A stretch of DNA of 64,000 bases, taken from IMG/VR virus record IMGVR_UViG_3300025789_000022, one strand, 5' to 3'. This document shows, one piece after another, positions 1 to 64,000 of the stretch; the stretch's first letter is position 1; the number at the start of each line of letters is the position of its first letter. This stretch comes from an uncultured virus (IMG/VR IMGVR_UViG_3300025789_000022). Lineage: Duplodnaviria > Heunggongvirae > Uroviricota > Caudoviricetes. A program made the translations under genes and the position numbers. The notes beneath the pieces were generated by a model. It ran no database searches. It saw only the letters and a list, made by a program, of their open reading frames with translations, and was not told where the DNA came from.

Positions 1-2
1 TT

Positions 3-965
3 GCTGGTAACCTTGACGTTGTAACAAGTAATGAAAATGCACTTATCAGTGGCGTTGCTGCAAGTTATAATACAACAAGTGGTGCGATGCAAGTAGTAGG
101 TGGTATTGGTATTGGTGGTAACATTAATACTGGTGGATCACAAAATACATTTAGTGGAAATGTCACAGTTGCTAATCTAAGTGCAGTTGGCGGTAATGTT
201 TATGCAAGTTATGTAAATGCTGGAACTATTGGTAACAGCGGTGCTTATCTAACAGGAACCATTACAACTGCAGCACAAAATGCAATTACAAGTATTGGTA
301 CATTAACTGGATTGCAAGTAAGTGGTGCTGCTGGTTTTACTGGTGGTAGCGTAACATTTAACCCAACTAGTTCTTATAAATTAAGCCTTGGTACTGTTGG
401 AAATGTGCAAATAAGTGGTGGAACGGCGAGTCAATGGTTACAAACAGATGGCAATGGTAATCTAAGTTGGCAAACTATTTTTATTCCAGTTGGTGCTACT
501 GCAAGTGCTGGTCAAGTAGGTATCTATTCAAACGCAAGTTATATTACTGGTAATTCAAGTATAACATTTAATGGTGCAAACTTAGCAGTTACTGGTGGTA
601 TTACCGCAACTGGTGATATCACGGCATTTGCATCTGATGCAAGATTAAAAACTAATATTGCTACTATACCACAGGCTTTGGATAAGGTCAAGCAAATTAG
701 TGGTGTTATATATAATTGGAATGATATTGCTACTCAATTTGGTATTGGTGATAGTAGCGAACATGCTGGTGTGTTAGCACAGGAAGTTCAAAGTGTTCTT
801 CCACAAGTAGTGCGACAAGCACCGTTTGATATTGCGCCAGATGGCAGTAGTAAGAGTGGTGAGCATTATTTAACAGTGCAATATGACAAGATTATACCGC
901 TGCTAATTGAAGCAATCAAAGAACTTAGTGCAGAGGTTGAGGCATTAAAAGCAAGAGGTAGTTAA
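3..965 (+). CDS. Tail fibre, C-terminal part, with intramolecular chaperone (peptidase S74-like); 5'-truncated by window edge
   Basis: Frame open from base 3; fibre repeats, then GDITAFASDARLKTNI...GVLAQEVQSVLP...VQYDKIIPLLIEAIKEL and terminal coiled coil typical of S74 domains. Confidence 0.9.
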   Translation, partial: AGNLDVVTSNENALISGVAASYNTTSGAMQVVGGIGIGGNINTGGSQNTFSGNVTVANLSAVGGNVYASYVNAGTIGNSGAYLTGTITTAAQNAITSIGTLTGLQVSGAAGFTGGSVTFNPTSSYKLSLGTVGNVQISGGTASQWLQTDGNGNLSWQTIFIPVGATASAGQVGIYSNASYITGNSSITFNGANLAVTGGITATGDITAFASDARLKTNIATIPQALDKVKQISGVIYNWNDIATQFGIGDSSEHAGVLAQEVQSVLPQVVRQAPFDIAPDGSSKSGEHYLTVQYDKIIPLLIEAIKELSAEVEALKARGS

Positions 966-967
966 CA

Positions 968-2131
968 ATGCCATCTGTAGCAGGCGTCGCAGGCAATGCA
1001 CTACCTTTTAGCGGTCCTCTTGATTTAGCATCTATAAATGCAGAGTGGGGGTTGGGTGCAGACCTCACGCAATATCACGGTGTTAAATGGTATTATGATG
1101 GAAATCTTACTTTTGGTTATTTCAGCAGCGGTGTAAACTCAATAAAAATAAGTGATTTTTATGGAAAACGTGCAACTGACCCTGCTAGCGGCGGCGCATA
1201 TTTTGCAAATGTCAGTGGTAGTTTTTCTGTTCCGCTATATCGCAATAGTATTACCATAGAGATATGGGGCGCAGGTGGCGGCGGTGGCAGTGGTAATGGC
1301 GGTGGTGGTGGCAAAGGTGGTGATAGCAGTGCATTGGGTGTCATTACTGGGGGTGGTGCTGGTGGTGGCTCTGGCTCTATTCCTGTTCCTCCTCCACCAT
1401 TAGATACAGCTACAAGTGGCAGCGGAGGACGAGAAACAGTAGAAAGTATCAGTTATGTAGGTGGTGCCTATGGCATTCAAGGACAGACTGTTACATCTGT
1501 AAACGGTGTTGTTACTGGAACGGTTAGTTGGGGTGGAGTTGGTACGGTATCAGTTCAAGTTGGTGATCCTGCACCAAGTTCAGAACCGTCTACTTGTTTT
1601 GTTGCTGGTACTCCTGTTATGATGTATGATAGAACTTATAAATCAATTGAACAAATAAAAGTTGGTGACAGGGTTATGGGTGCATTTGGTGAAATAAACA
1701 CTGTTTTGCTATTGCGTCATACATTTATTGGTAATAGATACATGTATATGGTAAATGATGAACATTTAACAACTGAAGACCATATGCATGTTTCTTCTGA
1801 TAAAAAGTTTTATAGTTTTAATCCTGAAAGACAGAAAAAATCTTGGAATAAATGGTTACCTGTTTTAGACCAAACAGGCAAAGAAATTGAATATTTTAAT
1901 TTAGGATTTGAGTTGGATAGACTTAATAAATTAGAATTAGGTATAGAATTACAAACAGTAAATGGTGGTAAAAGATTAGTCACTGCAGAAAAATTAACCT
2001 ATGCAAATGATACCCCTTTGTTTAATTTGATCGTTGACGGCAGTCATACATATACCGCTAATGGATATGCAGTGGTAGGCGGACCAAGAGAAGATGATTT
2101 TAATTATGATACTTGGATGATTAAGGATTAA
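968..2131 (+). CDS. Gly-rich gp38-like adhesin N-half fused to a C-terminal Hint domain
   Basis: N-terminal ~140 aa align by eye with 2486..3340; Hint motifs TCFVAGTPVMM, TEDH, FNLIVDGSHTYTANG. Confidence 0.8.
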   Translation: MPSVAGVAGNALPFSGPLDLASINAEWGLGADLTQYHGVKWYYDGNLTFGYFSSGVNSIKISDFYGKRATDPASGGAYFANVSGSFSVPLYRNSITIEIWGAGGGGGSGNGGGGGKGGDSSALGVITGGGAGGGSGSIPVPPPPLDTATSGSGGRETVESISYVGGAYGIQGQTVTSVNGVVTGTVSWGGVGTVSVQVGDPAPSSEPSTCFVAGTPVMMYDRTYKSIEQIKVGDRVMGAFGEINTVLLLRHTFIGNRYMYMVNDEHLTTEDHMHVSSDKKFYSFNPERQKKSWNKWLPVLDQTGKEIEYFNLGFELDRLNKLELGIELQTVNGGKRLVTAEKLTYANDTPLFNLIVDGSHTYTANGYAVVGGPREDDFNYDTWMIKD

Positions 2132-2134
2132 ATT

Positions 2135-2479
2135 ATGTCAAACGGTAACGGTGGAAGTGGTGGAACAATTGGTGCAAATGCCAATCCAAGCATTGCAAAT
2201 CCAACCGTATTTGTATTTTTAAATGGAAATAGTGGTACGAACGGTTCTACTGCACAAAATACCAGTGCAAATAATGCTAATGTTGGTATAGGTGGTGGCG
2301 GAAGCAGTGCAAGTAATTCCTATGGCAGTGCAACAGGCGGATCGGGTGGTGCTGGCGGTTATGTTAAAATTACATACGGACCTGGTCAAATACCACAAGG
2401 CAACGTAATTGCCTATATAATTGGTGCGGCTGGTACAAGCAACGGCACTAGTGGTGGAATAAAGATTACTTGGAGTTAA
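2135..2479 (+). CDS. Gly-rich protein equivalent to the C-half of the gp38-like adhesin
   Basis: GGSGGAGGYVKITY...IGAAGT...GGIKITWS parallels GGSGAYANIYY...VGAAGT...GRIKFTWT of 2486..3340. Confidence 0.75.
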   Translation: MSNGNGGSGGTIGANANPSIANPTVFVFLNGNSGTNGSTAQNTSANNANVGIGGGGSSASNSYGSATGGSGGAGGYVKITYGPGQIPQGNVIAYIIGAAGTSNGTSGGIKITWS

Positions 2480-2485
2480 TGAACT

Positions 2486-3340
2486 ATGACAGGTCCAATT
2501 AAACCATGGGGTAATTCATTAGCAATAAGTGAAATCAATACTGGTTTTGCACTTGGTGATAATCTTGGTGTATATCGTGGTGTAACTTGGTATTATAGTG
2601 GAAATCTTACCACAGGAACCTTTCCAAGTGGTGCAACAGCACGCTTAGACGTTGCTAACTTTTATGGTAAACAACCAACTGATCCTGCAACTACTGGAAC
2701 AACTACTGTTGATACTGTTGGTAGTGGTACCTTTACCATACCACTTTATCGCAATACACTACAGATTGAAATATGGGGAGGTGGTGGCGGTGGTGGTAGT
2801 GGTAACCATGATGGCACGTTTAATGGAAGCAGTGGAACCTCTTCATCAGTTCTTGGAGTCACTGTAAATGGCGGCACTGGTGGAACTGGTGGAAATCGTA
2901 ATGGTACTCAAAGTGGCGGTGGAGGTGCAGGTGGTACTGCAAGCGGTACAGTTGCAAACGCATCCGTACTAACCAAAACAACAGGAAATGCAGGCGGCGG
3001 TGGAAACGCAGGTGGAAACGCAGGCGGCGCTGGCGGAAGTGCACCAAATGGTGGAACTGGTGGTTCTGCGGGTAGTAATAGTGTGGGTGGAACTGGTGGC
3101 GCACCTGGTGCGGGTGGTGGAGGTGGTGGATATAGTGACCATCAATCTAAAAATCCAAATCAAGCAGGTGGCGGTGGTGGTGGCAGTGGAGCCTATGCTA
3201 ATATATACTATAGCAGTTATGGCGCTATATCTTCTGGTACGGTTGTAAATTATACAGTTGGGGCAGCCGGTACTGGTGCACCCCAAGATCAGGCTGGTGG
3301 AAACGGTGCAAGCGGTAGAATCAAGTTCACATGGACATAA
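2486..3340 (+). CDS. Gly-rich putative tail-fibre adhesin (gp38-like polyglycine protein)
   Basis: Polyglycine tracts, position downstream of S74-bearing fibre. Confidence 0.7.
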   Translation: MTGPIKPWGNSLAISEINTGFALGDNLGVYRGVTWYYSGNLTTGTFPSGATARLDVANFYGKQPTDPATTGTTTVDTVGSGTFTIPLYRNTLQIEIWGGGGGGGSGNHDGTFNGSSGTSSSVLGVTVNGGTGGTGGNRNGTQSGGGGAGGTASGTVANASVLTKTTGNAGGGGNAGGNAGGAGGSAPNGGTGGSAGSNSVGGTGGAPGAGGGGGGYSDHQSKNPNQAGGGGGGSGAYANIYYSSYGAISSGTVVNYTVGAAGTGAPQDQAGGNGASGRIKFTWT

Positions 3341-3359
3341 ATATTTAAAAGGTTAACAC

Positions 3360-3707
3360 ATGGCAGAGAAACTTCATCTTAAAATTGTTGGATATGACGA
3401 TAATCATAATTTACTTGTATCATTTGCAACAGATGATAGTAAAAACACGGTTGATGAATATCCAGTTTATAGTTTTCAACCTCATCAATTTCTTGATAAA
3501 ACTGCAGATGAAATTATAGTTGAAATTGCAAAAATGGGTCTATCAACTGCACTCAACCAAGATGCACAAGAAACACATGCGGCAAATACTGGTAAGGTTA
3601 TTGATTTCCAAGATATGGTTGGAACTACACGAGAATTTGCTATTGCCAATATTACTCCAACTGAAGTTCCAATGCCAAATAGTTTAACTGATATTGTGGT
3701 AAAATGA
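3360..3707 (+). CDS. Hypothetical protein (tail-fibre associated)
   Basis: 115 aa ORF, TAAATA upstream, operon context. Confidence 0.7.
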   Translation: MAEKLHLKIVGYDDNHNLLVSFATDDSKNTVDEYPVYSFQPHQFLDKTADEIIVEIAKMGLSTALNQDAQETHAANTGKVIDFQDMVGTTREFAIANITPTEVPMPNSLTDIVVK

Positions 3708-4255
3708 CTGTACAAATAGGCGAACCACATTCTTTTGCAGATTTAAAGTTTAGAGTAAACACAACTGTTTATACAAGTGCTGGTGATTATATTACTAGAA
3801 AACTTAATAAAGTTGGGTTAAATCCAGACACCTATGCTCGTAGACATTATGTAACAAATGGTAAATTTATAAGTAATTTTCCTGATACAGATATATCAGC
3901 ACAAGTAGGTGAAACTGGAACGGTTTGGCCATTCACAGGAAACATCGCAACTGATACATTCACTATTACTGCGTTAGAGGATAATAGTTCATATGTTTGC
4001 GTGATACCAACTGACCCAAATTATCAAGTTATCCATGAAGTTCATGGTTTAGTTGCGGGTCAAGTATATGGAACTGCGACAGGAAAATGTTATATACCAA
4101 CTGTTGATTGTAATCTTTATAGTGGTGGACAATTAAATGCTGGTGGTGTATTAGTTTGCGCCAACAATGCGGACATTATAACACCACTTTCAAGTGGTTC
4201 AGTTATGGTATTTTCTGCAGTTGCTGCAAATCAAGATATTAATACCATAGGTTAA
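3704..4255 (+). CDS. Hypothetical protein
   Basis: ATGA overlap with previous ORF. Confidence 0.7.
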   Translation: MTVQIGEPHSFADLKFRVNTTVYTSAGDYITRKLNKVGLNPDTYARRHYVTNGKFISNFPDTDISAQVGETGTVWPFTGNIATDTFTITALEDNSSYVCVIPTDPNYQVIHEVHGLVAGQVYGTATGKCYIPTVDCNLYSGGQLNAGGVLVCANNADIITPLSSGSVMVFSAVAANQDINTIG

Positions 4256-4301
4256 TAAAATAACCAACGCCACCTAAATACTTCGTGGGAGTATTTTCAG
4301 C

Positions 4302-7300
4302 ATGAGCGGTGGTAATTTAACAAGAATTCGTAATAACCAAGTATACAATAGTGACATTTATGCATCAGCAAAATTGGTCGCTAAGAGTGTAACAGGTGGT
4401 TTGCTAAGCGATAACTTTACATATACAGGTAATATGACCATCGGTAACCTTACGGTTAACGGTAATACTACCACACTTGATACCACTAACCTTGTAGTTG
4501 CTGATCCACTACTTGCCATTAATAGAAACCAAAGCGGAACTCCTACATATGACCTTGGTTTCATCATGGGTCGTGGTAACCAAACCAACGTTGCTATGAT
4601 TTGGGAAGAAACTAATAAACAGTTCCAACTTCAGTATACATCAGAAAGTACTGCAAGTACAACCTACGGCACAATTAATAACAGTGGTTATGCTAACCTA
4701 CAAGCATATGGCATCTTACTAAACAATGCTTCTATTGGAACACTTACTGTAACTTCTTCATTACAGGCACCAAGTTTTACTGCAACTAGTGGTGGTCAGT
4801 TTATTGGTTATCATACTGGTGCTATTGGCGCAAATACTGCTAATAGCGGTGCGTTCACAACTCTTTCTACCACAGGTAATGCTACTATTCAGGGCAATAT
4901 CCTAGTAACTGGTAATATTATTCCAAGTGTTTCTAACACTTATTCATTGGGTTCATCTACCAATCGTTTTGCAAATCTATGGATTAAAGGCACAACAATT
5001 TATCTTGGTGCTATTGCAGTAAGCGATGGTGGCGGTTATCTTCAAGTAACTGATCCAAATACTAATTTACAACTTGGTATCCAAACTGCAAGTATTAATA
5101 ATACCATAATTGGTAATACTGGACCTGCTAGTGGTACATTTACAACTGCAAATGTTAACGGCACACTTTATGCTGCGACTGTAAATGCTGCGACAATTGG
5201 TAATAGTGGTGCTGTGTTTAGTGGCGCAACAAGCACACTAACTGGCGCAAGTCAGGCAGCAAGTTTTACTACAAGTGGTGGTGGACAAGTTACTGGTTAT
5301 ATTACTGGTGCAATTGGTGCAAATACTGCTAATAGTGGCAACTTTACAACTGTAGTTACTACAAGTAACCTATATGCTGGCGGTAATATTGTTGCTGCAA
5401 GCGGAACAAGTTCTACATCAACCACAAGCGGTGCGTTAGTTGTTCAAGGTGGTATTGGTGCAAGTGGTAACATTTATATTGCAGGTTCAACATATCTTGG
5501 AACTGCATTTAATTATACTCCGCAGTATGCAAAATTTCAACATGGTGACAATCAAAATAACTATGTGCAACTTGTTGTTCAAAATCAAAACAGCGGCAAT
5601 CAAGCAACAACTGATATTGTTGCAGTTGCTAATAATGGCAGTGATAATGATACTTTTATTGATATGGGTATCAATAGCAGCGGCTATAACCAAGCAGCAT
5701 ATAACCTCACTGGTCCAAATGATGGTTATCTATATATTACGGGCAATACAACCACTGGTGGTGGTAATCTTGTAATTTCTACGTATACATTAAATGATAT
5801 TGTATTTTCTCTTGCTGGTAGTGCTACCGCAAATGAATTTGCTCGTATGAGAGCAAATACAAATAGTTTTGTAATCAGTAGCACAACAAATTCTACATCT
5901 ACATCAACTGGTGCACTTCAAGTTCGTGGTGGTGCTGGTGTAAGTGGTAACCTTAACGTGGGAACTGCCAGTTACAGTCCAATTTATTATTATTCAAATG
6001 GCGTTAATATTCTTAATGCTATTACTGCAAGTGCATATAGCAACGCAAATGCTGCTTCTTATCTGCCAACCTATAACGGAAACATTGGCAATCTTGCTAC
6101 AGGTAATCTAATACCTCTGGCTAACACATCCTATTATCTTGGTAATAGCACAAATTATTATGCAAACGTTTATGCTAACAACTTTAATGCTATCACACAA
6201 CTTGCAACACCAAAGATTCAATTTACAGTTGGTGGAGCGTCAATAGTTGAAGATAACTCACTTGATTTGGCAATCGTTGGACCATATCAAATTAGTATTA
6301 AACCTGCTTCATATCAATATACATTTAACAATAACGGAAGTTTGAGTGGTCCTGGTGGAACATTTGTATATGCTAACGGTGCTATATATGGTAACATTAC
6401 TGCAACTGGCGCATATTGGGCAAACGGTGTTTCATTTGCATCAACAATTACTGGTACATACAGCAATAGCAATGTTAACTCATATCTTCCAACTTACACT
6501 GGAACACTATCACCAAGTAGTTTAACAACAAATAGTGGTGGTCAAGTAAGCGGTTACCTAACAGGTGCAATTGGTGCAAATAGTGCAAATACGGGTGCAT
6601 TTACAACTGTTACTGCAACTGGCGCACTGACTGCACAAGGAACTATTACTGGCGGTGGTCAGGTTGTTGGTTACTTTAATGGTGCAATTGGTGCAAACAC
6701 TGCAAATAGTGGTGTGTTTACAACGGTTACGGCAAGTGGTAATATTACAGCACAAACTGCAAACGTATATGGTGCTAACTTTGTTGCAAACACTGCGAGT
6801 TATAGCCCTGTTTACTATTATGCAAACGGTGTGAACATTCTTAATGCGGTAATTAATAGTGCTTATAGCAATACAAATGCTGCCGCATACTTAACAACTT
6901 ACACTGGTAACTTACTAGCAGGCAATATTACTGCGCTAAACAACATCACTGGTTATCTAAATGGAACAATTGGTGCAAATGCTGCAAATAGTGCTGCATT
7001 TACTACGGTAAGTATCACGAATGGCGCAAACTCTTATGGCAGCGGTCAAGGTGCGTTACAAATTGGTGGCGGTTTCTATGCTGGCGGTGATTCTTATATC
7101 AACGGTAACTTGCAAATAAAAGGCAACCTTACATCTGTTGGATATAGCCAATTAGTTGCTAATGCTCCGTTACTTTACCTATCAGTAGGTAGTATTTCAA
7201 CTTATAACTATGAACTTGGTTTTTATAGTCACAAATATGATGCAGTTGAAGGATATAACCATACAGGTGTCGTAAGAAACCATCTTGATAATTCTTGGTA

Positions 7301-10178
7301 TTTCTTTAGTAACGTTCGCACAGAACCAGATTCAACTGTTGATCTTGGTAACGCAAATACAGTATATGATACTGTAAAACTTGGTAATATCATTGCTTAT
7401 AGTGGCAATACTTCTACTTCTACAACAACTGGTGCTGCTGTAATTTATGGTGGTATGGGTGTTGGTGGTAACATTTATGCCTCTGCAATTCAAGGCACTC
7501 CAATTGGTAATGGTGTAGCATCAAGTGGTGTATTCACTAGTGTAACCAGCGTTGGTCAGGTTACAGGTTATCATACTGGTGCTATTGGTGCTAACAGTGC
7601 CAATAGTGGTGCATTTACAACTCTTACGACAACTGGTGGCGTTGCTTTCAATAGTAATGCTACTCTTACAACTGACCAAGCAACCGTTACCTTATTCAAT
7701 TTAAGTTCAACCACCATTAATTTTGGTGGCGCAGCAACAACCATTAGCATTGGTGCAAATACTGGTAGAACTACTATCAATAACGATGCGGCTGCGGATA
7801 ACTTCTATGCAACCGGCGGCGGTCAATTAGTTGGTTACCTAACGGGTGCAATTGGTGCTAACACTGCAAATACTGGTGCATTTACGAGTGTCACCGCAAG
7901 TGGTAATATTACTGCACAAACTGCCAACGTTTATGCTGCTAACGTAATTGGTAACACAGCACTTTACGGTGGTCAATATTATTGGACAAATGGTGTAACT
8001 CTTGCAAGTACTATTACTGGTCTATATGGTAACAGTAATGTCGCTACATACCTGCCAACTTATACTGGAACATTAAGCCCAAGCAGTTTAACAACTAATA
8101 GTGGTGGTCAAGTAACTGCATACCTAACTGGTGCAATTGGTGCTAACGTAGCAAACAGTGGTGTATTCACTACTGCTAACGTTAATGGAACACTTTATGC
8201 TGCAACTCTAAATGCTGCAACGATTGGAAACAGCGGCGCAACATTCAATGGTGCAAGTATTAATCTAACAGGTAATGCAAGTATTAATGCAATTAGTGCT
8301 TTCCAAGTTGGTAATACAAGTACAATTCTTGAAGGTACAATTGGTAGTGCTACTCCAAGTCAACCAAATATTACTTCTCTTGGAACACTAACATCACTTA
8401 CAGTAAGTGGTACTGCTGCTGCATCATCAATCAATGCGGGTACAATTGGAAATAGCGGTGCGGTATTCAACGGCGCAAGTATTAACCTAACAGGCAATGC
8501 AAGTGTTAATGCAATCAGTGCCTTCCAAGTTGGTAATACAAGCACAATCCTTGAAGGTACTATCGCTAGTGCCACCCCAAGCCAACCAAATATTACAAGT
8601 GTTGGAACGCTTACATCACTAACAACAAGTGGTAACATTACTGCACAAACTGCAAACGTATATGCTGCTTATATAGTAGCAAATACTGGTGCCGTGGCAA
8701 CCAACTTCTTCTATTCAAATGGAACAAGTATTGCTGCCACTATTGCCGCTGCTTCTTACAGTAACACAAATGCTGGTGCTTATCTTACAGTTTACAACGG
8801 TAATATTGCAGCAAACTATATCACTGCAGTTCGTGTTGGTAACAGCGGTACACTTCTAACTGGTACACTAACTACTAATGCTCAACCATATATTACTGCG
8901 ATTGGAACTCTTACTAACCTAACAGTTACTAATACAATTACTGGTAGTGTAAGTGGAAATGCAGGCACTGCAACAGCATTGCAAACATCAAGAAACATTA
9001 ACGGTGTCCCATTCAATGGTACAAGTGATATCACTGTCACTGTAGATGCTAATAACTTAACTGGTACAACTCTTGCAAGTGGTGTAACTGCTTCAAGCCT
9101 ACAAAGTGTTGGTTTCTTGAATGATCTCAGTGTCAACGGTAACATAAACACATGCAATAGTGTTATCACAAACAGTGTAACAGCAGGCGTTTATACACAA
9201 AACATTAGCACTTATGATGGTGTTGGAAATCTAAATGTTTATGTGCCACGCAATGCTAACCTAACAGTTAATGCTGCACAGGTTGCTGCAAATCTTGTAG
9301 TACATGGCAACAGTGCTGCTGGTTATCAGAACTTACTAGTTACCAGTGGTGCAACTGGTCAGGTTGGTATTAAGGTTGCTCCAAATGCAATTACTAGTGG
9401 TGCAAGTCTAGAGATTAACAGCACAGATAGTATTCAGATTCCAGTTGGTACAACTGCACAGCGTCCTACTGGTGCTGCTGGTATGATTCGTTATAATACC
9501 ACTAATGCTCAGTTTGAATATTTTAATGCCACTACCTCTACTTGGGTTGGAGCGCAAGGTGCTTATACTACCATTACTGAAAGTTCATTTACAGGTGATG
9601 GAAGCACAACTACATTTACATTAGCACAAAACAGCACAACAAACGGTACGTTCGTAAGTGTTAACGGTGTTCTACAAATTCCAACTACTGCATACAGTGT
9701 AAGTGGCAACGTACTGACATTTACAGAAGCACCAATATCAACTGATATTATTGATGCTCGTGTGGTTGCTGCTACGACAACAGTAACTGGTATTAGTGGA
9801 AGTACTGGTGGTAGTGCTGCAGTTCAAGCAAACAGCAGTGTTTATATCACTGGTGGTCTTGCAGCAGCAGTTAACCCAACAACGCTCACACAAAATACAC
9901 CAACTACCATTGATACGTTCCCAACATCAACTTATCGTGTTGCAAAGTATGTGATCAAGGTAAGTGATAGCACAAACGGTGTATATAGTGGAGCAGAACT
10001 TATTGTAGCACATAACGGAACTACGGCAACAAGTCAAGTTTACGGTGTAGTAAACACTGGTGCAAACGCACTTGCTACATTTAGTTCATCAATTAGCGGC
10101 GGCAACGTACTTGTGACCGCAAATACTTGGAGCAGCACGGCAACTGCTACAGTATTCCAAACTTATATGCCAGTATAA
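4302..10178 (+). CDS. Large tail fibre / virion structural protein (1958 aa)
   Basis: Repeats TGAIGANxANSGxFTT; IPVGTTAQRP and FTGDGSTTTFTL...VNGVLQ modules typical of T4-like structural proteins. Confidence 0.85.
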   Translation: MSGGNLTRIRNNQVYNSDIYASAKLVAKSVTGGLLSDNFTYTGNMTIGNLTVNGNTTTLDTTNLVVADPLLAINRNQSGTPTYDLGFIMGRGNQTNVAMIWEETNKQFQLQYTSESTASTTYGTINNSGYANLQAYGILLNNASIGTLTVTSSLQAPSFTATSGGQFIGYHTGAIGANTANSGAFTTLSTTGNATIQGNILVTGNIIPSVSNTYSLGSSTNRFANLWIKGTTIYLGAIAVSDGGGYLQVTDPNTNLQLGIQTASINNTIIGNTGPASGTFTTANVNGTLYAATVNAATIGNSGAVFSGATSTLTGASQAASFTTSGGGQVTGYITGAIGANTANSGNFTTVVTTSNLYAGGNIVAASGTSSTSTTSGALVVQGGIGASGNIYIAGSTYLGTAFNYTPQYAKFQHGDNQNNYVQLVVQNQNSGNQATTDIVAVANNGSDNDTFIDMGINSSGYNQAAYNLTGPNDGYLYITGNTTTGGGNLVISTYTLNDIVFSLAGSATANEFARMRANTNSFVISSTTNSTSTSTGALQVRGGAGVSGNLNVGTASYSPIYYYSNGVNILNAITASAYSNANAASYLPTYNGNIGNLATGNLIPLANTSYYLGNSTNYYANVYANNFNAITQLATPKIQFTVGGASIVEDNSLDLAIVGPYQISIKPASYQYTFNNNGSLSGPGGTFVYANGAIYGNITATGAYWANGVSFASTITGTYSNSNVNSYLPTYTGTLSPSSLTTNSGGQVSGYLTGAIGANSANTGAFTTVTATGALTAQGTITGGGQVVGYFNGAIGANTANSGVFTTVTASGNITAQTANVYGANFVANTASYSPVYYYANGVNILNAVINSAYSNTNAAAYLTTYTGNLLAGNITALNNITGYLNGTIGANAANSAAFTTVSITNGANSYGSGQGALQIGGGFYAGGDSYINGNLQIKGNLTSVGYSQLVANAPLLYLSVGSISTYNYELGFYSHKYDAVEGYNHTGVVRNHLDNSWYFFSNVRTEPDSTVDLGNANTVYDTVKLGNIIAYSGNTSTSTTTGAAVIYGGMGVGGNIYASAIQGTPIGNGVASSGVFTSVTSVGQVTGYHTGAIGANSANSGAFTTLTTTGGVAFNSNATLTTDQATVTLFNLSSTTINFGGAATTISIGANTGRTTINNDAAADNFYATGGGQLVGYLTGAIGANTANTGAFTSVTASGNITAQTANVYAANVIGNTALYGGQYYWTNGVTLASTITGLYGNSNVATYLPTYTGTLSPSSLTTNSGGQVTAYLTGAIGANVANSGVFTTANVNGTLYAATLNAATIGNSGATFNGASINLTGNASINAISAFQVGNTSTILEGTIGSATPSQPNITSLGTLTSLTVSGTAAASSINAGTIGNSGAVFNGASINLTGNASVNAISAFQVGNTSTILEGTIASATPSQPNITSVGTLTSLTTSGNITAQTANVYAAYIVANTGAVATNFFYSNGTSIAATIAAASYSNTNAGAYLTVYNGNIAANYITAVRVGNSGTLLTGTLTTNAQPYITAIGTLTNLTVTNTITGSVSGNAGTATALQTSRNINGVPFNGTSDITVTVDANNLTGTTLASGVTASSLQSVGFLNDLSVNGNINTCNSVITNSVTAGVYTQNISTYDGVGNLNVYVPRNANLTVNAAQVAANLVVHGNSAAGYQNLLVTSGATGQVGIKVAPNAITSGASLEINSTDSIQIPVGTTAQRPTGAAGMIRYNTTNAQFEYFNATTSTWVGAQGAYTTITESSFTGDGSTTTFTLAQNSTTNGTFVSVNGVLQIPTTAYSVSGNVLTFTEAPISTDIIDARVVAATTTVTGISGSTGGSAAVQANSSVYITGGLAAAVNPTTLTQNTPTTIDTFPTSTYRVAKYVIKVSDSTNGVYSGAELIVAHNGTTATSQVYGVVNTGANALATFSSSISGGNVLVTANTWSSTATATVFQTYMPV

Positions 10179-10202
10179 TAGCCAGCAGGGAGATATGGAA
10201 CT

Positions 10203-11609
10203 ATGGCAAATACAAATTTTACGGTACATAACGGTCTCACCGTAGGACCAACGAGTATAGATGCAACTAGTGGTAATATAAGCACTACTGCAACATTTGT
10301 AACTAGTAATAACACAGCCTCTACATCTTCGGCTACTGGCGCACTTGTAATAAGTGGTGGTGTTGGGGTTAGTGGAGCAATTTACGCAAATCTTTTTAAT
10401 GCTTCTTCATTATATGCAGGCACTATCGGTAATACAGGTTCAACTTTAACAGGAACCCTGTCAACTGCAGCACAAACTAATATTACCTCTATTGGTACGC
10501 TAGGATCACTTACAGTAACTGGTGCTGTTAATGCCAACACATTTAGTGGTGTTGCGGTATATGCTGGTACAATCGGCAACACTGGTACAACCTTAACTGG
10601 TACACTATCAACTGCAGCACAAACTAATATTACTTCTGTTGGTACACTTAGTAGTCTTGCTACTTCTGGTGTTATTACAAGTGGTGGTAATATTAACGTT
10701 ACCTCTTCAACTAATAGTACAAGTGCAACAACTGGTTCTATAGTAACTGCTGGTGGTATTGGTGTTGCACAAGATATGTATGTTGGTGGAAAATTATACG
10801 TCGGTGGTAATACTACATTTATTAACACAACAATTATCAACACAACTGATACACTAAGTGCACCTACTATACAAGCAGGAACAATCGGTAATAGCGGTGC
10901 TGTACTTTATGGAACACTTAATAGTAGTAGTGCTTCTCAAACTAATATCACTGCCGTTGGCACTCTTACAAGTTTAAATAGTGGTGCTATTACAACAACA
11001 GGTACACTTGCAGTAAACGCTAGTGGCGGCATCACGACAAACCAAACTACATTTCCACTAGTCAATGCAACAGCCACTACAATTAATTTTGGCGGTGCCG
11101 CAACTACTATCAACGTAGGCGCAAGTGGTGGTGTAAACTTTGTTCCAACAGGTAACGCAGTTTCTAATTTAGGTAGCACAGGTTCTGGATATTGGAATAA
11201 CGTGTATGCAGTAAACTTCCTTGGAACGTCAACCACTGCAAAGTACGCCGACTTGGCCGAACGTTATAGCAGTGATGCAAACTATGAACCTGGCACAGTT
11301 GTTGATTTTGGTGGTGATGCGGAAGTTACTCTAAGCAATATTGACGAAAGTCCTGCTGTTGCTGGTGTTGTGAGTACTAATCCAGCATACATGATGAACA
11401 GCGATGCTGATGGGTTGTATATCGCACTTGTCGGTCGTGTGCCAACCAAGGTTACTGGACCTGTTCGTAAGGGTCAGATGATGGTATCTAATGGTGATGG
11501 AACCGCACGTGGTGAAAATAATCCAATCATGGGTAGTGTAATCGGTAAAGCCTTAGAAAACTTTGGTGATGGCGTGGGTGTTATTGAGGTTGTAGTTGGT
11601 CGTCTCTAA
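10203..11609 (+). CDS. Tail fibre with C-terminal YADLAE chaperone-like domain
   Basis: AGTIGNTG..LTGTLSTAAQTNITS repeats; YADLAERY...GVVSTNPAY...ALVGRVP...IGKAL. Confidence 0.85.
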   Translation: MANTNFTVHNGLTVGPTSIDATSGNISTTATFVTSNNTASTSSATGALVISGGVGVSGAIYANLFNASSLYAGTIGNTGSTLTGTLSTAAQTNITSIGTLGSLTVTGAVNANTFSGVAVYAGTIGNTGTTLTGTLSTAAQTNITSVGTLSSLATSGVITSGGNINVTSSTNSTSATTGSIVTAGGIGVAQDMYVGGKLYVGGNTTFINTTIINTTDTLSAPTIQAGTIGNSGAVLYGTLNSSSASQTNITAVGTLTSLNSGAITTTGTLAVNASGGITTNQTTFPLVNATATTINFGGAATTINVGASGGVNFVPTGNAVSNLGSTGSGYWNNVYAVNFLGTSTTAKYADLAERYSSDANYEPGTVVDFGGDAEVTLSNIDESPAVAGVVSTNPAYMMNSDADGLYIALVGRVPTKVTGPVRKGQMMVSNGDGTARGENNPIMGSVIGKALENFGDGVGVIEVVVGRL

Positions 11610-11638
11610 TTGGTTAAATACTATATTAGAGAACAACA

Positions 11639-14600
11639 ATGGCATTAACACGTACAGTAAGTGATTTTAAAGACAGCGTTAAAGCAGCGTCCGTTGGTGC
11701 AAACATCAATCTTGCAGCAGCACCAAATACGCTTGATGGTATCACACTAGTTGCCAATGACCGTGTTCTAGTAAAAGACCAAACACCAAGTTCGCTAAAT
11801 GGTATCTATCGTGTAACAACGTTAGGCACAGGAAGTAATGGTTCTTGGACACGTGCTAGTGACTTTAATGATTATCGTCAAATAAGCAGTGGCGCAATGA
11901 CATTTGTTGAACAAGGTTCAATAAATGGCAACGTATTCTATTATATTCCTGGCGGTGAACCAAATGTTCAAATAGGTACAACTGCTATTACTTTTAGCAA
12001 CCTATATAGTTTTATTGATACCACCAATACGCTACAAAGCGTTACAAACTATGGTAATAGCACAACCAATATTATTACAATAAGCAATACTACAACTTCA
12101 ACGAGTACAACTAGTGGTGCTTTAATCGTTAGTGGTGGTGCTGGTATTAGTGGTAACCTTTATGTTGGTGGTAACTTATCCATTGCTGGTAACACCACGT
12201 TTATTAATACAACTACTATTACAACAACTGATACAATTGCTGCCCCTACGATTAATGCCAACGTAATTGGTAATACTGGTAGTTCGCTTTATGGAACTAT
12301 TGCTACTAACGCACAGCCATTTATTACAAGTGTTGGTATCTTAACGGGATTAACCACAAGCGGTAATATTACAGCACAAACCGCAAATATGTATGCTGCC
12401 AATCATGTTGCTAATACTGCAACTTATAGTGCTGCTTATTATTGGGCAAACGGTGTTGCATTTAGTAGTAGCAATTATTCTAATACACAAGTTGCTGCCT
12501 ATCTTCCAACTTATACTGGAACTTTATCACCTAGTAGTTTAACAACTAATACGGGTGGTCAGGTAAGTGGTTACCTTACTGGTGCTATTGGTGCTAATAG
12601 TGCGAATAGCGGTGCATTTACAACTGTTACAGCTACAAGCACGATCACTGCACAAGGAACTGTCAGTGCGCCAACAATAAATGCTGGCACAATTGGTAAT
12701 AGCGGTGCTATATTATATGGAACACTTAATACTAGTAGTGCTGCTCAACCTAATATAACCTCACTTGGTACATTAACAAGTCTAACTTCTACTGGAACCA
12801 TTGCTGCTCCTACGGTCATTGCTGGTACTATTGGTAATGCTGGTGCAGTACTTTATGGAACACTTAACTCACAAAGTGCAAGTCAAACAAACATTACAAG
12901 TGTTGGACAACTAACCTCACTTAATGTTACTGGCACTACCAATACTAACCAATTACAAGCGGGTTTAATTGGTAATAGTGGTGCATTACTACAAGGTACC
13001 TTAATTACAGCAGCACAGGGCAACATTACTTCGGTTGGAATACTAACTTCTCTTACTTCAACTGGTACTATTGCTGCAAACCAAATTAATGGCGGACAAA
13101 TTGGTAACACTAGTGCTTTGTTAGTTGGAACACTTGTAAATGCTGCTCAAGGCAATATTACAAGCGTAGGCATACTAACTTCTCTTACTTCAACTGGTAC
13201 TATTGCTGCAAATCAGGTACAAGCAGGCGTTTTAGGTAATAGTGGAGCACTTATAACAGGAACGCTTACCACTTCTTCTCAAGGTAATATTACGAGTGTT
13301 GGACAATTGACCTCACTTAATGTTACTGGTACAACTACAACTAATCAATTACAGGCGGGTTTAATTGGCAATAGTGGTGCGCTACTACAAGGTACCCTAA
13401 TTACCGCAGCACAAGGTAATATTACAAGCACTGGTGCGCTAACAAGCCCAAGTTTCACTGCTAGTAACGGCGGACAGATTACTGGTTATCTTACTGGTGC
13501 TATCGGTGCAAACACTCCCAATACTGGTACATTTACAACTATAACCGCAACTAATGCAATTCATGGTACTATAAGTTCTGGTAGTATTGCTGGCTATCTC
13601 AATGGTGCGCTTGGCGCAAATACACCAAATACTGCTACATTTACAACAGCCACTGTTACTAATGCAACAAACACAAGCGGTCTTGGTACAGGTGCTCTTA
13701 TTGTTACACAAGGTGGCGCAGCAATTCAACAAGATTTGTATGTTGGTGGTAACATTTATGCTGCAAATATTATATCACAAACTTCTCAGCAACTCGTTGT
13801 TAGCGATCCGCTAATATACTTGAGTGCAAATTCTGGATCATACAACTATGAAATTGGTTTCTATAGCCACTTTGTCGGTGGTAATATTAACAATTATCAA
13901 CATACTGGTTTTACACGCAATCACGTAGATAATCAATGGTATCTATTCTCTAACTTACCAGAACCAAGCGGTGGTGTAGTAAATCTTGCAAATACTAATA
14001 TTGTTTATGACACAATAAAATTTGGTGCTGCTCTTGTTCAAAATACTACAGTTGCTACTAACACTACAAGTGGTGCACTTCAAGTTGCTGGTGGTGTTGG
14101 TATTGTTGGTGCAGTATATGCAAATAATTTTAACGGTGTGTCGCTATATGCTGGTACAATTGGTAATACTGGTGCTACCCTTACTGGTACTCTATCAACT
14201 GCAACACAAACCAATATTACAAGTGTTGGTACATTGGGATCACTTACTGTAAGTGGAACTACAAATCTACAAGGCACAACTAACGGTGCCACTATCAATG
14301 CAACAAACCTATACGCAACCACAATAGGTAATACTGCTGCTGCGATAAATGGTAATTTAATTAATGGTTCAGCAGTATATGCTGGTACAATAGGTAACAC
14401 AGGCACAACCTTAACTGGTACACTATCAACCGCAGCACAAACTAATATCACAAGCACAGGTGCGCTTACAAGTCCAAGTTTCACAACAAGCAGTGGTGGT
14501 CAGATAACTGCATATCTTACTGGTGCAATCGGTGCTAATAGCGCAAATAGTGGTGCATTTACCACTTTAACTGCAAGCGGTAATACCACACTAAACAATT

Positions 14601-15562
14601 ATGCAAACATTTATATTGCAACTGGTAGCACCGCACAAACAAGTGCGCTATCAATTGTTGGTAACGTTTATGGGCAAGGTGGCACAGGATATCTTGATTT
14701 TCTTAAATTAACAAATACCTACAGTGCTGCAACTAACCCAAACAAGTATTTCCGTATAGATAATGCTGGTTCATTCCAAGTAATTAATAGTGCATATACT
14801 AATAATATTTTCAACTTGACCGATGCTGGAGCACTTACTGTTCCAAGTGTTGCAACTGTAGGAAATCTTGTTACTACAAGTGGCGTATATTGGTCAAACG
14901 GTGCTGCATATAGCAGCGGCGGCGGTGGTGGTAGCACTTCACCTGGTGGTGCTAACACTATGGTGCAGTTTAATAACGGCGGATCATTTGCTGGTGCAAC
15001 TTACTTACAATATAATATTACAAGCGGTAACCTTGTATCTAACAGTACATCTACTTCTACAAGCACAACTACTGGCGCAATTGTTGTTGGTGGTGGTATT
15101 GGCGTTGGCGGTAACGTTGTTGCTGGCGGATACTTAACCGCTAATGGTTGGTATAATGAAAACACAACCACACCTGGTGTTTATATTGGTAATGCTGGAA
15201 CTGCACCATATACTCCAAGAATTGGTTTCTTTAATGGTAATGCGGCTGCTAACTGGCAAATAGATAACCAAAATGGTTCATTTAGATGGTATACACCAGG
15301 CACACTTCGTATGACATTAGATTACTTTGGTAATCTACAGATGCCTGGTGCGGTGAATATTACCAATGCTGCAGTAAGCACATCTACAACAACTGGTGCC
15401 CTAGTAGTTTCTGGTGGCGTAGGTGTTGGTGCTAACGTGTATGCGGGTGGAAATATCTATACACAACAGCGTACTGGTTATACATACAGTGGTAATAATA
15501 CAAGCGTGGCTTATACATATTATAATGCTGCAACTGGTAGTTTAGACACGGTATTTGGATAA
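11639..15562 (+). CDS. Tail fibre protein (1307 aa)
   Basis: N-terminal DRVLVKDQT..NGIY module and same repeat modules as neighbouring fibres. Confidence 0.85.
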   Translation: MALTRTVSDFKDSVKAASVGANINLAAAPNTLDGITLVANDRVLVKDQTPSSLNGIYRVTTLGTGSNGSWTRASDFNDYRQISSGAMTFVEQGSINGNVFYYIPGGEPNVQIGTTAITFSNLYSFIDTTNTLQSVTNYGNSTTNIITISNTTTSTSTTSGALIVSGGAGISGNLYVGGNLSIAGNTTFINTTTITTTDTIAAPTINANVIGNTGSSLYGTIATNAQPFITSVGILTGLTTSGNITAQTANMYAANHVANTATYSAAYYWANGVAFSSSNYSNTQVAAYLPTYTGTLSPSSLTTNTGGQVSGYLTGAIGANSANSGAFTTVTATSTITAQGTVSAPTINAGTIGNSGAILYGTLNTSSAAQPNITSLGTLTSLTSTGTIAAPTVIAGTIGNAGAVLYGTLNSQSASQTNITSVGQLTSLNVTGTTNTNQLQAGLIGNSGALLQGTLITAAQGNITSVGILTSLTSTGTIAANQINGGQIGNTSALLVGTLVNAAQGNITSVGILTSLTSTGTIAANQVQAGVLGNSGALITGTLTTSSQGNITSVGQLTSLNVTGTTTTNQLQAGLIGNSGALLQGTLITAAQGNITSTGALTSPSFTASNGGQITGYLTGAIGANTPNTGTFTTITATNAIHGTISSGSIAGYLNGALGANTPNTATFTTATVTNATNTSGLGTGALIVTQGGAAIQQDLYVGGNIYAANIISQTSQQLVVSDPLIYLSANSGSYNYEIGFYSHFVGGNINNYQHTGFTRNHVDNQWYLFSNLPEPSGGVVNLANTNIVYDTIKFGAALVQNTTVATNTTSGALQVAGGVGIVGAVYANNFNGVSLYAGTIGNTGATLTGTLSTATQTNITSVGTLGSLTVSGTTNLQGTTNGATINATNLYATTIGNTAAAINGNLINGSAVYAGTIGNTGTTLTGTLSTAAQTNITSTGALTSPSFTTSSGGQITAYLTGAIGANSANSGAFTTLTASGNTTLNNYANIYIATGSTAQTSALSIVGNVYGQGGTGYLDFLKLTNTYSAATNPNKYFRIDNAGSFQVINSAYTNNIFNLTDAGALTVPSVATVGNLVTTSGVYWSNGAAYSSGGGGGSTSPGGANTMVQFNNGGSFAGATYLQYNITSGNLVSNSTSTSTSTTTGAIVVGGGIGVGGNVVAGGYLTANGWYNENTTTPGVYIGNAGTAPYTPRIGFFNGNAAANWQIDNQNGSFRWYTPGTLRMTLDYFGNLQMPGAVNITNAAVSTSTTTGALVVSGGVGVGANVYAGGNIYTQQRTGYTYSGNNTSVAYTYYNAATGSLDTVFG

Positions 15563-16752
15563 TGGCACTAGCTTCTAAATTAATTAAAGGTGGCAATCTA
15601 CAAGTTGCCGGTGGGTTTGACGAATATACTATACGTGGTAGTAGTGTTGCTCAACGATTATATCCAAATGGTAATATGCAAATATCTGGCATATTTGACG
15701 AATATACTATATACGGTGGTAGTGTTGCTCAACGATTATATCCAAATGGTAATATGCAAATATCTGGAATATTTGATGAGACTGCTATAAGTTATAGACA
15801 ATATACTGCTAACAGCACTGTTGTAATTCCTAATCCTATTACATCCATTAATATAGCTACTATCGGTGGTGGTGGCGGTGGACGTGCTACAACTTTTAAC
15901 TATGCTGGTGGTGGCGGCGGATTTGCTTGGGTAAATAACGTTACTGTAACACCTGGCACCGCCTACACCGTCTATGTAGGACTTGGTGGTGTAGGAGTAG
16001 GTAATGGAGGTGCTGGAGGATGTAGTTATGTTGCACCATTATCTTCAGTTACAACTTTTACGGCATCGTGTAGTGGAACAACTTTAACAACATCTATTTC
16101 TCAATCTTTTACTGTTGGAACATCTATATTTTCTGGATCAACTGTGAATAGTGGACAAGTTTATCTTGGAACTATAGTAAGTGGAAGCGGAACTTCTTGG
16201 ACAGTTTCTATTGGTGGAACTTATGCCTCGCAAATTATGACTGCAGCAAATGTTTTATGTATGGCAGAAGGTGGCGGTGGAGGAAGTATTGGAAACTCAC
16301 TTGGTATTGGCGCAGGTGGACGAAGTTGGCCAAGCACCGCTTACGGCACATACGGCGGTGGAGTTGGTGGAAATTCTAATATCCAATCCAGTGGTGGCGG
16401 CGGTGCTGCTGGTTACACGGGAAATGGAGGAAATGGCGGTAATGCAACTATTGCGGCTACCTCTGGTGTAGGTGGCGGTGCTGGTGGTGGTGCCAGCAGC
16501 GCAAGTGGTTCGGGAGGAGGCGGCGGAGTTGGTATAAATGGAATAGGGTTAAACGGCAGTGGTGGTACCGTAAATAGTGGCGGAGGCGGTGGTTCAGGAG
16601 GACAAACAGGCAACACTGCTGCAACTGGCAGTACTGCCGGTGCCGGTGGTATTTACGGCGGAGGAGGCGGACAAGGCGGAACTGCTTCGGCTAATGGTGG
16701 ACAAGGTGCAGTCCTTATTAATTGGGGTGTTACTTTTCCTAATTTAATTTAA
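15562..16752 (+). CDS. Gly-rich virion/adhesin-like protein
   Basis: Polyglycine tracts, ends GQGAVLINW; N-terminal 26-aa tandem repeat. Confidence 0.75.
   Translation: MALASKLIKGGNLQVAGGFDEYTIRGSSVAQRLYPNGNMQISGIFDEYTIYGGSVAQRLYPNGNMQISGIFDETAISYRQYTANSTVVIPNPITSINIATIGGGGGGRATTFNYAGGGGGFAWVNNVTVTPGTAYTVYVGLGGVGVGNGGAGGCSYVAPLSSVTTFTASCSGTTLTTSISQSFTVGTSIFSGSTVNSGQVYLGTIVSGSGTSWTVSIGGTYASQIMTAANVLCMAEGGGGGSIGNSLGIGAGGRSWPSTAYGTYGGGVGGNSNIQSSGGGGAAGYTGNGGNGGNATIAATSGVGGGAGGGASSASGSGGGGGVGINGIGLNGSGGTVNSGGGGGSGGQTGNTAATGSTAGAGGIYGGGGGQGGTASANGGQGAVLINWGVTFPNLI
15616..15778 (+). repeat. 78-bp tandem repeat (2 copies plus start of a third)
   Basis: tttgacgaatatactata...caaatatctgg at 15616 and 15694, near identical. 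Confidence 0.9.
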
Positions 16753-16806
16753 TTTTTAATATGATATGTAATAAAATTACCACCTAAATATACAGTGGAA
16801 TAATTA

Positions 16807-18144
16807 ATGGCAAAACTACTAGACGGAACACGCATTTATGGTAACGCAACGATTGATAGCAACCTTGTTATCTCTGGTGGTTATGCTGCAACTTCTACTA
16901 CAACTGGTAGTTTGCAGTTAACTGGTGGCGCTGGTATTACTGGTAACTTATACGTAGGTGGTAACTTAAGTATTGCGGGTAACACCACATTTATCAATAC
17001 AACTACCATCACGACAACTGATACAATTGCTGCACCAGCAGTAAATGCTGGTACTATTGGAAATGCAAGTGCTGTATTATATGGAACGTTAAACTCAAGT
17101 AGTGCAGCACAAACAAATATCACAAGTGTTGGGACACTAACTGGTCTTACTGTTAGTGGCACTACTAATTTACAAGGCACTACAAATGGTGCCACTATCA
17201 ATGCTAGTAGTTTACTAGCAACTACTATTGGAAATTCAGCAAGTAGTATTACTGGTACATTACAAACGGCAGCACAGACCAATATTACTTCACTTGGTGC
17301 ATTAACTAGCTTAACTATGGCAGGTGCTATAAATGGACAAACCATTAATGGTACTTCTATTCTTGGTACTACTATCGGCAATACAGCTTCTGCCGTTAAC
17401 GGTAACATTCATACTGGTAGTGCAATTTATGCTGGTACTATTGGTAATACGGGTGCTACGTTAACTGGTACCCTATCAACTGCAGCACAAACAAATATTA
17501 CTTCTGTAGGAACTCTAACTGGACTTACTGTAAGTGGAACAACTAACCTACAAGGAACAACTAATGGTGCTACGATCAATGCTACCAGTTTATTAGCAAC
17601 TACTATTGGCAACTCAAGTAGTGCTGGTACATTCAGCACAATAACAAGTTCTACTCATACACCAAGTAGTAATAATGCTGTTACACTGGGAAGTGCAAGT
17701 GCTTATTGGAGCACCTGTTATGCCGTAACATTTACTGGTACATCAACAACCGCAAAATACGCTGACTTGGCCGAAATGTATCATGCGGATGATTATTATA
17801 CACCTGGCACTGTTATGATATTTGGTGGTGATCTTGATGTCACGGTTTCAACCCAATCTCATGATACAGCAGTTGCTGGTGTAGTATCTACCAATCCTGC
17901 TTATCTTATGAATGATAACTTTGAGCATGATAATTGGTTGCCGATTGCGCTAACAGGTCGTGTTCCTTGTTTAGTGCGTGGACCAGTAAATAAAGGAACG
18001 CTATTGGTAAGTAGTAGTGAGCGTGGTGTAGCGTGTGCGCTAGATAAATCGTTATACGAGCCAGGTTGTATAATTGGTAAGAGCATGGATATCATCTTGG
18101 ATGATAGCATAGTAAAAATTGAAATAGCAGTAGGAAGATTCTAA
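16807..18144 (+). CDS. Tail fibre with C-terminal YADLAE domain (paralog of 10203..11609)
   Basis: Shared repeats and YADLAEMY...GVVSTNPAY...ALTGRVP. Confidence 0.85.
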   Translation: MAKLLDGTRIYGNATIDSNLVISGGYAATSTTTGSLQLTGGAGITGNLYVGGNLSIAGNTTFINTTTITTTDTIAAPAVNAGTIGNASAVLYGTLNSSSAAQTNITSVGTLTGLTVSGTTNLQGTTNGATINASSLLATTIGNSASSITGTLQTAAQTNITSLGALTSLTMAGAINGQTINGTSILGTTIGNTASAVNGNIHTGSAIYAGTIGNTGATLTGTLSTAAQTNITSVGTLTGLTVSGTTNLQGTTNGATINATSLLATTIGNSSSAGTFSTITSSTHTPSSNNAVTLGSASAYWSTCYAVTFTGTSTTAKYADLAEMYHADDYYTPGTVMIFGGDLDVTVSTQSHDTAVAGVVSTNPAYLMNDNFEHDNWLPIALTGRVPCLVRGPVNKGTLLVSSSERGVACALDKSLYEPGCIIGKSMDIILDDSIVKIEIAVGRF

Positions 18145-18857
18145 TGGGAAATATACACAGACCAACATATCGCCGTGATTATACAGGTGAAACTATCTCT
18201 TATGTAGAAGATGCCACACAAAAAAGTATCTTTGTTACACCGAGAGATTTGCCCTATGATTGGAATAGCCGCAGCGCAGTTGTTCTTGGCAACGGTATTA
18301 GCAGACTTGATCCTACTGTTAAGTTAATTATAGATGCAAATAATCGTCGTGTTGCAGAAGGTTATAAACTTACCTATGCTTGCAATGCCGCATATCGTGA
18401 TACGCCTGCAGATTACTATGTAATTAAAAATAATATCTTTTTTAGTGATATTCCATTAAGTGATTATAACAAAATGTTTACACCAAATAACCATTGGCTA
18501 ACTTACCGTGATACAAACATGTTGCCAGGCAGTTATCACATGGATGCTGGTGCTAGTGCCACATATCTTGCAGCATTTGATGGTGCACAGAAAGTATTCT
18601 TGTTTGGATTTGATGGTAGCGATGGTGTCACAAGCGAAAACATTTATGCTGATACATTTGGCTATGAGTCTGCTGAATATATAGAAGATTTTCAAAAATT
18701 TAATGCATTTTTGTATAATGTAGTACGTGCATTTAGTTCTACACAATTTTATAGAGTGCGCACACAACACAGTAATGATTTTGATCCAATTTTAAAAACA
18801 CTCAATAATTATCGTGAAGTAAGTGTTCGTGACGCAATACTACTTGGTGATTTCTAA
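18144..18857 (+). CDS. Hypothetical protein, possible glycosyltransferase-like fold
   Basis: AVVLGNGISR, YACNAAYRD, VFLFGFDG motifs. Confidence 0.6.
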   Translation: MGNIHRPTYRRDYTGETISYVEDATQKSIFVTPRDLPYDWNSRSAVVLGNGISRLDPTVKLIIDANNRRVAEGYKLTYACNAAYRDTPADYYVIKNNIFFSDIPLSDYNKMFTPNNHWLTYRDTNMLPGSYHMDAGASATYLAAFDGAQKVFLFGFDGSDGVTSENIYADTFGYESAEYIEDFQKFNAFLYNVVRAFSSTQFYRVRTQHSNDFDPILKTLNNYREVSVRDAILLGDF

Positions 18858-19319
18858 TATTTGTTTTATAGTTTTAAGTTTGTCTTTCACTACGTTGGAT
18901 GAGAAACTATTATATAAACCAGGGTGTAGTGGTTTTGGAGTGTTGCTCAAATCGCACCAAGCATAACCCTTGTGTTCACTGGAGAGTATAGGTATAAACT
19001 CGTTGTCAGTTAGCGCAACAAAAGTATGATAACTAAAATGTCCATCTGGACTATTGAAATATTCGAGTGGAATTACTTTTTGAATAGGCGGTTCAAACCC
19101 TATTTCTTCATTAATTTCACGAACCAATCCACCATATAATGTTTCACCATACTCTACGGTTCCGCCTACTAGTCCCCAAGTATTACTGTAAGTATCTTGA
19201 TCACGTAGTAAGAATAATCCACGTTGAGTTTTTACACTTATAAAAAGTGCACCTACTGCGGTTAGATTACTATTGACCAATACCCTTCTGGGTAGAGACC
19301 TTCCCAACTTTTTTGCCAT
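18840..19319 (-). CDS. NUDIX hydrolase (true start may be downstream of 19319)
   Basis: Nudix box GGTVEYGETLYGGLVREINEEIG. Confidence 0.88.
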   Translation of the reverse strand: MAKKLGRSLPRRVLVNSNLTAVGALFISVKTQRGLFLLRDQDTYSNTWGLVGGTVEYGETLYGGLVREINEEIGFEPPIQKVIPLEYFNSPDGHFSYHTFVALTDNEFIPILSSEHKGYAWCDLSNTPKPLHPGLYNSFSSNVVKDKLKTIKQILEITK

Positions 19320-20647
19320 TGACTACCATTCCATGCATATTGAATACTACTAAAAGTGTTGGTGACATAACTTGCATTGCTTGTTGGTGTAGGGTGGTAT
19401 GCTACTGTCCAAGCATTGCCACTATACTGTATAATATCATTTGCTTGTGCAACGGTAACACTGCTGTTTGCATTTTGCCATGCTGCTGCACCATTTCCTA
19501 AACTTGCTCCGCCTAAATTGTTAACAATTAAGTATCGCTGACCACTGCTCGCTGCTGGTAATCCTGAACCAGGTCCATTTACCTGTGGATCAACAATTGC
19601 ATTAACACTTGGTAGTATATTAGTAGGTATTGTAGCACTGTCTACATTAAAAAGCAAGTTATTTGGATTAGTAGCATCATATGCAACCGTGCCAACAACC
19701 AATCGTTCGGTTGCGGTATTTGTCAGATACATCATACTATAATTTGCAACAATGTTGCCAAAACTTGAAATGGTTGATGCCCAAGGAATAGCATTTCCTA
19801 GCGTTGTAGGTATGTTGTAGTTTGTGTTATTAATTTCTGGTCCACCACGATTGAACAGTGTGACATTTCCATTGTTAACCACAACCTGATAACCAGTTGG
19901 TGTAAAGAACTGACGATTGCCTAGCAAACTTGTTTGATCAACAAGGCTTTGTTGGATATTTCCATTACCATCATAAATGCTTGCAACAACACTTTGAATA
20001 ACACCCAGTCGTTTTAATTTTGCTGGCGTAGTGATCCAAATAGGCATCTCAAACGTAAACGTAGCAATATCAATTGGATCATCGCTACCCACTGGAATGT
20101 TTCTTGTGGTCCAGTTAGTGTCAGTCAGTAAGATATAACTTAAACTAGTCCAATCAAGATAGTTATCCGTGCTTTGAATTTCCATATCAGGATTAAACTG
20201 ACTAGCAATTTGTTCAAATATTTGTAATTTTTGATCAAAGTTTGAAGTCCAAACTTCCATCTTTACAGTTAATCTATATGGAGCAGGCATTAGGCGGTCT
20301 AGGCTAAAAGTGTTGCCTTGTTGTGTGGATGCATTGCCTGTATGTGGGTCAATCGCACGTTGACGAATAGCAGTTTTATCAACAAATTTTGGTTCTTGCA
20401 TACGAGTTCTGTCATACTTGACATCAGTGATATAAACAACAATCATAGGCACATTGTTTAGATTGTTATCGCTATTCTGACGCAATATAGCAGCAACCTG
20501 ACGATTAGTATCTGCATAGCGACATGGCACACGATAAAGAACCTGATTGCCATTAGCATCATTGCCATACTGAACATACATATAACTGAATATTCGCACG
20601 AACTGATTCATAAAACGTCTGATTTGTTTATCGTAGAAAAAATCCAC
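19262..20647 (-). CDS. Tail terminator / sheath stabiliser, T4 gp15-like, with C-terminal extension
   Basis: FFYDKQIRR..F, VPCRY, PAPYRLTVKMEVWT...QIFEQIASQFNP. Confidence 0.75.
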   Translation of the reverse strand: MDFFYDKQIRRFMNQFVRIFSYMYVQYGNDANGNQVLYRVPCRYADTNRQVAAILRQNSDNNLNNVPMIVVYITDVKYDRTRMQEPKFVDKTAIRQRAIDPHTGNASTQQGNTFSLDRLMPAPYRLTVKMEVWTSNFDQKLQIFEQIASQFNPDMEIQSTDNYLDWTSLSYILLTDTNWTTRNIPVGSDDPIDIATFTFEMPIWITTPAKLKRLGVIQSVVASIYDGNGNIQQSLVDQTSLLGNRQFFTPTGYQVVVNNGNVTLFNRGGPEINNTNYNIPTTLGNAIPWASTISSFGNIVANYSMMYLTNTATERLVVGTVAYDATNPNNLLFNVDSATIPTNILPSVNAIVDPQVNGPGSGLPAASSGQRYLIVNNLGGASLGNGAAAWQNANSSVTVAQANDIIQYSGNAWTVAYHPTPTSNASYVTNTFSSIQYAWNGSQWQKSWEGLYPEGYWSIVI

Positions 20648-20651
20648 TTGA

Positions 20652-21752
20652 TTATCCTAGTTTATCTGGTAATATTTGTAGTAGGTTACTTAGTGTTTGC
20701 TTCTGTGGTATAACCGCACCATTGGCAAGCAGTGTTGTTTTATTATTGTTGATAAATGAACCAAGCTGTGTAGAATTAAGATTGCCTGTTAGCGCAGTGC
20801 GTTGAACATCTTGAATAGCTACCCACTTCTGTCCATCATAACGAAATAATCTATTTGGCATATAATCTGTACGCAGCACATACTGTCCAAGAGTTGGATT
20901 CAATGGAAATTGCACATCTGCCGTGACAGGTAACCCATTTGGTGGCGTGGCACTGCCTGTTAGATAACCTGGTATAGATACAATAGGACTTACGCCATCT
21001 ACTGCTGGCAATATATAAAGAGCATTTGTGCTATATCCACTTTGTGGAACATCACTATCTGCTTGCGAAACGACTGCATCGTTAATCTGATTATTTTTAG
21101 TATAAGCACTGAGTAGATCACGAATTGTATCATTGGTCTTAATATCACTCTTACTGCCATCGGCTGCGTTCATATCAAGAATATCACGATACTCTTGTCC
21201 ATCAACCATTGGAGCAACCTTACAACGCCAGATATGATTCCACCATGTTTGGGCATAACCTTCACTGGCACGAGTTGCTTCTTGCACAACATAAAATTTC
21301 TTTAGCGCAGCAGGCAGCGTTTCATCAAGTGGATAGTAATCACGAAGATGTGGTAATTCAAAAACATCGCCTGGTATAATCTTACGACCTAAACGATCAA
21401 CCATATCATTGGTATGAAAGGTAATATACAGCGTATCTTGGTTTTGAAATAGTCCAAACTGACTTAAATTATAATCAATATCTTGAATTGTATAATGTCC
21501 ACGCAGTTCATATATGCTAGTATCATAAGAACGATCACGATTTTCTAAGAATAGCAAATCTTGAATATTTTTTTCACTTTGATTTGCATATTGTGGTTGC
21601 GTTAAATCTGTTGTTGCGCCTGTATCTTTTGGACCAAGATATTTGTGAATGTTTACGCCTACACCGCCAACCGTATACAATTCGCTGATTCTGCGATCTT
21701 GCCACTTATAGTCATTGGTATGGTCACTTCTATATAAACTTAATCTTGGCAT
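20652..21752 (-). CDS. Neck protein, T4 gp14-like
   Basis: LSQFGLF...LYITFH...PGDVFELPH; directly upstream of gp15-like gene. Confidence 0.65.
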   Translation of the reverse strand: MPRLSLYRSDHTNDYKWQDRRISELYTVGGVGVNIHKYLGPKDTGATTDLTQPQYANQSEKNIQDLLFLENRDRSYDTSIYELRGHYTIQDIDYNLSQFGLFQNQDTLYITFHTNDMVDRLGRKIIPGDVFELPHLRDYYPLDETLPAALKKFYVVQEATRASEGYAQTWWNHIWRCKVAPMVDGQEYRDILDMNAADGSKSDIKTNDTIRDLLSAYTKNNQINDAVVSQADSDVPQSGYSTNALYILPAVDGVSPIVSIPGYLTGSATPPNGLPVTADVQFPLNPTLGQYVLRTDYMPNRLFRYDGQKWVAIQDVQRTALTGNLNSTQLGSFINNNKTTLLANGAVIPQKQTLSNLLQILPDKLG

Positions 21753-21785
21753 AATTGTTTCCCAATGATATTTATGGGAAATAAA

Positions 21786-22424
21786 CTATTGTGTTTTTAA
21801 CCAAGAGGGTTTAATAAAATTTTTTACATGTGCATCTAGTGCAGTAGGTTCACATGGTTGAATATATTTTGCGTTGGCATCTTCACTTAGAATTTCTTCA
21901 ATGCGTGGATCGTTCCATGCAACGGGAAAATCTAACAACTTGCCAAGACTACGAACATAATGTTGGCGATATAGATAAAGTAATTCCTGACTAATGAATA
22001 GCGGTGGTTCTTCTAATCTATTCAACATAATTTGCATCATGCCCCAAGTTGGACCACCACGTAATCTACGTTGTTGTAGGTCTAGGATATTACGATCACG
22101 ACCAATAATAGCAAGTTCACTTTCAATACCTACTGCCGCTAGTGCTGCGACAAATTCTTCTAACTTTGGAACTCTTGCCGTAAAATTTTCCATATAAGGA
22201 TTGCTTACGCTAGTAACGGCATACTCTTTACCACCCATTATATCCACGGTAATTTTACTTGGGTCATTCCAATACTCATTGAATGGTTCATACCAATGCG
22301 GAATAAAATATCCATCTGGTTCCAGTGCTGCTTTCCAACCATGAACCGCATCATGAAGTGAAAATATTTTACCAAATAAATGATTACCACTGCCTTGTGG
22401 ACCAATAACAATTAACATCTTCAT
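21786..22424 (-). CDS. P-loop / sulfotransferase-like protein
   Basis: N-terminal IVIGPQGSGNH. Confidence 0.55.
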   Translation of the reverse strand: MKMLIVIGPQGSGNHLFGKIFSLHDAVHGWKAALEPDGYFIPHWYEPFNEYWNDPSKITVDIMGGKEYAVTSVSNPYMENFTARVPKLEEFVAALAAVGIESELAIIGRDRNILDLQQRRLRGGPTWGMMQIMLNRLEEPPLFISQELLYLYRQHYVRSLGKLLDFPVAWNDPRIEEILSEDANAKYIQPCEPTALDAHVKNFIKPSWLKTQ

Positions 22425-23158
22425 GGCAATTTTCTTAACTCAAAGTAAAGTCTATCACCGTTATCTTTCTTAAAAGAACTTAATTCACACTTAAATTTGT
22501 TTGCAATCCTATAAGCAGTATCAAAATCCCATGGATAGATATCAATCCATTGACCATTTTTATGAACATAACCAGGATTTGCACGAACATAAATTTTACC
22601 ATCAGGCATAGTTAAGTCAATTACTTTTTTCATACGAACTTCAATGTCATCATATTCACCAAAATTTATACTACCAAACACAATTACATGATCATAGAAA
22701 TTATTTGGAACATTATAATCAAGAATATCAACCATGTAATCAGCACTGTTGTTATATGCATCAATACCAACTAAATTAGGAATACGTGCCTTGAATGGAT
22801 TAAACCCACAACCAACATCTAGTACTGCTTTTGGATTTGCTTTGTTAATAAGTTCTACAATATTCCATCCAGTATATTGATAAATTTCGGTACGAGGTTG
22901 CCAGATACCGCCCCAAAAACGTGCACAATATTTTTGATCAATATCGTGTGTTATATCTGCAATGGTTCCATTGAAGTTAATCTCTAAATCAAATTCATTA
23001 TTGATTTGTTCGCAGAATTTTTCCCAACGTTTAGGAGTCCACGGTAGCGCATTAACAATAGTATACTGTGTCATAGTTTTATTAAAATCATCATACTTTG
23101 GTAAATTAAACGCATCATGCAAATTTTTATATAAAAAGTTATAAATTTTTCTATTCAC
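22421..23158 (-). CDS. Class I SAM-dependent methyltransferase
   Basis: VLDVGCG motif I, YDHVIVFGS. Confidence 0.8.
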   Translation of the reverse strand: MNRKIYNFLYKNLHDAFNLPKYDDFNKTMTQYTIVNALPWTPKRWEKFCEQINNEFDLEINFNGTIADITHDIDQKYCARFWGGIWQPRTEIYQYTGWNIVELINKANPKAVLDVGCGFNPFKARIPNLVGIDAYNNSADYMVDILDYNVPNNFYDHVIVFGSINFGEYDDIEVRMKKVIDLTMPDGKIYVRANPGYVHKNGQWIDIYPWDFDTAYRIANKFKCELSSFKKDNGDRLYFELRKLP

Positions 23159-23245
23159 AGATTTTTTCCTACTTTTTAAATTTTTTTATAAATATCTTTA
23201 TAAAATTATTTATCTTAGAAAAAAATTAACTTAGGAAAAAAATTT

Positions 23246-23977
23246 ATGACAGAATATGAAAATTGGGGCGATAGTCGTTGGGAATTTACTAAAAGCCGCA
23301 GCCGTTGGCATTTTGATACTAAACGACCACCGCAATCTGGCGTAGACAGTTACACTCATGTTTGCAGATTTGATGCAGATTTTACAGATGCGATTCGTGA
23401 GTGTATGCCTCGCACAAAAGCTAGTAGTTGGGGAACACGTAATAACTTTAACAAAGATATTGCGGATAAAGGTTTGTATAGTGCAACCGCAGAAGAACAA
23501 GATTTGATTCGTGCAGGAGCCAACCCTGACCAAGAAGTTTTTAATCGCACGGCAGCAGAAGATGTTGAGATATTTCAACAGGTAAGCAACTGGCTTGGTA
23601 TGGATGAAAGCATGATTAAATTTCATAACCAAACTACGGGACAGATGCTGCATACTCACATTGACAACTTTGCTGCCAGACCTGAACGTGAAAATAGTTT
23701 CAAAGTAACAGAGATGGATAAGAATCCAGATATTATGCGTAGATTTGCTATTATGTTAGCAGATTGGGAAATAGGTCAAGTATTTCAATTAGGCAATGCT
23801 AACTTTACTCAATGGCGAGCAGGTGATTGCATTACTTGGGAATGGCAAGATATGCCACATGCCACCGCTAATATGGGTTGGTGGGACCGTCCTATGTTAC
23901 AGATTACAGGATATGTTACCCAAAGAACAAATGATGTTCTCGGTGGTGCAAGTAAAAATTTAGTAGTTAAATTATAA
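23246..23977 (+). CDS. Cupin / 2OG-Fe(II) oxygenase-like protein
   Basis: HTHID...W.AGD...PHATAN...R.MLQITG facial-triad pattern. Confidence 0.65.
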   Translation: MTEYENWGDSRWEFTKSRSRWHFDTKRPPQSGVDSYTHVCRFDADFTDAIRECMPRTKASSWGTRNNFNKDIADKGLYSATAEEQDLIRAGANPDQEVFNRTAAEDVEIFQQVSNWLGMDESMIKFHNQTTGQMLHTHIDNFAARPERENSFKVTEMDKNPDIMRRFAIMLADWEIGQVFQLGNANFTQWRAGDCITWEWQDMPHATANMGWWDRPMLQITGYVTQRTNDVLGGASKNLVVKL

Positions 23978-23987
23978 GGAAATTAAA

Positions 23988-25421
23988 ATGGATGTAAGTA
24001 AAATTTTTCCACTCTTTGACCCAGCGACTGGTTTGGTCATGATTGGTCTTTATGCCCTATTCGCATTTGCGCTTACCAGTTGGTTTGCACGTGGATATGG
24101 TATGGGTAAAGAAGCATTTTTTGTTGCTAATCGCAATGTAGGTTTTTGGCAAGGAAGTATGAGTGTTGGTGCTAGTTGGATTTGGGCACCTGGTTTGTTT
24201 GTTGCCGCACAACAAGGATTTAATAATGGTATTGTAGGAGTTTTCTGGTTTAGTTTGGGAAATTTCTTCGCTCTTATTTTATTCTCATTTGCAATCTTTA
24301 GGTTGCGAGAGCGGTATGGACAGGGATTCACATTGAGTCAATGGTTCCGTAGTAAGTATGGCAAGTTAGTTCAGGCATGTGTGCTAGTTCAAACCGCACT
24401 GTATGCACTTCAAGGTATTACTATTAACATATTTGCTGGTAGTAAAAGTGTTGCGCTATTAACAGGTTTAAGTCCACTTCTTGTAAGTGCACTTCTTGTT
24501 GCTATTGCTATTACATATAGTTGGCGTGGTGGTCTAAAGGCTACAATCGGAACTGATATGGTGAAGATTGTTGCTATTTGGATTGGTATGATCATTGTAG
24601 CCGTGAGTATCTTTGGAACTGTTGGATTTGCACCAGCACTTGCTGGCATCGGCGGCGTTACAGGACAAGGTGTAACGCTATGGGATACCCCGCTTACACT
24701 TGGCTTGCTATTTGGCTTTGGTATTCCAACGGTATTTGGACATCTTGCTTCACCATGGAGTGACAATTCAAATTATCAAAATGCATTTAGTATGAAGAGT
24801 GATTATGTTCGTGGTGCATTCATTGCAGCACCGTTCTATTGGTTGATATTACCAATCGTAGGTGGTCTAATTGGTTTAACTGCCGCTGGTCTGCACTACA
24901 ACGTTACTGGTCCAAACACTGGTTTTATCAATCTTATCGTAATGGCCAATGTTGTAGGATGGTGGTTACCACTTGTTTATCTTGCAGTTGTATTTGCTGG
25001 TCTTGTATCAATTATTGACACGCAACTATTGAGCAGTGCCAACTTAGTAGGCAATGATGTTCATGACAGTGTAGGTGGCTCTAATGCAGTTGTATGGGGC
25101 AAGTTTGGCATGATTGGATTGGCTATTCTTGGTATTGCTCTTGCCAATATACCAGGTCTTGATTTAAATCAAATCTTCGTGTTTGGTAAAACTCTTACGC
25201 TAACATTCTTTGTACCAATCGTTCTTGCACTACTTGGCGGTGATCTGCTAACACGTTATGGATTCCTTGCTGGTGGTTTTGTAGGATTGTTTATCGGTGC
25301 ACCTGTGTTTGTTTATGGACAATTCTTTGGTGGCGGTCCACAGATTATAGCACTTGGAGTAATCATTCAGACACTTGGCAGCGGTGCTGCAAGTTATCTG
25401 GTGAGTAAAGTGACCCGATGA
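23988..25421 (+). CDS. Sodium:solute symporter (SSS family)
   Basis: About 13 hydrophobic segments; FFVANR, SWIWAP, GGLKATIGTD motifs. Confidence 0.85.
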   Translation: MDVSKIFPLFDPATGLVMIGLYALFAFALTSWFARGYGMGKEAFFVANRNVGFWQGSMSVGASWIWAPGLFVAAQQGFNNGIVGVFWFSLGNFFALILFSFAIFRLRERYGQGFTLSQWFRSKYGKLVQACVLVQTALYALQGITINIFAGSKSVALLTGLSPLLVSALLVAIAITYSWRGGLKATIGTDMVKIVAIWIGMIIVAVSIFGTVGFAPALAGIGGVTGQGVTLWDTPLTLGLLFGFGIPTVFGHLASPWSDNSNYQNAFSMKSDYVRGAFIAAPFYWLILPIVGGLIGLTAAGLHYNVTGPNTGFINLIVMANVVGWWLPLVYLAVVFAGLVSIIDTQLLSSANLVGNDVHDSVGGSNAVVWGKFGMIGLAILGIALANIPGLDLNQIFVFGKTLTLTFFVPIVLALLGGDLLTRYGFLAGGFVGLFIGAPVFVYGQFFGGGPQIIALGVIIQTLGSGAASYLVSKVTR

Positions 25422-25891
25422 ATAAGAAAATACTCATAATGGGCTTGCCAGGGTCGGGTAAAACCACCTTGGCAAAAGCCTTAGCACCAAAATTAAAAGC
25501 AGTTCATTGGAACGCAGATGCTGTTCGTGCAAATATTAACAGTCATCTTGGGTTCAGTGAAGCGGATCGTATAGAGCAAGCCAGACGAATGGGTTGGCTA
25601 TGCGACCAAGTTACGGCAGCAGGTTCATGGGTGATAGCCGATTTTGTTTGTCCCACACCAGCCACTCGTGCAGCCTTTGGGCCTGCTACTGTTATTTGGG
25701 TTGACACCATTAAAGAAGGCCGGTTTGAGGACACAAATAAGTTGTTTGTAAACCCAGAACCAGGTAGTTATTACTTCCGTGTAGACACACAAGATGCCCT
25801 ATTCTGGTCAAAGTATATTATGGAAGAACTTGATTTTGACACAAACCCAAGTTGGATTAAAGCAATGTTTAAAGGATTGAAACACTCATGA
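25418..25891 (+). CDS. Adenylylsulfate-kinase-like P-loop kinase
   Basis: GLPGSGKTT, NADAVR, LGFSEADRIEQARR, ADFVCP. Confidence 0.8.
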   Translation: MNKKILIMGLPGSGKTTLAKALAPKLKAVHWNADAVRANINSHLGFSEADRIEQARRMGWLCDQVTAAGSWVIADFVCPTPATRAAFGPATVIWVDTIKEGRFEDTNKLFVNPEPGSYYFRVDTQDALFWSKYIMEELDFDTNPSWIKAMFKGLKHS

Positions 25892-26259
25892 CAAAATGGA
25901 ATAATCAAGCACCGACTGTGCAATTACTTGGACGCTATCAGCCATGGCATCCTGGTCATACTGAACTGTTTAAGCGAGCACATGCAAAAACAGGTCAAGT
26001 CATGATCATGGTTCGTGACACTGGTGGCAGTGATGAAAAGAATCCATTTGATTATGCGTTTGTAAAAGAACGTATTATTAAAGATTTAGAAGCAGAAGGT
26101 TTTAAATTTAATCGAGATTTTCTTGTAAATTTGGTTCCTAATATCGTCAACATAACCTATGGTCGTGATGTTGGTTATACAATTGACAAAGAAGATTTTG
26201 ATAAGGAAATATTAAAGATTAGTGCAACTCAGATTCGCAAAGAAATGGGTTTAGGTTGA
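25888..26259 (+). CDS. Cytidylyltransferase-like (HxGH) nucleotidyltransferase
   Basis: GRYQPWHPGH, NPF, ISATQIR. Confidence 0.8.
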   Translation: MTKWNNQAPTVQLLGRYQPWHPGHTELFKRAHAKTGQVMIMVRDTGGSDEKNPFDYAFVKERIIKDLEAEGFKFNRDFLVNLVPNIVNITYGRDVGYTIDKEDFDKEILKISATQIRKEMGLG

Positions 26260-26888
26260 AATATATATTTGTTGCTGGTGCGCCAGGTTCTAAGTGGAGT
26301 AGTGTAGTAAAAAACATATACTACTCCCCTTCGTTAGATAATAGTGATTATAGCGATAGCAGAACTTACTATCACGATGCTAGCGGTAACAATCAGCTTA
26401 TGCATCTTGGCGCATATTTTGACCCATGTATGGAGTTTGGTGACAAACTTCACCTTATGCCTTATATGAGCAAGCAAGAATTAGAAGAGGAATTTGATCG
26501 TCCATTTAGTGGTGAAGGAGTTCGCATCATTAAGAGTCACGTGTTTTGCCATCATCTTGATTTTATTCGCAAGACTTGGCCAGATTGCCCAATTATATGT
26601 GTTGAACGTGACAACGATGCGTGTTTGGGCTGGTGGGTCCGTTGTGGACACTTTGGTATAACTTATCCAAGTTACAGTGGATATTATAAGAACTTACGAG
26701 AAATGAGTTTTCACATTGATAAACAAAATGCAGATTTGAGAAAATTTGTAAAAGACAATCCATCAGAAATGATGTATGATAATATTGAATTATGTAAAAA
26801 ACTAGGCATTGATCTGCCAGTTGAATTGGATATTCAAAATTATGAGTTGAGTAATATTAATGTTTATTTGAACCAAAACGTAGCATAA
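26256..26888 (+). CDS. P-loop / sulfotransferase-like protein
   Basis: IFVAGAPGSKWS, IIKSH. Confidence 0.55.
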   Translation: MKYIFVAGAPGSKWSSVVKNIYYSPSLDNSDYSDSRTYYHDASGNNQLMHLGAYFDPCMEFGDKLHLMPYMSKQELEEEFDRPFSGEGVRIIKSHVFCHHLDFIRKTWPDCPIICVERDNDACLGWWVRCGHFGITYPSYSGYYKNLREMSFHIDKQNADLRKFVKDNPSEMMYDNIELCKKLGIDLPVELDIQNYELSNINVYLNQNVA

Positions 26889-27153
26889 AGATATTAACAT
26901 CTTCACTGCTACTAAAAAGCAGCGACCAATATGGATCGCCGCTGTTGAATCTAAAATTTAATGAATAATCGTTAGAGAAACATTCGTCACACCATTGCTT
27001 TAATGGTTGTTGTATTTTTTCTTTTAAAAAATCCGTGCTTAGTGGTGGATAAAATGCCATTCCAAAAACATCTGGATATATTTTAACTAGGTACTTGTCT
27101 GGTGCCAGAGATGTAAGAGTGCCTATTTCTATATTGTCTATCGTAGGGATCAT
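26857..27153 (-). CDS. Small protein of the FxLR(F/W)-terminal paralog family
   Basis: RFNSGDPYW...EDVNIFMLRFG. Confidence 0.65.
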   Translation of the reverse strand: MIPTIDNIEIGTLTSLAPDKYLVKIYPDVFGMAFYPPLSTDFLKEKIQQPLKQWCDECFSNDYSLNFRFNSGDPYWSLLFSSSEDVNIFMLRFGSNKH

Positions 27154-27308
27154 TTGGTTTGACTGCGTATCTCATTGATACGCTGTGTCATGTAATTAAT
27201 TATAATTTGTCTCATGTCTTCTGGCATATCATATGTTTTGGTGTTTAACTCATTTGTGATGATGTAAGTAAATGCAAACTCAATCATCTTTGCAATTGAA
27301 TAATTCAT
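27150..27308 (-). CDS. Small hypothetical protein (52 aa, MNYSIAKMIEFAF...; not in ORF track)
   Basis: TAAATA-N4-ATG start; TGA overlaps ATG of next ORF. Confidence 0.6.
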   Translation of the reverse strand: MNYSIAKMIEFAFTYIITNELNTKTYDMPEDMRQIIINYMTQRINEIRSQTK

Positions 27309-27344
27309 ATGATATTTATTACGATTTTATGACTGTAGAAAAAA

Positions 27345-27418
27345 TGGAGCGGAGTAGGAGAATCGAACTCCTCGCATCAGATTGGAAATCTGAGGTATTG
27401 CCACTATACGAACTCCGC
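27345..27418 (-). tRNA. tRNA-Gly(TCC)
   Basis: Cloverleaf, loop tttccaa, GTTCGA, CCA. Confidence 0.95.
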
Positions 27419-27561
27419 CCACTCATTTATTTAATTAAACTGTGGATATCAAAATCAGTTAAAAGCCATTTGACCAAGAGTATGAGCCAAAGGATTCTAA
27501 CAGATTCGTCTACAAACCGTCTATAAAACTTATACATCTTAGTCTACTTTCTTTTCTATGT

Positions 27562-27651
27562 TGGCGGAAGAGGTGAGATTCGAACTCACGGTAGGCTTTC
27601 ACCTACGCTAGTTTTCAAGACTAGAGCCATAAACCACTCGGCCACCCTTCC
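27562..27651 (-). tRNA. tRNA-Ser(TGA)
   Basis: Loop cttgaaa, long variable arm, G73, CCA. Confidence 0.95.
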
Positions 27652-27656
27652 AATAA

Positions 27657-27731
27657 TGGTGCTGTTAGAGAGAATCGAACTCCCGATCTATTGATTACTA
27701 ATCAATTGCCTTACCACTCGGCTATAACAGC
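27657..27731 (-). tRNA. tRNA-Thr(AGT)
   Basis: Stem attga/tcaat, loop ttagtaa, CCA. Confidence 0.92.
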
Positions 27732-27733
27732 AT

Positions 27734-27811
27734 TGGTGCCCCGCCCCCGATTCGAACGGGGAACCTCTTGATTCTAAGTCAAGCACCTCTAACCAGTTGG
27801 GCCAGCGGGGC
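27734..27811 (-). tRNA. tRNA-Leu(TAG), short variable loop
   Basis: Loop cttagaa, A73, CCA. Confidence 0.9.
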
Positions 27812-27947
27812 ATCATTTAATTATATTACAATAAATAGTTATGCATGTCAAGAGAAAAGTATATTAATTATCTTCTTTATTCATTTATTTTAGCCCATAC
27901 GTTCTTGGGATGCACAATCATAGCACAAACATTAGCAAAGTTTTAAC

Positions 27948-28571
27948 ATGGACCTGAAACAAATTCAAGGATTATTAGACATGGTTATGAAAGATAAGAA
28001 TGGTAAGGTATTAAGTCGTAGTGAAGGCGAAGCAGTTCTAAAAGGTCTTGCTTCTATTACAATCACAATCTTTGCTGCACTGTTAGCAATCACATCTTGG
28101 CTTGGTGGTCAAGTTAGTGGCAAGATCATGGCTGATAATATTGAACTTGGTGATACTTGGGGTTTTTATCAAGCCAAAAGCATCAAGCAAAACATGTATC
28201 AACTTAACCTTGATGATTTGAAAGTTCAAATTGCTGATCCAGCAACAGATAAAAGTTTAATACCAGCCTTAAAAGCACGTGCTGAAAATTATCAGAAATA
28301 TATTGATGCGCTAGAAAGTGATCCAAAGGGTGACGGTAAAAAAGAAATTATGGCAAAAGGTCGTGCGCTAGAAGCAGACCGTGATAATGCCAAGAAGTGT
28401 AGTCCATTCTTTGGTATGGCTGGTACAATCATTCAGATTGCTATTATCTTCTCAACCACTGCTATCCTTGCCGTCAGCATGGCTCTATGGTATAGCAGTA
28501 TTGCGGTTGGTATCATTGGCTTGATTGTGTTAGCAGATGGTATCTGGTATTTCTTTCCATTACCGTTCTAA
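27948..28571 (+). CDS. DUF4337-like membrane protein
   Basis: TM-WGFYQAKSIKQ-coiled coil-two TM pattern. Confidence 0.8.
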   Translation: MDLKQIQGLLDMVMKDKNGKVLSRSEGEAVLKGLASITITIFAALLAITSWLGGQVSGKIMADNIELGDTWGFYQAKSIKQNMYQLNLDDLKVQIADPATDKSLIPALKARAENYQKYIDALESDPKGDGKKEIMAKGRALEADRDNAKKCSPFFGMAGTIIQIAIIFSTTAILAVSMALWYSSIAVGIIGLIVLADGIWYFFPLPF

Positions 28572-29312
28572 TTGCTCTAATATCCATTCTGCAAGCCCTT
28601 GGTGAGCACGTCTGTCAGGATGTCCCCAATCAGGAAAATTAGTATGATGATAGCAGTATTGTATCCAATTTGTTGATGCTTCTGCTTCCACTATAAACCT
28701 ATCACGATTAAAATCTGCTTCATATTTTTCAGCAAATTCTGATACATGTGCTATAAGATGTGGATGTTTTATCGGTTCATCAAATATTAATTCATTTGCC
28801 CAATCATTCAGCACTATCTTTGCAAAGGCAAATTTCTGTATGATTGGATTAACCATTGCCATTCCGCCTATTACGATAAATGGAATGTTATATTGTTCAT
28901 ACAGTGTAGAAAATTTTAGATATGTTTCTTGCCATAAATCATTATGAATTGCATCATATCCATTATAATCTTGTAATTTTTTACTATCTATTGTTGCGTT
29001 GTTGTTAATAATATCTCTGACAGGTTCAGTTTGGAACCATATGATATAATCATAATCACGCTTTGTTTTTAAATGGTTGGCACATATAGTATATGCGTTG
29101 AGATTACTATCACCACCTACACATAAATTTGTAGAAGTATGCTCATTTAAATATACACCAACATGCGTATTGGGTATTGGCACTGTTTTACACCAATAAT
29201 TTGGTTTATCACCAAATACATGCCAATCATTATCTGGCGCAGCATCTGCATAAATGAAATCTTTTGACCATTCGCCGCAGCCCCAACTGTCGCCTATTAT
29301 AAGAAAATTCAT
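28560..29312 (-). CDS. SGNH-hydrolase-like protein
   Basis: IIGDSW at N-terminus, DWGHP near C-terminus. Confidence 0.65.
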   Translation of the reverse strand: MNFLIIGDSWGCGEWSKDFIYADAAPDNDWHVFGDKPNYWCKTVPIPNTHVGVYLNEHTSTNLCVGGDSNLNAYTICANHLKTKRDYDYIIWFQTEPVRDIINNNATIDSKKLQDYNGYDAIHNDLWQETYLKFSTLYEQYNIPFIVIGGMAMVNPIIQKFAFAKIVLNDWANELIFDEPIKHPHLIAHVSEFAEKYEADFNRDRFIVEAEASTNWIQYCYHHTNFPDWGHPDRRAHQGLAEWILEQLER

Positions 29313-29348
29313 GGGGTATTTATAGTGAAAAATGGCTGCGTTGGTGTA

Positions 29349-29411
29349 GGTATTATTGGTCTGCTAATCTTAGCAGATGGTATGTGGTATTTCTTTCCAC
29401 TACCGTTCTAA
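29349..29411 (+). repeat. Diverged duplicate of the 3' end of the DUF4337-like gene (28509-28571)
   Basis: Encodes GIIGLLILADGMWYFFPLPF* versus GIIGLIVLADGIWYFFPLPF*. Confidence 0.9.
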
Positions 29412-29909
29412 CATCTTTAACTTTTTTCTAATAGTAGTTTCAGTAACTCCATAATCCCTTGCCATAGCAGATTTATTACCATTATAGATTGTTGTTAACT
29501 TTTCAAAAACTTCTTGATTGGTTAAGAACATCTTTTGACGCCATACTTTATCTTTCTTAAATTTTTCTTTGCGTTCTTTTCTTTCAATTTTCCAACCATC
29601 AAATATTTCTTCATTGAATTGCACATAATTTTCTGGAATAGATATTAAACCATTATGAATTTCTTTATGGCAATTAGAACATAATAAAATACATTTTATT
29701 AATTCAACCTTAATTGCCTCTGCTGATTTTGGATTTGCTCTAATTGAAGAAAAACTTAATTCTTTTTTTGTTGGGTCTATGTGGTGTAATTCAAGTGCCG
29801 CATCGCATTTGAAGTATCCACAAATTTGGCAACACCCACCCATTGATTGAACAATTTTTTGTTTTGTTCTTTTACGCCAGTTAATTACATTTTCAGATTG
29901 CTTACTCAT
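29400..29909 (-). CDS. HNH homing endonuclease with C-terminal HTH
   Basis: CQICGY...ALELHHIDP...CILLCSNCHKEIH; NKSAMARDYGVTETTIRK. Confidence 0.88.
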   Translation of the reverse strand: MSKQSENVINWRKRTKQKIVQSMGGCCQICGYFKCDAALELHHIDPTKKELSFSSIRANPKSAEAIKVELIKCILLCSNCHKEIHNGLISIPENYVQFNEEIFDGWKIERKERKEKFKKDKVWRQKMFLTNQEVFEKLTTIYNGNKSAMARDYGVTETTIRKKLKMLER

Positions 29910-29960
29910 ATAGGTCTCCTTATTCGAACCTATATGTATTTATATAACATTGTATGTTAA

Positions 29961-30036
29961 TGGCTGCTTAGGTAGGATTCGAACCTACGACCCTCGGTTT
30001 AACAGACCGACGCAACTACCGCTGTGCTACTAAGCA
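29961..30036 (-). tRNA. tRNA-Asn(GTT)
   Basis: Loop ctgttaa, G73, CCA. Confidence 0.95.
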
Positions 30037-30090
30037 ATAACCTTATATTCTTAATATACTTATATTTGACAATCTTGTCAAGTATTATTT

Positions 30091-30167
30091 TGGAGCCTAC
30101 GGAGGGATTCGAACCCCCGACCCACGGTTTCGAAGACCGCTATTCTATTCCACTGAACTACGTAGGC
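30091..30167 (-). tRNA. tRNA-Arg(TCG)
   Basis: Loop cttcgaa, CCA. Confidence 0.93.
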
Positions 30168-30206
30168 ATTATTTCTATAGTTAATATTTGTACTTGTAAA
30201 TATAGG

Positions 30207-30851
30207 ATGGATGATTTACCAACCTTTCCTTTTATCTCAGAAGAAATACTTTTTGATGAAGGACCAGTACCAACACCAGAAAATATTATAATTCTTTATT
30301 ATCCTAATGCTAGTGGTAATTTTTTAGCACGAGTTTTAAGTTGTTCAAATAATCTTTATGGTGAAGATTATGCAGATTTTATAAAAAATAATTATAGTAC
30401 TTTGGAAAATAAAAATAAAATATGGGAAAAATCATATGAAGGATCATATCATCCTTTATTTTCAACAGTACATCCACGCTTCTATAACTTTGATGAATTT
30501 TTAAAATTTCCAAAAATAGTTCATATTAATTACACGCTATCTGATCAAGAAACTTCGTTAATTAAATTTCGTAGAAAATTTACTAAAACATCTGCTACAT
30601 GTCCATATCTTGCTGATTTACAGATACGTTATGAAATAGAATTAATGAAATTTTTTAAAAATATTAACAAAGAAATTTATAGTTTCCCGTTTAGTGCATT
30701 TTTAAATGCTAAAATTTTTGCACAGGAAGTTAATAAATTATTATTGCATCTTGATCTTGAAATTATAAAAGAAAACATTATTGTAGATTTGTATAATTTT
30801 TGGTGGAAACTCAATATTAGATTGTATAAGAATACCACGGTAAATTTGTAG
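30207..30851 (+). CDS. AT-rich hypothetical protein, sulfotransferase-like N-terminus
   Basis: YYPNASGNFLARVL; start reassigned to 30207 (TAAATA-N4-ATG) because the longer ORF overlaps tRNA-Arg. Confidence 0.6.
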   Translation: MDDLPTFPFISEEILFDEGPVPTPENIIILYYPNASGNFLARVLSCSNNLYGEDYADFIKNNYSTLENKNKIWEKSYEGSYHPLFSTVHPRFYNFDEFLKFPKIVHINYTLSDQETSLIKFRRKFTKTSATCPYLADLQIRYEIELMKFFKNINKEIYSFPFSAFLNAKIFAQEVNKLLLHLDLEIIKENIIVDLYNFWWKLNIRLYKNTTVNL

Positions 30852-30860
30852 GCATTATAT

Positions 30861-30936
30861 TGGTGAACGCTGTGGGGTTCGAACCCACGACAACAGGTTT
30901 AAAAGACCCGTACTCTACCAACTGAGTTAAGCGTTC
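30861..30936 (-). tRNA. tRNA-Lys(TTT)
   Basis: Loop cttttaa, CCA. Confidence 0.95.
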
Positions 30937-31036
30937 TAAATTTGTAAGTCAATGCGCAGCCCCCAACTATCGCCCACATTGTGACACATCCCATGGCCAT
31001 TGCCGATTGCTTACTGTGCCTTACCGTCTTTTATAT

Positions 31037-31113
<77 letters not shown>

Positions 31114-31123
31114 TTAAAATTTT

Positions 31124-31197
31124 GCCTGTCGTATGGGGGTCGAACCCATCTCTCAACCGACTCCGCAGTTGTATCCTATCCCATAGACGAACGACCA
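31124..31197 (-). ncRNA. tRNA-like / pseudo-tRNA with Glu-type body and aberrant anticodon loop
   Basis: TTCGTCTA..GG..AGGA D arm, atggg-TTCGACC-cccat T arm, no CCA. Confidence 0.6.
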
Positions 31198-31224
31198 ATA
31201 GGTTCATGACCCTACTGTTGGCAA

Positions 31225-31312
31225 ACTGTTGGCATTTGTTGCGTTAGATGATTGCTCATCTGCTCCCCTACCATCTCCGTAGGTGCTTCACAAGCAGTGC
31301 CATACTGCTACA
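31225..31312 (-). ncRNA. Putative multi-hairpin structured RNA
   Basis: tgct/agca, cctac/gtagg, agatga/tcatct hairpins closed by tggca/tgcca. Confidence 0.5.
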
Positions 31313-31316
31313 ATTT

Positions 31317-31393
31317 TGGTTGCGGTGGGGAAGATTTGAACTTCCGATCTCCAGTTTATGAGACTGGCGAGATGACCACTTCTCTACCCCGCA
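31317..31393 (-). tRNA. tRNA-Met(CAT), initiator-like body
   Basis: Loop ctcataa, TTCAAAT T loop, GCAACCA end; one bulged A in acceptor stem. Confidence 0.88.
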
Positions 31394-31401
31394 ATAAATT
31401 T

Positions 31402-31489
31402 TGGTGGGACGGGTAGGATTCGAACCTACTCCGTTTCTATGTAACGGGTTTACAGCCCGCCGCCCATCCGCCGTCTGAGCAGCCGTCCC
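31402..31489 (-). tRNA. tRNA-Tyr(GTA)
   Basis: Loop ctgtaaa, long variable region, CCA. Confidence 0.93.
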
Positions 31490-31535
31490 AATATCTTTAT
31501 AATAGCATATTATATTCTTTTGTCAAGCACTATTT

Positions 31536-31610
31536 TGGTACCGTCTACTGGTATCGATCCAGTTCTACGAGTGCCACAAACTCGTGTGCAACCTTTAACA
31601 CTTAGACGGC
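31536..31610 (-). tRNA. tRNA-His(GTG), no G-1, G1:U72, A73
   Basis: Stem cgagt/actcg, loop ttgtggc, CCA. Confidence 0.92.
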
Positions 31611-31657
31611 TCATATTATTAATATAACATGATTTTGCAGATTGTCAATGGAAAAAT

Positions 31658-31731
31658 TGGAGCGGCTAGCCAGAATCGAACTGGCGAATCTTCGTTGGCA
31701 ACGAAGCAGGTTACCTCTACATCATAGCCGC
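31658..31731 (-). tRNA. tRNA-Gly(GCC)
   Basis: Loop ttgccaa, U73, CCA. Confidence 0.95.
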
Positions 31732-31753
31732 ATCATTTGTATATATCATTTGT

Positions 31754-31828
31754 TGGCGCTCTCCCCAAGATTCGAACTTGGAACTAAAGTTTCGTAGACT
31801 TATGTGATATCCATTTCACCAAGAAAGC
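31754..31828 (-). tRNA. tRNA-Arg(ACG)
   Basis: Loop ctacgaa, CCA. Confidence 0.93.
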
Positions 31829-31835
31829 ATTATTT

Positions 31836-31913
31836 TGGTAGACCGTGTAGGATTTGAACCTACGTTGACGGAGATTAAGAGTCTCCCGCTAGAACCAACT
31901 CAGCTAACGGTCC
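31836..31913 (-). tRNA. tRNA-Lys(CTT)
   Basis: Loop ctcttaa, CCA. Confidence 0.93.
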
Positions 31914-31920
31914 ATATGAT

Positions 31921-31996
31921 TGGTACCCAAGGTTGGATTTGAACCAACGACCCACGCCTTATGAGAGCGTTGCCACTACCGCTGTGCTACTTGGGT
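31921..31996 (-). tRNA. tRNA-Met or Ile2 (CAT)
   Basis: Loop ctcataa, CCA; identity not resolvable by eye. Confidence 0.88.
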
Positions 31997-32004
31997 ATTA
32001 AAAT

Positions 32005-32160
32005 TGAGCAAGGCAAGGGGAGTCGAACCCTCTAGCACGTCTGATGTTACCAGCATCTTATCGCACCACTGCATAATTAACCTGTTTTAGGTTCAAATGC
32101 AGCCTACAGCCATATTTCTAATTAAATCTGGTAAATCTAATTATACTTTATCCTGTGCCA
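32005..32160 (-). ncRNA. ~155-nt RNA with tRNA-like T arm at 3' end
   Basis: aggg-TTCGACT-cccct T arm, internal stems tgcat/atgca, aacct/aggtt, gatg/catc. Confidence 0.5.
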
Positions 32161-32165
32161 AGTTT

Positions 32166-32241
32166 TGGTTGGCATCACTGGAATTGCACCAGTACTCTCT
32201 CGATTATCAGTCGAGTGCTTTACTAATTAAGCTAGACGCCA
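32166..32241 (-). tRNA. tRNA-Ile(GAT)
   Basis: Loop ctgataa, CCA; variant T loop TGCAATT. Confidence 0.9.
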
Positions 32242-32266
32242 GTGATTTAAAGAAGATTATTAGTTA

Positions 32267-32965
32267 TTAATTGGCAACGAATAAAACGTTGTTTTCCAAT
32301 GTCATTGCAATGTTATAACCAAATGATGTCATATAATTTTGAACATCATCGTTGCTAAATCCATATGCAGTGCAAACATCATTTATTTCCAACATAATTG
32401 CTGGTTTAAATTTGTTTATTAATTCGTTTGCACCTTGAAGGATAAACATTTCATAGCCTTCTGCATCTAACTGAATTAAATCACAGTGTTCCAAAGAAAG
32501 GTCATCCAAGCGCATTGCGGTTACTGTTTCTGCATTAACTTCATCATGATTTATATCATGAATGATTCTTTCTACAATCCAACTAGCGCCAAGATTTTCA
32601 GGATTATGTACGTTTATGCTAAGTGTTCCGCTGGTATCACTTAATGCTGCATGATATGCAGTAATATTAGTAACTGCATGCAACTCAATGTTTTTTGTTA
32701 AACATTCAAACATTGTTGCGCCTGGTTCAAATGTAATTACGTTATCAAAACTTTTTGCTAACTTTATTGGCCAGATGCCACCATTGCCACCTGCTTGTAT
32801 AGCAACTCGTTTATTAGGAATCAATGGTAAAATTTCATCAATTTGTGTTGATGAATCTGAACAAGATGACCATCCAATACTGTCATTTTCAGTCCACCAA
32901 AAATCTTGAATTTCCCAGAGTTGACTATCTTTGTTAAAAGTTTTTGATTCTCTAATTTCCATCAT
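32267..32965 (-). CDS. FkbM-family methyltransferase
   Basis: IQAGGNGG, FEP, LIQLDAEGYE, PAIMLE. Confidence 0.9.
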   Translation of the reverse strand: MMEIRESKTFNKDSQLWEIQDFWWTENDSIGWSSCSDSSTQIDEILPLIPNKRVAIQAGGNGGIWPIKLAKSFDNVITFEPGATMFECLTKNIELHAVTNITAYHAALSDTSGTLSINVHNPENLGASWIVERIIHDINHDEVNAETVTAMRLDDLSLEHCDLIQLDAEGYEMFILQGANELINKFKPAIMLEINDVCTAYGFSNDDVQNYMTSFGYNIAMTLENNVLFVAN

Positions 32966-32990
32966 ACTGTATTTAGCATGATATAAAAAT

Positions 32991-33067
32991 TGGTCCGCCC
33001 AGCGGGTGTCGATCCCGCTACTTCACCTTGAAAGGGTGGTGATATAGCCAGCGTTATCTATGGGCGG
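32991..33067 (-). tRNA. tRNA-Glu(TTC)
   Basis: Loop ctttcaa, CCA; T loop ATCGACA. Confidence 0.88.
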
Positions 33068-33080
33068 CGGATTGTAGTTT

Positions 33081-33142
33081 TGAGCGGCAGCGGGGAATCG
33101 AACCCCTTGGCTGTTAGTTAACGCAACCATGCAAACCACCGC
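33081..33142 (-). ncRNA. 62-nt D-armless tRNA-like RNA
   Basis: Acceptor gcggtgg/ctgccgc, T arm gggg-TTCGATT-cccc, central stem ggttg/cagcc. Confidence 0.6.
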
Positions 33143-33143
33143 A

Positions 33144-33773
33144 TTAAATTGTTGATAATTTTTTTAATTCTCTGGTTTTTGCCAGAGATTCTCTTATTTT
33201 TTGTTTAGTTTCTTCACTTCTTGGTTTACCAAATTGAGAATTTTTTTCACCTTTTTGGTGTTCTTTTTCTCGATATGTTTTAATGCGTTTTGCATTAGAT
33301 TCTGGTGAGTGTGTTTTTTCTAAAGCTAATTTGTCAATTTCCCCACGAGAACCAAAATATGTTTTTTTAAATAATCCATTTTCATGTCTTTCTTTAAGAA
33401 GAGAAGATACATGTGGTAATTGTCTGCCAGATAGAGACTTTGATACCTTTTCATATATTGCTTCTTTATCTTTGTGATTATTATTTAATCCTGTACGATT
33501 AATATATCCAAATCCACCTTTCCCGCCATCACAGAGATTATAACTCATTTCATCTAAAACAACGAGTTCTTTTTCTTTATTTTTCATATCTTTTTCGTTA
33601 TCGAATATATGTAATATTTCTTTTTTAAAATTTTCAATTCCATATTTTTGTATGGCTCTTTTAATAAGTTTACCAGAACCCATATAATTGTCATTTATAT
33701 TTTCAGTTTGATGCATACCAATATAATATTTGTTGTTTATGATATTAGTAATTTTATAAATCGTATAAAACAT
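33144..33773 (-). CDS. GIY-YIG (Seg-like) homing endonuclease with NUMOD3-like C-terminus
   Basis: IYKITN..NNKYYIG, YMGSG, YNLCDGGKGG, GEKNSQFGKPRSEETKQKIRES. Confidence 0.92.
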   Translation of the reverse strand: MFYTIYKITNIINNKYYIGMHQTENINDNYMGSGKLIKRAIQKYGIENFKKEILHIFDNEKDMKNKEKELVVLDEMSYNLCDGGKGGFGYINRTGLNNNHKDKEAIYEKVSKSLSGRQLPHVSSLLKERHENGLFKKTYFGSRGEIDKLALEKTHSPESNAKRIKTYREKEHQKGEKNSQFGKPRSEETKQKIRESLAKTRELKKLSTI

Positions 33774-33778
33774 GCTGC

Positions 33779-33827
33779 CCTCGAATGTATAATAGTTTTA
33801 TTGACATTACTATTTATACATTCGAGG
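33779..33827 (-). promoter_or_regulatory. Late promoter TATAAATA inside an RBS-sequestering hairpin
   Basis: cctcgaatgTATAAATAg...ctattatacattcGAGG, ATG follows. Confidence 0.8.
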
Positions 33828-33835
33828 CGCTTATG

Positions 33836-33907
33836 CGACTCCAAGGGAGATCGAACCCCTATCCCCTGATAGACAGTCAAGGATAATAGCCATTATAAGA
33901 TGGAGCC
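33836..33907 (-). tRNA. tRNA-Asp(GTC), CCA not encoded
   Basis: Loop ctgtcta, acceptor ggctcca/tggagtc, G73. Confidence 0.88.
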
Positions 33908-34157
33908 TTTTGTTTTTATTTCAATAAAGTGGTCTCGTTTATCATAGTATAGACCATCAGGTTCGTCTTTTACTTCTTTGAAGAACCACCAATTGTGTAA
34001 ATTAGGGAAACCGCCCCATTCCTCTTTTGAATATATGGTGTATGTCTTTGTTAAAGTATGCAGACCGCCCATTACATAAACTGTAATATTGACGATGCGT
34101 CCATCTGTTGTTTCTAAGTACAGTCCCGTTGCATCTTGGTTACTCCTATTATAAAAA

Positions 34158-34234
34158 TGGTGCCCAAAGTCAGATTTGAACTGACAACATTCCGATTTTG
34201 AGTCGGACGCCTCTACCAATTGGACTATTCGGGC
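34158..34234 (-). tRNA. tRNA-Leu(CAA), short variable loop
   Basis: Loop ctcaaaa, A73, CCA. Confidence 0.92.
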
Positions 34235-34239
34235 ATTAA

Positions 34240-34315
34240 TGGTGCAAGGTCTAAGGATCGAACTCAGTTCTTTGGTGCTTCAAACCAACGCAATTACCAA
34301 ACTTGCTCACCTTGC
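34240..34315 (-). tRNA. tRNA-Phe(GAA)
   Basis: Loop ttgaagc, CCA. Confidence 0.92.
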
Positions 34316-34323
34316 ATTTAAGT

Positions 34324-34401
34324 TGGAGGGGAAGGTGGGAATCGAACCCACATAATGCGGTTTTGCAGACCGTGACGTAACCTTTCCGTGCACACTTCCC
34401 C
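34324..34401 (-). tRNA. tRNA-Cys(GCA)
   Basis: Loop ctgcaaa, U73, CCA. Confidence 0.92.
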
Positions 34402-34403
34402 AA

Positions 34404-35036
34404 TTATAGTTTATCTACGAACTCACGTAGTAGAGCATGATGACGACCACCATGATAGAACTGTGGCATATACTGCCATGTATCATACCAGTAGGCTTGG
34501 CTCTCAGGATGACAGCCGATGATACCTACATTGCCTTGGCGAATAGCCATAGCATCGCCGTTAGCATAGGTAGCAACAGTCTCAAACTTACGCTTGTTGC
34601 CAACCAATGCACAGCCATCATAGAAATACATGGCTTCCTTATCACCGTTCCACTCTACTTCTACCACGGTGCCGTATGGACGAGCCGTGCAAGCCTGTGG
34701 GCGGCGAATATACTGAACAGCATCTACGCCATCAAGCAGATTGAAATAGTGGCTACCAGCCCAGTAAGCGCCCATGCAGATGCCAAGATACTTGCCACCA
34801 TGCGCTACGAAGTCTTGGATCATCTCTACCTTGTCACCAAGCAGATGATCAAATGACTGACTGTCACCGATACCACCAGGAAATGCTATGATGTCAGCAT
34901 CACCTAAGACAGCGCCAAAGTCATCATCTACCCGAAAGGTCTCAACATCATATGCACCACTTAGGGCGGCAATAATGCCGTTTGTGGAGTCACGGGAGCA
35001 TTGTGGGTGATGGGAAAATAAGGCTATCTTGCGCAT
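34404..35036 (-). CDS. Class I glutamine amidotransferase-like (BPL-N type) protein
   Basis: FPGG, YLGICMGAY, CHPE (Cys-His-Glu triad). Confidence 0.85.
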   Translation of the reverse strand: MRKIALFSHHPQCSRDSTNGIIAALSGAYDVETFRVDDDFGAVLGDADIIAFPGGIGDSQSFDHLLGDKVEMIQDFVAHGGKYLGICMGAYWAGSHYFNLLDGVDAVQYIRRPQACTARPYGTVVEVEWNGDKEAMYFYDGCALVGNKRKFETVATYANGDAMAIRQGNVGIIGCHPESQAYWYDTWQYMPQFYHGGRHHALLREFVDKL

Positions 35037-35137
35037 ATAATTCTCCTGAACTGCGGTATATTACTAATATACCATAGTTAAAATTGTTGTCAAGTGTTAT
35101 TTTTTTGACAGGTTTGCCAATATTTTGACAGGAAATC

Positions 35138-35374
35138 TTAATTTTTTGACACTTTTTGGTATTGTTCGTACCAGAATTTGGATGAAATTCGCAGTTTTTG
35201 GTTGCTTTCCCGCACATATTCTAGCAGTGCTTTGGCAAGTATTTGCTGTTCATTGCGCCAATCATAGTTAGGCTCACTTGCCATCTTTTCAGTAAGGTCA
35301 ATTACCATGTCGATATAAGGACAGGTATCACTTGGAATAACTGGTTTCACAAGGGGTTTTGATGCTCTAGCCAT
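35138..35374 (-). CDS. Hypothetical protein
   Basis: 78 aa ORF behind a TTGACA/TATATT promoter. Confidence 0.65.
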   Translation of the reverse strand: MARASKPLVKPVIPSDTCPYIDMVIDLTEKMASEPNYDWRNEQQILAKALLEYVRESNQKLRISSKFWYEQYQKVSKN

Positions 35375-35416
35375 ATTACTAATATATCATGTTTTTTAAG
35401 GTTGTCAAGAGAAAAA

Positions 35417-35491
35417 TGGCACGAGTGTTCAGATTCGAACTGAAAACAACGGTTTTGGAGACCGTGATGATAACCATTTCACCACACTCGC
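35417..35491 (-). tRNA. tRNA-Trp(CCA)
   Basis: Loop ctccaaa, G73, CCA. Confidence 0.93.
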
Positions 35492-35591
35492 ACATTAAAT
35501 TTTGCCTTGCTGAAACCACCTGCATCCATTTGGAGCCAGTACTAGTCAAGGGTTGCTCTTATGCGTGGGGAGCAACATCCCGAAAACTTGT

Positions 35592-35750
35592 TTAATCTTG
35601 AACAGTAACCTGAGTCACTGTGGTCTTTTTATCCTTTAAGTTAGCCTTAATATTCTTCTTCAAGGCTTTCTCAAATAATTCTTTTTCTTTTTTAGTATCA
35701 TGCGATAGAATTGCATCATACATCTTTCTTAACAACTTTGGCCATTTCAT
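35592..35750 (-). CDS. Small basic protein (52 aa, MKWPKLLRKMYDAIL...; not in ORF track)
   Basis: AAGGAG SD 8 nt before ATG; first ORF after the attenuator. Confidence 0.7.
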   Translation of the reverse strand: MKWPKLLRKMYDAILSHDTKKEKELFEKALKKNIKANLKDKKTTVTQVTVQD

Positions 35751-35770
35751 GTACCGTACTCCTTAATAAT

Positions 35771-35801
35771 AAAAAACCCCCGAAACTTTCGTTTCAGGGG
35801 C
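35771..35801 (-). terminator. Intrinsic terminator of putative attenuator
   Basis: cccctgaaac-GAAA-gtttcggggg followed by TTTTTT. Confidence 0.9.
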
Positions 35802-35829
35802 TAAGTGCATACTCTAATGTGCGTTCACA

Positions 35830-35910
35830 TTAGGCACACGCCCCCTCAGTCCAGAAACCTTCTGGCATGCGGCAAATGTTATAATCATTGTGTTTAGGCG
35901 TGTTAGTCAT
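35830..35910 (-). CDS. Putative leader peptide MTNTPKHNDYNICRMPEGFWTEGACA
   Basis: GAGAG SD, 26 codons; last codons overlap antiterminator strand. Confidence 0.75.
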   Translation of the reverse strand: MTNTPKHNDYNICRMPEGFWTEGACA

Positions 35911-35931
35911 GTTTGCTCTCAATTTGTATTC

Positions 35932-35962
35932 TATTTATATATCATAATAATATATTTGTCAA
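35932..35962 (-). promoter_or_regulatory. Composite promoter: TTGACA-N17-TATAAA overlapping late TATAAATA
   Basis: Minus strand cTTGACAaatatattattatgataTATAAATAg. Confidence 0.75.
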
Positions 35963-35971
35963 GAACTTTTT

Positions 35972-36190
35972 TTATGCAATATTTAGGGTAGTTTTAGCAG
36001 CACTAACTGCATCTGCAATGTTAGTTGCACTGCCATCTAAACTGTTAAGCAAATTGTTTAGAACCGTAATTTCAGCACTGATTGCTGCTAGTTCATTTTG
36101 CTTAACTGCAAGTTCTAAAGTGATAGCAGAAATAGATGCCTTTAGGCTATCACTAATAGTTTGAATGTTTGCAATTTCGTCAGTAGTCAT
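35972..36190 (-). CDS. Small coiled-coil protein
   Basis: TAAATA and AGGAG SD upstream; heptad pattern. Confidence 0.65.
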   Translation of the reverse strand: MTTDEIANIQTISDSLKASISAITLELAVKQNELAAISAEITVLNNLLNSLDGSATNIADAVSAAKTTLNIA

Positions 36191-36275
36191 TGGGGTAACT
36201 CCTAGTGTTTGATATTAAATCTATTTAGGAAAACTTAACTTTATACATGATTGTAATTATTGTCAATAGAAAAAA

Positions 36276-36905
36276 TTACAAGATTTTTATATTATTGTAA
36301 TTTTTTTCTAACCATTCATTATAAAATTCTTCTAGATGATCATCGCACTTTAATAAAAATTTTGTTTCTAAAATTTGTCTAAAACTATTATAGTTTAGTA
36401 AATCTTCAAATTTTATAGGTTCTATTTGATAAAAATTAAAAATTTTCTTCCAAGATTTAATAGTTGCAATTTTTATTTTTTTCTTTTCTTTATTTTCTTT
36501 AATAGTAAATTCTTTACCGTTTCTAAAAATTTTTAAAGGAGTTTCATTGGTATAAATGTTAAGTTTTTGTAATCGATCATATAAATTTTCTTCGTAATTT
36601 TCATTATTGATATAATAAAATTTACTATTTTTAAAAACATTATCTAATAACGGTGAATAATAATGTGATGCCATACAATGATACGTTGTAAATTTATCAT
36701 CACAACTTCCAGTAATTGTTAATTTTTCAGAATAATTTTTAAATGAATCATAATTATTGTCTGGTCCATTAAATTGTCCAGATTCAAAAATTTTCAATTG
36801 ATTATTGATCTTATCATGCAAATAATTTACAGCAGAACATAAAAAATCTCCACCTCCACCTCCGTGATGAAATACAATAAATTTATTTTTTTGGATATCA
36901 ATCAT
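36276..36905 (-). CDS. Very AT-rich hypothetical protein, sulfotransferase-like N-terminus
   Basis: FHHGGGGGDFLCS motif resembling that of 30207..30851. Confidence 0.55.
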   Translation of the reverse strand: MIDIQKNKFIVFHHGGGGGDFLCSAVNYLHDKINNQLKIFESGQFNGPDNNYDSFKNYSEKLTITGSCDDKFTTYHCMASHYYSPLLDNVFKNSKFYYINNENYEENLYDRLQKLNIYTNETPLKIFRNGKEFTIKENKEKKKIKIATIKSWKKIFNFYQIEPIKFEDLLNYNSFRQILETKFLLKCDDHLEEFYNEWLEKNYNNIKIL

Positions 36906-36911
36906 ATTATA

Positions 36912-37865
36912 TTATTGCCATTCAAATAAATTACTATCTAAACGTTGTTCTGGCGGATCAATACGGTTTTCAGCAATTTCAATATAAGATGGGTTAAGTT
37001 CAATCAGTGTGGCATTGCGTCCTAACTTATCACTAACATAGCCTGTTGTTCCACTGCCGCCAAAAGGATCAAGCACCATACCGTCACGTGGGCAACCTGC
37101 AATAATGGCTGGCTCAATCAATTCAGTAGGGAAGGTTGCAAAGTGTGCTTCTTTATATGGCTTGGTATTAACAGTCCATACACTGCGCTTCATGCGCTTG
37201 TTATCTTCGCCCCATACTCGTTCACCATCACTGAACCTATCACCGTTTGGATAATCTGCCTGATAACCCTCTGCTGCCTTATTACGAGCAACGGGAGCAG
37301 TGACAGCAGGTTCACGAATTGCCTCATAGTCAAAGTAATAGTTCTTGCTCTTGCTTAGAAGAAAGATATATTCATGTGCCTTTGTGCAACGATCCTTGAC
37401 AGACTCTGGCATAGGATTAGGCTTGTGCCATATGATATCCTGTCGCAAATACCATCCATCTGCACGAAGTGCAAATGCCAACATCCAAGGAATACCAATC
37501 AGGTCTTTACTCTTTAATCCTGCCAACTTGTTATTACGACTTGGTGAGAAACTTGGCAAATCTTGCTTAGTCTTAGCAACACTTTGCTTGACAAATGCTT
37601 CACCACTGCGATAGTTATAATATGAGTCACCGATGTTTACCCATAACGTTCCATCATCACGTAAAGTCCGACGAACTTCACGAAATACTTCTACTAATTG
37701 TGCTATATATTCTTCTGGTGACTGTTCTAAACCAATTTGTTTTTCCTGACCGCCATAATCACGCAACCCATAATATGGCGGTGAAGTTACACACATATTG
37801 ATACTGCCCTCTGGCAATGTCTGCAACACATCACGGCAATCGCCATTAAGAATTTGAACGGTCAT
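36912..37865 (-). CDS. DNA amino-methyltransferase (N4-C/N6-A, beta class)
   Basis: TSPPY, HFATFP, LDPFGGSGTT. Confidence 0.93.
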   Translation of the reverse strand: MTVQILNGDCRDVLQTLPEGSINMCVTSPPYYGLRDYGGQEKQIGLEQSPEEYIAQLVEVFREVRRTLRDDGTLWVNIGDSYYNYRSGEAFVKQSVAKTKQDLPSFSPSRNNKLAGLKSKDLIGIPWMLAFALRADGWYLRQDIIWHKPNPMPESVKDRCTKAHEYIFLLSKSKNYYFDYEAIREPAVTAPVARNKAAEGYQADYPNGDRFSDGERVWGEDNKRMKRSVWTVNTKPYKEAHFATFPTELIEPAIIAGCPRDGMVLDPFGGSGTTGYVSDKLGRNATLIELNPSYIEIAENRIDPPEQRLDSNLFEWQ

Positions 37866-37956
37866 GTTTTTTCCCTAAAATAATCAAGTTTAATTATAAC
37901 AATTGAGTAAGGATAAGTCAAGATAAATATTCTCATATAGATTCGGGGAATCATAA

Positions 37957-38256
37957 ATGTCAGTTCTTTTAAGAAAAGGTGCCTATGCAGTAGCAAATGC
38001 ACAAACCATCACCACAGGTAGTTCAAGTAATGCAACTGCTGCTTTCAGTAGTGTAGCAAGTATTCTGCGTGTTACTACTAATGCAGATACCTATATTGCT
38101 TGGGGTGCCAATCCTACTGCATATAACACTGGAAATTGCATGTTAATCGTGGGTGGTGGTGTAGAATTTATTGCTGTTAATGGCGGCGATAAGGTAGCAG
38201 CAATTCAAAGCACCACAAGCGGTCTTTGCAATGTTCTTGAATTAAAGAGCCAGTAA
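37957..38256 (+). CDS. Hypothetical (likely virion) protein
   Basis: TAAATA upstream; codon style of structural genes. Confidence 0.65.
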   Translation: MSVLLRKGAYAVANAQTITTGSSSNATAAFSSVASILRVTTNADTYIAWGANPTAYNTGNCMLIVGGGVEFIAVNGGDKVAAIQSTTSGLCNVLELKSQ

Positions 38257-38549
38257 TGCCTGGTCTTCATAAGGGCTTGCTACGCCCACATAGCACAAGT
38301 GCAACTACTACTGCTCAAACCAATGGCGTAATTGCTGTTGCTAATGGCAGTAGTTTGCGTAGTGCAACTGTAAAGAAAAGTGATTTCAAAACGGGTATGC
38401 CAACCAACGGTATGAAGATTACCGTTGCTGGTGGAACTGGCACTATTAGCGGTGTTTCCACAAGTGGTGCCAATTATGTAATTACATATAGTGGCGGTAA
38501 TGCTTTTACTGGTGGTCTAGGAAATCCATATACTGTTTATCGTAGTTAA
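38256..38549 (+). CDS. Hypothetical (likely virion) protein
   Basis: TAATG coupling to previous ORF. Confidence 0.65.
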   Translation: MPGLHKGLLRPHSTSATTTAQTNGVIAVANGSSLRSATVKKSDFKTGMPTNGMKITVAGGTGTISGVSTSGANYVITYSGGNAFTGGLGNPYTVYRS

Positions 38550-38576
38550 ACTAAATATATTAAACAGGATTTACCT

Positions 38577-38915
38577 ATGGACGCCACCGAATTTTTAAGA
38601 AAGTTAATTGATGCCGTTGCTCATATTCAGCAACCAGCAGATACAGTTCAACCTAATCATGCTCAACTAACTGTTGTAGCACAGCCTCAGAGTGATTTCC
38701 CAGAAGATGAACACACCAATGATGAAACTGGTGGTATCATGGTTCCACCTCTGCAGCAGAAGATGGAGTTACTAAAGAAAGTTGCTGGCGTAGATTCAAT
38801 GTATGATGATAATACAGAAGAACAGCCAGACGATGAACTTGCTATCATCAAGCGTAATGCTGGCATACACCCTATCGTAGCACATATTGCGAGCGATGAA
38901 GAAATAGAGAGTTAA
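38577..38915 (+). CDS. Acidic hypothetical protein
   Basis: TAAATA and AGGA SD upstream. Confidence 0.7.
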   Translation: MDATEFLRKLIDAVAHIQQPADTVQPNHAQLTVVAQPQSDFPEDEHTNDETGGIMVPPLQQKMELLKKVAGVDSMYDDNTEEQPDDELAIIKRNAGIHPIVAHIASDEEIES

Positions 38916-38922
38916 AAATTAA

Positions 38923-41900
38923 ATGAGCCAGTTAGCCAAAATTAAGGCAGGTCGTGTTAATACAGTTGGATTTGCTGGCTTTGTTGGCGAGGCTGGCCAA
39001 TTATTCTATAACACAAGCACAGGTGAATTGCGCTTAACTGATGGTCATACTGTCGGTGGTATTCCAGTTTATGTTGCTACAAACAGTGCCAATGTTGGTA
39101 ATCTTTCTATATCTAATACTACTATATCCACTATTACTCCCAATGCTAATATCAATATTGATACTACTGGCACGGGAACTGTTAATATTCTTGGTGAGTT
39201 CGTAGTTACAAACACTTCTAATCAACCTATTATTCAAACGCTACAAAACGGCACACTTAATCTTTACACACCAGTTCAAAACAGCACCGATAGTGGCATT
39301 GATATTATTGGTAGCGCAAGTGGCACAATCATTAATCCAACTTCAACTGGTGTTATGCTGCATATCACTGGTCAAGGAACACTATCATCAAAGGTATATA
39401 ATGATGCCTTTGGTAACTATGCTCTGTATGCTGGTCGCAGATATGATAATACCGTAGATACACCGTATGCGGTAGGTGCTGGCGAAGATATGGTTCGTTA
39501 TGGCGGCACTGCTTATAATGGTGTGTCAGCACCTGTTGGTGGTATTGCTCATATTCGTATGACCACCACAGAAGCACAAACTCCATCAAATGCTGGCAGT
39601 AATATTTCAATCTGGACTACACCGATTGGAACTACTACACTCACTAAAACCGCATCCTTTGATGGTGGCAATGTTAATTTAACGAATGTTAATATTATTG
39701 GCACAGCAGTTAATACTGGTGCATCATATTTTTACGGTGATATTCTTCAAACAGGAAATATTACACAAACTGGTAATAGTATAAGTGTTGGAACAACTAC
39801 CTTTACAGGTAATGTTGTGCATGCTGGTAATACAAATTTCACTGGTCCAATTACTGTTGCTGCAAGTTCATTCTTTCAAGCCAACCTTAATATTCAAGGC
39901 AATATTACCACGCAAGGCAACTCTTATGTAGTAGGCAACAGTATCAATCAAGGCACCACGCTAATGACTGGTAATATTATTGCCAGCGGTACTACTAATC
40001 TAATTGGTGCCTTTACATCAAATGGAACATCTACGCTAAATGGCAATGTTTATGTTGTAGGAAATATGAACACCACTGGTGCTGCTGCAAGTTTCGGAAC
40101 AACTAATTTTACTGGAACTACTACACAGACTGGTGCTTTTTATGTTTTTGGTGATACTTTCCGCAGTGGTAATGTTACTGATAATGGTATCCGCACACAA
40201 AATGGTCCATTCTTTATTAATAACCAAATTACGCTAAGTGGAACTGCTAATATTGCATTTAGTGATGGTTCGGTGCAAACTACTGCTGCCTTTGGTGCTA
40301 TTAATAATGGCGGTCATATCACAGGCAGCACAAGTTATGTTGGTTCTGTTCGTTATCTTAACCTAACATCCGATGCTACGCCAAGCAACCAGCCATCTAC
40401 AATTGTCTCTCGTGATAGCGTTGGTAATGTGGCAGTTGGCAATATTAGTGCTTATACTATCAATACCACTGCTGCAACTGCAAACAGTGCTATTGCTGGT
40501 AACTTAATTGTTTATGGTAACTTGAATGTTAAGGGAACTACTACAACTACATTTAGCACAGCACAGACTGTAAGTGGATTAACGCTTACTCTTGCTGCAA
40601 ATGCTGCAACAAGTGGCGCTGCTGATGGCGCTGGCGTTGTTATCGGTAATGTTGATTATGCGCATCTATTGTATAGTGATTCGCAAACGGCATGGATTAG
40701 CAGCATAGATATGGTTCCTGTTACTACGCTTGCACAATCACTTGGTAATGCTACTCGTGTTTGGAAAAATATGTATGCTGGCAATGCATATGTAACTGGC
40801 GAATTAAGTGTTGGTATTCAACCAATTATTGACTTTAACACAATTGCACAATTTACAAGCAACGCCAACTCTTATGCACAGACTGTTACGCAAAATATTT
40901 CTAACCTGAGTGCAGCAAGCACTGATTATATTGCTGCTGCTGATGTTGGCAGTGCATCTACAAACTTTATTGATATGGGTATCAATAGCAGCGGCTATGC
41001 TGATCCTGCTTACACGCTACAATATCCACTTGATGGTTATGTTTATACAAATGGTGGTAATCTAACTATTGGAACACAGACTACACAAAAGGCAGTTGTA
41101 TTCCATACTGGTGGCACACTTGCAGCAAATGAAGCAGGTAGAATTTATAGTGGTCGTTGGTTACTTGGTGCGGTTGATGACGGTACCAGCAAGTTACAAA
41201 TAAATGGCAATACCTCCCTAACCTATGTTAATGGAACTGGTATTGCGCTTACTGGTAATATTTCAGCAAACTATCATTTTGGTAATGCAAGCCTAATGAG
41301 CGGTCTTGCAAACAACCAGGCATTTGCTTCACTTAATGCTAATGTGGCTGCTGCTAATAGCGCAATTGCTTCAACAAATGCTAATGTTGTGGCTGCTAAT
41401 AGCGCAATTAGTTCAATCAACGCAAATGTAACTGCTGCTAATAGCGCAATTACAACTAATACAAATAACATTACAACTATTAATGCAAACATTGTTGCGG
41501 CAAATAGTGCAATTTCTACACTTACTTCAAATGCGGCAACACAAGCAAATCTAATCACAACTGTTAATGCCAATGTGACGGCTGCTAATAGCGCAATTAC
41601 AAGTAATCAAGCAAATATTACGGCAGCAAATAGTGCTATTACTTCTACTCAGGCAAATATCACTGCTGCCAATAGTGCTATTACTTCTAATCAGGCAAAT
41701 ATCACTGCTGCCAATAGTGCTATTACAACTAATACTAATAACATTACAACTATCAACGCTAATGTGACGGCTGCTAATAGTGCTATTAGCAGTCTTGGAA
41801 CTAATGCCAATACAGTAACTGCTGCATACTTAACAACATATAGTGGTAATATTCGTGCTGGCAACTTAACTGTTACAAACACAGAAGTTGTTAATACACT

Positions 41901-42282
41901 TTCTGTTACTGGCAACAGCACAGTTAGTGGAAACTTGACAGTTGGTAATGCTTCAACCAGTGGCAACTTTGTAGGTAATTTAAGTGGAACTGCATCAACG
42001 GCAAATAACCTTGTTGCTGCTTCTAATATTCTTGCAGGTAAATTATCAATAACACCTGGTGCTATTGGTAAAAATAGCACAAGCACACAAACATTTACGC
42101 TTACTGGTTTAACTACAAGTCATAGAGTTGTTGTTATTCCATCAGCAGACCAATCCTATGGTGTTATCATTGGCGCAGCATACGCAAGTTCGTTGAATAC
42201 TTTAAGCATACAATTTCATAATTTTAGTGGTGCTCCTATTACACCAGCCGCAACTACTATAAATTATTTTGCTTGGACATGA
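38923..42282 (+). CDS. Fibre protein with beta-repeat and 14-aa coiled-coil repeats
   Basis: ANxTAANSAI repeats at about 41330-41800; FIDMGINSSGY module shared with 4302..10178. Confidence 0.8.
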   Translation: MSQLAKIKAGRVNTVGFAGFVGEAGQLFYNTSTGELRLTDGHTVGGIPVYVATNSANVGNLSISNTTISTITPNANINIDTTGTGTVNILGEFVVTNTSNQPIIQTLQNGTLNLYTPVQNSTDSGIDIIGSASGTIINPTSTGVMLHITGQGTLSSKVYNDAFGNYALYAGRRYDNTVDTPYAVGAGEDMVRYGGTAYNGVSAPVGGIAHIRMTTTEAQTPSNAGSNISIWTTPIGTTTLTKTASFDGGNVNLTNVNIIGTAVNTGASYFYGDILQTGNITQTGNSISVGTTTFTGNVVHAGNTNFTGPITVAASSFFQANLNIQGNITTQGNSYVVGNSINQGTTLMTGNIIASGTTNLIGAFTSNGTSTLNGNVYVVGNMNTTGAAASFGTTNFTGTTTQTGAFYVFGDTFRSGNVTDNGIRTQNGPFFINNQITLSGTANIAFSDGSVQTTAAFGAINNGGHITGSTSYVGSVRYLNLTSDATPSNQPSTIVSRDSVGNVAVGNISAYTINTTAATANSAIAGNLIVYGNLNVKGTTTTTFSTAQTVSGLTLTLAANAATSGAADGAGVVIGNVDYAHLLYSDSQTAWISSIDMVPVTTLAQSLGNATRVWKNMYAGNAYVTGELSVGIQPIIDFNTIAQFTSNANSYAQTVTQNISNLSAASTDYIAAADVGSASTNFIDMGINSSGYADPAYTLQYPLDGYVYTNGGNLTIGTQTTQKAVVFHTGGTLAANEAGRIYSGRWLLGAVDDGTSKLQINGNTSLTYVNGTGIALTGNISANYHFGNASLMSGLANNQAFASLNANVAAANSAIASTNANVVAANSAISSINANVTAANSAITTNTNNITTINANIVAANSAISTLTSNAATQANLITTVNANVTAANSAITSNQANITAANSAITSTQANITAANSAITSNQANITAANSAITTNTNNITTINANVTAANSAISSLGTNANTVTAAYLTTYSGNIRAGNLTVTNTEVVNTLSVTGNSTVSGNLTVGNASTSGNFVGNLSGTASTANNLVAASNILAGKLSITPGAIGKNSTSTQTFTLTGLTTSHRVVVIPSADQSYGVIIGAAYASSLNTLSIQFHNFSGAPITPAATTINYFAWT

Positions 42283-42545
42283 TACAAAGCAAGTGGCATA
42301 ATCTTGTTATTAAAGGTAGTTGCACACCAAAGGCGTGTGGCGGTGCCTGTTGTAAGTTTAAAAATTATACTGATGCTGTCAATTATACAGAATCTTGGTG
42401 TGAATACTTTGACCAAGTAAATTTATCTTGCACAATTTATGAAACCAGACCAGATGGTTGCCGCCGTTATCCCGAAGTAGGGTCACTAATGGCATTTGAT
42501 AAACATGAGGGTTGTGGATATTATGTGGCAGAGGTAGAAGATTAA
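42279..42545 (+). CDS. YkgJ-like Cys-rich (Fe-S/Zn) protein
   Basis: C...CGGACC...CEYFD...CTIYETRPDGCRRYP. Confidence 0.85.
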   Translation: MIQSKWHNLVIKGSCTPKACGGACCKFKNYTDAVNYTESWCEYFDQVNLSCTIYETRPDGCRRYPEVGSLMAFDKHEGCGYYVAEVED

Positions 42546-43375
42546 ACTTCTACCACTGTTTGTGGATTCCATCCACTATGTTCACCTGGATATCCACGAG
42601 GATTGCAAACTATTCTCGTGTCACCAATAGTGTAATCAAACACATTGTGAACGTGACCGTGTGTCCACAGTTTAATTTGTGGATGATCCAAAATGAACTC
42701 GTCTAAGTTACTGACAAAAGCACCATTCATAGTGCTATATCTTGGTTGCTGATAGGTATAATGTATACTACTATGGCTTGGTGCGTGATGGCTGCATACA
42801 ACAACCTTGCGGTCTTGTAACTGTGACAACTGAACACGCAACCATTCTAAATCACTTACATGTTTAGCAAGTGTAGTTTCTGGACGCAGTTTATGATACA
42901 GTCCTTCACGTGGGTTTTCAGTAATAGCACTGTAATCATTCATCATATCTCGTGCTGACATAATTGTAAACGGATCATGATTGTTAAAATCAGTCCATAG
43001 CGATGCACCTAAAAAAGTAACATCGCCTAAATCAACACGATCTTGGTCACAGAACAAAATATTGCCATACCGTTCGGTTTCTTCACGCAGCACAGGTGTA
43101 GTTCTATCCCAACGACCGCTATAATTCTCATGATTTCCACTCAGATAAATTACCTTTGACCAATTATCACTACAGTATTTGAAGAAATCACGATAGCGTT
43201 GTGCATCCGAACCATGTTCAGCATTATTAGGCAATCCATCTTCATTAATAGGATGACGATAGATATGCTGCGCTAAACAGATATCTCCGCCCAACACAAG
43301 AACATCGCCAACAGGTTTGATTTCTGGTGCGAGTGCATGTTCTAAATGTAAATCAGAAACGATCTGTATCTTCAT
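42542..43375 (-). CDS. Metallophosphoesterase
   Basis: SDLH, GGD, GNHE, HHAP, HGHVH. Confidence 0.92.
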   Translation of the reverse strand: MKIQIVSDLHLEHALAPEIKPVGDVLVLGGDICLAQHIYRHPINEDGLPNNAEHGSDAQRYRDFFKYCSDNWSKVIYLSGNHENYSGRWDRTTPVLREETERYGNILFCDQDRVDLGDVTFLGASLWTDFNNHDPFTIMSARDMMNDYSAITENPREGLYHKLRPETTLAKHVSDLEWLRVQLSQLQDRKVVVCSHHAPSHSSIHYTYQQPRYSTMNGAFVSNLDEFILDHPQIKLWTHGHVHNVFDYTIGDTRIVCNPRGYPGEHSGWNPQTVVEV

Positions 43376-43556
43376 CATCATCGTCATCGTCATCTTTTTT
43401 CTTGGTTAAGATAATACTATTATCTACAGTGATTTTCCAACATAGCACAGTGCCTTCTTCCCAATCCATAAGTTTTAATACATCCTCTGGAAAGGGAAGC
43501 AGTAGGTCTTTTGTGTCAGGGTCTTCTACGAGTTCAACTGTCCAATTCTGCGGCAT
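43353..43556 (-). CDS. AbrB/MazE-like small protein with acidic tail
   Basis: LLLPFPEDVLKLMDWEEGTVL. Confidence 0.65.
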   Translation of the reverse strand: MPQNWTVELVEDPDTKDLLLPFPEDVLKLMDWEEGTVLCWKITVDNSIILTKKKDDDDDDDEDTDRF

Positions 43557-43794
43557 TGCATAATTCCAATAATTCTGTAATCATTATTTTAGCACTATGA
43601 CGAATTGCTTCGGCTGGCACCACTTCATTCATTTCACTGATAGCGGTAAGTTCTCGCATTGCCAGTGTAATAATATCAGCAGCCTTCCACTCAACCGTAG
43701 TTTCCTTTGGCCAAGTAGAAATGCCGCTAACAGGTGATCGCTCACCTTGTTCGCAATCTTCTGCAATAGAACGAAGTTTTTCAACAATCTTCAT
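43534..43794 (-). CDS. Hypothetical protein
   Basis: Coupled ORF in minus-strand operon. Confidence 0.65.
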   Translation of the reverse strand: MKIVEKLRSIAEDCEQGERSPVSGISTWPKETTVEWKAADIITLAMRELTAISEMNEVVPAEAIRHSAKIMITELLELCNAAELDS

Positions 43795-44036
43795 GCTTCA
43801 CCAATAATAATATCTGCTTCACTTTGTGGCAGATAATAACCAAGCATAACCTTCATGGCTTCAAAATACTCTTTGTTGTTTTCAAGGTCTTCTTGTTCAA
43901 AAGGTTTAAGTTCACCTTTTTCAACTGCACGGTTGGTCAAATCATAGATATCGCTGCGAATACGGCGATAATCTTCAACAAGAATATCACGGAACATGCT
44001 TTCTGCGGTTTCGTCACTGATTTCAATCTTGTACAT
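43791..44036 (-). CDS. Hypothetical protein (start MYKIEIS)
   Basis: Coupled ORF; start trimmed to reduce overlap. Confidence 0.6.
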   Translation of the reverse strand: MYKIEISDETAESMFRDILVEDYRRIRSDIYDLTNRAVEKGELKPFEQEDLENNKEYFEAMKVMLGYYLPQSEADIIIGEA

Positions 44037-44523
44037 CGTCTTCACCTTCTTCTTCGTCTTCTTCACTTGGTGTATGAACATAGGGAGTATATTCGCCCAT
44101 GTTTTCAATGTCTAACGGACCACTGAATACTAAGGTGCTATCAACTGCATCCCATTCTAGCGTATCAACAAGTGCGCTATAAGCATCACCTTCTTCTTCA
44201 ATGGCTTCATCAATTGCGGCGATTGCCTCATCATCAAGGTCACCATAATCCCACTCATCCCAACAACCATCGTCCATTTCACGGTCATTGATATCATAAC
44301 CAAGTTCATCAATTTCTACTTCGTCGTTATTTTCTGCATCAAGTTCAGCAGCAAGGTCAACACCTTGCGGAACAAGCAGCGTGACATAACCCCAACGCCA
44401 GCCTGTGCTATAGGTGATGGTCTTGTCATCTTTTCTAAAATATTCAATCTCTGTAACACTCTTTTTATAGCGTGTTGATACCTTGTATTCAATTAACTTT
44501 GGGGTTGCTTCATCGTCAGTCAT
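44023..44523 (-). CDS. Highly acidic hypothetical protein
   Basis: Asp/Glu-rich 166 aa ORF. Confidence 0.7.
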   Translation of the reverse strand: MTDDEATPKLIEYKVSTRYKKSVTEIEYFRKDDKTITYSTGWRWGYVTLLVPQGVDLAAELDAENNDEVEIDELGYDINDREMDDGCWDEWDYGDLDDEAIAAIDEAIEEEGDAYSALVDTLEWDAVDSTLVFSGPLDIENMGEYTPYVHTPSEEDEEEGEDDVQD

Positions 44524-44758
44524 TTTCTTTTGCTCTTTCTAAGTAGGTTTCAATTCTGCGGTCAATATATTCGTCAAGATGTTCTTTGAAAGTTTCTTTA
44601 ACGTGTGGCAAAATATTATGGCGAATATTATCAGCCTGTCGCCACTCGCCTTCATCATTGTGATGCCATTCATCATCTAGAGTATCAATAAGTTTCTCTA
44701 GCGAGTTAATAAAATCTTCAATAATTTCACTGCTTTTTCTGACCATCTTGATTTCCAA
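44516..44758 (-). CDS. Hypothetical protein
   Basis: ORF downstream of TTGACA promoter near 44795. Confidence 0.6.
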   Translation of the reverse strand: MEIKMVRKSSEIIEDFINSLEKLIDTLDDEWHHNDEGEWRQADNIRHNILPHVKETFKEHLDEYIDRRIETYLERAKEND

Positions 44759-44801
44759 TCTTTACAATTAGTATGCCGCAAAGATTGTAAAATGTCAAGA
44801 A

Positions 44802-45170
44802 TTATTTTACAACAATATCAGTGATTAAAATTTCTTTAATACCACCGAAGCGTACTTTGTTCATTAGTACCTGGTTGATTGCGCCACATATTTTTTCAGC
44901 AAGAATAAGGCGATTTTGCACTTTAAACTCTGCTTCTTGGCTTCCACCTAATGTTTCAATAACGGCATTGCGAATTGCTAGGTTATGTTTCTTTACATTG
45001 TCGTATATGTGTGATTCATATTCACTGACTAGTGTTAGATTTACTTGAACTAATTTTGGTGAGCCACTTATAGAAACTAAAAAAGGTTCAGGAAATGAAT
45101 AATACGAGATATCTTCTGCGTGGGCGGCAGATGCAAACAATAAAAATAATATTGTAAACAAGGTTTTCAT
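44802..45170 (-). CDS. fliL: FliL-like periplasmic protein with signal peptide
   Basis: AHA signal; EPFLVSI..S.KLVQVNLTL, AIRNAVIETL, LAEKICGAINQVL, IKEILITDIVVK. Confidence 0.72.
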   Translation of the reverse strand: MKTLFTILFLLFASAAHAEDISYYSFPEPFLVSISGSPKLVQVNLTLVSEYESHIYDNVKKHNLAIRNAVIETLGGSQEAEFKVQNRLILAEKICGAINQVLMNKVRFGGIKEILITDIVVK

Positions 45171-45184
45171 ACAATTATTTACAA

Positions 45185-45412
45185 TTACTCGCCGCCCCAA
45201 CGCATCGCAATAAATGCCTGGTCCACTTGATCACCACCACGCAGTTCCCAATATGGTTCGCCGTTGTTAAATCTGTGTATGCAAAGGCAGTCTGGATAGT
45301 TGTCAGCCATCCACTTCTTAAACTCCCAATTTACGCTGCCATCATCGTTGGCAAACCACACACTCATATGCCAGCGTTGCGGTCCTAACTCATGCACTCG
45401 CATCTTAGCCAT
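45185..45412 (-). CDS. Small protein, FxxR(F/W)-terminal family
   Basis: RFNNGEPYW...FIAMRW. Confidence 0.65.
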   Translation of the reverse strand: MAKMRVHELGPQRWHMSVWFANDDGSVNWEFKKWMADNYPDCLCIHRFNNGEPYWELRGGDQVDQAFIAMRWGGE

Positions 45413-45657
45413 TACGCAAATCTCATTACAAAAAAAGTATAATCTTCTGGTGTATTAAAACGCACAAACCATTGGTCATCGTCATCATCATCGCCAGCAT
45501 ATCGTTGTGCCTTGGCATTAAACTCAGTTAGCAGCACAACTTCATTAAATTCACCTTTGCTCTTACAATAAGTCGCAAAATTTTTCCACATGGTTGAATC
45601 ACTCCAATTTTGTGGAATCCAAAAACCATTTTCAAAATTTAAATCCATCATAACCAC
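45412..45657 (-). CDS. Small protein, FxxR(F/W)-terminal family
   Basis: FNTPEDYTFFVMRF. Confidence 0.65.
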   Translation of the reverse strand: MVMMDLNFENGFWIPQNWSDSTMWKNFATYCKSKGEFNEVVLLTEFNAKAQRYAGDDDDDDQWFVRFNTPEDYTFFVMRFA

Positions 45658-45863
45658 CGTAATAAAAATAATGATGCTATTTCATCATTCGGAAATATAA
45701 TATAATATTTGTGTCCAGTAAAAGATTCTACTTTCCAATCCCTACCATAAGCACAACCTTGTTCAGTCATCCAATGAACAATGTCTGGAATTGGGTGCAA
45801 TTGTTCAAAACCAGTTTCATAATATAACCATTTATGAATTATATCTTTTGGCACTTCAAACAT
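45648..45863 (-). CDS. Small protein, FxxR(F/W)-terminal family (start MFEVPK)
   Basis: FPNDEIASLFLLRW. Confidence 0.6.
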   Translation of the reverse strand: MFEVPKDIIHKWLYYETGFEQLHPIPDIVHWMTEQGCAYGRDWKVESFTGHKYYIIFPNDEIASLFLLRWL

Positions 45864-46170
45864 TGGTAATTGCCCAATTAAGATGTTCGTATTCATCGTG
45901 CCAAATAGGTTTAAGTTTTTCTTTATCATTTATCGTAGTCCAAGATGGCTCTGCACACTGTGCATACTCTAACCAAATGATACGATTAGTTATATCACAA
46001 CGGCGTGGCAATAACGCAAACTTACGCCGCCAATTACAATATTTTTTAAGATCATTTCGTAGTGGTTTCATCTTTTTAATAGTAATCCAATCGTCACCGT
46101 CAAAGAACTTTAATTCTAGCGATTGCGTATCATACCACAGTTGACCTGGTACAGGCAAACTATTATTCAT
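45856..46170 (-). CDS. Hypothetical protein
   Basis: Coupled ORF; GQLWYD...DGDDW. Confidence 0.6.
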   Translation of the reverse strand: MNNSLPVPGQLWYDTQSLELKFFDGDDWITIKKMKPLRNDLKKYCNWRRKFALLPRRCDITNRIIWLEYAQCAEPSWTTINDKEKLKPIWHDEYEHLNWAITNV

Positions 46171-46439
46171 GCAAACCTCAATGCAAAATATAGAATAATA
46201 CTGTCATCTACCCAATTTTCAAATTCACAAAACAATCCAAGCGCAACACGTCGCCGGGTACCATCTCGTCCGCTTTTCTTTGTTTCAGTAGATGTTTTAA
46301 GTTTCCAACCACGACCTTGTTTGGGGTCTTCTAACCCATTCTCAAGGGGAATAGCCAAACCAACATTGCGCTCTAACCACTGCACAACACTGGTTAAACT
46401 ATGTTTTGTTCTATCAATTCTGATTACACGACTGCTCAT
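46167..46439 (-). CDS. Small protein, FxxR(F/W)-terminal family
   Basis: Ends ILYFALRFA. Confidence 0.6.
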   Translation of the reverse strand: MSSRVIRIDRTKHSLTSVVQWLERNVGLAIPLENGLEDPKQGRGWKLKTSTETKKSGRDGTRRRVALGLFCEFENWVDDSIILYFALRFA

Positions 46440-46614
46440 AGCATTAAGGGGTGGTTTCCCACCCCTTTTCCCTTACCATTCACGAACTTCAAGGATATCT
46501 TCGGGTCGGAACCCCATCTGATTTTGTTCAAACCTGATACAGGCTACCTCAAAATTACGGGCGATACAATCAAAGATACCGCCACATTCCATCTTAAACA
46601 CAAAACGCTTCATA

Positions 46615-46833
46615 TTAAACTCCCTTTGCTACCATTGCATCATCATACCGCTCAAGGGCATGACCAAGTTCTTCATACATTGCACGATCAAGATTATCTG
46701 CATAATCACGAAGGTCGTTGGCGATATAATGAATTTCTACAAGCGTTTCCGCTTGTGAAATTTCAGAACGCTTGTGCCGTGCAAGAACAGACTCAATACG
46801 TGCGGCGAGAGAAGTTGCTTCATTGACAGTCAT
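46615..46833 (-). CDS. Hypothetical protein
   Basis: GGAG SD and TTGACA promoter upstream. Confidence 0.65.
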   Translation of the reverse strand: MTVNEATSLAARIESVLARHKRSEISQAETLVEIHYIANDLRDYADNLDRAMYEELGHALERYDDAMVAKGV

Positions 46834-46915
46834 TTGTTTTCTCCATTGCTTATATTATAACAATAACACAGAATCACATGTTGTCAAGCATTATTTTTAA
46901 AAAATTTGGGGGATT

Positions 46916-47530
46916 TTACTCCCCCTCGGCATCCGCTTCATCGCCATCTTCGGCATCATCCATGCCAATTTCGTCCTCATTTGCTTCAAGCCATGCTTCC
47001 ATGTCATCAATAATGCCCATGGAATCTAAAATATCGCTAGGAATACGTTCCTTGACATCGCTAATATCGTCACCAATTTCATATTGCTCGTCGCAGTTTT
47101 CACTGCTCCACTTACCACAGAAACCTCCGCCTGATTCATAGTAATAGGCAACAATATCAAATCCAGAGATATTATCATACCATTCAAGAGGCGGTGACCA
47201 TGCAGTATCAAACGAGAATGTGACGGTCTTGCCATCATTGTTTAATTCAAACATTTCTTCGGGAACTTCGGAGATATCCCACTTGGTCCCCCAATTATCA
47301 ATAGACCATTCATACCAACTTGGATAGCCAAACTCTTGCACATTGCGAGCCACAATAGCATCACGCTTAGCTTCATAATCATCGCCAATAGGTGCTTCTT
47401 CAAGCAATTCAGGCGGCATAGGAAGAAATTCATTGAGCAACTTGCCAGCCTTGGCAGCATTAATCAAACGGGTAATCTGTTCTGGGTCTTCGTGCGTAAA
47501 AGTAGCACGGTTGTCACACCAATTAGGCAT
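46916..47530 (-). CDS. DUF1281/YubB-like (Api92-like) protein
   Basis: MPNWCDN, NWGTKWD, FDTAWSPP; AGGAG SD. Confidence 0.8.
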   Translation of the reverse strand: MPNWCDNRATFTHEDPEQITRLINAAKAGKLLNEFLPMPPELLEEAPIGDDYEAKRDAIVARNVQEFGYPSWYEWSIDNWGTKWDISEVPEEMFELNNDGKTVTFSFDTAWSPPLEWYDNISGFDIVAYYYESGGGFCGKWSSENCDEQYEIGDDISDVKERIPSDILDSMGIIDDMEAWLEANEDEIGMDDAEDGDEADAEGE

Positions 47531-47591
47531 ATGAATCTCCTGTTGTTGAATCTATAATTCAATATAACATAGATTTATATGGTGTCAAGCA

Positions 47592-48470
47592 TTATTTTTT
47601 AGCAATATCATATTGGTCTAGGTTGCGACCTTGTATGATGCTTTTAAGTTTTTTAGGATATTCCTTGCCAGTATCAGTATAACTTATAAGTTTTGGAACT
47701 AGTGGAAGTCCTGTGATTTGTTTGCCGCTTTTACGAACTTGTGCACGAGCATCACGGAAATCATCGTATGCATCATGGGTATTAAGATTGGTCATATAAG
47801 CAGCAATGCTTTGGCTCGGAGTGTCAAACGCACGATATTTTTCGCCGTATGGTCCCTCTACGCCGCCAGTTTTTGCCCATGATTTTTGACCAAAGAATGC
47901 ATTTGAACTTTGTGTTTTAGGATCACTGCCCCAACTGCTTTCAATTGCTGCCTGTGCAATAGCAATGCTTGGTGGAATGATATCTACTTTTTTAAGTAGT
48001 TCATACATGTTATCTTCACCATACTTGTCAACCATACTTTTGACCCACGCATTTTCATCTGGCGTAAGTTTGCCACCACGTTGAAGAATTTTAATATCGT
48101 TCTGTAAACGACGACGGTCTTGTGATATTTTAGCATTTTCTGCGGTTATCATCGGTAACACAGTTTTTACAAATAGGGCAACTCGCTCATTTGGTTGCAA
48201 CTTATTCGCATCTGCTAACCCTTTTGGAAAGTTAGGATTGACTTTTTTATCTACTTTTTGGGGTTCAATTTTCTTTTGAGTGTCGCTTTGTGAAGTTTGT
48301 TGCGTTTGGGCCACAGTTGTGGGAGCCTCTGGTGATTTTGGCGCATTTAAGGCAGAATATCCGCCTAAACCAAGTCCACCTGCTACTACACCAGCCGCTG
48401 CTAGACGTTTTAGTCTATCTGTAATTGGACCTTCGACTAAATCTTCGTCATATAATTCACTTAAGAGCAT
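47592..48470 (-). CDS. Bax-like glucosaminidase (GH73) peptidoglycan hydrolase
   Basis: AIAQAAIESSWG, NAFFG, YMTNLNTHDAY. Confidence 0.85.
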   Translation of the reverse strand: MLLSELYDEDLVEGPITDRLKRLAAAGVVAGGLGLGGYSALNAPKSPEAPTTVAQTQQTSQSDTQKKIEPQKVDKKVNPNFPKGLADANKLQPNERVALFVKTVLPMITAENAKISQDRRRLQNDIKILQRGGKLTPDENAWVKSMVDKYGEDNMYELLKKVDIIPPSIAIAQAAIESSWGSDPKTQSSNAFFGQKSWAKTGGVEGPYGEKYRAFDTPSQSIAAYMTNLNTHDAYDDFRDARAQVRKSGKQITGLPLVPKLISYTDTGKEYPKKLKSIIQGRNLDQYDIAKK

Positions 48471-48704
48471 CAAATATTTATTGATTTTTGTAACATTTTA
48501 TAATAAGGTAGATTTCTAGACTAAATACATGTGCTTCCAAATCACATGGTGAGTGAAGCATGGCGACGATACTGTCAAATTAAACTTATGGAGTTAAAAC
48601 CAAACGTTGCCTCAACAATATTAATAATAATGTTAGTTGAAAAATAATTAGACAAATTACGTTGTCTATGATATAACCAAACATCTGAAAAAGGAAAATA
48701 CAAA

Positions 48705-49352
48705 ATGAAGACTTTTATTACAACTACTATGGCACTATTGGCTCTTACTGTTGTTGCAAGCGCAACTGATCTACCAAACAAGAAGGCTGCTCCACTACCT
48801 CCAGTAGCGGCTGTTGCTACTGCTGTAAGCAATGACAGTTTAAATGTTACTTACGGTCAAGACCTTGGCAACAACTTCGGCGCAAAGGTTGACGATACCT
48901 ATGGCGTAACTTATAAGCACAATATTGGTGCAGGTTTCTCTGTAAGTGGTGCTGCAAGCACTACACAGGCTCCAAGTGCACTTGTAAAGCAGAATCTTGA
49001 AGCACAGGTTGGCTATGCACTTCCAGCGTTTGCTGGCGTTGCAGTAAGCGGTAAGGTTGGCGTTGGTGAACGTTTCGTTGACACTGGCAACTTTCCATAC
49101 TTTGCTCTATATGGCAATGCAGACTATAAGGTAATGGACGGTTTAACTCTTAACGCTGTTCAGTATCGTTATCGTAGTGCTGTTGACACTGGAACTTATG
49201 GTTATCAGAGTCATCGTCTTGGAACTGGTGTAACTTATGACATCAATTCAACCTACAGCGTAAGCGCAACTGTATATCGTAGTTTTGATACTACTTCAAA
49301 TCTAACTGCAACTGGCGATGCGTTTGCATTCGGTGTAACTGCAAAGTTCTAA
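48705..49352 (+). CDS. Outer-membrane beta-barrel protein
   Basis: Signal peptide, ATDLPNKKAAP, amphipathic strands, C-terminal Phe. Confidence 0.85.
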   Translation: MKTFITTTMALLALTVVASATDLPNKKAAPLPPVAAVATAVSNDSLNVTYGQDLGNNFGAKVDDTYGVTYKHNIGAGFSVSGAASTTQAPSALVKQNLEAQVGYALPAFAGVAVSGKVGVGERFVDTGNFPYFALYGNADYKVMDGLTLNAVQYRYRSAVDTGTYGYQSHRLGTGVTYDINSTYSVSATVYRSFDTTSNLTATGDAFAFGVTAKF

Positions 49353-49374
49353 TCTAATCTAGATAGAATAAAAG

Positions 49375-49402
49375 AAAGGCGGGAATTTTTCCCGCCTTTT
49401 TT
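49375..49402. terminator. Bidirectional intrinsic terminator
   Basis: aaaggcggga-atttt-tcccgccttttt between convergent genes. Confidence 0.85.
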
Positions 49403-49407
49403 ATTTG

Positions 49408-49680
49408 TTATTTTTTCATCAATCTGGCAATTTTTGCCTTGGCATCTTCACTAGATTTGGGAAAATTCTGTAGAGAAATTGTTGCCTTTTTTACATCTTC
49501 TGGTGCTGGTTTTGGCAATTTTATAGGTGACTTGACAGGTATATCATTCTCATAATCATAACCATCCCTGTCTCGTGTCTCACTTGTGGCAATCCAATGG
49601 TCTAGTTCCCATATTGCTTCCGCAAGATTAAAAACTAACATGAAGCCAAGTATGAATAAAAGAAAGATTAATGTCCACAT
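49408..49680 (-). CDS. Small membrane protein
   Basis: N-terminal hydrophobic helix. Confidence 0.6.
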   Translation of the reverse strand: MWTLIFLLFILGFMLVFNLAEAIWELDHWIATSETRDRDGYDYENDIPVKSPIKLPKPAPEDVKKATISLQNFPKSSEDAKAKIARLMKK

Positions 49681-49841
49681 TCATTTAATTTATCATAATT
49701 GGGCTATTTGTCAAGTGTTTTTAAAAATGCTTATAATTAAAAATAATGCTTGACAAATCTCTAGGACGTGGTATTTTAAGTCATGGGGCAATGTATGCCC
49801 CCTTTTGGGCAAGGTCTGCCCGATACAGTAAGGAGTTTACT

Positions 49842-50411
49842 ATGGAATATCGCAGTTATTATTTCGGATACGGAATGAACACCCACCCTGATCAGATGGC
49901 AAAGCGTTGCCCTGATGCTACCTTGGTAGGTGTTGCGCATCTGAATGACTATCGTCTTGTGTTTCGTAACCATGCCGATATTGAAATTGATGTAGGTAAC
50001 ATCGCCTCTGGCGTGTTATGGGAAGTTAGCGATAGCGATATGATTGCGCTTGACCGTCTTGAAGGGTTTCCACATTATTACTTGCGTCAACGTGTGTTGG
50101 TTCAAACTGACACCGAAGCATATATTGCTTGGGTTTATAGCATGGCTGAACAAGATTATGAAATGACGCCTAGCACATCATATTACGATATGTGCACAGA
50201 GGGTTATAAGCATCATGGTGTTTCTACTGTTCAACTGGTAGAAGCCAAAGAAGCAGCACCATCGCAGAAATATGTTGACACGACGTATGATTACGGGTAT
50301 GACTACTTTAACGATAACTCTTGGGAACGCTTTGACAACGGCGTTGACGAGCGATATGATCGATATGTAGCACAACACTATGGTTTCTATGACCGCAATT
50401 TGGAGAAGTAA
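49842..50411 (+). CDS. Gamma-glutamylcyclotransferase (AIG2-like) protein
   Basis: YFGYGMN, GVLWEV, LDRLEG; AAGGAG SD. Confidence 0.88.
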   Translation: MEYRSYYFGYGMNTHPDQMAKRCPDATLVGVAHLNDYRLVFRNHADIEIDVGNIASGVLWEVSDSDMIALDRLEGFPHYYLRQRVLVQTDTEAYIAWVYSMAEQDYEMTPSTSYYDMCTEGYKHHGVSTVQLVEAKEAAPSQKYVDTTYDYGYDYFNDNSWERFDNGVDERYDRYVAQHYGFYDRNLEK

Positions 50412-50413
50412 AA

Positions 50414-51586
50414 ATGGCTAAGTCCGCACTAATGTTAAGGTCTAAACCTAAGAAGACGGTTAACCGTTTGCCTAAGTTTATGGATGAAAAATTCACTGGT
50501 CCTGAACCAGTGTGGACTAATGCTGCTAAGTGGACTCCTGACCAACTACGTCAGGAAATTACTCACGCACTTTACTTTTATAATTATTATATGTCTGCCG
50601 CTGATATGCGCAAGTATGTTGTAGAGTTTGGTCAGCGGCATCTTAAATGGGGCAAGGCAGAGATTTCTGCCTTTGCTGAATGTGAAGATAGTCGTGTAGG
50701 CATTACTATTGGCAGTATCTCTAAGATGATTTTGAATGGTTGCCCGATGGCAATTGATGCTGAATTTATCACCAAGAAGATTGCAGAATTGCTAGCATAC
50801 GGCAATGCACGTCTTGCTGAAAAGAAGCAAGTGGTTGAAAAACCAATTGCCAAGCGTAATGTGCAAGATCACTTGCGTGACAAGTTGTCTGATACCATTG
50901 GCGACTTAGAAGTTATGTTTGATTCACTGATTGATGGTGTCACTGATACACCTGATTTCACTGCATATTTTCGTGAAGGGAATATGCCACAGGCATTCGT
51001 TGCTCGTATTCGTGAAAAGTATGCTGAGCAATATGAAGAATTGCTTGAAAGTCAAAATAAAAAAGGTGATGCTTCGCTACGTGAAGCCTATGCTTGGATG
51101 ACCAAGGCAGATTTTAAACGCCATGATGCTTGGTATCGTGGTTTATTTGATGCACTACTAACCTATGATACAGTTAAGTCTGCTGTGCGTAAGGTTCGTA
51201 AGGTTAGTCCGCCAAGCAAGGAAAAAGTTGTTAAGAACGTCAAGTATATGCGAGAGTTTGCAGAACTTAATCTTGTGTCTGTCAATCCAACCGACATCAT
51301 TGGTGCCACTGAATTGTGGGTATACAACACCAAGACCCGTAAGATTGGCAAGTATGTGGCTGCTGTGAGCAGTGGTGTATTGGGCATCAAAGGCAGCACT
51401 ATTCTTGGCTTTGATGAAAAGTTGAGTGTGGCAAAGACACTACGCAAGCCACAAGAACAGATGAAGGCATTTATGGGTGCGGGTAAAATCCAACTTCGTA
51501 AGTTCATGGATGGTATTCGTGCTACAGAAATTGCCTTGACAGGTCGGATAAACGGTGATACAATCCTATTAAAGGTTGTGAAATAA
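50414..51586 (+). CDS. Hypothetical phage protein (390 aa)
   Basis: Long ORF with GGAG SD. Confidence 0.75.
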   Translation: MAKSALMLRSKPKKTVNRLPKFMDEKFTGPEPVWTNAAKWTPDQLRQEITHALYFYNYYMSAADMRKYVVEFGQRHLKWGKAEISAFAECEDSRVGITIGSISKMILNGCPMAIDAEFITKKIAELLAYGNARLAEKKQVVEKPIAKRNVQDHLRDKLSDTIGDLEVMFDSLIDGVTDTPDFTAYFREGNMPQAFVARIREKYAEQYEELLESQNKKGDASLREAYAWMTKADFKRHDAWYRGLFDALLTYDTVKSAVRKVRKVSPPSKEKVVKNVKYMREFAELNLVSVNPTDIIGATELWVYNTKTRKIGKYVAAVSSGVLGIKGSTILGFDEKLSVAKTLRKPQEQMKAFMGAGKIQLRKFMDGIRATEIALTGRINGDTILLKVVK

Positions 51587-51587
51587 A

Positions 51588-52157
51588 ATGATTTTGGATG
51601 AAAAAGACTTGTCACAACTTATTTTGTTAATTTCTCCAAAATTAGACAGTGATAAAACATATGATAGTCAGAGTTTAAATTATACAACAGGTTCAAATAG
51701 TAAAATTTTTTCTTACATTGAAAAAATTTTACGCAAATACATTCCGTTTGAAAATGAAAAAATTCATATTGCTATGATATTAGAGGCAACAAATCCTTAT
51801 CATATTCATACAGATTATGTTAAAGATGATGATAAACCGGCTAATGCTTATTTGATTCCAATTGATAATTGCCAATCCGCAACAGTAATCTTTAATGAAG
51901 AATGCAAAACAACATTTAAAGATTTTAAAACAAAAAACCCTAATAACAACTTTATGGAAACAGTTACAAACTATAAAGAAATTTTAAGCCACTGTAAAGA
52001 AGAAGATTTAAAGTATGTTTCTGTAAAACAATATGCAAAATGGCAAAAAGGTTTATTAATAAACTGGAATAGAAAGTTATTGCATGCAAGTGATAATTTT
52101 ATAAACAATGGTATTGAAAAAAAACTTGCTATTGTTATCTTTACATCTTATATTTGA
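51588..52157 (+). CDS. AT-rich 2OG-Fe(II)/cupin-like protein
   Basis: YHIHTD...LLHAS. Confidence 0.55.
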   Translation: MILDEKDLSQLILLISPKLDSDKTYDSQSLNYTTGSNSKIFSYIEKILRKYIPFENEKIHIAMILEATNPYHIHTDYVKDDDKPANAYLIPIDNCQSATVIFNEECKTTFKDFKTKNPNNNFMETVTNYKEILSHCKEEDLKYVSVKQYAKWQKGLLINWNRKLLHASDNFINNGIEKKLAIVIFTSYI

Positions 52158-52179
52158 TATAGAACAAGTACGGTGATTT

Positions 52180-52461
52180 ATGAAATACGACGGCGGATAT
52201 CTGCATAAGCATGTGCGTTGGGTAAAATTAGATAAGCGTAATAGATTATATTCACGATATAGTCATCGCATATCTGCTCGTGATATGGGACAGATTTATA
52301 AATTACACTTTTACTTTACCAGAAATTATGATTCATATCACTCAAGTTGGTGGGGTGATAATGCGCCACAGATTTATAGGCAGGTTGAAACAATGTTTCA
52401 TCATAATTTTTACTTGAATGAAGAAGAGTTGGTGAAACTTATCATAGGATATGTAGAATGA
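52180..52461 (+). CDS. Hypothetical protein
   Basis: Coupled ORF. Confidence 0.55.
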   Translation: MKYDGGYLHKHVRWVKLDKRNRLYSRYSHRISARDMGQIYKLHFYFTRNYDSYHSSWWGDNAPQIYRQVETMFHHNFYLNEEELVKLIIGYVE

Positions 52462-52910
52462 CAAATTACAATCACTTTCGTATTATTAACGACTTAACAG
52501 GTCTTGCTAATAAACTTGGCTTTGAAATTAAACCAAATCGTGGTGCGTTCAATTCTTATGCGTATGAACAGAATAGCGGTTCAGATTTTTCTCTTACCAT
52601 TCCAGACGACGATGGCACAATCTTGCCAATCTATTCTCGTAATGTAACGATATACAGTGGTAGCGCAGAAGATTGCATCCACTTTATGCATGGTTGGATG
52701 AAGCATCGTGAGTATATGAATATACTTGGATTTAAAGATAAGACCGTTGCTGATCGTGAGAAAAAAATAGTAGATCAGCGTAAGATGGATCGTATGACAA
52801 AGGCAGTTATAGATGGCAAAGACCCAGGCGCAAACCACTGGCACGACAGCAAAGACACTGCCACTGACCGCTGTTTTGACGGAGAATACGGGGAAGATGC
52901 TCCCTTCTAA
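52458..52910 (+). CDS. Hypothetical protein
   Basis: ATGA coupling. Confidence 0.65.
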   Translation: MTNYNHFRIINDLTGLANKLGFEIKPNRGAFNSYAYEQNSGSDFSLTIPDDDGTILPIYSRNVTIYSGSAEDCIHFMHGWMKHREYMNILGFKDKTVADREKKIVDQRKMDRMTKAVIDGKDPGANHWHDSKDTATDRCFDGEYGEDAPF

Positions 52911-53190
52911 ACCTATCACGGTTTTTCGCACCGTTTTGCCAACAATTTTATATGGGCTAACAAAAACAGGCTCTATAGAAAATGACAAGGGCGACGCCCT
53001 TGTCAAGGGCGAAGCCAATATAAAGTGGAGTAAATGCGAAAATTATAAGTGGGTATGGGAAAATGCTGTTAAAGACAGCGTAACTTTTCATGCCCAACTT
53101 GTCTATGATACACTTGACTATCGTGTAGCCGTAACCGCTCAATTTGAACCAGAAGATTTAACTTATTATCTTATGCGATTTGGCACATAG
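52898..53190 (+). CDS. Small protein, FxxR(F/W)-terminal family (start near MLPSKP)
   Basis: Ends FEPEDLTYYLMRFGT. Confidence 0.55.
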
Positions 53191-53195
53191 TAAAT

Positions 53196-55091
53196 TTACC
53201 ACCTGCCACTGCCTGTCCAATCATAGGTGAAACTGCAATCGTTCCAATTATTATCGATTGAACCATCATGATTACGGTGATCAAATTTATAATTATGGGT
53301 TGCAGTCCATTCACCGTCTGCATTTATAGAGAATACATGCGTAGCAGTATATTGGCAACCTAATCTATCGCCAAACTCATTTATATCGCTTTGTGGATCA
53401 AAATTAACAGTTATATTATATTTGCCAAGTGCTCGCCATAACTGGCGTAACATCGGCCATATTTCATTCATGAGACTGTTTGCAAAATCACCAAGGTTAC
53501 TTTTGATAATGTCATAATCGTATTCTTCACGATCAATCATACGTTTAATATTATTTTCATCATATTCTATTGTATATGTCTGTGAGAGGTTAGGGCGTTC
53601 TACTCCATAGATATATCTGTCACCGTGTAGATGTTGTAGAAATATGCTAAAAGTTTTTTGGCGAACTAAACGATGAACTTTTGTATTTTTTAAATCCGCT
53701 GTAGCCCACATGTTTAAAAAATTCTTAGGCGATATTCCAAACTTAACAGGGTCAATAGAAATATCACTGCCTACGCTTAACATAAGACTCAAACCTGGAC
53801 TAATGACTAATACGTTAGAATTTCGTATTCTCCATATTAACGTTAGCGTGTCAGCAAATGCTTGATGATCTTCGTTTGGAAATCCTATAATCCAATTTGT
53901 GTGTGCCATAATATCAGTAATTTTTCCACTTTCTAAATTACTTTCAATTTCATCAAGTGTAATTTCTTTTTTCATGGCATCAAGAACTTTCTGACTGCCA
54001 CTTTCAATTCCATAACTCAACTGCATACATCCACTTGCTTTTAGATCACGATAGTAATCTAAATCCATGCGACCATCGCAACGAGCATAGCCTTGCCATT
54101 GAATATCAATTTTTCGTTCTGCTATGCCTAAACAAAATCCACGCAGTTCTTTTAAATTGCCATTTACAAGACTATCAATAAACCATACATACTGGCCGCC
54201 ATAATGTTTATTTTGATAATCAACCTCATCTAATAAACTGCCACTCATTCGACCACGATATTTCCAAAAATGAACCTCTGTGCAAAATACACACTTGGCA
54301 ATGCAACCACGGCTAATTTCAGCAGAAATACCGCCTGGTGTAGTATATTCACTTAAATTATAATCACTGTAGTCGGGAAATGGTAAACTATCCAAGTCAA
54401 GACGCAATTTACTATCTTTTTTTAGATATTGTTCTATTATTGGTGTGGCATTTTCAACTTTTTCAAGCAAGTCTAATATTACTTGTTCGCCTTCACCTTC
54501 AACAATATGATCATACAGTGGTTTACTATAATTGCGCATACTAGCAACTTGCGGTCCACCTAAAATTATTTTACAATTTGGCAATGCTGCTTTTAGTTGT
54601 CTCGCCATCCAATTTGTAGATTCTTCATTTGTATAATACATGCTAAACCCAACTACATGTGGGTTTGATTCGATTATTGTTTGCAAATATTGATTATATA
54701 AATCTAACAGCAATGGATGTATTTCACGGTCATACCAATCGCCAACCCACATCCATTCACGACTTGCATCCCAGTAATCTGTATTATTTTTATTTTTTAA
54801 CTCGTGATATGCTTTAATATTAACATCTAATACTGTTGTGTGGTAGCCAGCAGCACGAGTTACTGCGCTCAATCTGCTTAAATTATATGGTGGAAAAAAT
54901 ACTCCCCACTCTGGCATTAGCACAAGTGTTAATCGAGTATTTCTTGTAGCAGATGCAATTACAACAGGTGTAAGATTTTTCTGTGGAGTTGACCGAGCAA
55001 AATTTGCCATAGTTTTTGCCATTGCCCAATCTTTGCCAAGTCCAAGTGGAACTTCACTTGCATTGGGTTGGTAGTCATCTATATTGCTCAT
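53196..55091 (-). CDS. B12-binding-domain radical SAM protein
   Basis: VVGFS, IILGGP, GEGE, SRGCIAKCVFC (CxxxCxxC), GIESGSQKVL. Confidence 0.9.
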   Translation of the reverse strand: MSNIDDYQPNASEVPLGLGKDWAMAKTMANFARSTPQKNLTPVVIASATRNTRLTLVLMPEWGVFFPPYNLSRLSAVTRAAGYHTTVLDVNIKAYHELKNKNNTDYWDASREWMWVGDWYDREIHPLLLDLYNQYLQTIIESNPHVVGFSMYYTNEESTNWMARQLKAALPNCKIILGGPQVASMRNYSKPLYDHIVEGEGEQVILDLLEKVENATPIIEQYLKKDSKLRLDLDSLPFPDYSDYNLSEYTTPGGISAEISRGCIAKCVFCTEVHFWKYRGRMSGSLLDEVDYQNKHYGGQYVWFIDSLVNGNLKELRGFCLGIAERKIDIQWQGYARCDGRMDLDYYRDLKASGCMQLSYGIESGSQKVLDAMKKEITLDEIESNLESGKITDIMAHTNWIIGFPNEDHQAFADTLTLIWRIRNSNVLVISPGLSLMLSVGSDISIDPVKFGISPKNFLNMWATADLKNTKVHRLVRQKTFSIFLQHLHGDRYIYGVERPNLSQTYTIEYDENNIKRMIDREEYDYDIIKSNLGDFANSLMNEIWPMLRQLWRALGKYNITVNFDPQSDINEFGDRLGCQYTATHVFSINADGEWTATHNYKFDHRNHDGSIDNNWNDCSFTYDWTGSGRW

Positions 55092-55131
55092 TGACATATT
55101 TAATGGCACTGTTACTTTCATAAATATTTGT

Positions 55132-55884
55132 ATGGCAACCCTACAAGAACTTAAAACAACAGTATTTGACTATGTTCGTTATAGTCTTGGCGATGGCATG
55201 GTAGATGTTGAACTTGATCCTATTCATTTTGAAACAAGTTTACAACAAGCATTTATACGCTATCGTCAACGCAGCAGTAATAGCGTAGAAGAAAGTTATT
55301 CATTTTTAGAATTGCAAATGGATAAAAATACCTACACGTTACCAAATGAAATTATAAGTGTACGCAATGTATACAAGCGTAATATCGGTGCTAACAGCGG
55401 TACTAGTTCGCAGTATGAACCATTTGAAGCAGGTTTCGTAAACTTTTATATGATTCAAAGCGGTCGTGTTGGTGGTTTGTCAACTTATTATCTTTATAGT
55501 TCATTCTTAAAAGAAGCCGCAAAGATGTTTGGTGGTTATCTAAATTATACATTTAATAAAACTACCAAAGAACTAACCATCATGCGTCGTCCTCGTGCAG
55601 ATAAAGAAACTATTCTTATCTGGAGTGAAAATTTTAAACCTGATGTTACACTACTTAATGATATCTATTCACTGCCATGGTTGCGTGAATATACACTGGC
55701 TCGTTGTATGATGATGCTTGGCGAAGCACGTAGCAAGTTTGCTACGCTACCTGGTCCTCAAGGCGGCAGCAGCCTTAATGGAGGCGATTTGCTTACACGT
55801 GGACAAGCCAAGATTGATGCTCTTGAGTTAGAACTTACAAACTATGTTGCTGGTGAAACTCCAATGTGGTTTGTTATCGGATAA
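55132..55884 (+). CDS. Neck protein, T4 gp13-like
   Basis: LGDGMVDVELD, WLREYTLA, RSKF.TLPGPQGG.SLNG. Confidence 0.85.
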   Translation: MATLQELKTTVFDYVRYSLGDGMVDVELDPIHFETSLQQAFIRYRQRSSNSVEESYSFLELQMDKNTYTLPNEIISVRNVYKRNIGANSGTSSQYEPFEAGFVNFYMIQSGRVGGLSTYYLYSSFLKEAAKMFGGYLNYTFNKTTKELTIMRRPRADKETILIWSENFKPDVTLLNDIYSLPWLREYTLARCMMMLGEARSKFATLPGPQGGSSLNGGDLLTRGQAKIDALELELTNYVAGETPMWFVIG

Positions 55885-55922
55885 TATTTGACATCCTTGT
55901 TATCTTTTGTTAAAGTAAGAAC

Positions 55923-56528
55923 ATGAAAATAATTGGTGTATGCGGTCTTATCGGTGGTGGCAAAGGAACCGTTGCTGATATCCTTGTTAAAGATCATGGT
56001 TTTGAAAAAGTAAGTTTCGCTGACAGTCTTAAGGATATGATTGCCGCTGTATTTGGGTGGCCTCGTCATTTGCTTGAAGGTGATACAGCAGAAAGCCGTG
56101 AATGGCGTGAGCAACGTGATGACTGGTGGGCAGAACGTCTGAACCTACCATGGCTTACACCTCGTTGGGTTCTACAATTTTGGGGAACCGATGTTTGCCG
56201 TGAAAATTTCCATGAAGATATTTGGATTGCAAGTTTAGAAAATAAACTTAGAAAAGTTGTTAATGGTTCATTTGAATATAATAACATTGTTATTCCAGAT
56301 ACACGTTTCCCCAATGAAATCAACCTAATTCGTCGTCTTGGTGGAGAAGTATGGGCAGTTCAGCGTGGTGATTATCCTGATTGGATGGTAAATCTTCTTA
56401 AACATGGCGAAGAACCGCATGATATTCATCCTAGTGAATGGTCTTGGGTTAATGCAAATATGAACCATGTGATTAAAAATGATGGAACTATTGAAGATTT
56501 GCAAACTGCTGTTACAAATTTGTTATAA
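55923..56528 (+). CDS. Deoxynucleoside monophosphate kinase (T4 gp1-like)
   Basis: GLIGGGKGT, SFADSLKD, TPRWVLQFWGTD, DTRFPNE. Confidence 0.92.
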   Translation: MKIIGVCGLIGGGKGTVADILVKDHGFEKVSFADSLKDMIAAVFGWPRHLLEGDTAESREWREQRDDWWAERLNLPWLTPRWVLQFWGTDVCRENFHEDIWIASLENKLRKVVNGSFEYNNIVIPDTRFPNEINLIRRLGGEVWAVQRGDYPDWMVNLLKHGEEPHDIHPSEWSWVNANMNHVIKNDGTIEDLQTAVTNLL

Positions 56529-56608
56529 TATCCATACTTAACCTTTTAAAAACACCCATTTTGTTCTATTCCGCTAAATATTAGCAACACCTTAAAGGAA
56601 TAGACCCT

Positions 56609-59600
56609 ATGGCAACATTAGTTTCACCAGGCGTATCAGTTTCAGTCATTGATGAGAGCAACTATGCTCCAAACGGACCAGGAACCGTACCGTTTATCGT
56701 TATCGCAACAGCAAAAAATAAAACAAGCACTGCTGGCGGCACTGCAAATTATACAACAAGTGCAAGTGCAAATACACTTCAACTTGTAGCAAGTCAAAAA
56801 GATTTGCTTACAAATTACGGACTTCCAATTTTCCCAAGTGATGCAAGTGGCAATCGTATCTTCGGCAGCGAACTTGCAGAATATGGTCTTATGGCTGCAC
56901 ATAGTGTATTAGGTATTACTAATCAGGCATATATTCTACGTGCCGATGTTGATCTTGCCGCACTTACTGGTAGCAGCAGTCGTCCTTACGGTAATGTTGC
57001 AGATGGTACTCAGTGGTGGAATACTGCTACTAGCAAGTATGGTATCTTTGTTTGGGATGCGGTTAATAACGTATTCAACGTTCAAACACCTATTGTTATC
57101 ACAAGCACTGCACAGTTAACTAGTGGTGTTCCTCTTAGCAGTATTGGAACTGTTGGTAGTTTTGCAGTTGTTGCAACTGATGTTAAGAACCCAATTTACC
57201 AAAAGGCATATGATAATAGTTGGAATTGGTTGGGAACTACTGCATGGCAGGCGAAAACACCTACTATTGTTGGTACTCTACAACCTAGTTCAATCACAAG
57301 CGGAAATGCAATCACTATTAACGGCACAACTATTACATTTAGTAGCACAACACTATCAAGTCTTGTTACACAAATCAATAGTGCATCTATCACTGGTGTG
57401 ACTGCAGCAAGTGTAAATGGTTACCTAAACATTTTCGTAACAAGCGCAGCAAAGAGCAACGGTACTGTAACAGATGGTAAGATTGCAATTGCAAACGCTA
57501 GCGGTACTCCACTGGCAACTCTTGGTATCAGTGGTGGAACATATGCTGGTGTAGCATTTGTATTTGCCCCACACTATCAGGTACCTGCATGGAGAAGCAC
57601 GGATACTACTCCAGAACCAACTGGTAGTGTTTGGATTAAAACAACTGCAGTTAACAGCGGCGCAAACATGTATGTTTATCGTTGGAATGGTGCAAGTCTT
57701 CAATATAATTTAATTCCTGCACCGTTATTCAAGCGTCGTCGTGATGCAATTTACAACTATGATCCAACTCTTGGTGGTATTGGAATTGCTACCGATACGT
57801 TATTTGTAAAGTATGATATTATTGGTGATGGCAGTGCTTCTATGAAATTACTACAATGGATGGGTTATGGTGGTCCACTAGTGGTAACTGGTACTGTTGC
57901 TAATCCAACATTTACCGCATCTAATGCATTTACTATCCAAACTACTGTTCCTGGCAGTAGCGCATTTAGCAGCACATATACTATCACACTTAGTGGTACA
58001 AGCGCAGCAAGTTTTGTAAGTGATGTTCTTGCAGCAAATATTCCTTATCTTACATGCGCATTAACAAGCACTGGAAATATTCAGTTCACTAACACAAACG
58101 CTGGTGACATTGTATTCACTAATACAAGCGGCACACCGCTAACTGCTGCTGGTATTACTACTGCTACACCTAACATTTATGATGATGCTGGTACTGGTGT
58201 ATTGACTGGAACTTATTGGCAGCCAGCGGAGTTGCTATATCAACAAAGCATTGCTCCAGTAACTGCTCCTCCTGATGGAACACTATGGTATTATGAAACT
58301 CCACTTGAAGTAGATATCATGATTAATAATGGTACTATTTGGAAAGGTTATCACAATGTAACTAGTGATGCTCGTGGTTATAACCTAAGTAACACTGATC
58401 CTCTTGGCCCGTTCATTAGTAGTAGTGCACCAACTAAGCAAACAGATGGTACTGCGCTAGTATATGGTGATATCTGGGTTTCAACTGCAAACCTAGAACA
58501 ATATCCACAGATTTATCGTTGGCAACGTGTTGGTGGTGTTGATCAGTGGTTGCAACTTGATACCACTGATACTACTACACAAAATGGTATTCTGTTTGCA
58601 GATGCTCGTTGGGATACTGCTGGTACAGCAGACCCTGCACTTGATGCAAAGCCAACTATTGTAAGTTTGTTAAGCAGCGATTATGTTGATTTGGATGTTC
58701 CTAATCCTCAAGTATATCCACGTGGTATGTTGCTGTTTAACACTCGTCGTAGCAGCTATAATGTTAAGAAGTATGTTGCAAGCAAGTTTAACAGCACAAA
58801 CTACCCACTTTCAAGTCTTCCAAACATTCCTGCTACTTGGGTAAGTGCAAGCGGTAAGAACCAAAATAACGTTCCTTACTTTGGACGTAAAGCACAGCGT
58901 AGCGTAGTTGTAAGTGCACTTCAAGAAGCAGTTGATAATAGCACTACTGCTCGTGAAGATCAACGTAACTTTAACCTACTTGTTTGCCCTGGTTATCCAG
59001 AAGTTACAAGTAATCTAGTTACACTTAACAATGATCGTCGCCAAACTGGATTTATCCTAGCCGATACTCCAATGGGACTTGCAAGTGATCTAACTACTGT
59101 TGGCAACTATATTACAAATGCTAGCGCAGTATCACAAACTGGTGAAGATGGTCTAGCAACTACAGATAGTTTCACTGCTGTGTTCTATCCGGGTGCTGCT
59201 TATACCAATGCACTAGATGGTATTGGTCAGGTTGTTGTTCCAATTACTCACAGCATCCTACGCATGGTTGTAAACAGTGATCAGAACAGTCATCCATGGT
59301 TTGCACCAGCAGGCAGCATCCGTGGTAAGATTGATAATGCAATCAAGATCGGTTATGTTGACCGCACTACTGGTAAGTTTGTAAGCATTGGTACTAACCA
59401 AGGACTACGTGACTTGCTGTATGCTAATAATGTTAACCCTGTTGCTGTATTCCCAACTGATGGTATTGTAAACTATGGTAACCATACTCGTCAGGCAAAT
59501 GCAACTGCTCTAGACCGTATCAACGTAGCACGTTTGATTAACTATCTACGTTATAACCTAGAGCGTCTTGCAAAGCCACTTATTTTTGAACCAAACGATA

Positions 59601-59881
59601 CAATTACTCGCAATGAAGCAAAGCAAGCCGTTGAAGGTTTGTTAAACGATGTGAAGGCACAGCGTGGTGTTTATGATTATCTAGTCGTGTGTGATACTAC
59701 AAACAATACACCAACTACTATTGACCGCAATGAACTACATATTGATATCGCAATTGAACCTACCAAGGCAGTTGAGTTCATCTATATCCCAGTTCGTATC
59801 TTGAATACTGGTGCTATTGGTGGAACTAATGCAAACCAAGGTGGTTTAAGCAATATTACACCTAGTGTATCACTTACCTAA
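56609..59881 (+). CDS. Tail sheath protein (gp18-like)
   Basis: LVSPGVSVSVIDES, PWFAPAG..RG, RINVARL, FEPND, IEPTKAVEFIY. Confidence 0.95.
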   Translation: MATLVSPGVSVSVIDESNYAPNGPGTVPFIVIATAKNKTSTAGGTANYTTSASANTLQLVASQKDLLTNYGLPIFPSDASGNRIFGSELAEYGLMAAHSVLGITNQAYILRADVDLAALTGSSSRPYGNVADGTQWWNTATSKYGIFVWDAVNNVFNVQTPIVITSTAQLTSGVPLSSIGTVGSFAVVATDVKNPIYQKAYDNSWNWLGTTAWQAKTPTIVGTLQPSSITSGNAITINGTTITFSSTTLSSLVTQINSASITGVTAASVNGYLNIFVTSAAKSNGTVTDGKIAIANASGTPLATLGISGGTYAGVAFVFAPHYQVPAWRSTDTTPEPTGSVWIKTTAVNSGANMYVYRWNGASLQYNLIPAPLFKRRRDAIYNYDPTLGGIGIATDTLFVKYDIIGDGSASMKLLQWMGYGGPLVVTGTVANPTFTASNAFTIQTTVPGSSAFSSTYTITLSGTSAASFVSDVLAANIPYLTCALTSTGNIQFTNTNAGDIVFTNTSGTPLTAAGITTATPNIYDDAGTGVLTGTYWQPAELLYQQSIAPVTAPPDGTLWYYETPLEVDIMINNGTIWKGYHNVTSDARGYNLSNTDPLGPFISSSAPTKQTDGTALVYGDIWVSTANLEQYPQIYRWQRVGGVDQWLQLDTTDTTTQNGILFADARWDTAGTADPALDAKPTIVSLLSSDYVDLDVPNPQVYPRGMLLFNTRRSSYNVKKYVASKFNSTNYPLSSLPNIPATWVSASGKNQNNVPYFGRKAQRSVVVSALQEAVDNSTTAREDQRNFNLLVCPGYPEVTSNLVTLNNDRRQTGFILADTPMGLASDLTTVGNYITNASAVSQTGEDGLATTDSFTAVFYPGAAYTNALDGIGQVVVPITHSILRMVVNSDQNSHPWFAPAGSIRGKIDNAIKIGYVDRTTGKFVSIGTNQGLRDLLYANNVNPVAVFPTDGIVNYGNHTRQANATALDRINVARLINYLRYNLERLAKPLIFEPNDTITRNEAKQAVEGLLNDVKAQRGVYDYLVVCDTTNNTPTTIDRNELHIDIAIEPTKAVEFIYIPVRILNTGAIGGTNANQGGLSNITPSVSLT

Positions 59882-59904
59882 TAGATAACATTTATATAAG
59901 AATT

Positions 59905-59932
59905 AAAAAGCCGCTTTTATAGCGGCTTTTTT
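59905..59932 (+). terminator. Intrinsic terminator
   Basis: aaaaagccgct-ttat-agcggctttttt. Confidence 0.85.
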
Positions 59933-59992
59933 AATATGCGGACAAAATAAAAGATAGTGATTTGTTATAAATAATCTTATAGGAGATTTAAG

Positions 59993-60616
59993 ATGGCAGT
60001 TGCATCACTACTAAACATGACAGTGCCGGTGGCATCAGCAAGTGATCAAAGCGCAAATACACAGGGCGTATTGATGCCTTTGCTAAAGTATCGCTTTAGA
60101 GTGAGCTTTGAAAACTTTGGTATTACTAGCCCCCGTACAGAACTAACAAAACAAGTTATGAGTTTTACTCGTCCAAACCTACAGTTTGATAGCGTGGAAA
60201 TTCCAATTTATAACAGTCGTATGTACATTCAGGGCAAACCTACATGGCAGACTATTACTGTTGAGTTTCGTGATGATGCAAATGGCAGCGTTCGCCTACT
60301 TATTGGTGAACAAGTTCAAAAACAATTTGACTTTGCTGAACAAAGCAGTGCAGTAAGCGGCATTGATTACAAGTTCCTTACTCGTTTTGAAGCACTTGAT
60401 GGCGGCAATGGTACAGCCAATCCAACTACCCTTGAAGAGTGGGAAATCTACGGGTGCTTTATTCAAGAAGTTAACTATAACGGTTTTGATTACAACAGCA
60501 ATGATCCAGCAACTATTTCTATGACAATTCGTTATGATAATGCGTTGCAGATTCCAGGCACCAGCGGTGTTGGTAAAAAGGTTACTCGTACAAGTGGTCA
60601 CAGCGTAACTGGCTAA
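59993..60616 (+). CDS. Tail tube protein (gp19-like)
   Basis: Follows sheath; YRFRVSF, WQTITVEFRDD, WEIYGCF, ISMTIRYD. Confidence 0.88.
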   Translation: MAVASLLNMTVPVASASDQSANTQGVLMPLLKYRFRVSFENFGITSPRTELTKQVMSFTRPNLQFDSVEIPIYNSRMYIQGKPTWQTITVEFRDDANGSVRLLIGEQVQKQFDFAEQSSAVSGIDYKFLTRFEALDGGNGTANPTTLEEWEIYGCFIQEVNYNGFDYNSNDPATISMTIRYDNALQIPGTSGVGKKVTRTSGHSVTG

Positions 60617-60627
60617 AGGTTTGAGCC

Positions 60628-62115
60628 ATGAGCATATTGAATTCAATACTTAATAGTCTACAGAATAGTGGACAGGTACATGATTATGCTCATGCCTCAC
60701 AAATATTTCGCAGCAATAACTTTGCACTTGCACCAAAATTAAAATACCTATTTCAGGTTAATTTTATTTTGAGTGCAAATGCGCCTTCTCAAACAAGCAC
60801 TCGTCAAATAAGTTATCTGGTAAAAAGTGTTGATTTACCTCGATTTACATTTGATGTTAAGGATATGAATCAATATAATCGTCATACTTATATTCAAGAC
60901 CGTATTAAGTATGAACCAATAACTATTAAATTTCATGATGATAATCAGAATGAAATGCGTCAATTATGGCAAGACTATTATAATTATTATTATGCCGATG
61001 GTACCTATGATCTAAACACCTATAATAACGATGACCGTTACACTGACAGAAATTTCAGTGCATGGGGTTTAGATCATGGTAGCACCGCTCCATTTTTTAG
61101 TGCTATTGAAATTTATAGTTTAAATCGTGGAGATAGTAATAAAATAACTTTAATGAGTCCAGTTATCACTAGTTTTAGTCATGACACACATGACTATCAT
61201 GAAGATACAGGACTAATGGAAGCAACCATGCAGATACGCTATAATGGCGTAGTCTATGAAGATGGATATACAAGTGGTACACCTGGATTTGCAGAAAATG
61301 GATTTTATGATCCAAGTCAAAGTGGTCTAAGTGGTCAGTATCCAACAGGTAGTTATATTGATCCAAATACTGGTTATCTAGTACAACAACCAACCGCATT
61401 TACTAACAGATATCAAACAAATCAACCACAAGGTAGTTTTGGATTTGTAGACCAAGGTCAAAATCTTGATCAAACTGTTCAGGGTGGATTTTCACCACAA
61501 GAAATTGCAGCAATTCAACAAAATAATCAAAACATACAGTTTCCTAGTACAGTTCCATTACCACCAGTGTTTACACAAAATTTGCCTGATAGTACACCAC
61601 CTGGTGCTAGTGCAAGCAGTAATGGTGATAACAGCGTAACAAGTGATCAATTGGGTATAACGTATGCAGATGGCAGCACTGGGCAAATTTTATCACAGCG
61701 TGGTTATAATAATGCTCAAATTAATGCTGGATTAAACTTTGTTGGTGGATTATCAACCGATCAAATATCAGCAGCAGCCGTTGCAAATAACGTCGAGAGT
61801 AATAGCACTGCGCAGGTTCTTCTTGCCCAAGAATACATCGATAACCCAACTACAACTAGTTATGGCACTATAAATTATGGACAGGTATTGCCTGCACCTA
61901 CTTTTACGTTTAGCGATCCAGCAAACCCAATCGCACCTGTATACAACAGCCAAACATGGCAACAAACACTGCTTTCTGAAGGTGTTCCGCAAAGTCAGGT
62001 AACGTTGGCAGAGTCACATATAAACCAACTTAACTATCCACCAAATACTGACCTAACTGGTATTGCAAAAAGTTATATTACCTATAGCAACAATGTTAAT
62101 ACAAACGTTGCATAA
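60628..62115 (+). CDS. Tube-like baseplate/tail protein (gp54/gp19-like N-terminus)
   Basis: VKSVDLPRF, YEPITIKFHDD, second tube-fold paralog. Confidence 0.65.
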   Translation: MSILNSILNSLQNSGQVHDYAHASQIFRSNNFALAPKLKYLFQVNFILSANAPSQTSTRQISYLVKSVDLPRFTFDVKDMNQYNRHTYIQDRIKYEPITIKFHDDNQNEMRQLWQDYYNYYYADGTYDLNTYNNDDRYTDRNFSAWGLDHGSTAPFFSAIEIYSLNRGDSNKITLMSPVITSFSHDTHDYHEDTGLMEATMQIRYNGVVYEDGYTSGTPGFAENGFYDPSQSGLSGQYPTGSYIDPNTGYLVQQPTAFTNRYQTNQPQGSFGFVDQGQNLDQTVQGGFSPQEIAAIQQNNQNIQFPSTVPLPPVFTQNLPDSTPPGASASSNGDNSVTSDQLGITYADGSTGQILSQRGYNNAQINAGLNFVGGLSTDQISAAAVANNVESNSTAQVLLAQEYIDNPTTTSYGTINYGQVLPAPTFTFSDPANPIAPVYNSQTWQQTLLSEGVPQSQVTLAESHINQLNYPPNTDLTGIAKSYITYSNNVNTNVA

Positions 62116-62136
62116 ACGTAAAGTGTAAATAACTAT

Positions 62137-62496
62137 ATGACAAATACACCAACCACACAAAATGCATTTAGTAGTCAGGTATTCTTTAATGGATACTTTA
62201 CCCAACCTATACAGGTAAGTGCAGATGTATGGGGTCAAGTATATGGATACTTCTTTACACTAACAAGTGATGCAAATGCAGCAAATGCTCTTGCACAAAG
62301 TGTTATTGCCTTAACATACAATAATAATCTTAATCCGTTGACTGTGCTTGCTGACTTTCAAAAAAATGCAAACAGCAGTAATGTTAAAACACTTCTTATT
62401 AGTTTCTTTAATAGTGCAAAAGGACCAACTAGTAAATTAGGATACAAGTTAAACAACAATGTATCTACTAATGTTGCTAGAAATTTATTAGCATGA
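62137..62496 (+). CDS. Hypothetical protein
   Basis: TAAATA-N5-ATG. Confidence 0.7.
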   Translation: MTNTPTTQNAFSSQVFFNGYFTQPIQVSADVWGQVYGYFFTLTSDANAANALAQSVIALTYNNNLNPLTVLADFQKNANSSNVKTLLISFFNSAKGPTSKLGYKLNNNVSTNVARNLLA

Positions 62497-62939
62497 GTTT
62501 AAAATATAGCCAAGGTATTTTTACCCCTAAGAATCCAGAAAAATATGCTGGTCGTGGCAGTATTCGTTATCGTTCTAGTTGGGAACTTAAGTTTATGAAT
62601 TTCTTGGATGAGAATCCAAGCATTAAGAATTGGGCAAGTGAAAGCATAAGCATACCTTATAAAAATCCAATTGCAAATAAAACAAAAAGTTATGTGCCAG
62701 ATTTTTTTATAGTTTATGAAGATGTCAACAAGAAATTACATGCAGAGATAGTTGAAATTAAACCACACAAAGAAACTAGTTTTGAAGCAGCAGGCAAGAG
62801 TACTAGAAACCAAGTGCAGGCAGCAATCAATCAGGCCAAGTGGACAGCCGCTAAACAGTTCTGTGATCGTCAAGGTATGCAGTTTAGAATTATCACCGAA
62901 CACGATATGTTTGCTGGAACTACAAAGAAAAAACGATAA
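62493..62939 (+). CDS. Head completion nuclease (T4 gp4-like)
   Basis: PKNPEKY, YRSSWE, WASE, YVPDF, EIKP, KWTAA. Confidence 0.92.
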   Translation: MSLKYSQGIFTPKNPEKYAGRGSIRYRSSWELKFMNFLDENPSIKNWASESISIPYKNPIANKTKSYVPDFFIVYEDVNKKLHAEIVEIKPHKETSFEAAGKSTRNQVQAAINQAKWTAAKQFCDRQGMQFRIITEHDMFAGTTKKKR

Positions 62940-62947
62940 TTACTATT

Positions 62948-63373
62948 ATGAAACAGAAACTTGAAGAACTATTTGACCTAGCACCAGCACCAAGTAAAGA
63001 AATTACAGAGGCATTGGAAACGGCAAATCAAATTGAAAGTGCACTGCCACAAGTATCCGAGGATACTTTGGACAAAGAATTAGATGAAATTGCTGGACAA
63101 GCAATGGAAAGTTTTGAGAACTTACAAAGTCTTGGTATGAATGTTGAAGCCAGATTTTCAGCACCGATATTTGAAGCAGCAAGCAAGATGCTTGGACATG
63201 CAGTTACTGCAAAATTAGGCAAGGTTCAAAAGAAACTTAAGCAAACTGAAATCCTGCTCAAGATGCAGAAGATGCAGCATGATATGAATAAAGATAATGG
63301 TACGGAATCAGATACCATTGAAGCGGAAGTTTGGGATCGTAACGAACTTCTAAAAACTTTCAGAAAGCAATAA
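62948..63373 (+). CDS. Possible terminase small subunit
   Basis: Helical/coiled-coil protein ending DRNELLK; position after gp4. Confidence 0.5.
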   Translation: MKQKLEELFDLAPAPSKEITEALETANQIESALPQVSEDTLDKELDEIAGQAMESFENLQSLGMNVEARFSAPIFEAASKMLGHAVTAKLGKVQKKLKQTEILLKMQKMQHDMNKDNGTESDTIEAEVWDRNELLKTFRKQ

Positions 63374-63396
63374 ATACTTAATAATAAGGTTAAACC

Positions 63397-63963
63397 ATGA
63401 GAACCCTAAGACAGTATATTTCAGAGACAGAAAAAAAGTACGGGTTTCGTGCCAAGATTGCGCAGGAACTCACCAAAGAAGGATTAGAAAAACTTCAAAA
63501 GGTACTTGGACGTTGGAATCTTGAAGCTATCAGCGAGCCAAAGCACTTACCAGTGAGTGAAGATCATACAGGATTTTTACATCTTAAGGCTACTGATATC
63601 TATATGATTGATATGGTAATTCAATATCCAGCAACACCAGCAGAAATCCAAGCAGCAATCCATGAAGCAACACAGGTATCCTTAAGCAGAATTTTGGTTC
63701 TTACGCCAAATCAAGAAATTCTTGCTGCTCCAATGGTTCCAGAAGCAGAAGGTGAAGCAATCCTTGAGCGAGATTATCCAGAACAGAAGGCACCACAGTT
63801 GCTTGCTGACCTTGCCAATGCGCTAAAAACAAAAACAATTGACTATCCATTTGCTGTAAAGCCAACTAAGGGCAAAACCTCAAATGAACTTCCACAGGGA
63901 AACACAAGTCCAGTGGGAACAAAACGCAACACGCTGCCAGAGCGTGGCAGAACAGGACGATAA
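63397..63963 (+). CDS. Hypothetical protein
   Basis: TAAATA and AAGG SD upstream. Confidence 0.7.
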   Translation: MRTLRQYISETEKKYGFRAKIAQELTKEGLEKLQKVLGRWNLEAISEPKHLPVSEDHTGFLHLKATDIYMIDMVIQYPATPAEIQAAIHEATQVSLSRILVLTPNQEILAAPMVPEAEGEAILERDYPEQKAPQLLADLANALKTKTIDYPFAVKPTKGKTSNELPQGNTSPVGTKRNTLPERGRTGR

Positions 63964-64000
63964 CCCATGCAAATGATTGATGTAATAAAGAAATTACAAG

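Follow-up and report, generated by a model that had tools for sequence, protein, structure and literature searches.

A compact mini-gene unit, made up of a promoter, a 26-codon open reading frame (ORF), a hairpin around the stop codon and an intrinsic terminator, lies on the minus strand of the window, the whole 64,000-nucleotide stretch of viral DNA analysed here. Comparison of its variants indicates that this unit is conserved across uncultured T4-like freshwater phages. It may well be a ribosome-dependent (leader-peptide type) transcription attenuator, a reading on which we are evenly poised and which rests on the layout, on a frame that is kept open while otherwise unconstrained, on helices that covary and overlap in relatives, and on a promoterless structured RNA, here called X, behind the terminator. 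What is established here is the set of parts, their conservation, the recurrence of the same layout across diverged lineages and, in relatives, the alternative pairings. Such a switch would report general translation capacity and not the supply of particular tRNAs.

Parts of the unit and the genes behind it

The initial annotation of this DNA had described a leader-peptide attenuator at the head of a phage tRNA array, and direct reading found every sequence feature that it had listed in place on the minus strand. The unit and the elements downstream of it are as follows.

35932–35962, minus strand: sigma-70-type promoter, with −35 TTGACA at 35962–35957, a 17-nt spacer and the −10 at 35939–35932 (read directly)
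35939–35932, minus strand: the −10, doubling as a T4-late-type octamer, TATAAATA (read directly and from the octamer listing)
35916–35920, minus strand: Shine–Dalgarno-like purine run, 5 nt upstream of the ATG (read directly)
35830–35910, minus strand: leader ORF (the mini-gene), 26 codons plus the stop, with its ATG at 35910 and its stop at 35832–35830
35896–35903, minus strand: candidate region 1, which pairs with 35844–35836 (8 pairs) when the free transcript takes its minimum-energy fold
35851–35865, minus strand: 6-bp hairpin within the ORF (codons 16–20), which holds the invariant Trp codon (35853–35851)
35834–35845, minus strand: candidate region 2, the G-run and the bases next to it, from the last base of codon 22 to codon 26
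35814–35833, minus strand: hairpin H1, 8 bp with a 4-nt loop and the stop codon in its 5′ arm
35796–35808, minus strand: candidate region 3, which pairs with region 2 and whose last 5–6 bases double as the base of the terminator stem
35771–35802, minus strand: intrinsic terminator, with a 10–12-bp stem (35802–35777), a 4-nt loop and six T (35776–35771)
35592–35764, minus strand: ORF52, a strong ribosome-binding site and 52 codons, directly behind the terminator
35505–35582, minus strand: conserved structured RNA X (covariation in alignments)
35417–35491, minus strand: tRNA-Trp, the first tRNA of the array, with no further gene ahead of the next promoter
35381–35408, minus strand: next consensus promoter, with 11/12 matches (scan)

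The terminator at 35802–35771 was the sole strong minus-strand terminator found when positions 27000–38000 were scanned. The G-run at 35845–35840 can pair with 35801–35796, and 35837–35834 with 35808–35805; on folding, region 2 forms the 5′ strand of an extended (antiterminator) hairpin. Compared with shuffled sequences the unit is strongly folded (z = −5.6, with 0 of 200 shuffles as good), and its consensus fold has five helices, namely the ribosome-binding site with 35808–35803, 35903–35896 with 35844–35836, the hairpin at 35865–35851, the stop-codon hairpin and the terminator. Both sides of the pairing between region 1 and 35844–35836 are invariant, so it draws no evidence from covariation. 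The late-promoter octamer is not enriched in the window overall (6 sites versus 8.45 expected). All six of these late-type sites sit just upstream of an ORF on the same strand.

A promoter scan from the terminator to 35408 returned nothing except a 9/12 match inside ORF52. Since the stretch from the terminator to X is promoterless in the window family, X must there come from read-through. Beyond the one at 35408, five further consensus promoters run through the array, at 35093, 31648, 31526 and 30081 (11/12 each) and at 27851 (10/12). The terminator alone could gate only ORF52, X and tRNA-Trp, the rest of the array lying past the 35408 promoter. ORF52 is a presence/absence polymorphism in close relatives, in the form of a 188-nt indel, and a homologue occupies the equivalent position in the L163 lineage.

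X is, on the evidence of its covariation, a real and new structured RNA. In an alignment of 25 sequences, 7 of its 18 predicted pairs show compensatory changes, and because X covaries we take it to be expressed as RNA. It matched no Rfam family, and X taken together with its promoter from one relative (L150) had no match in 50,697 phage records.

What follows X differs by relative: it may be tRNA-Trp, a gene for a GIY-YIG endonuclease, a 93-codon gene with its promoter and a terminator, or other RNAs; in one group of relatives (family 2, below) a sigma-70-type promoter also lies between the terminator and X. Because the content behind X varies, the conserved partnership is that of the mini-gene unit with X and not that of the unit with the tRNAs. 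That the unit heads the tRNA array, as proposed, holds only in part. In the window, ORF52 and X lie between the terminator and tRNA-Trp, with no promoter among them. In G002, a record of 338,435 bp that has terminal repeats, is rated 100% complete and carries one copy of the mini-gene, a promoter, the 93-codon gene and two further terminators separate the unit from tRNA-Trp.

Neighbouring genes in the genome include those for a T4 gp15-like tail-sheath stabiliser, the tail sheath, a dNMP kinase, DNA methylases and homing endonucleases. Related units were found in freshwater IMG/VR and metagenome contigs. A search of public phage records drew no near match, and its distant mode added a single 60-nt match within the tRNA region; G001, the nearest record, is a fragment of 34 kb that does not include the unit's region. 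Synteny through an amidotransferase-like gene led to 66 distant loci (53–59% identity), in which no homologue of the unit turned up at either the peptide or the DNA level, and the 13 of these loci that were inspected hold at most one tRNA each. Rfam searches with the unit stayed below thresholds, the scores being 19.3 bits versus 49.5 for anti-hemB and 17.1 bits versus 49 for His_leader. Among the sequencing runs listed as containing the region, none was an RNA run. One run (X20), labelled metatranscriptomic and probably DNA, gave two pieces of 151 nt, both at depth 2; the promoter is spanned by one of them (35865–36014). These pieces are uninformative on transcript ends or levels.

Conservation of the unit within and beyond the window family

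The window family comprises 11 distinct variants from viral contigs and a few more from metagenomes. In the 11 variants, the −35 and −10 hexamers are invariant and the promoter spacer is variable; the Shine–Dalgarno run and the ATG are also invariant, while the 5-nt spacer between them occurs in four forms and codon 2 varies. The reading frame is retained in 11 of 11 variants, and a 3-nt insertion in the leader ORF of one metagenomic variant leaves it intact. With its signals invariant amid a variable spacer and codon 2, and with an insertion that keeps the frame, the leader ORF looks translated. The initial annotation had made its proposal depend on conservation of this ORF, and the ORF, its signals and its frame are indeed conserved in relatives.

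Leader codons 2, 8, 11, 21 and 22 vary freely, with radical replacements, and Val codons occur at positions 21–22 in relatives. Synonymous changes are absent from codons 3–6, 12–20 and 23–26, that is, from 17 of the 26 codons. Searching with a degenerate, back-translated pattern for nine core codons gave the same nucleotides in L122 and L125 and no synonymous variant among the 11. The unit is 85–86% identical to that of G002-type relatives, versus 65–82% for the flanking genes. This synonymous invariance, together with a unit more identical than its flanks, indicates that constraint acts on the RNA, with the frame kept open.

The helices of the window family vary little. One compensatory change, A–U to G–C, was found in the H1 stop-codon hairpin (in 4 of 11 variants), and two wobble-to-Watson–Crick changes in the terminator stem of relatives. 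Substitutions in relatives hit the loop of the extended hairpin and the predicted bulge at 35813–35809 and spare the paired bases; this restriction favours the pairing register that the initial annotation had given. The helix exclusive to the antiterminator (35845–35840 with 35801–35796) is near-invariant and shows no compensatory (two-sided) covariation in the window family, only one-sided changes, its first pair being G–U, A–U or G–C by variant and never mismatched. New variants from a metagenome scan (14 loci) added the in-frame insertion and loop changes, and left this helix between the G-run and the C-run unchanged.

More distant relatives were found by way of the core of X. Of 49 loci, 10 were judged by eye to be chance matches in coding DNA; the remaining 39 represent 26 distinct X sequences, 25 of which were aligned (L152 was excluded). 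A mini-gene unit lies upstream of X in every case, and the mini-genes themselves differ. That of L153 has the second half of the window's mini-gene and a different first half, and in this variant the stem of the ORF-internal hairpin is retained with an altered loop. Those of L148 and L163 have a 24-codon ORF, and those of family 2 (13 loci, 12 distinct sequences) an ORF of 32–35 codons. The diverged lineages share the layout of late-type promoter, 24–35-codon ORF, stop-codon hairpin and terminator, with quite different peptides. The distance from the stop codon to the T-tract is 49–55 nt in 21 of 21 units. All 21 have the stop codon paired to downstream RNA, versus 21 of 53 other window genes, and at least 12 bases of the ORF end are paired in 10 of the 21, versus 3 of the 53 control genes.

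Hairpin and terminator alike covary in family 2. There, 7 of 16 pairs of the hairpin are compensatory, with 72.9% of cells paired versus 22–39% when slid, as are 4 of 8 pairs of the terminator, with 89.4% paired versus 23–57% when slid. Hairpin and terminator share columns 64–66 in 11–12 of the 12 sequences, and columns 64–69 in 5 of 12. Since both helices covary and they share columns, both appear to be selected, and they cannot both be complete.

At the peptide level, the only residues invariant among 19 aligned sequences are Met1 and one Trp, which lies 6–9 residues from the stop codon. Pro and Gly stand a few residues ahead of this Trp in most of the 19, and Cys and Arg positions recur. 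Family-2 peptides have a pN/pS of about 0.83 (at pS 0.43) and retain an open frame.

An ordinary small-gene cassette, in which a 26-residue micro-protein is made, the hairpin and terminator end and stabilise its mRNA, and a constitutive leak serves the downstream genes, would accommodate the invariant Trp and the recurring Pro, Gly, Cys and Arg positions. It would also suit the single copy per genome, the bounding of the unit in G002 by an upstream terminator and its own downstream one, and a terminator that always forms at equilibrium (below). It sits poorly with a family-2 pN/pS near 0.8 and with the radical replacements at codons 2, 8, 11, 21 and 22, and the 17 codons without synonymous change point to constraint on the RNA rather than on the protein. 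The genes neighbouring the mini-gene, moreover, supply no Pfam or PHROG family, and the columns that hairpin and terminator share and in which they covary in relatives would go unexplained. We consider this reading rather unlikely, if deserving of some weight.

Nucleotide invariance on a par with that of tRNA genes would suit a small structured RNA, some 160 nt long from promoter to terminator, whose open frame is incidental or is one of two functions. Its compact five-helix fold (z = −5.6), a ribosome-binding site able to pair with 35808–35803 and its setting in an RNA-gene-rich region, adjoining the unclassified RNA X, agree with this. However, the ATG stays constant while the sequence on either side of it varies, the consensus fold leaves it unpaired, the 3-nt insertion of one variant is in frame, a frame of 24–35 codons is open in distant lineages despite little nucleotide similarity, and the best Rfam match reaches 19 bits versus a cut-off of 49.5. 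We regard such an RNA as improbable.

Competition between the terminator and the extended hairpin

For the attenuator reading, the question is whether the extended hairpin competes with the terminator. When the 3′ arm of the terminator is missing from the RNA, the fold of lowest energy is the extended hairpin (−25 kcal/mol), which holds 35801–35796; in the full-length RNA, the terminator is favoured by 7 kcal/mol. We modelled ribosome states as masked footprints in equilibrium folding, with the E. coli trp leader as a positive control. In this check, which the initial annotation had suggested in the form of masked folding, the window terminator had a probability of 1.00 in all four states (free, ribosome at the stop codon, ribosome at codon 10, and 5′ half masked). 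The trp control was equally unmoved, its terminator probability being 0.97 in every state and its antiterminator appearing in nascent RNA alone. Because the control, too, stays constant at 0.97, the equilibrium test cannot reject a true attenuator. The overlap between antiterminator and terminator is similarly partial in the trp attenuator, which behaves in the same way in these crude folding tests. It differs in its barrier to refolding from the nascent to the terminator fold, which is lower in the window (2.2 kcal/mol) than in trp (5.8 kcal/mol); other lineages span 1.7–7.3 kcal/mol. The upper half of the window terminator is free to nucleate.

Nascent sequestration of the terminator arm (6 of 10 bases) was equalled by 49% of shuffles of the last eight codons, and the same level was found in 14% of natural coding flanks. 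Across 18 units, the shuffle fraction for arm sequestration was 0.13–0.78. In each of the 7 lineages tested, no more than 0.3% of natural flanks reached an equally strong interaction between the ORF end and the downstream RNA. The initial annotation had held the two folds to be mutually exclusive. The pairing that it described exists and is the nascent minimum-energy fold, but in the window family it shows no two-sided covariation and does no better than shuffles.

The equilibrium model responds to the position of the ribosome in some members of family 2. Terminator probabilities for the free RNA, a ribosome at the stop codon and a ribosome at codon 10 were 0.91, 0.99 and 0.22 for L147, 0.86, 0.98 and 0.16 for L155, and 0.11, 0.90 and 0.03 for L165. 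These modelled shifts are in the direction expected of an attenuator and belong to some relatives only; in family-2 units of the L134 type, the terminator probability was nearly unmoved (0.73–1.00).

What the unit would sense

The window array contains 22 tRNAs for 17 amino acids, with none for Ala, Val or Gln (ARAGORN), and the first 21 leader codons specify 15 different residues, all of which have a tRNA in that array. The composition match noted in the initial annotation is thus present in the window itself, with 15 residue types covered and Ala, Val and Gln lacking from both the array and these 21 codons. A diversity of 15 or more residues occurs in 5–6% of natural or random 21-residue segments and the absence of Ala, Val and Gln in 1.5–2%, and the full combination of diversity and match was found in 2 of 16275 natural segments. 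The cut at codon 21 was chosen post hoc, however; Ala is present twice in the leader past that codon, and over 25 codons at most two such residues occur in 15% of segments. Arrays behind the same or a related leader in other genomes have these gaps.

G002: behind the leader, tRNAs for Pro, His, Tyr and Phe missing; 4 of the 15 types (first 21 codons) uncovered
G003: tRNAs for Pro and Val missing; 2 leader types uncovered (Pro, and Val at codon 22)
G004: tRNA for Phe missing; 1 of the 15 types (first 21 codons) uncovered
G005 (L163-type leader), stretch examined: tRNA for Gly missing; 1 leader type (Gly) uncovered

The ARAGORN list for G003 also lacks Thr and Trp, although at their expected positions the Rfam tRNA model does score, with 25 bits (below the cut-off) and 35 bits, respectively. 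Leader composition does not track the tRNA content of the following array in G002, G003, G004 or the G005 stretch, and family-2 and other-lineage leaders freely use Ala, Val, Gln, Ser and Leu.

The initial annotation had read the match as a pan-amino-acid sensor, which in its specific form would have codons selected to sample exactly the array's tRNAs, so that lack of any one opens the array. The statistics of the match in the window are modest, and this very doubtful reading falls on near-identical leaders that precede arrays without Pro/His/Tyr/Phe, Pro/Val or Phe, on a Gly codon before a stretch without a Gly tRNA, on Val at codons 21–22 in relatives, on the post hoc cut and on an array that lies mostly under its own promoters. 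In known attenuators, moreover, a single codon per amino acid means weak sensitivity. The leader contains no run of regulatory codons, no residue occurring more than three times. A queuosine-type run of five His/Asn/Asp/Tyr codons (codons 7–11), of a kind seen in 0.4% of segments, was considered and rejected, as it is broken in relatives and absent from the L153, L148 and family-2 leaders.

For the ribosome-dependent attenuator, we infer that the ORF is translated, which way the switch works and that there is regulation at all, and envisage the following sequence of events. Transcription from the combined early/late promoter would yield RNA in which the 26-codon ORF is translated. H1 and two outer helices would together make up the extended hairpin, with the final codons and the stop codon as its 5′ strand. 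This hairpin would hold the first 5–6 bases of the terminator stem. A ribosome at the stop codon would unwind the strand, the full terminator would form, and transcription would end at 35771. With the ribosome late, absent or stalled in the first ~18 codons, the extended hairpin would form first, and part of the polymerases would then continue into ORF52, X and tRNA-Trp and onward into the array, which has promoters of its own besides this read-through. Given the window geometry, a ribosome stalled on the Trp codon or on the stop codon would cover region 2 and favour termination.

The peptide itself may have a sequence-specific role, which is possible given the invariant Trp and the Pro and Gly before it in most peptides. 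The invariant Trp codon, with tRNA-Trp first behind the unit in four lineages, could also indicate a more specific sensor of Trp decoding.

Several known systems bear comparison. Like the trp, his, thr and ilv leader attenuators, the unit has a short, promoter-proximal ORF and an intrinsic terminator before the genes that would be controlled, and it shares with trp-type attenuators a possible four-region layout (1:2, 2:3 and 3:4). Unlike trp-type leaders, that of the window is without a run of one amino acid's codons; unlike in amino-acid operons, phage RNA genes and a small ORF lie behind the terminator, not biosynthetic enzymes; and the Rfam score against His_leader is 17 bits versus a cut-off of 49. 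Leaders of the erm type and those of ABC-F genes mediate ribosome-dependent attenuation of antibiotic-resistance and translation-stress genes. They, too, have a short ORF of mixed composition in which a slowed ribosome would favour the antiterminator, the signal being translation capacity, but they answer drug-bound ribosomes and control protein genes, whereas the window unit is predicted from sequence. A conserved drug-dependent arrest motif was not identified in the leader. TnaC and SecM are nascent-peptide arrest leaders that act on Rho-dependent termination or on translation. The leader can be likened to them by its features (a short ORF, a single invariant Trp, and Pro and Gly before it in most peptides), although the window unit has an intrinsic terminator. 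The tRNA gene cluster of T4 encodes small stable RNAs, species 1 and 2, which X resembles by description, as these are unclassified structured RNAs among the tRNA genes of T4-like phages.

Control of phage tRNA genes is largely undescribed, and we found no attenuator before phage tRNA genes in the limited collection of literature searched. Two articles (PMC10264068 and PMC11555353) discuss phage tRNA genes as counter-measures to host tRNA-cutting nucleases; the first (PMC10264068) contains none of the words promoter, terminator and leader.

Apart from any switch, the comparison yields X, a covariation-supported new RNA heading these arrays, and a family of mini-genes in which the frame is conserved and the sequence is not. 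Should the unit function as an attenuator, it would extend leader-peptide control from amino-acid operons to viral RNA genes, and would provide a simple, testable reporter of translation stress in infection. More tentatively still, and in our view with little likelihood, the unit might serve a giant phage as a sensor of translation capacity, ribosomes slowed on the mini-gene by host defences or starvation letting polymerase pass the terminator and so leading to more X and more tRNAs. Were that true, the speed of decoding would be the quantity by which the phage gates its array of RNA genes.

The unit's upstream flank and leader

In the complete 338-kb relative genome (locus L099), a gene and its terminator directly precede the promoter of the mini-gene unit, which comprises promoter, leader ORF, stop-codon hairpin and terminator.

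L099 1962-2885, plus strand: gene for a 307-residue protein
L099 2900-2945: terminator of that gene, just before the unit's promoter

From its look, we take the protein to be a putative periplasmic phosphate-binding protein. In the window, one 151-nt piece at depth 2, from a run labelled metatranscriptomic but marked as probably DNA, covers 35865-36014, running from the tail of the upstream 72-codon ORF across the promoter and into the first part of the mini-gene. The T4-late-type octamer occurs at six window sites (23187, 29317, 29937, 33811, 35932 and 59966) and showed no overall enrichment there (8.45 sites expected); a same-strand ORF starts within about 60 nt downstream of each copy (6/6).

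Within the leader ORF lies a run of codons from the set decoded by queuosine-type tRNAs.

35878-35892, minus strand: five consecutive His/Asn/Asp/Tyr codons (codons 7-11)

A run of this kind turns up in 0.4% of windows. Where codon 8 changes from Asn to Tyr, the residue still belongs to the set; some relatives have the run interrupted at codon 11, and the leaders of other lineages lack it.

ORF52 and the structured RNA X

Two features separate the unit's terminator from tRNA-Trp and the rest of the tRNA array.

35592-35764, minus strand: ORF52, 52 codons with a strong ribosome-binding site, directly 3' of the terminator
35505-35582, minus strand: RNA X, an unclassified structured RNA, also present among loci L127-L175

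Close relatives differ by a 188-nt indel in whether they carry ORF52, for which family searches of Pfam and PHROG gave no match; a homologue in the distant L163 lineage holds the same position. X is predicted to fold into two domains, one of them a hairpin whose 7-bp stem closes an 11-nt loop; compensatory changes fall at 7 of the 18 predicted pairs across 25 distinct sequences, and no Rfam family matched. The mini-gene unit precedes X in every case. In family-2 phages, relatives with diverged 32-35-codon leader ORFs, X has a sigma-70-type promoter of its own and heads an RNA-gene array.

Mobile-element genes are situated inside and near the window's array.

33144-33773, minus strand: GIY-YIG/NUMOD3 homing endonuclease gene
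29403-29909, minus strand: HNH endonuclease gene
968-2128, plus strand: gene whose product carries a Hint (intein-type) domain

Bracketed RNAs downstream of X

Serial units follow X in L132, L134, L138, L144, L147, L150, L151, L154, L156, L159 and L165, and also in L107/L116, each consisting of a variable 60-150-nt RNA enclosed by the arms of a long inverted repeat (roughly 16-20 bp) that is itself conserved. Neither ARAGORN nor Rfam made a call for these bracketed RNAs, some of which carry a tRNA-like T-arm. One possibility is that the inverted repeats act in processing, as stems flanking non-canonical tRNA-like RNAs.
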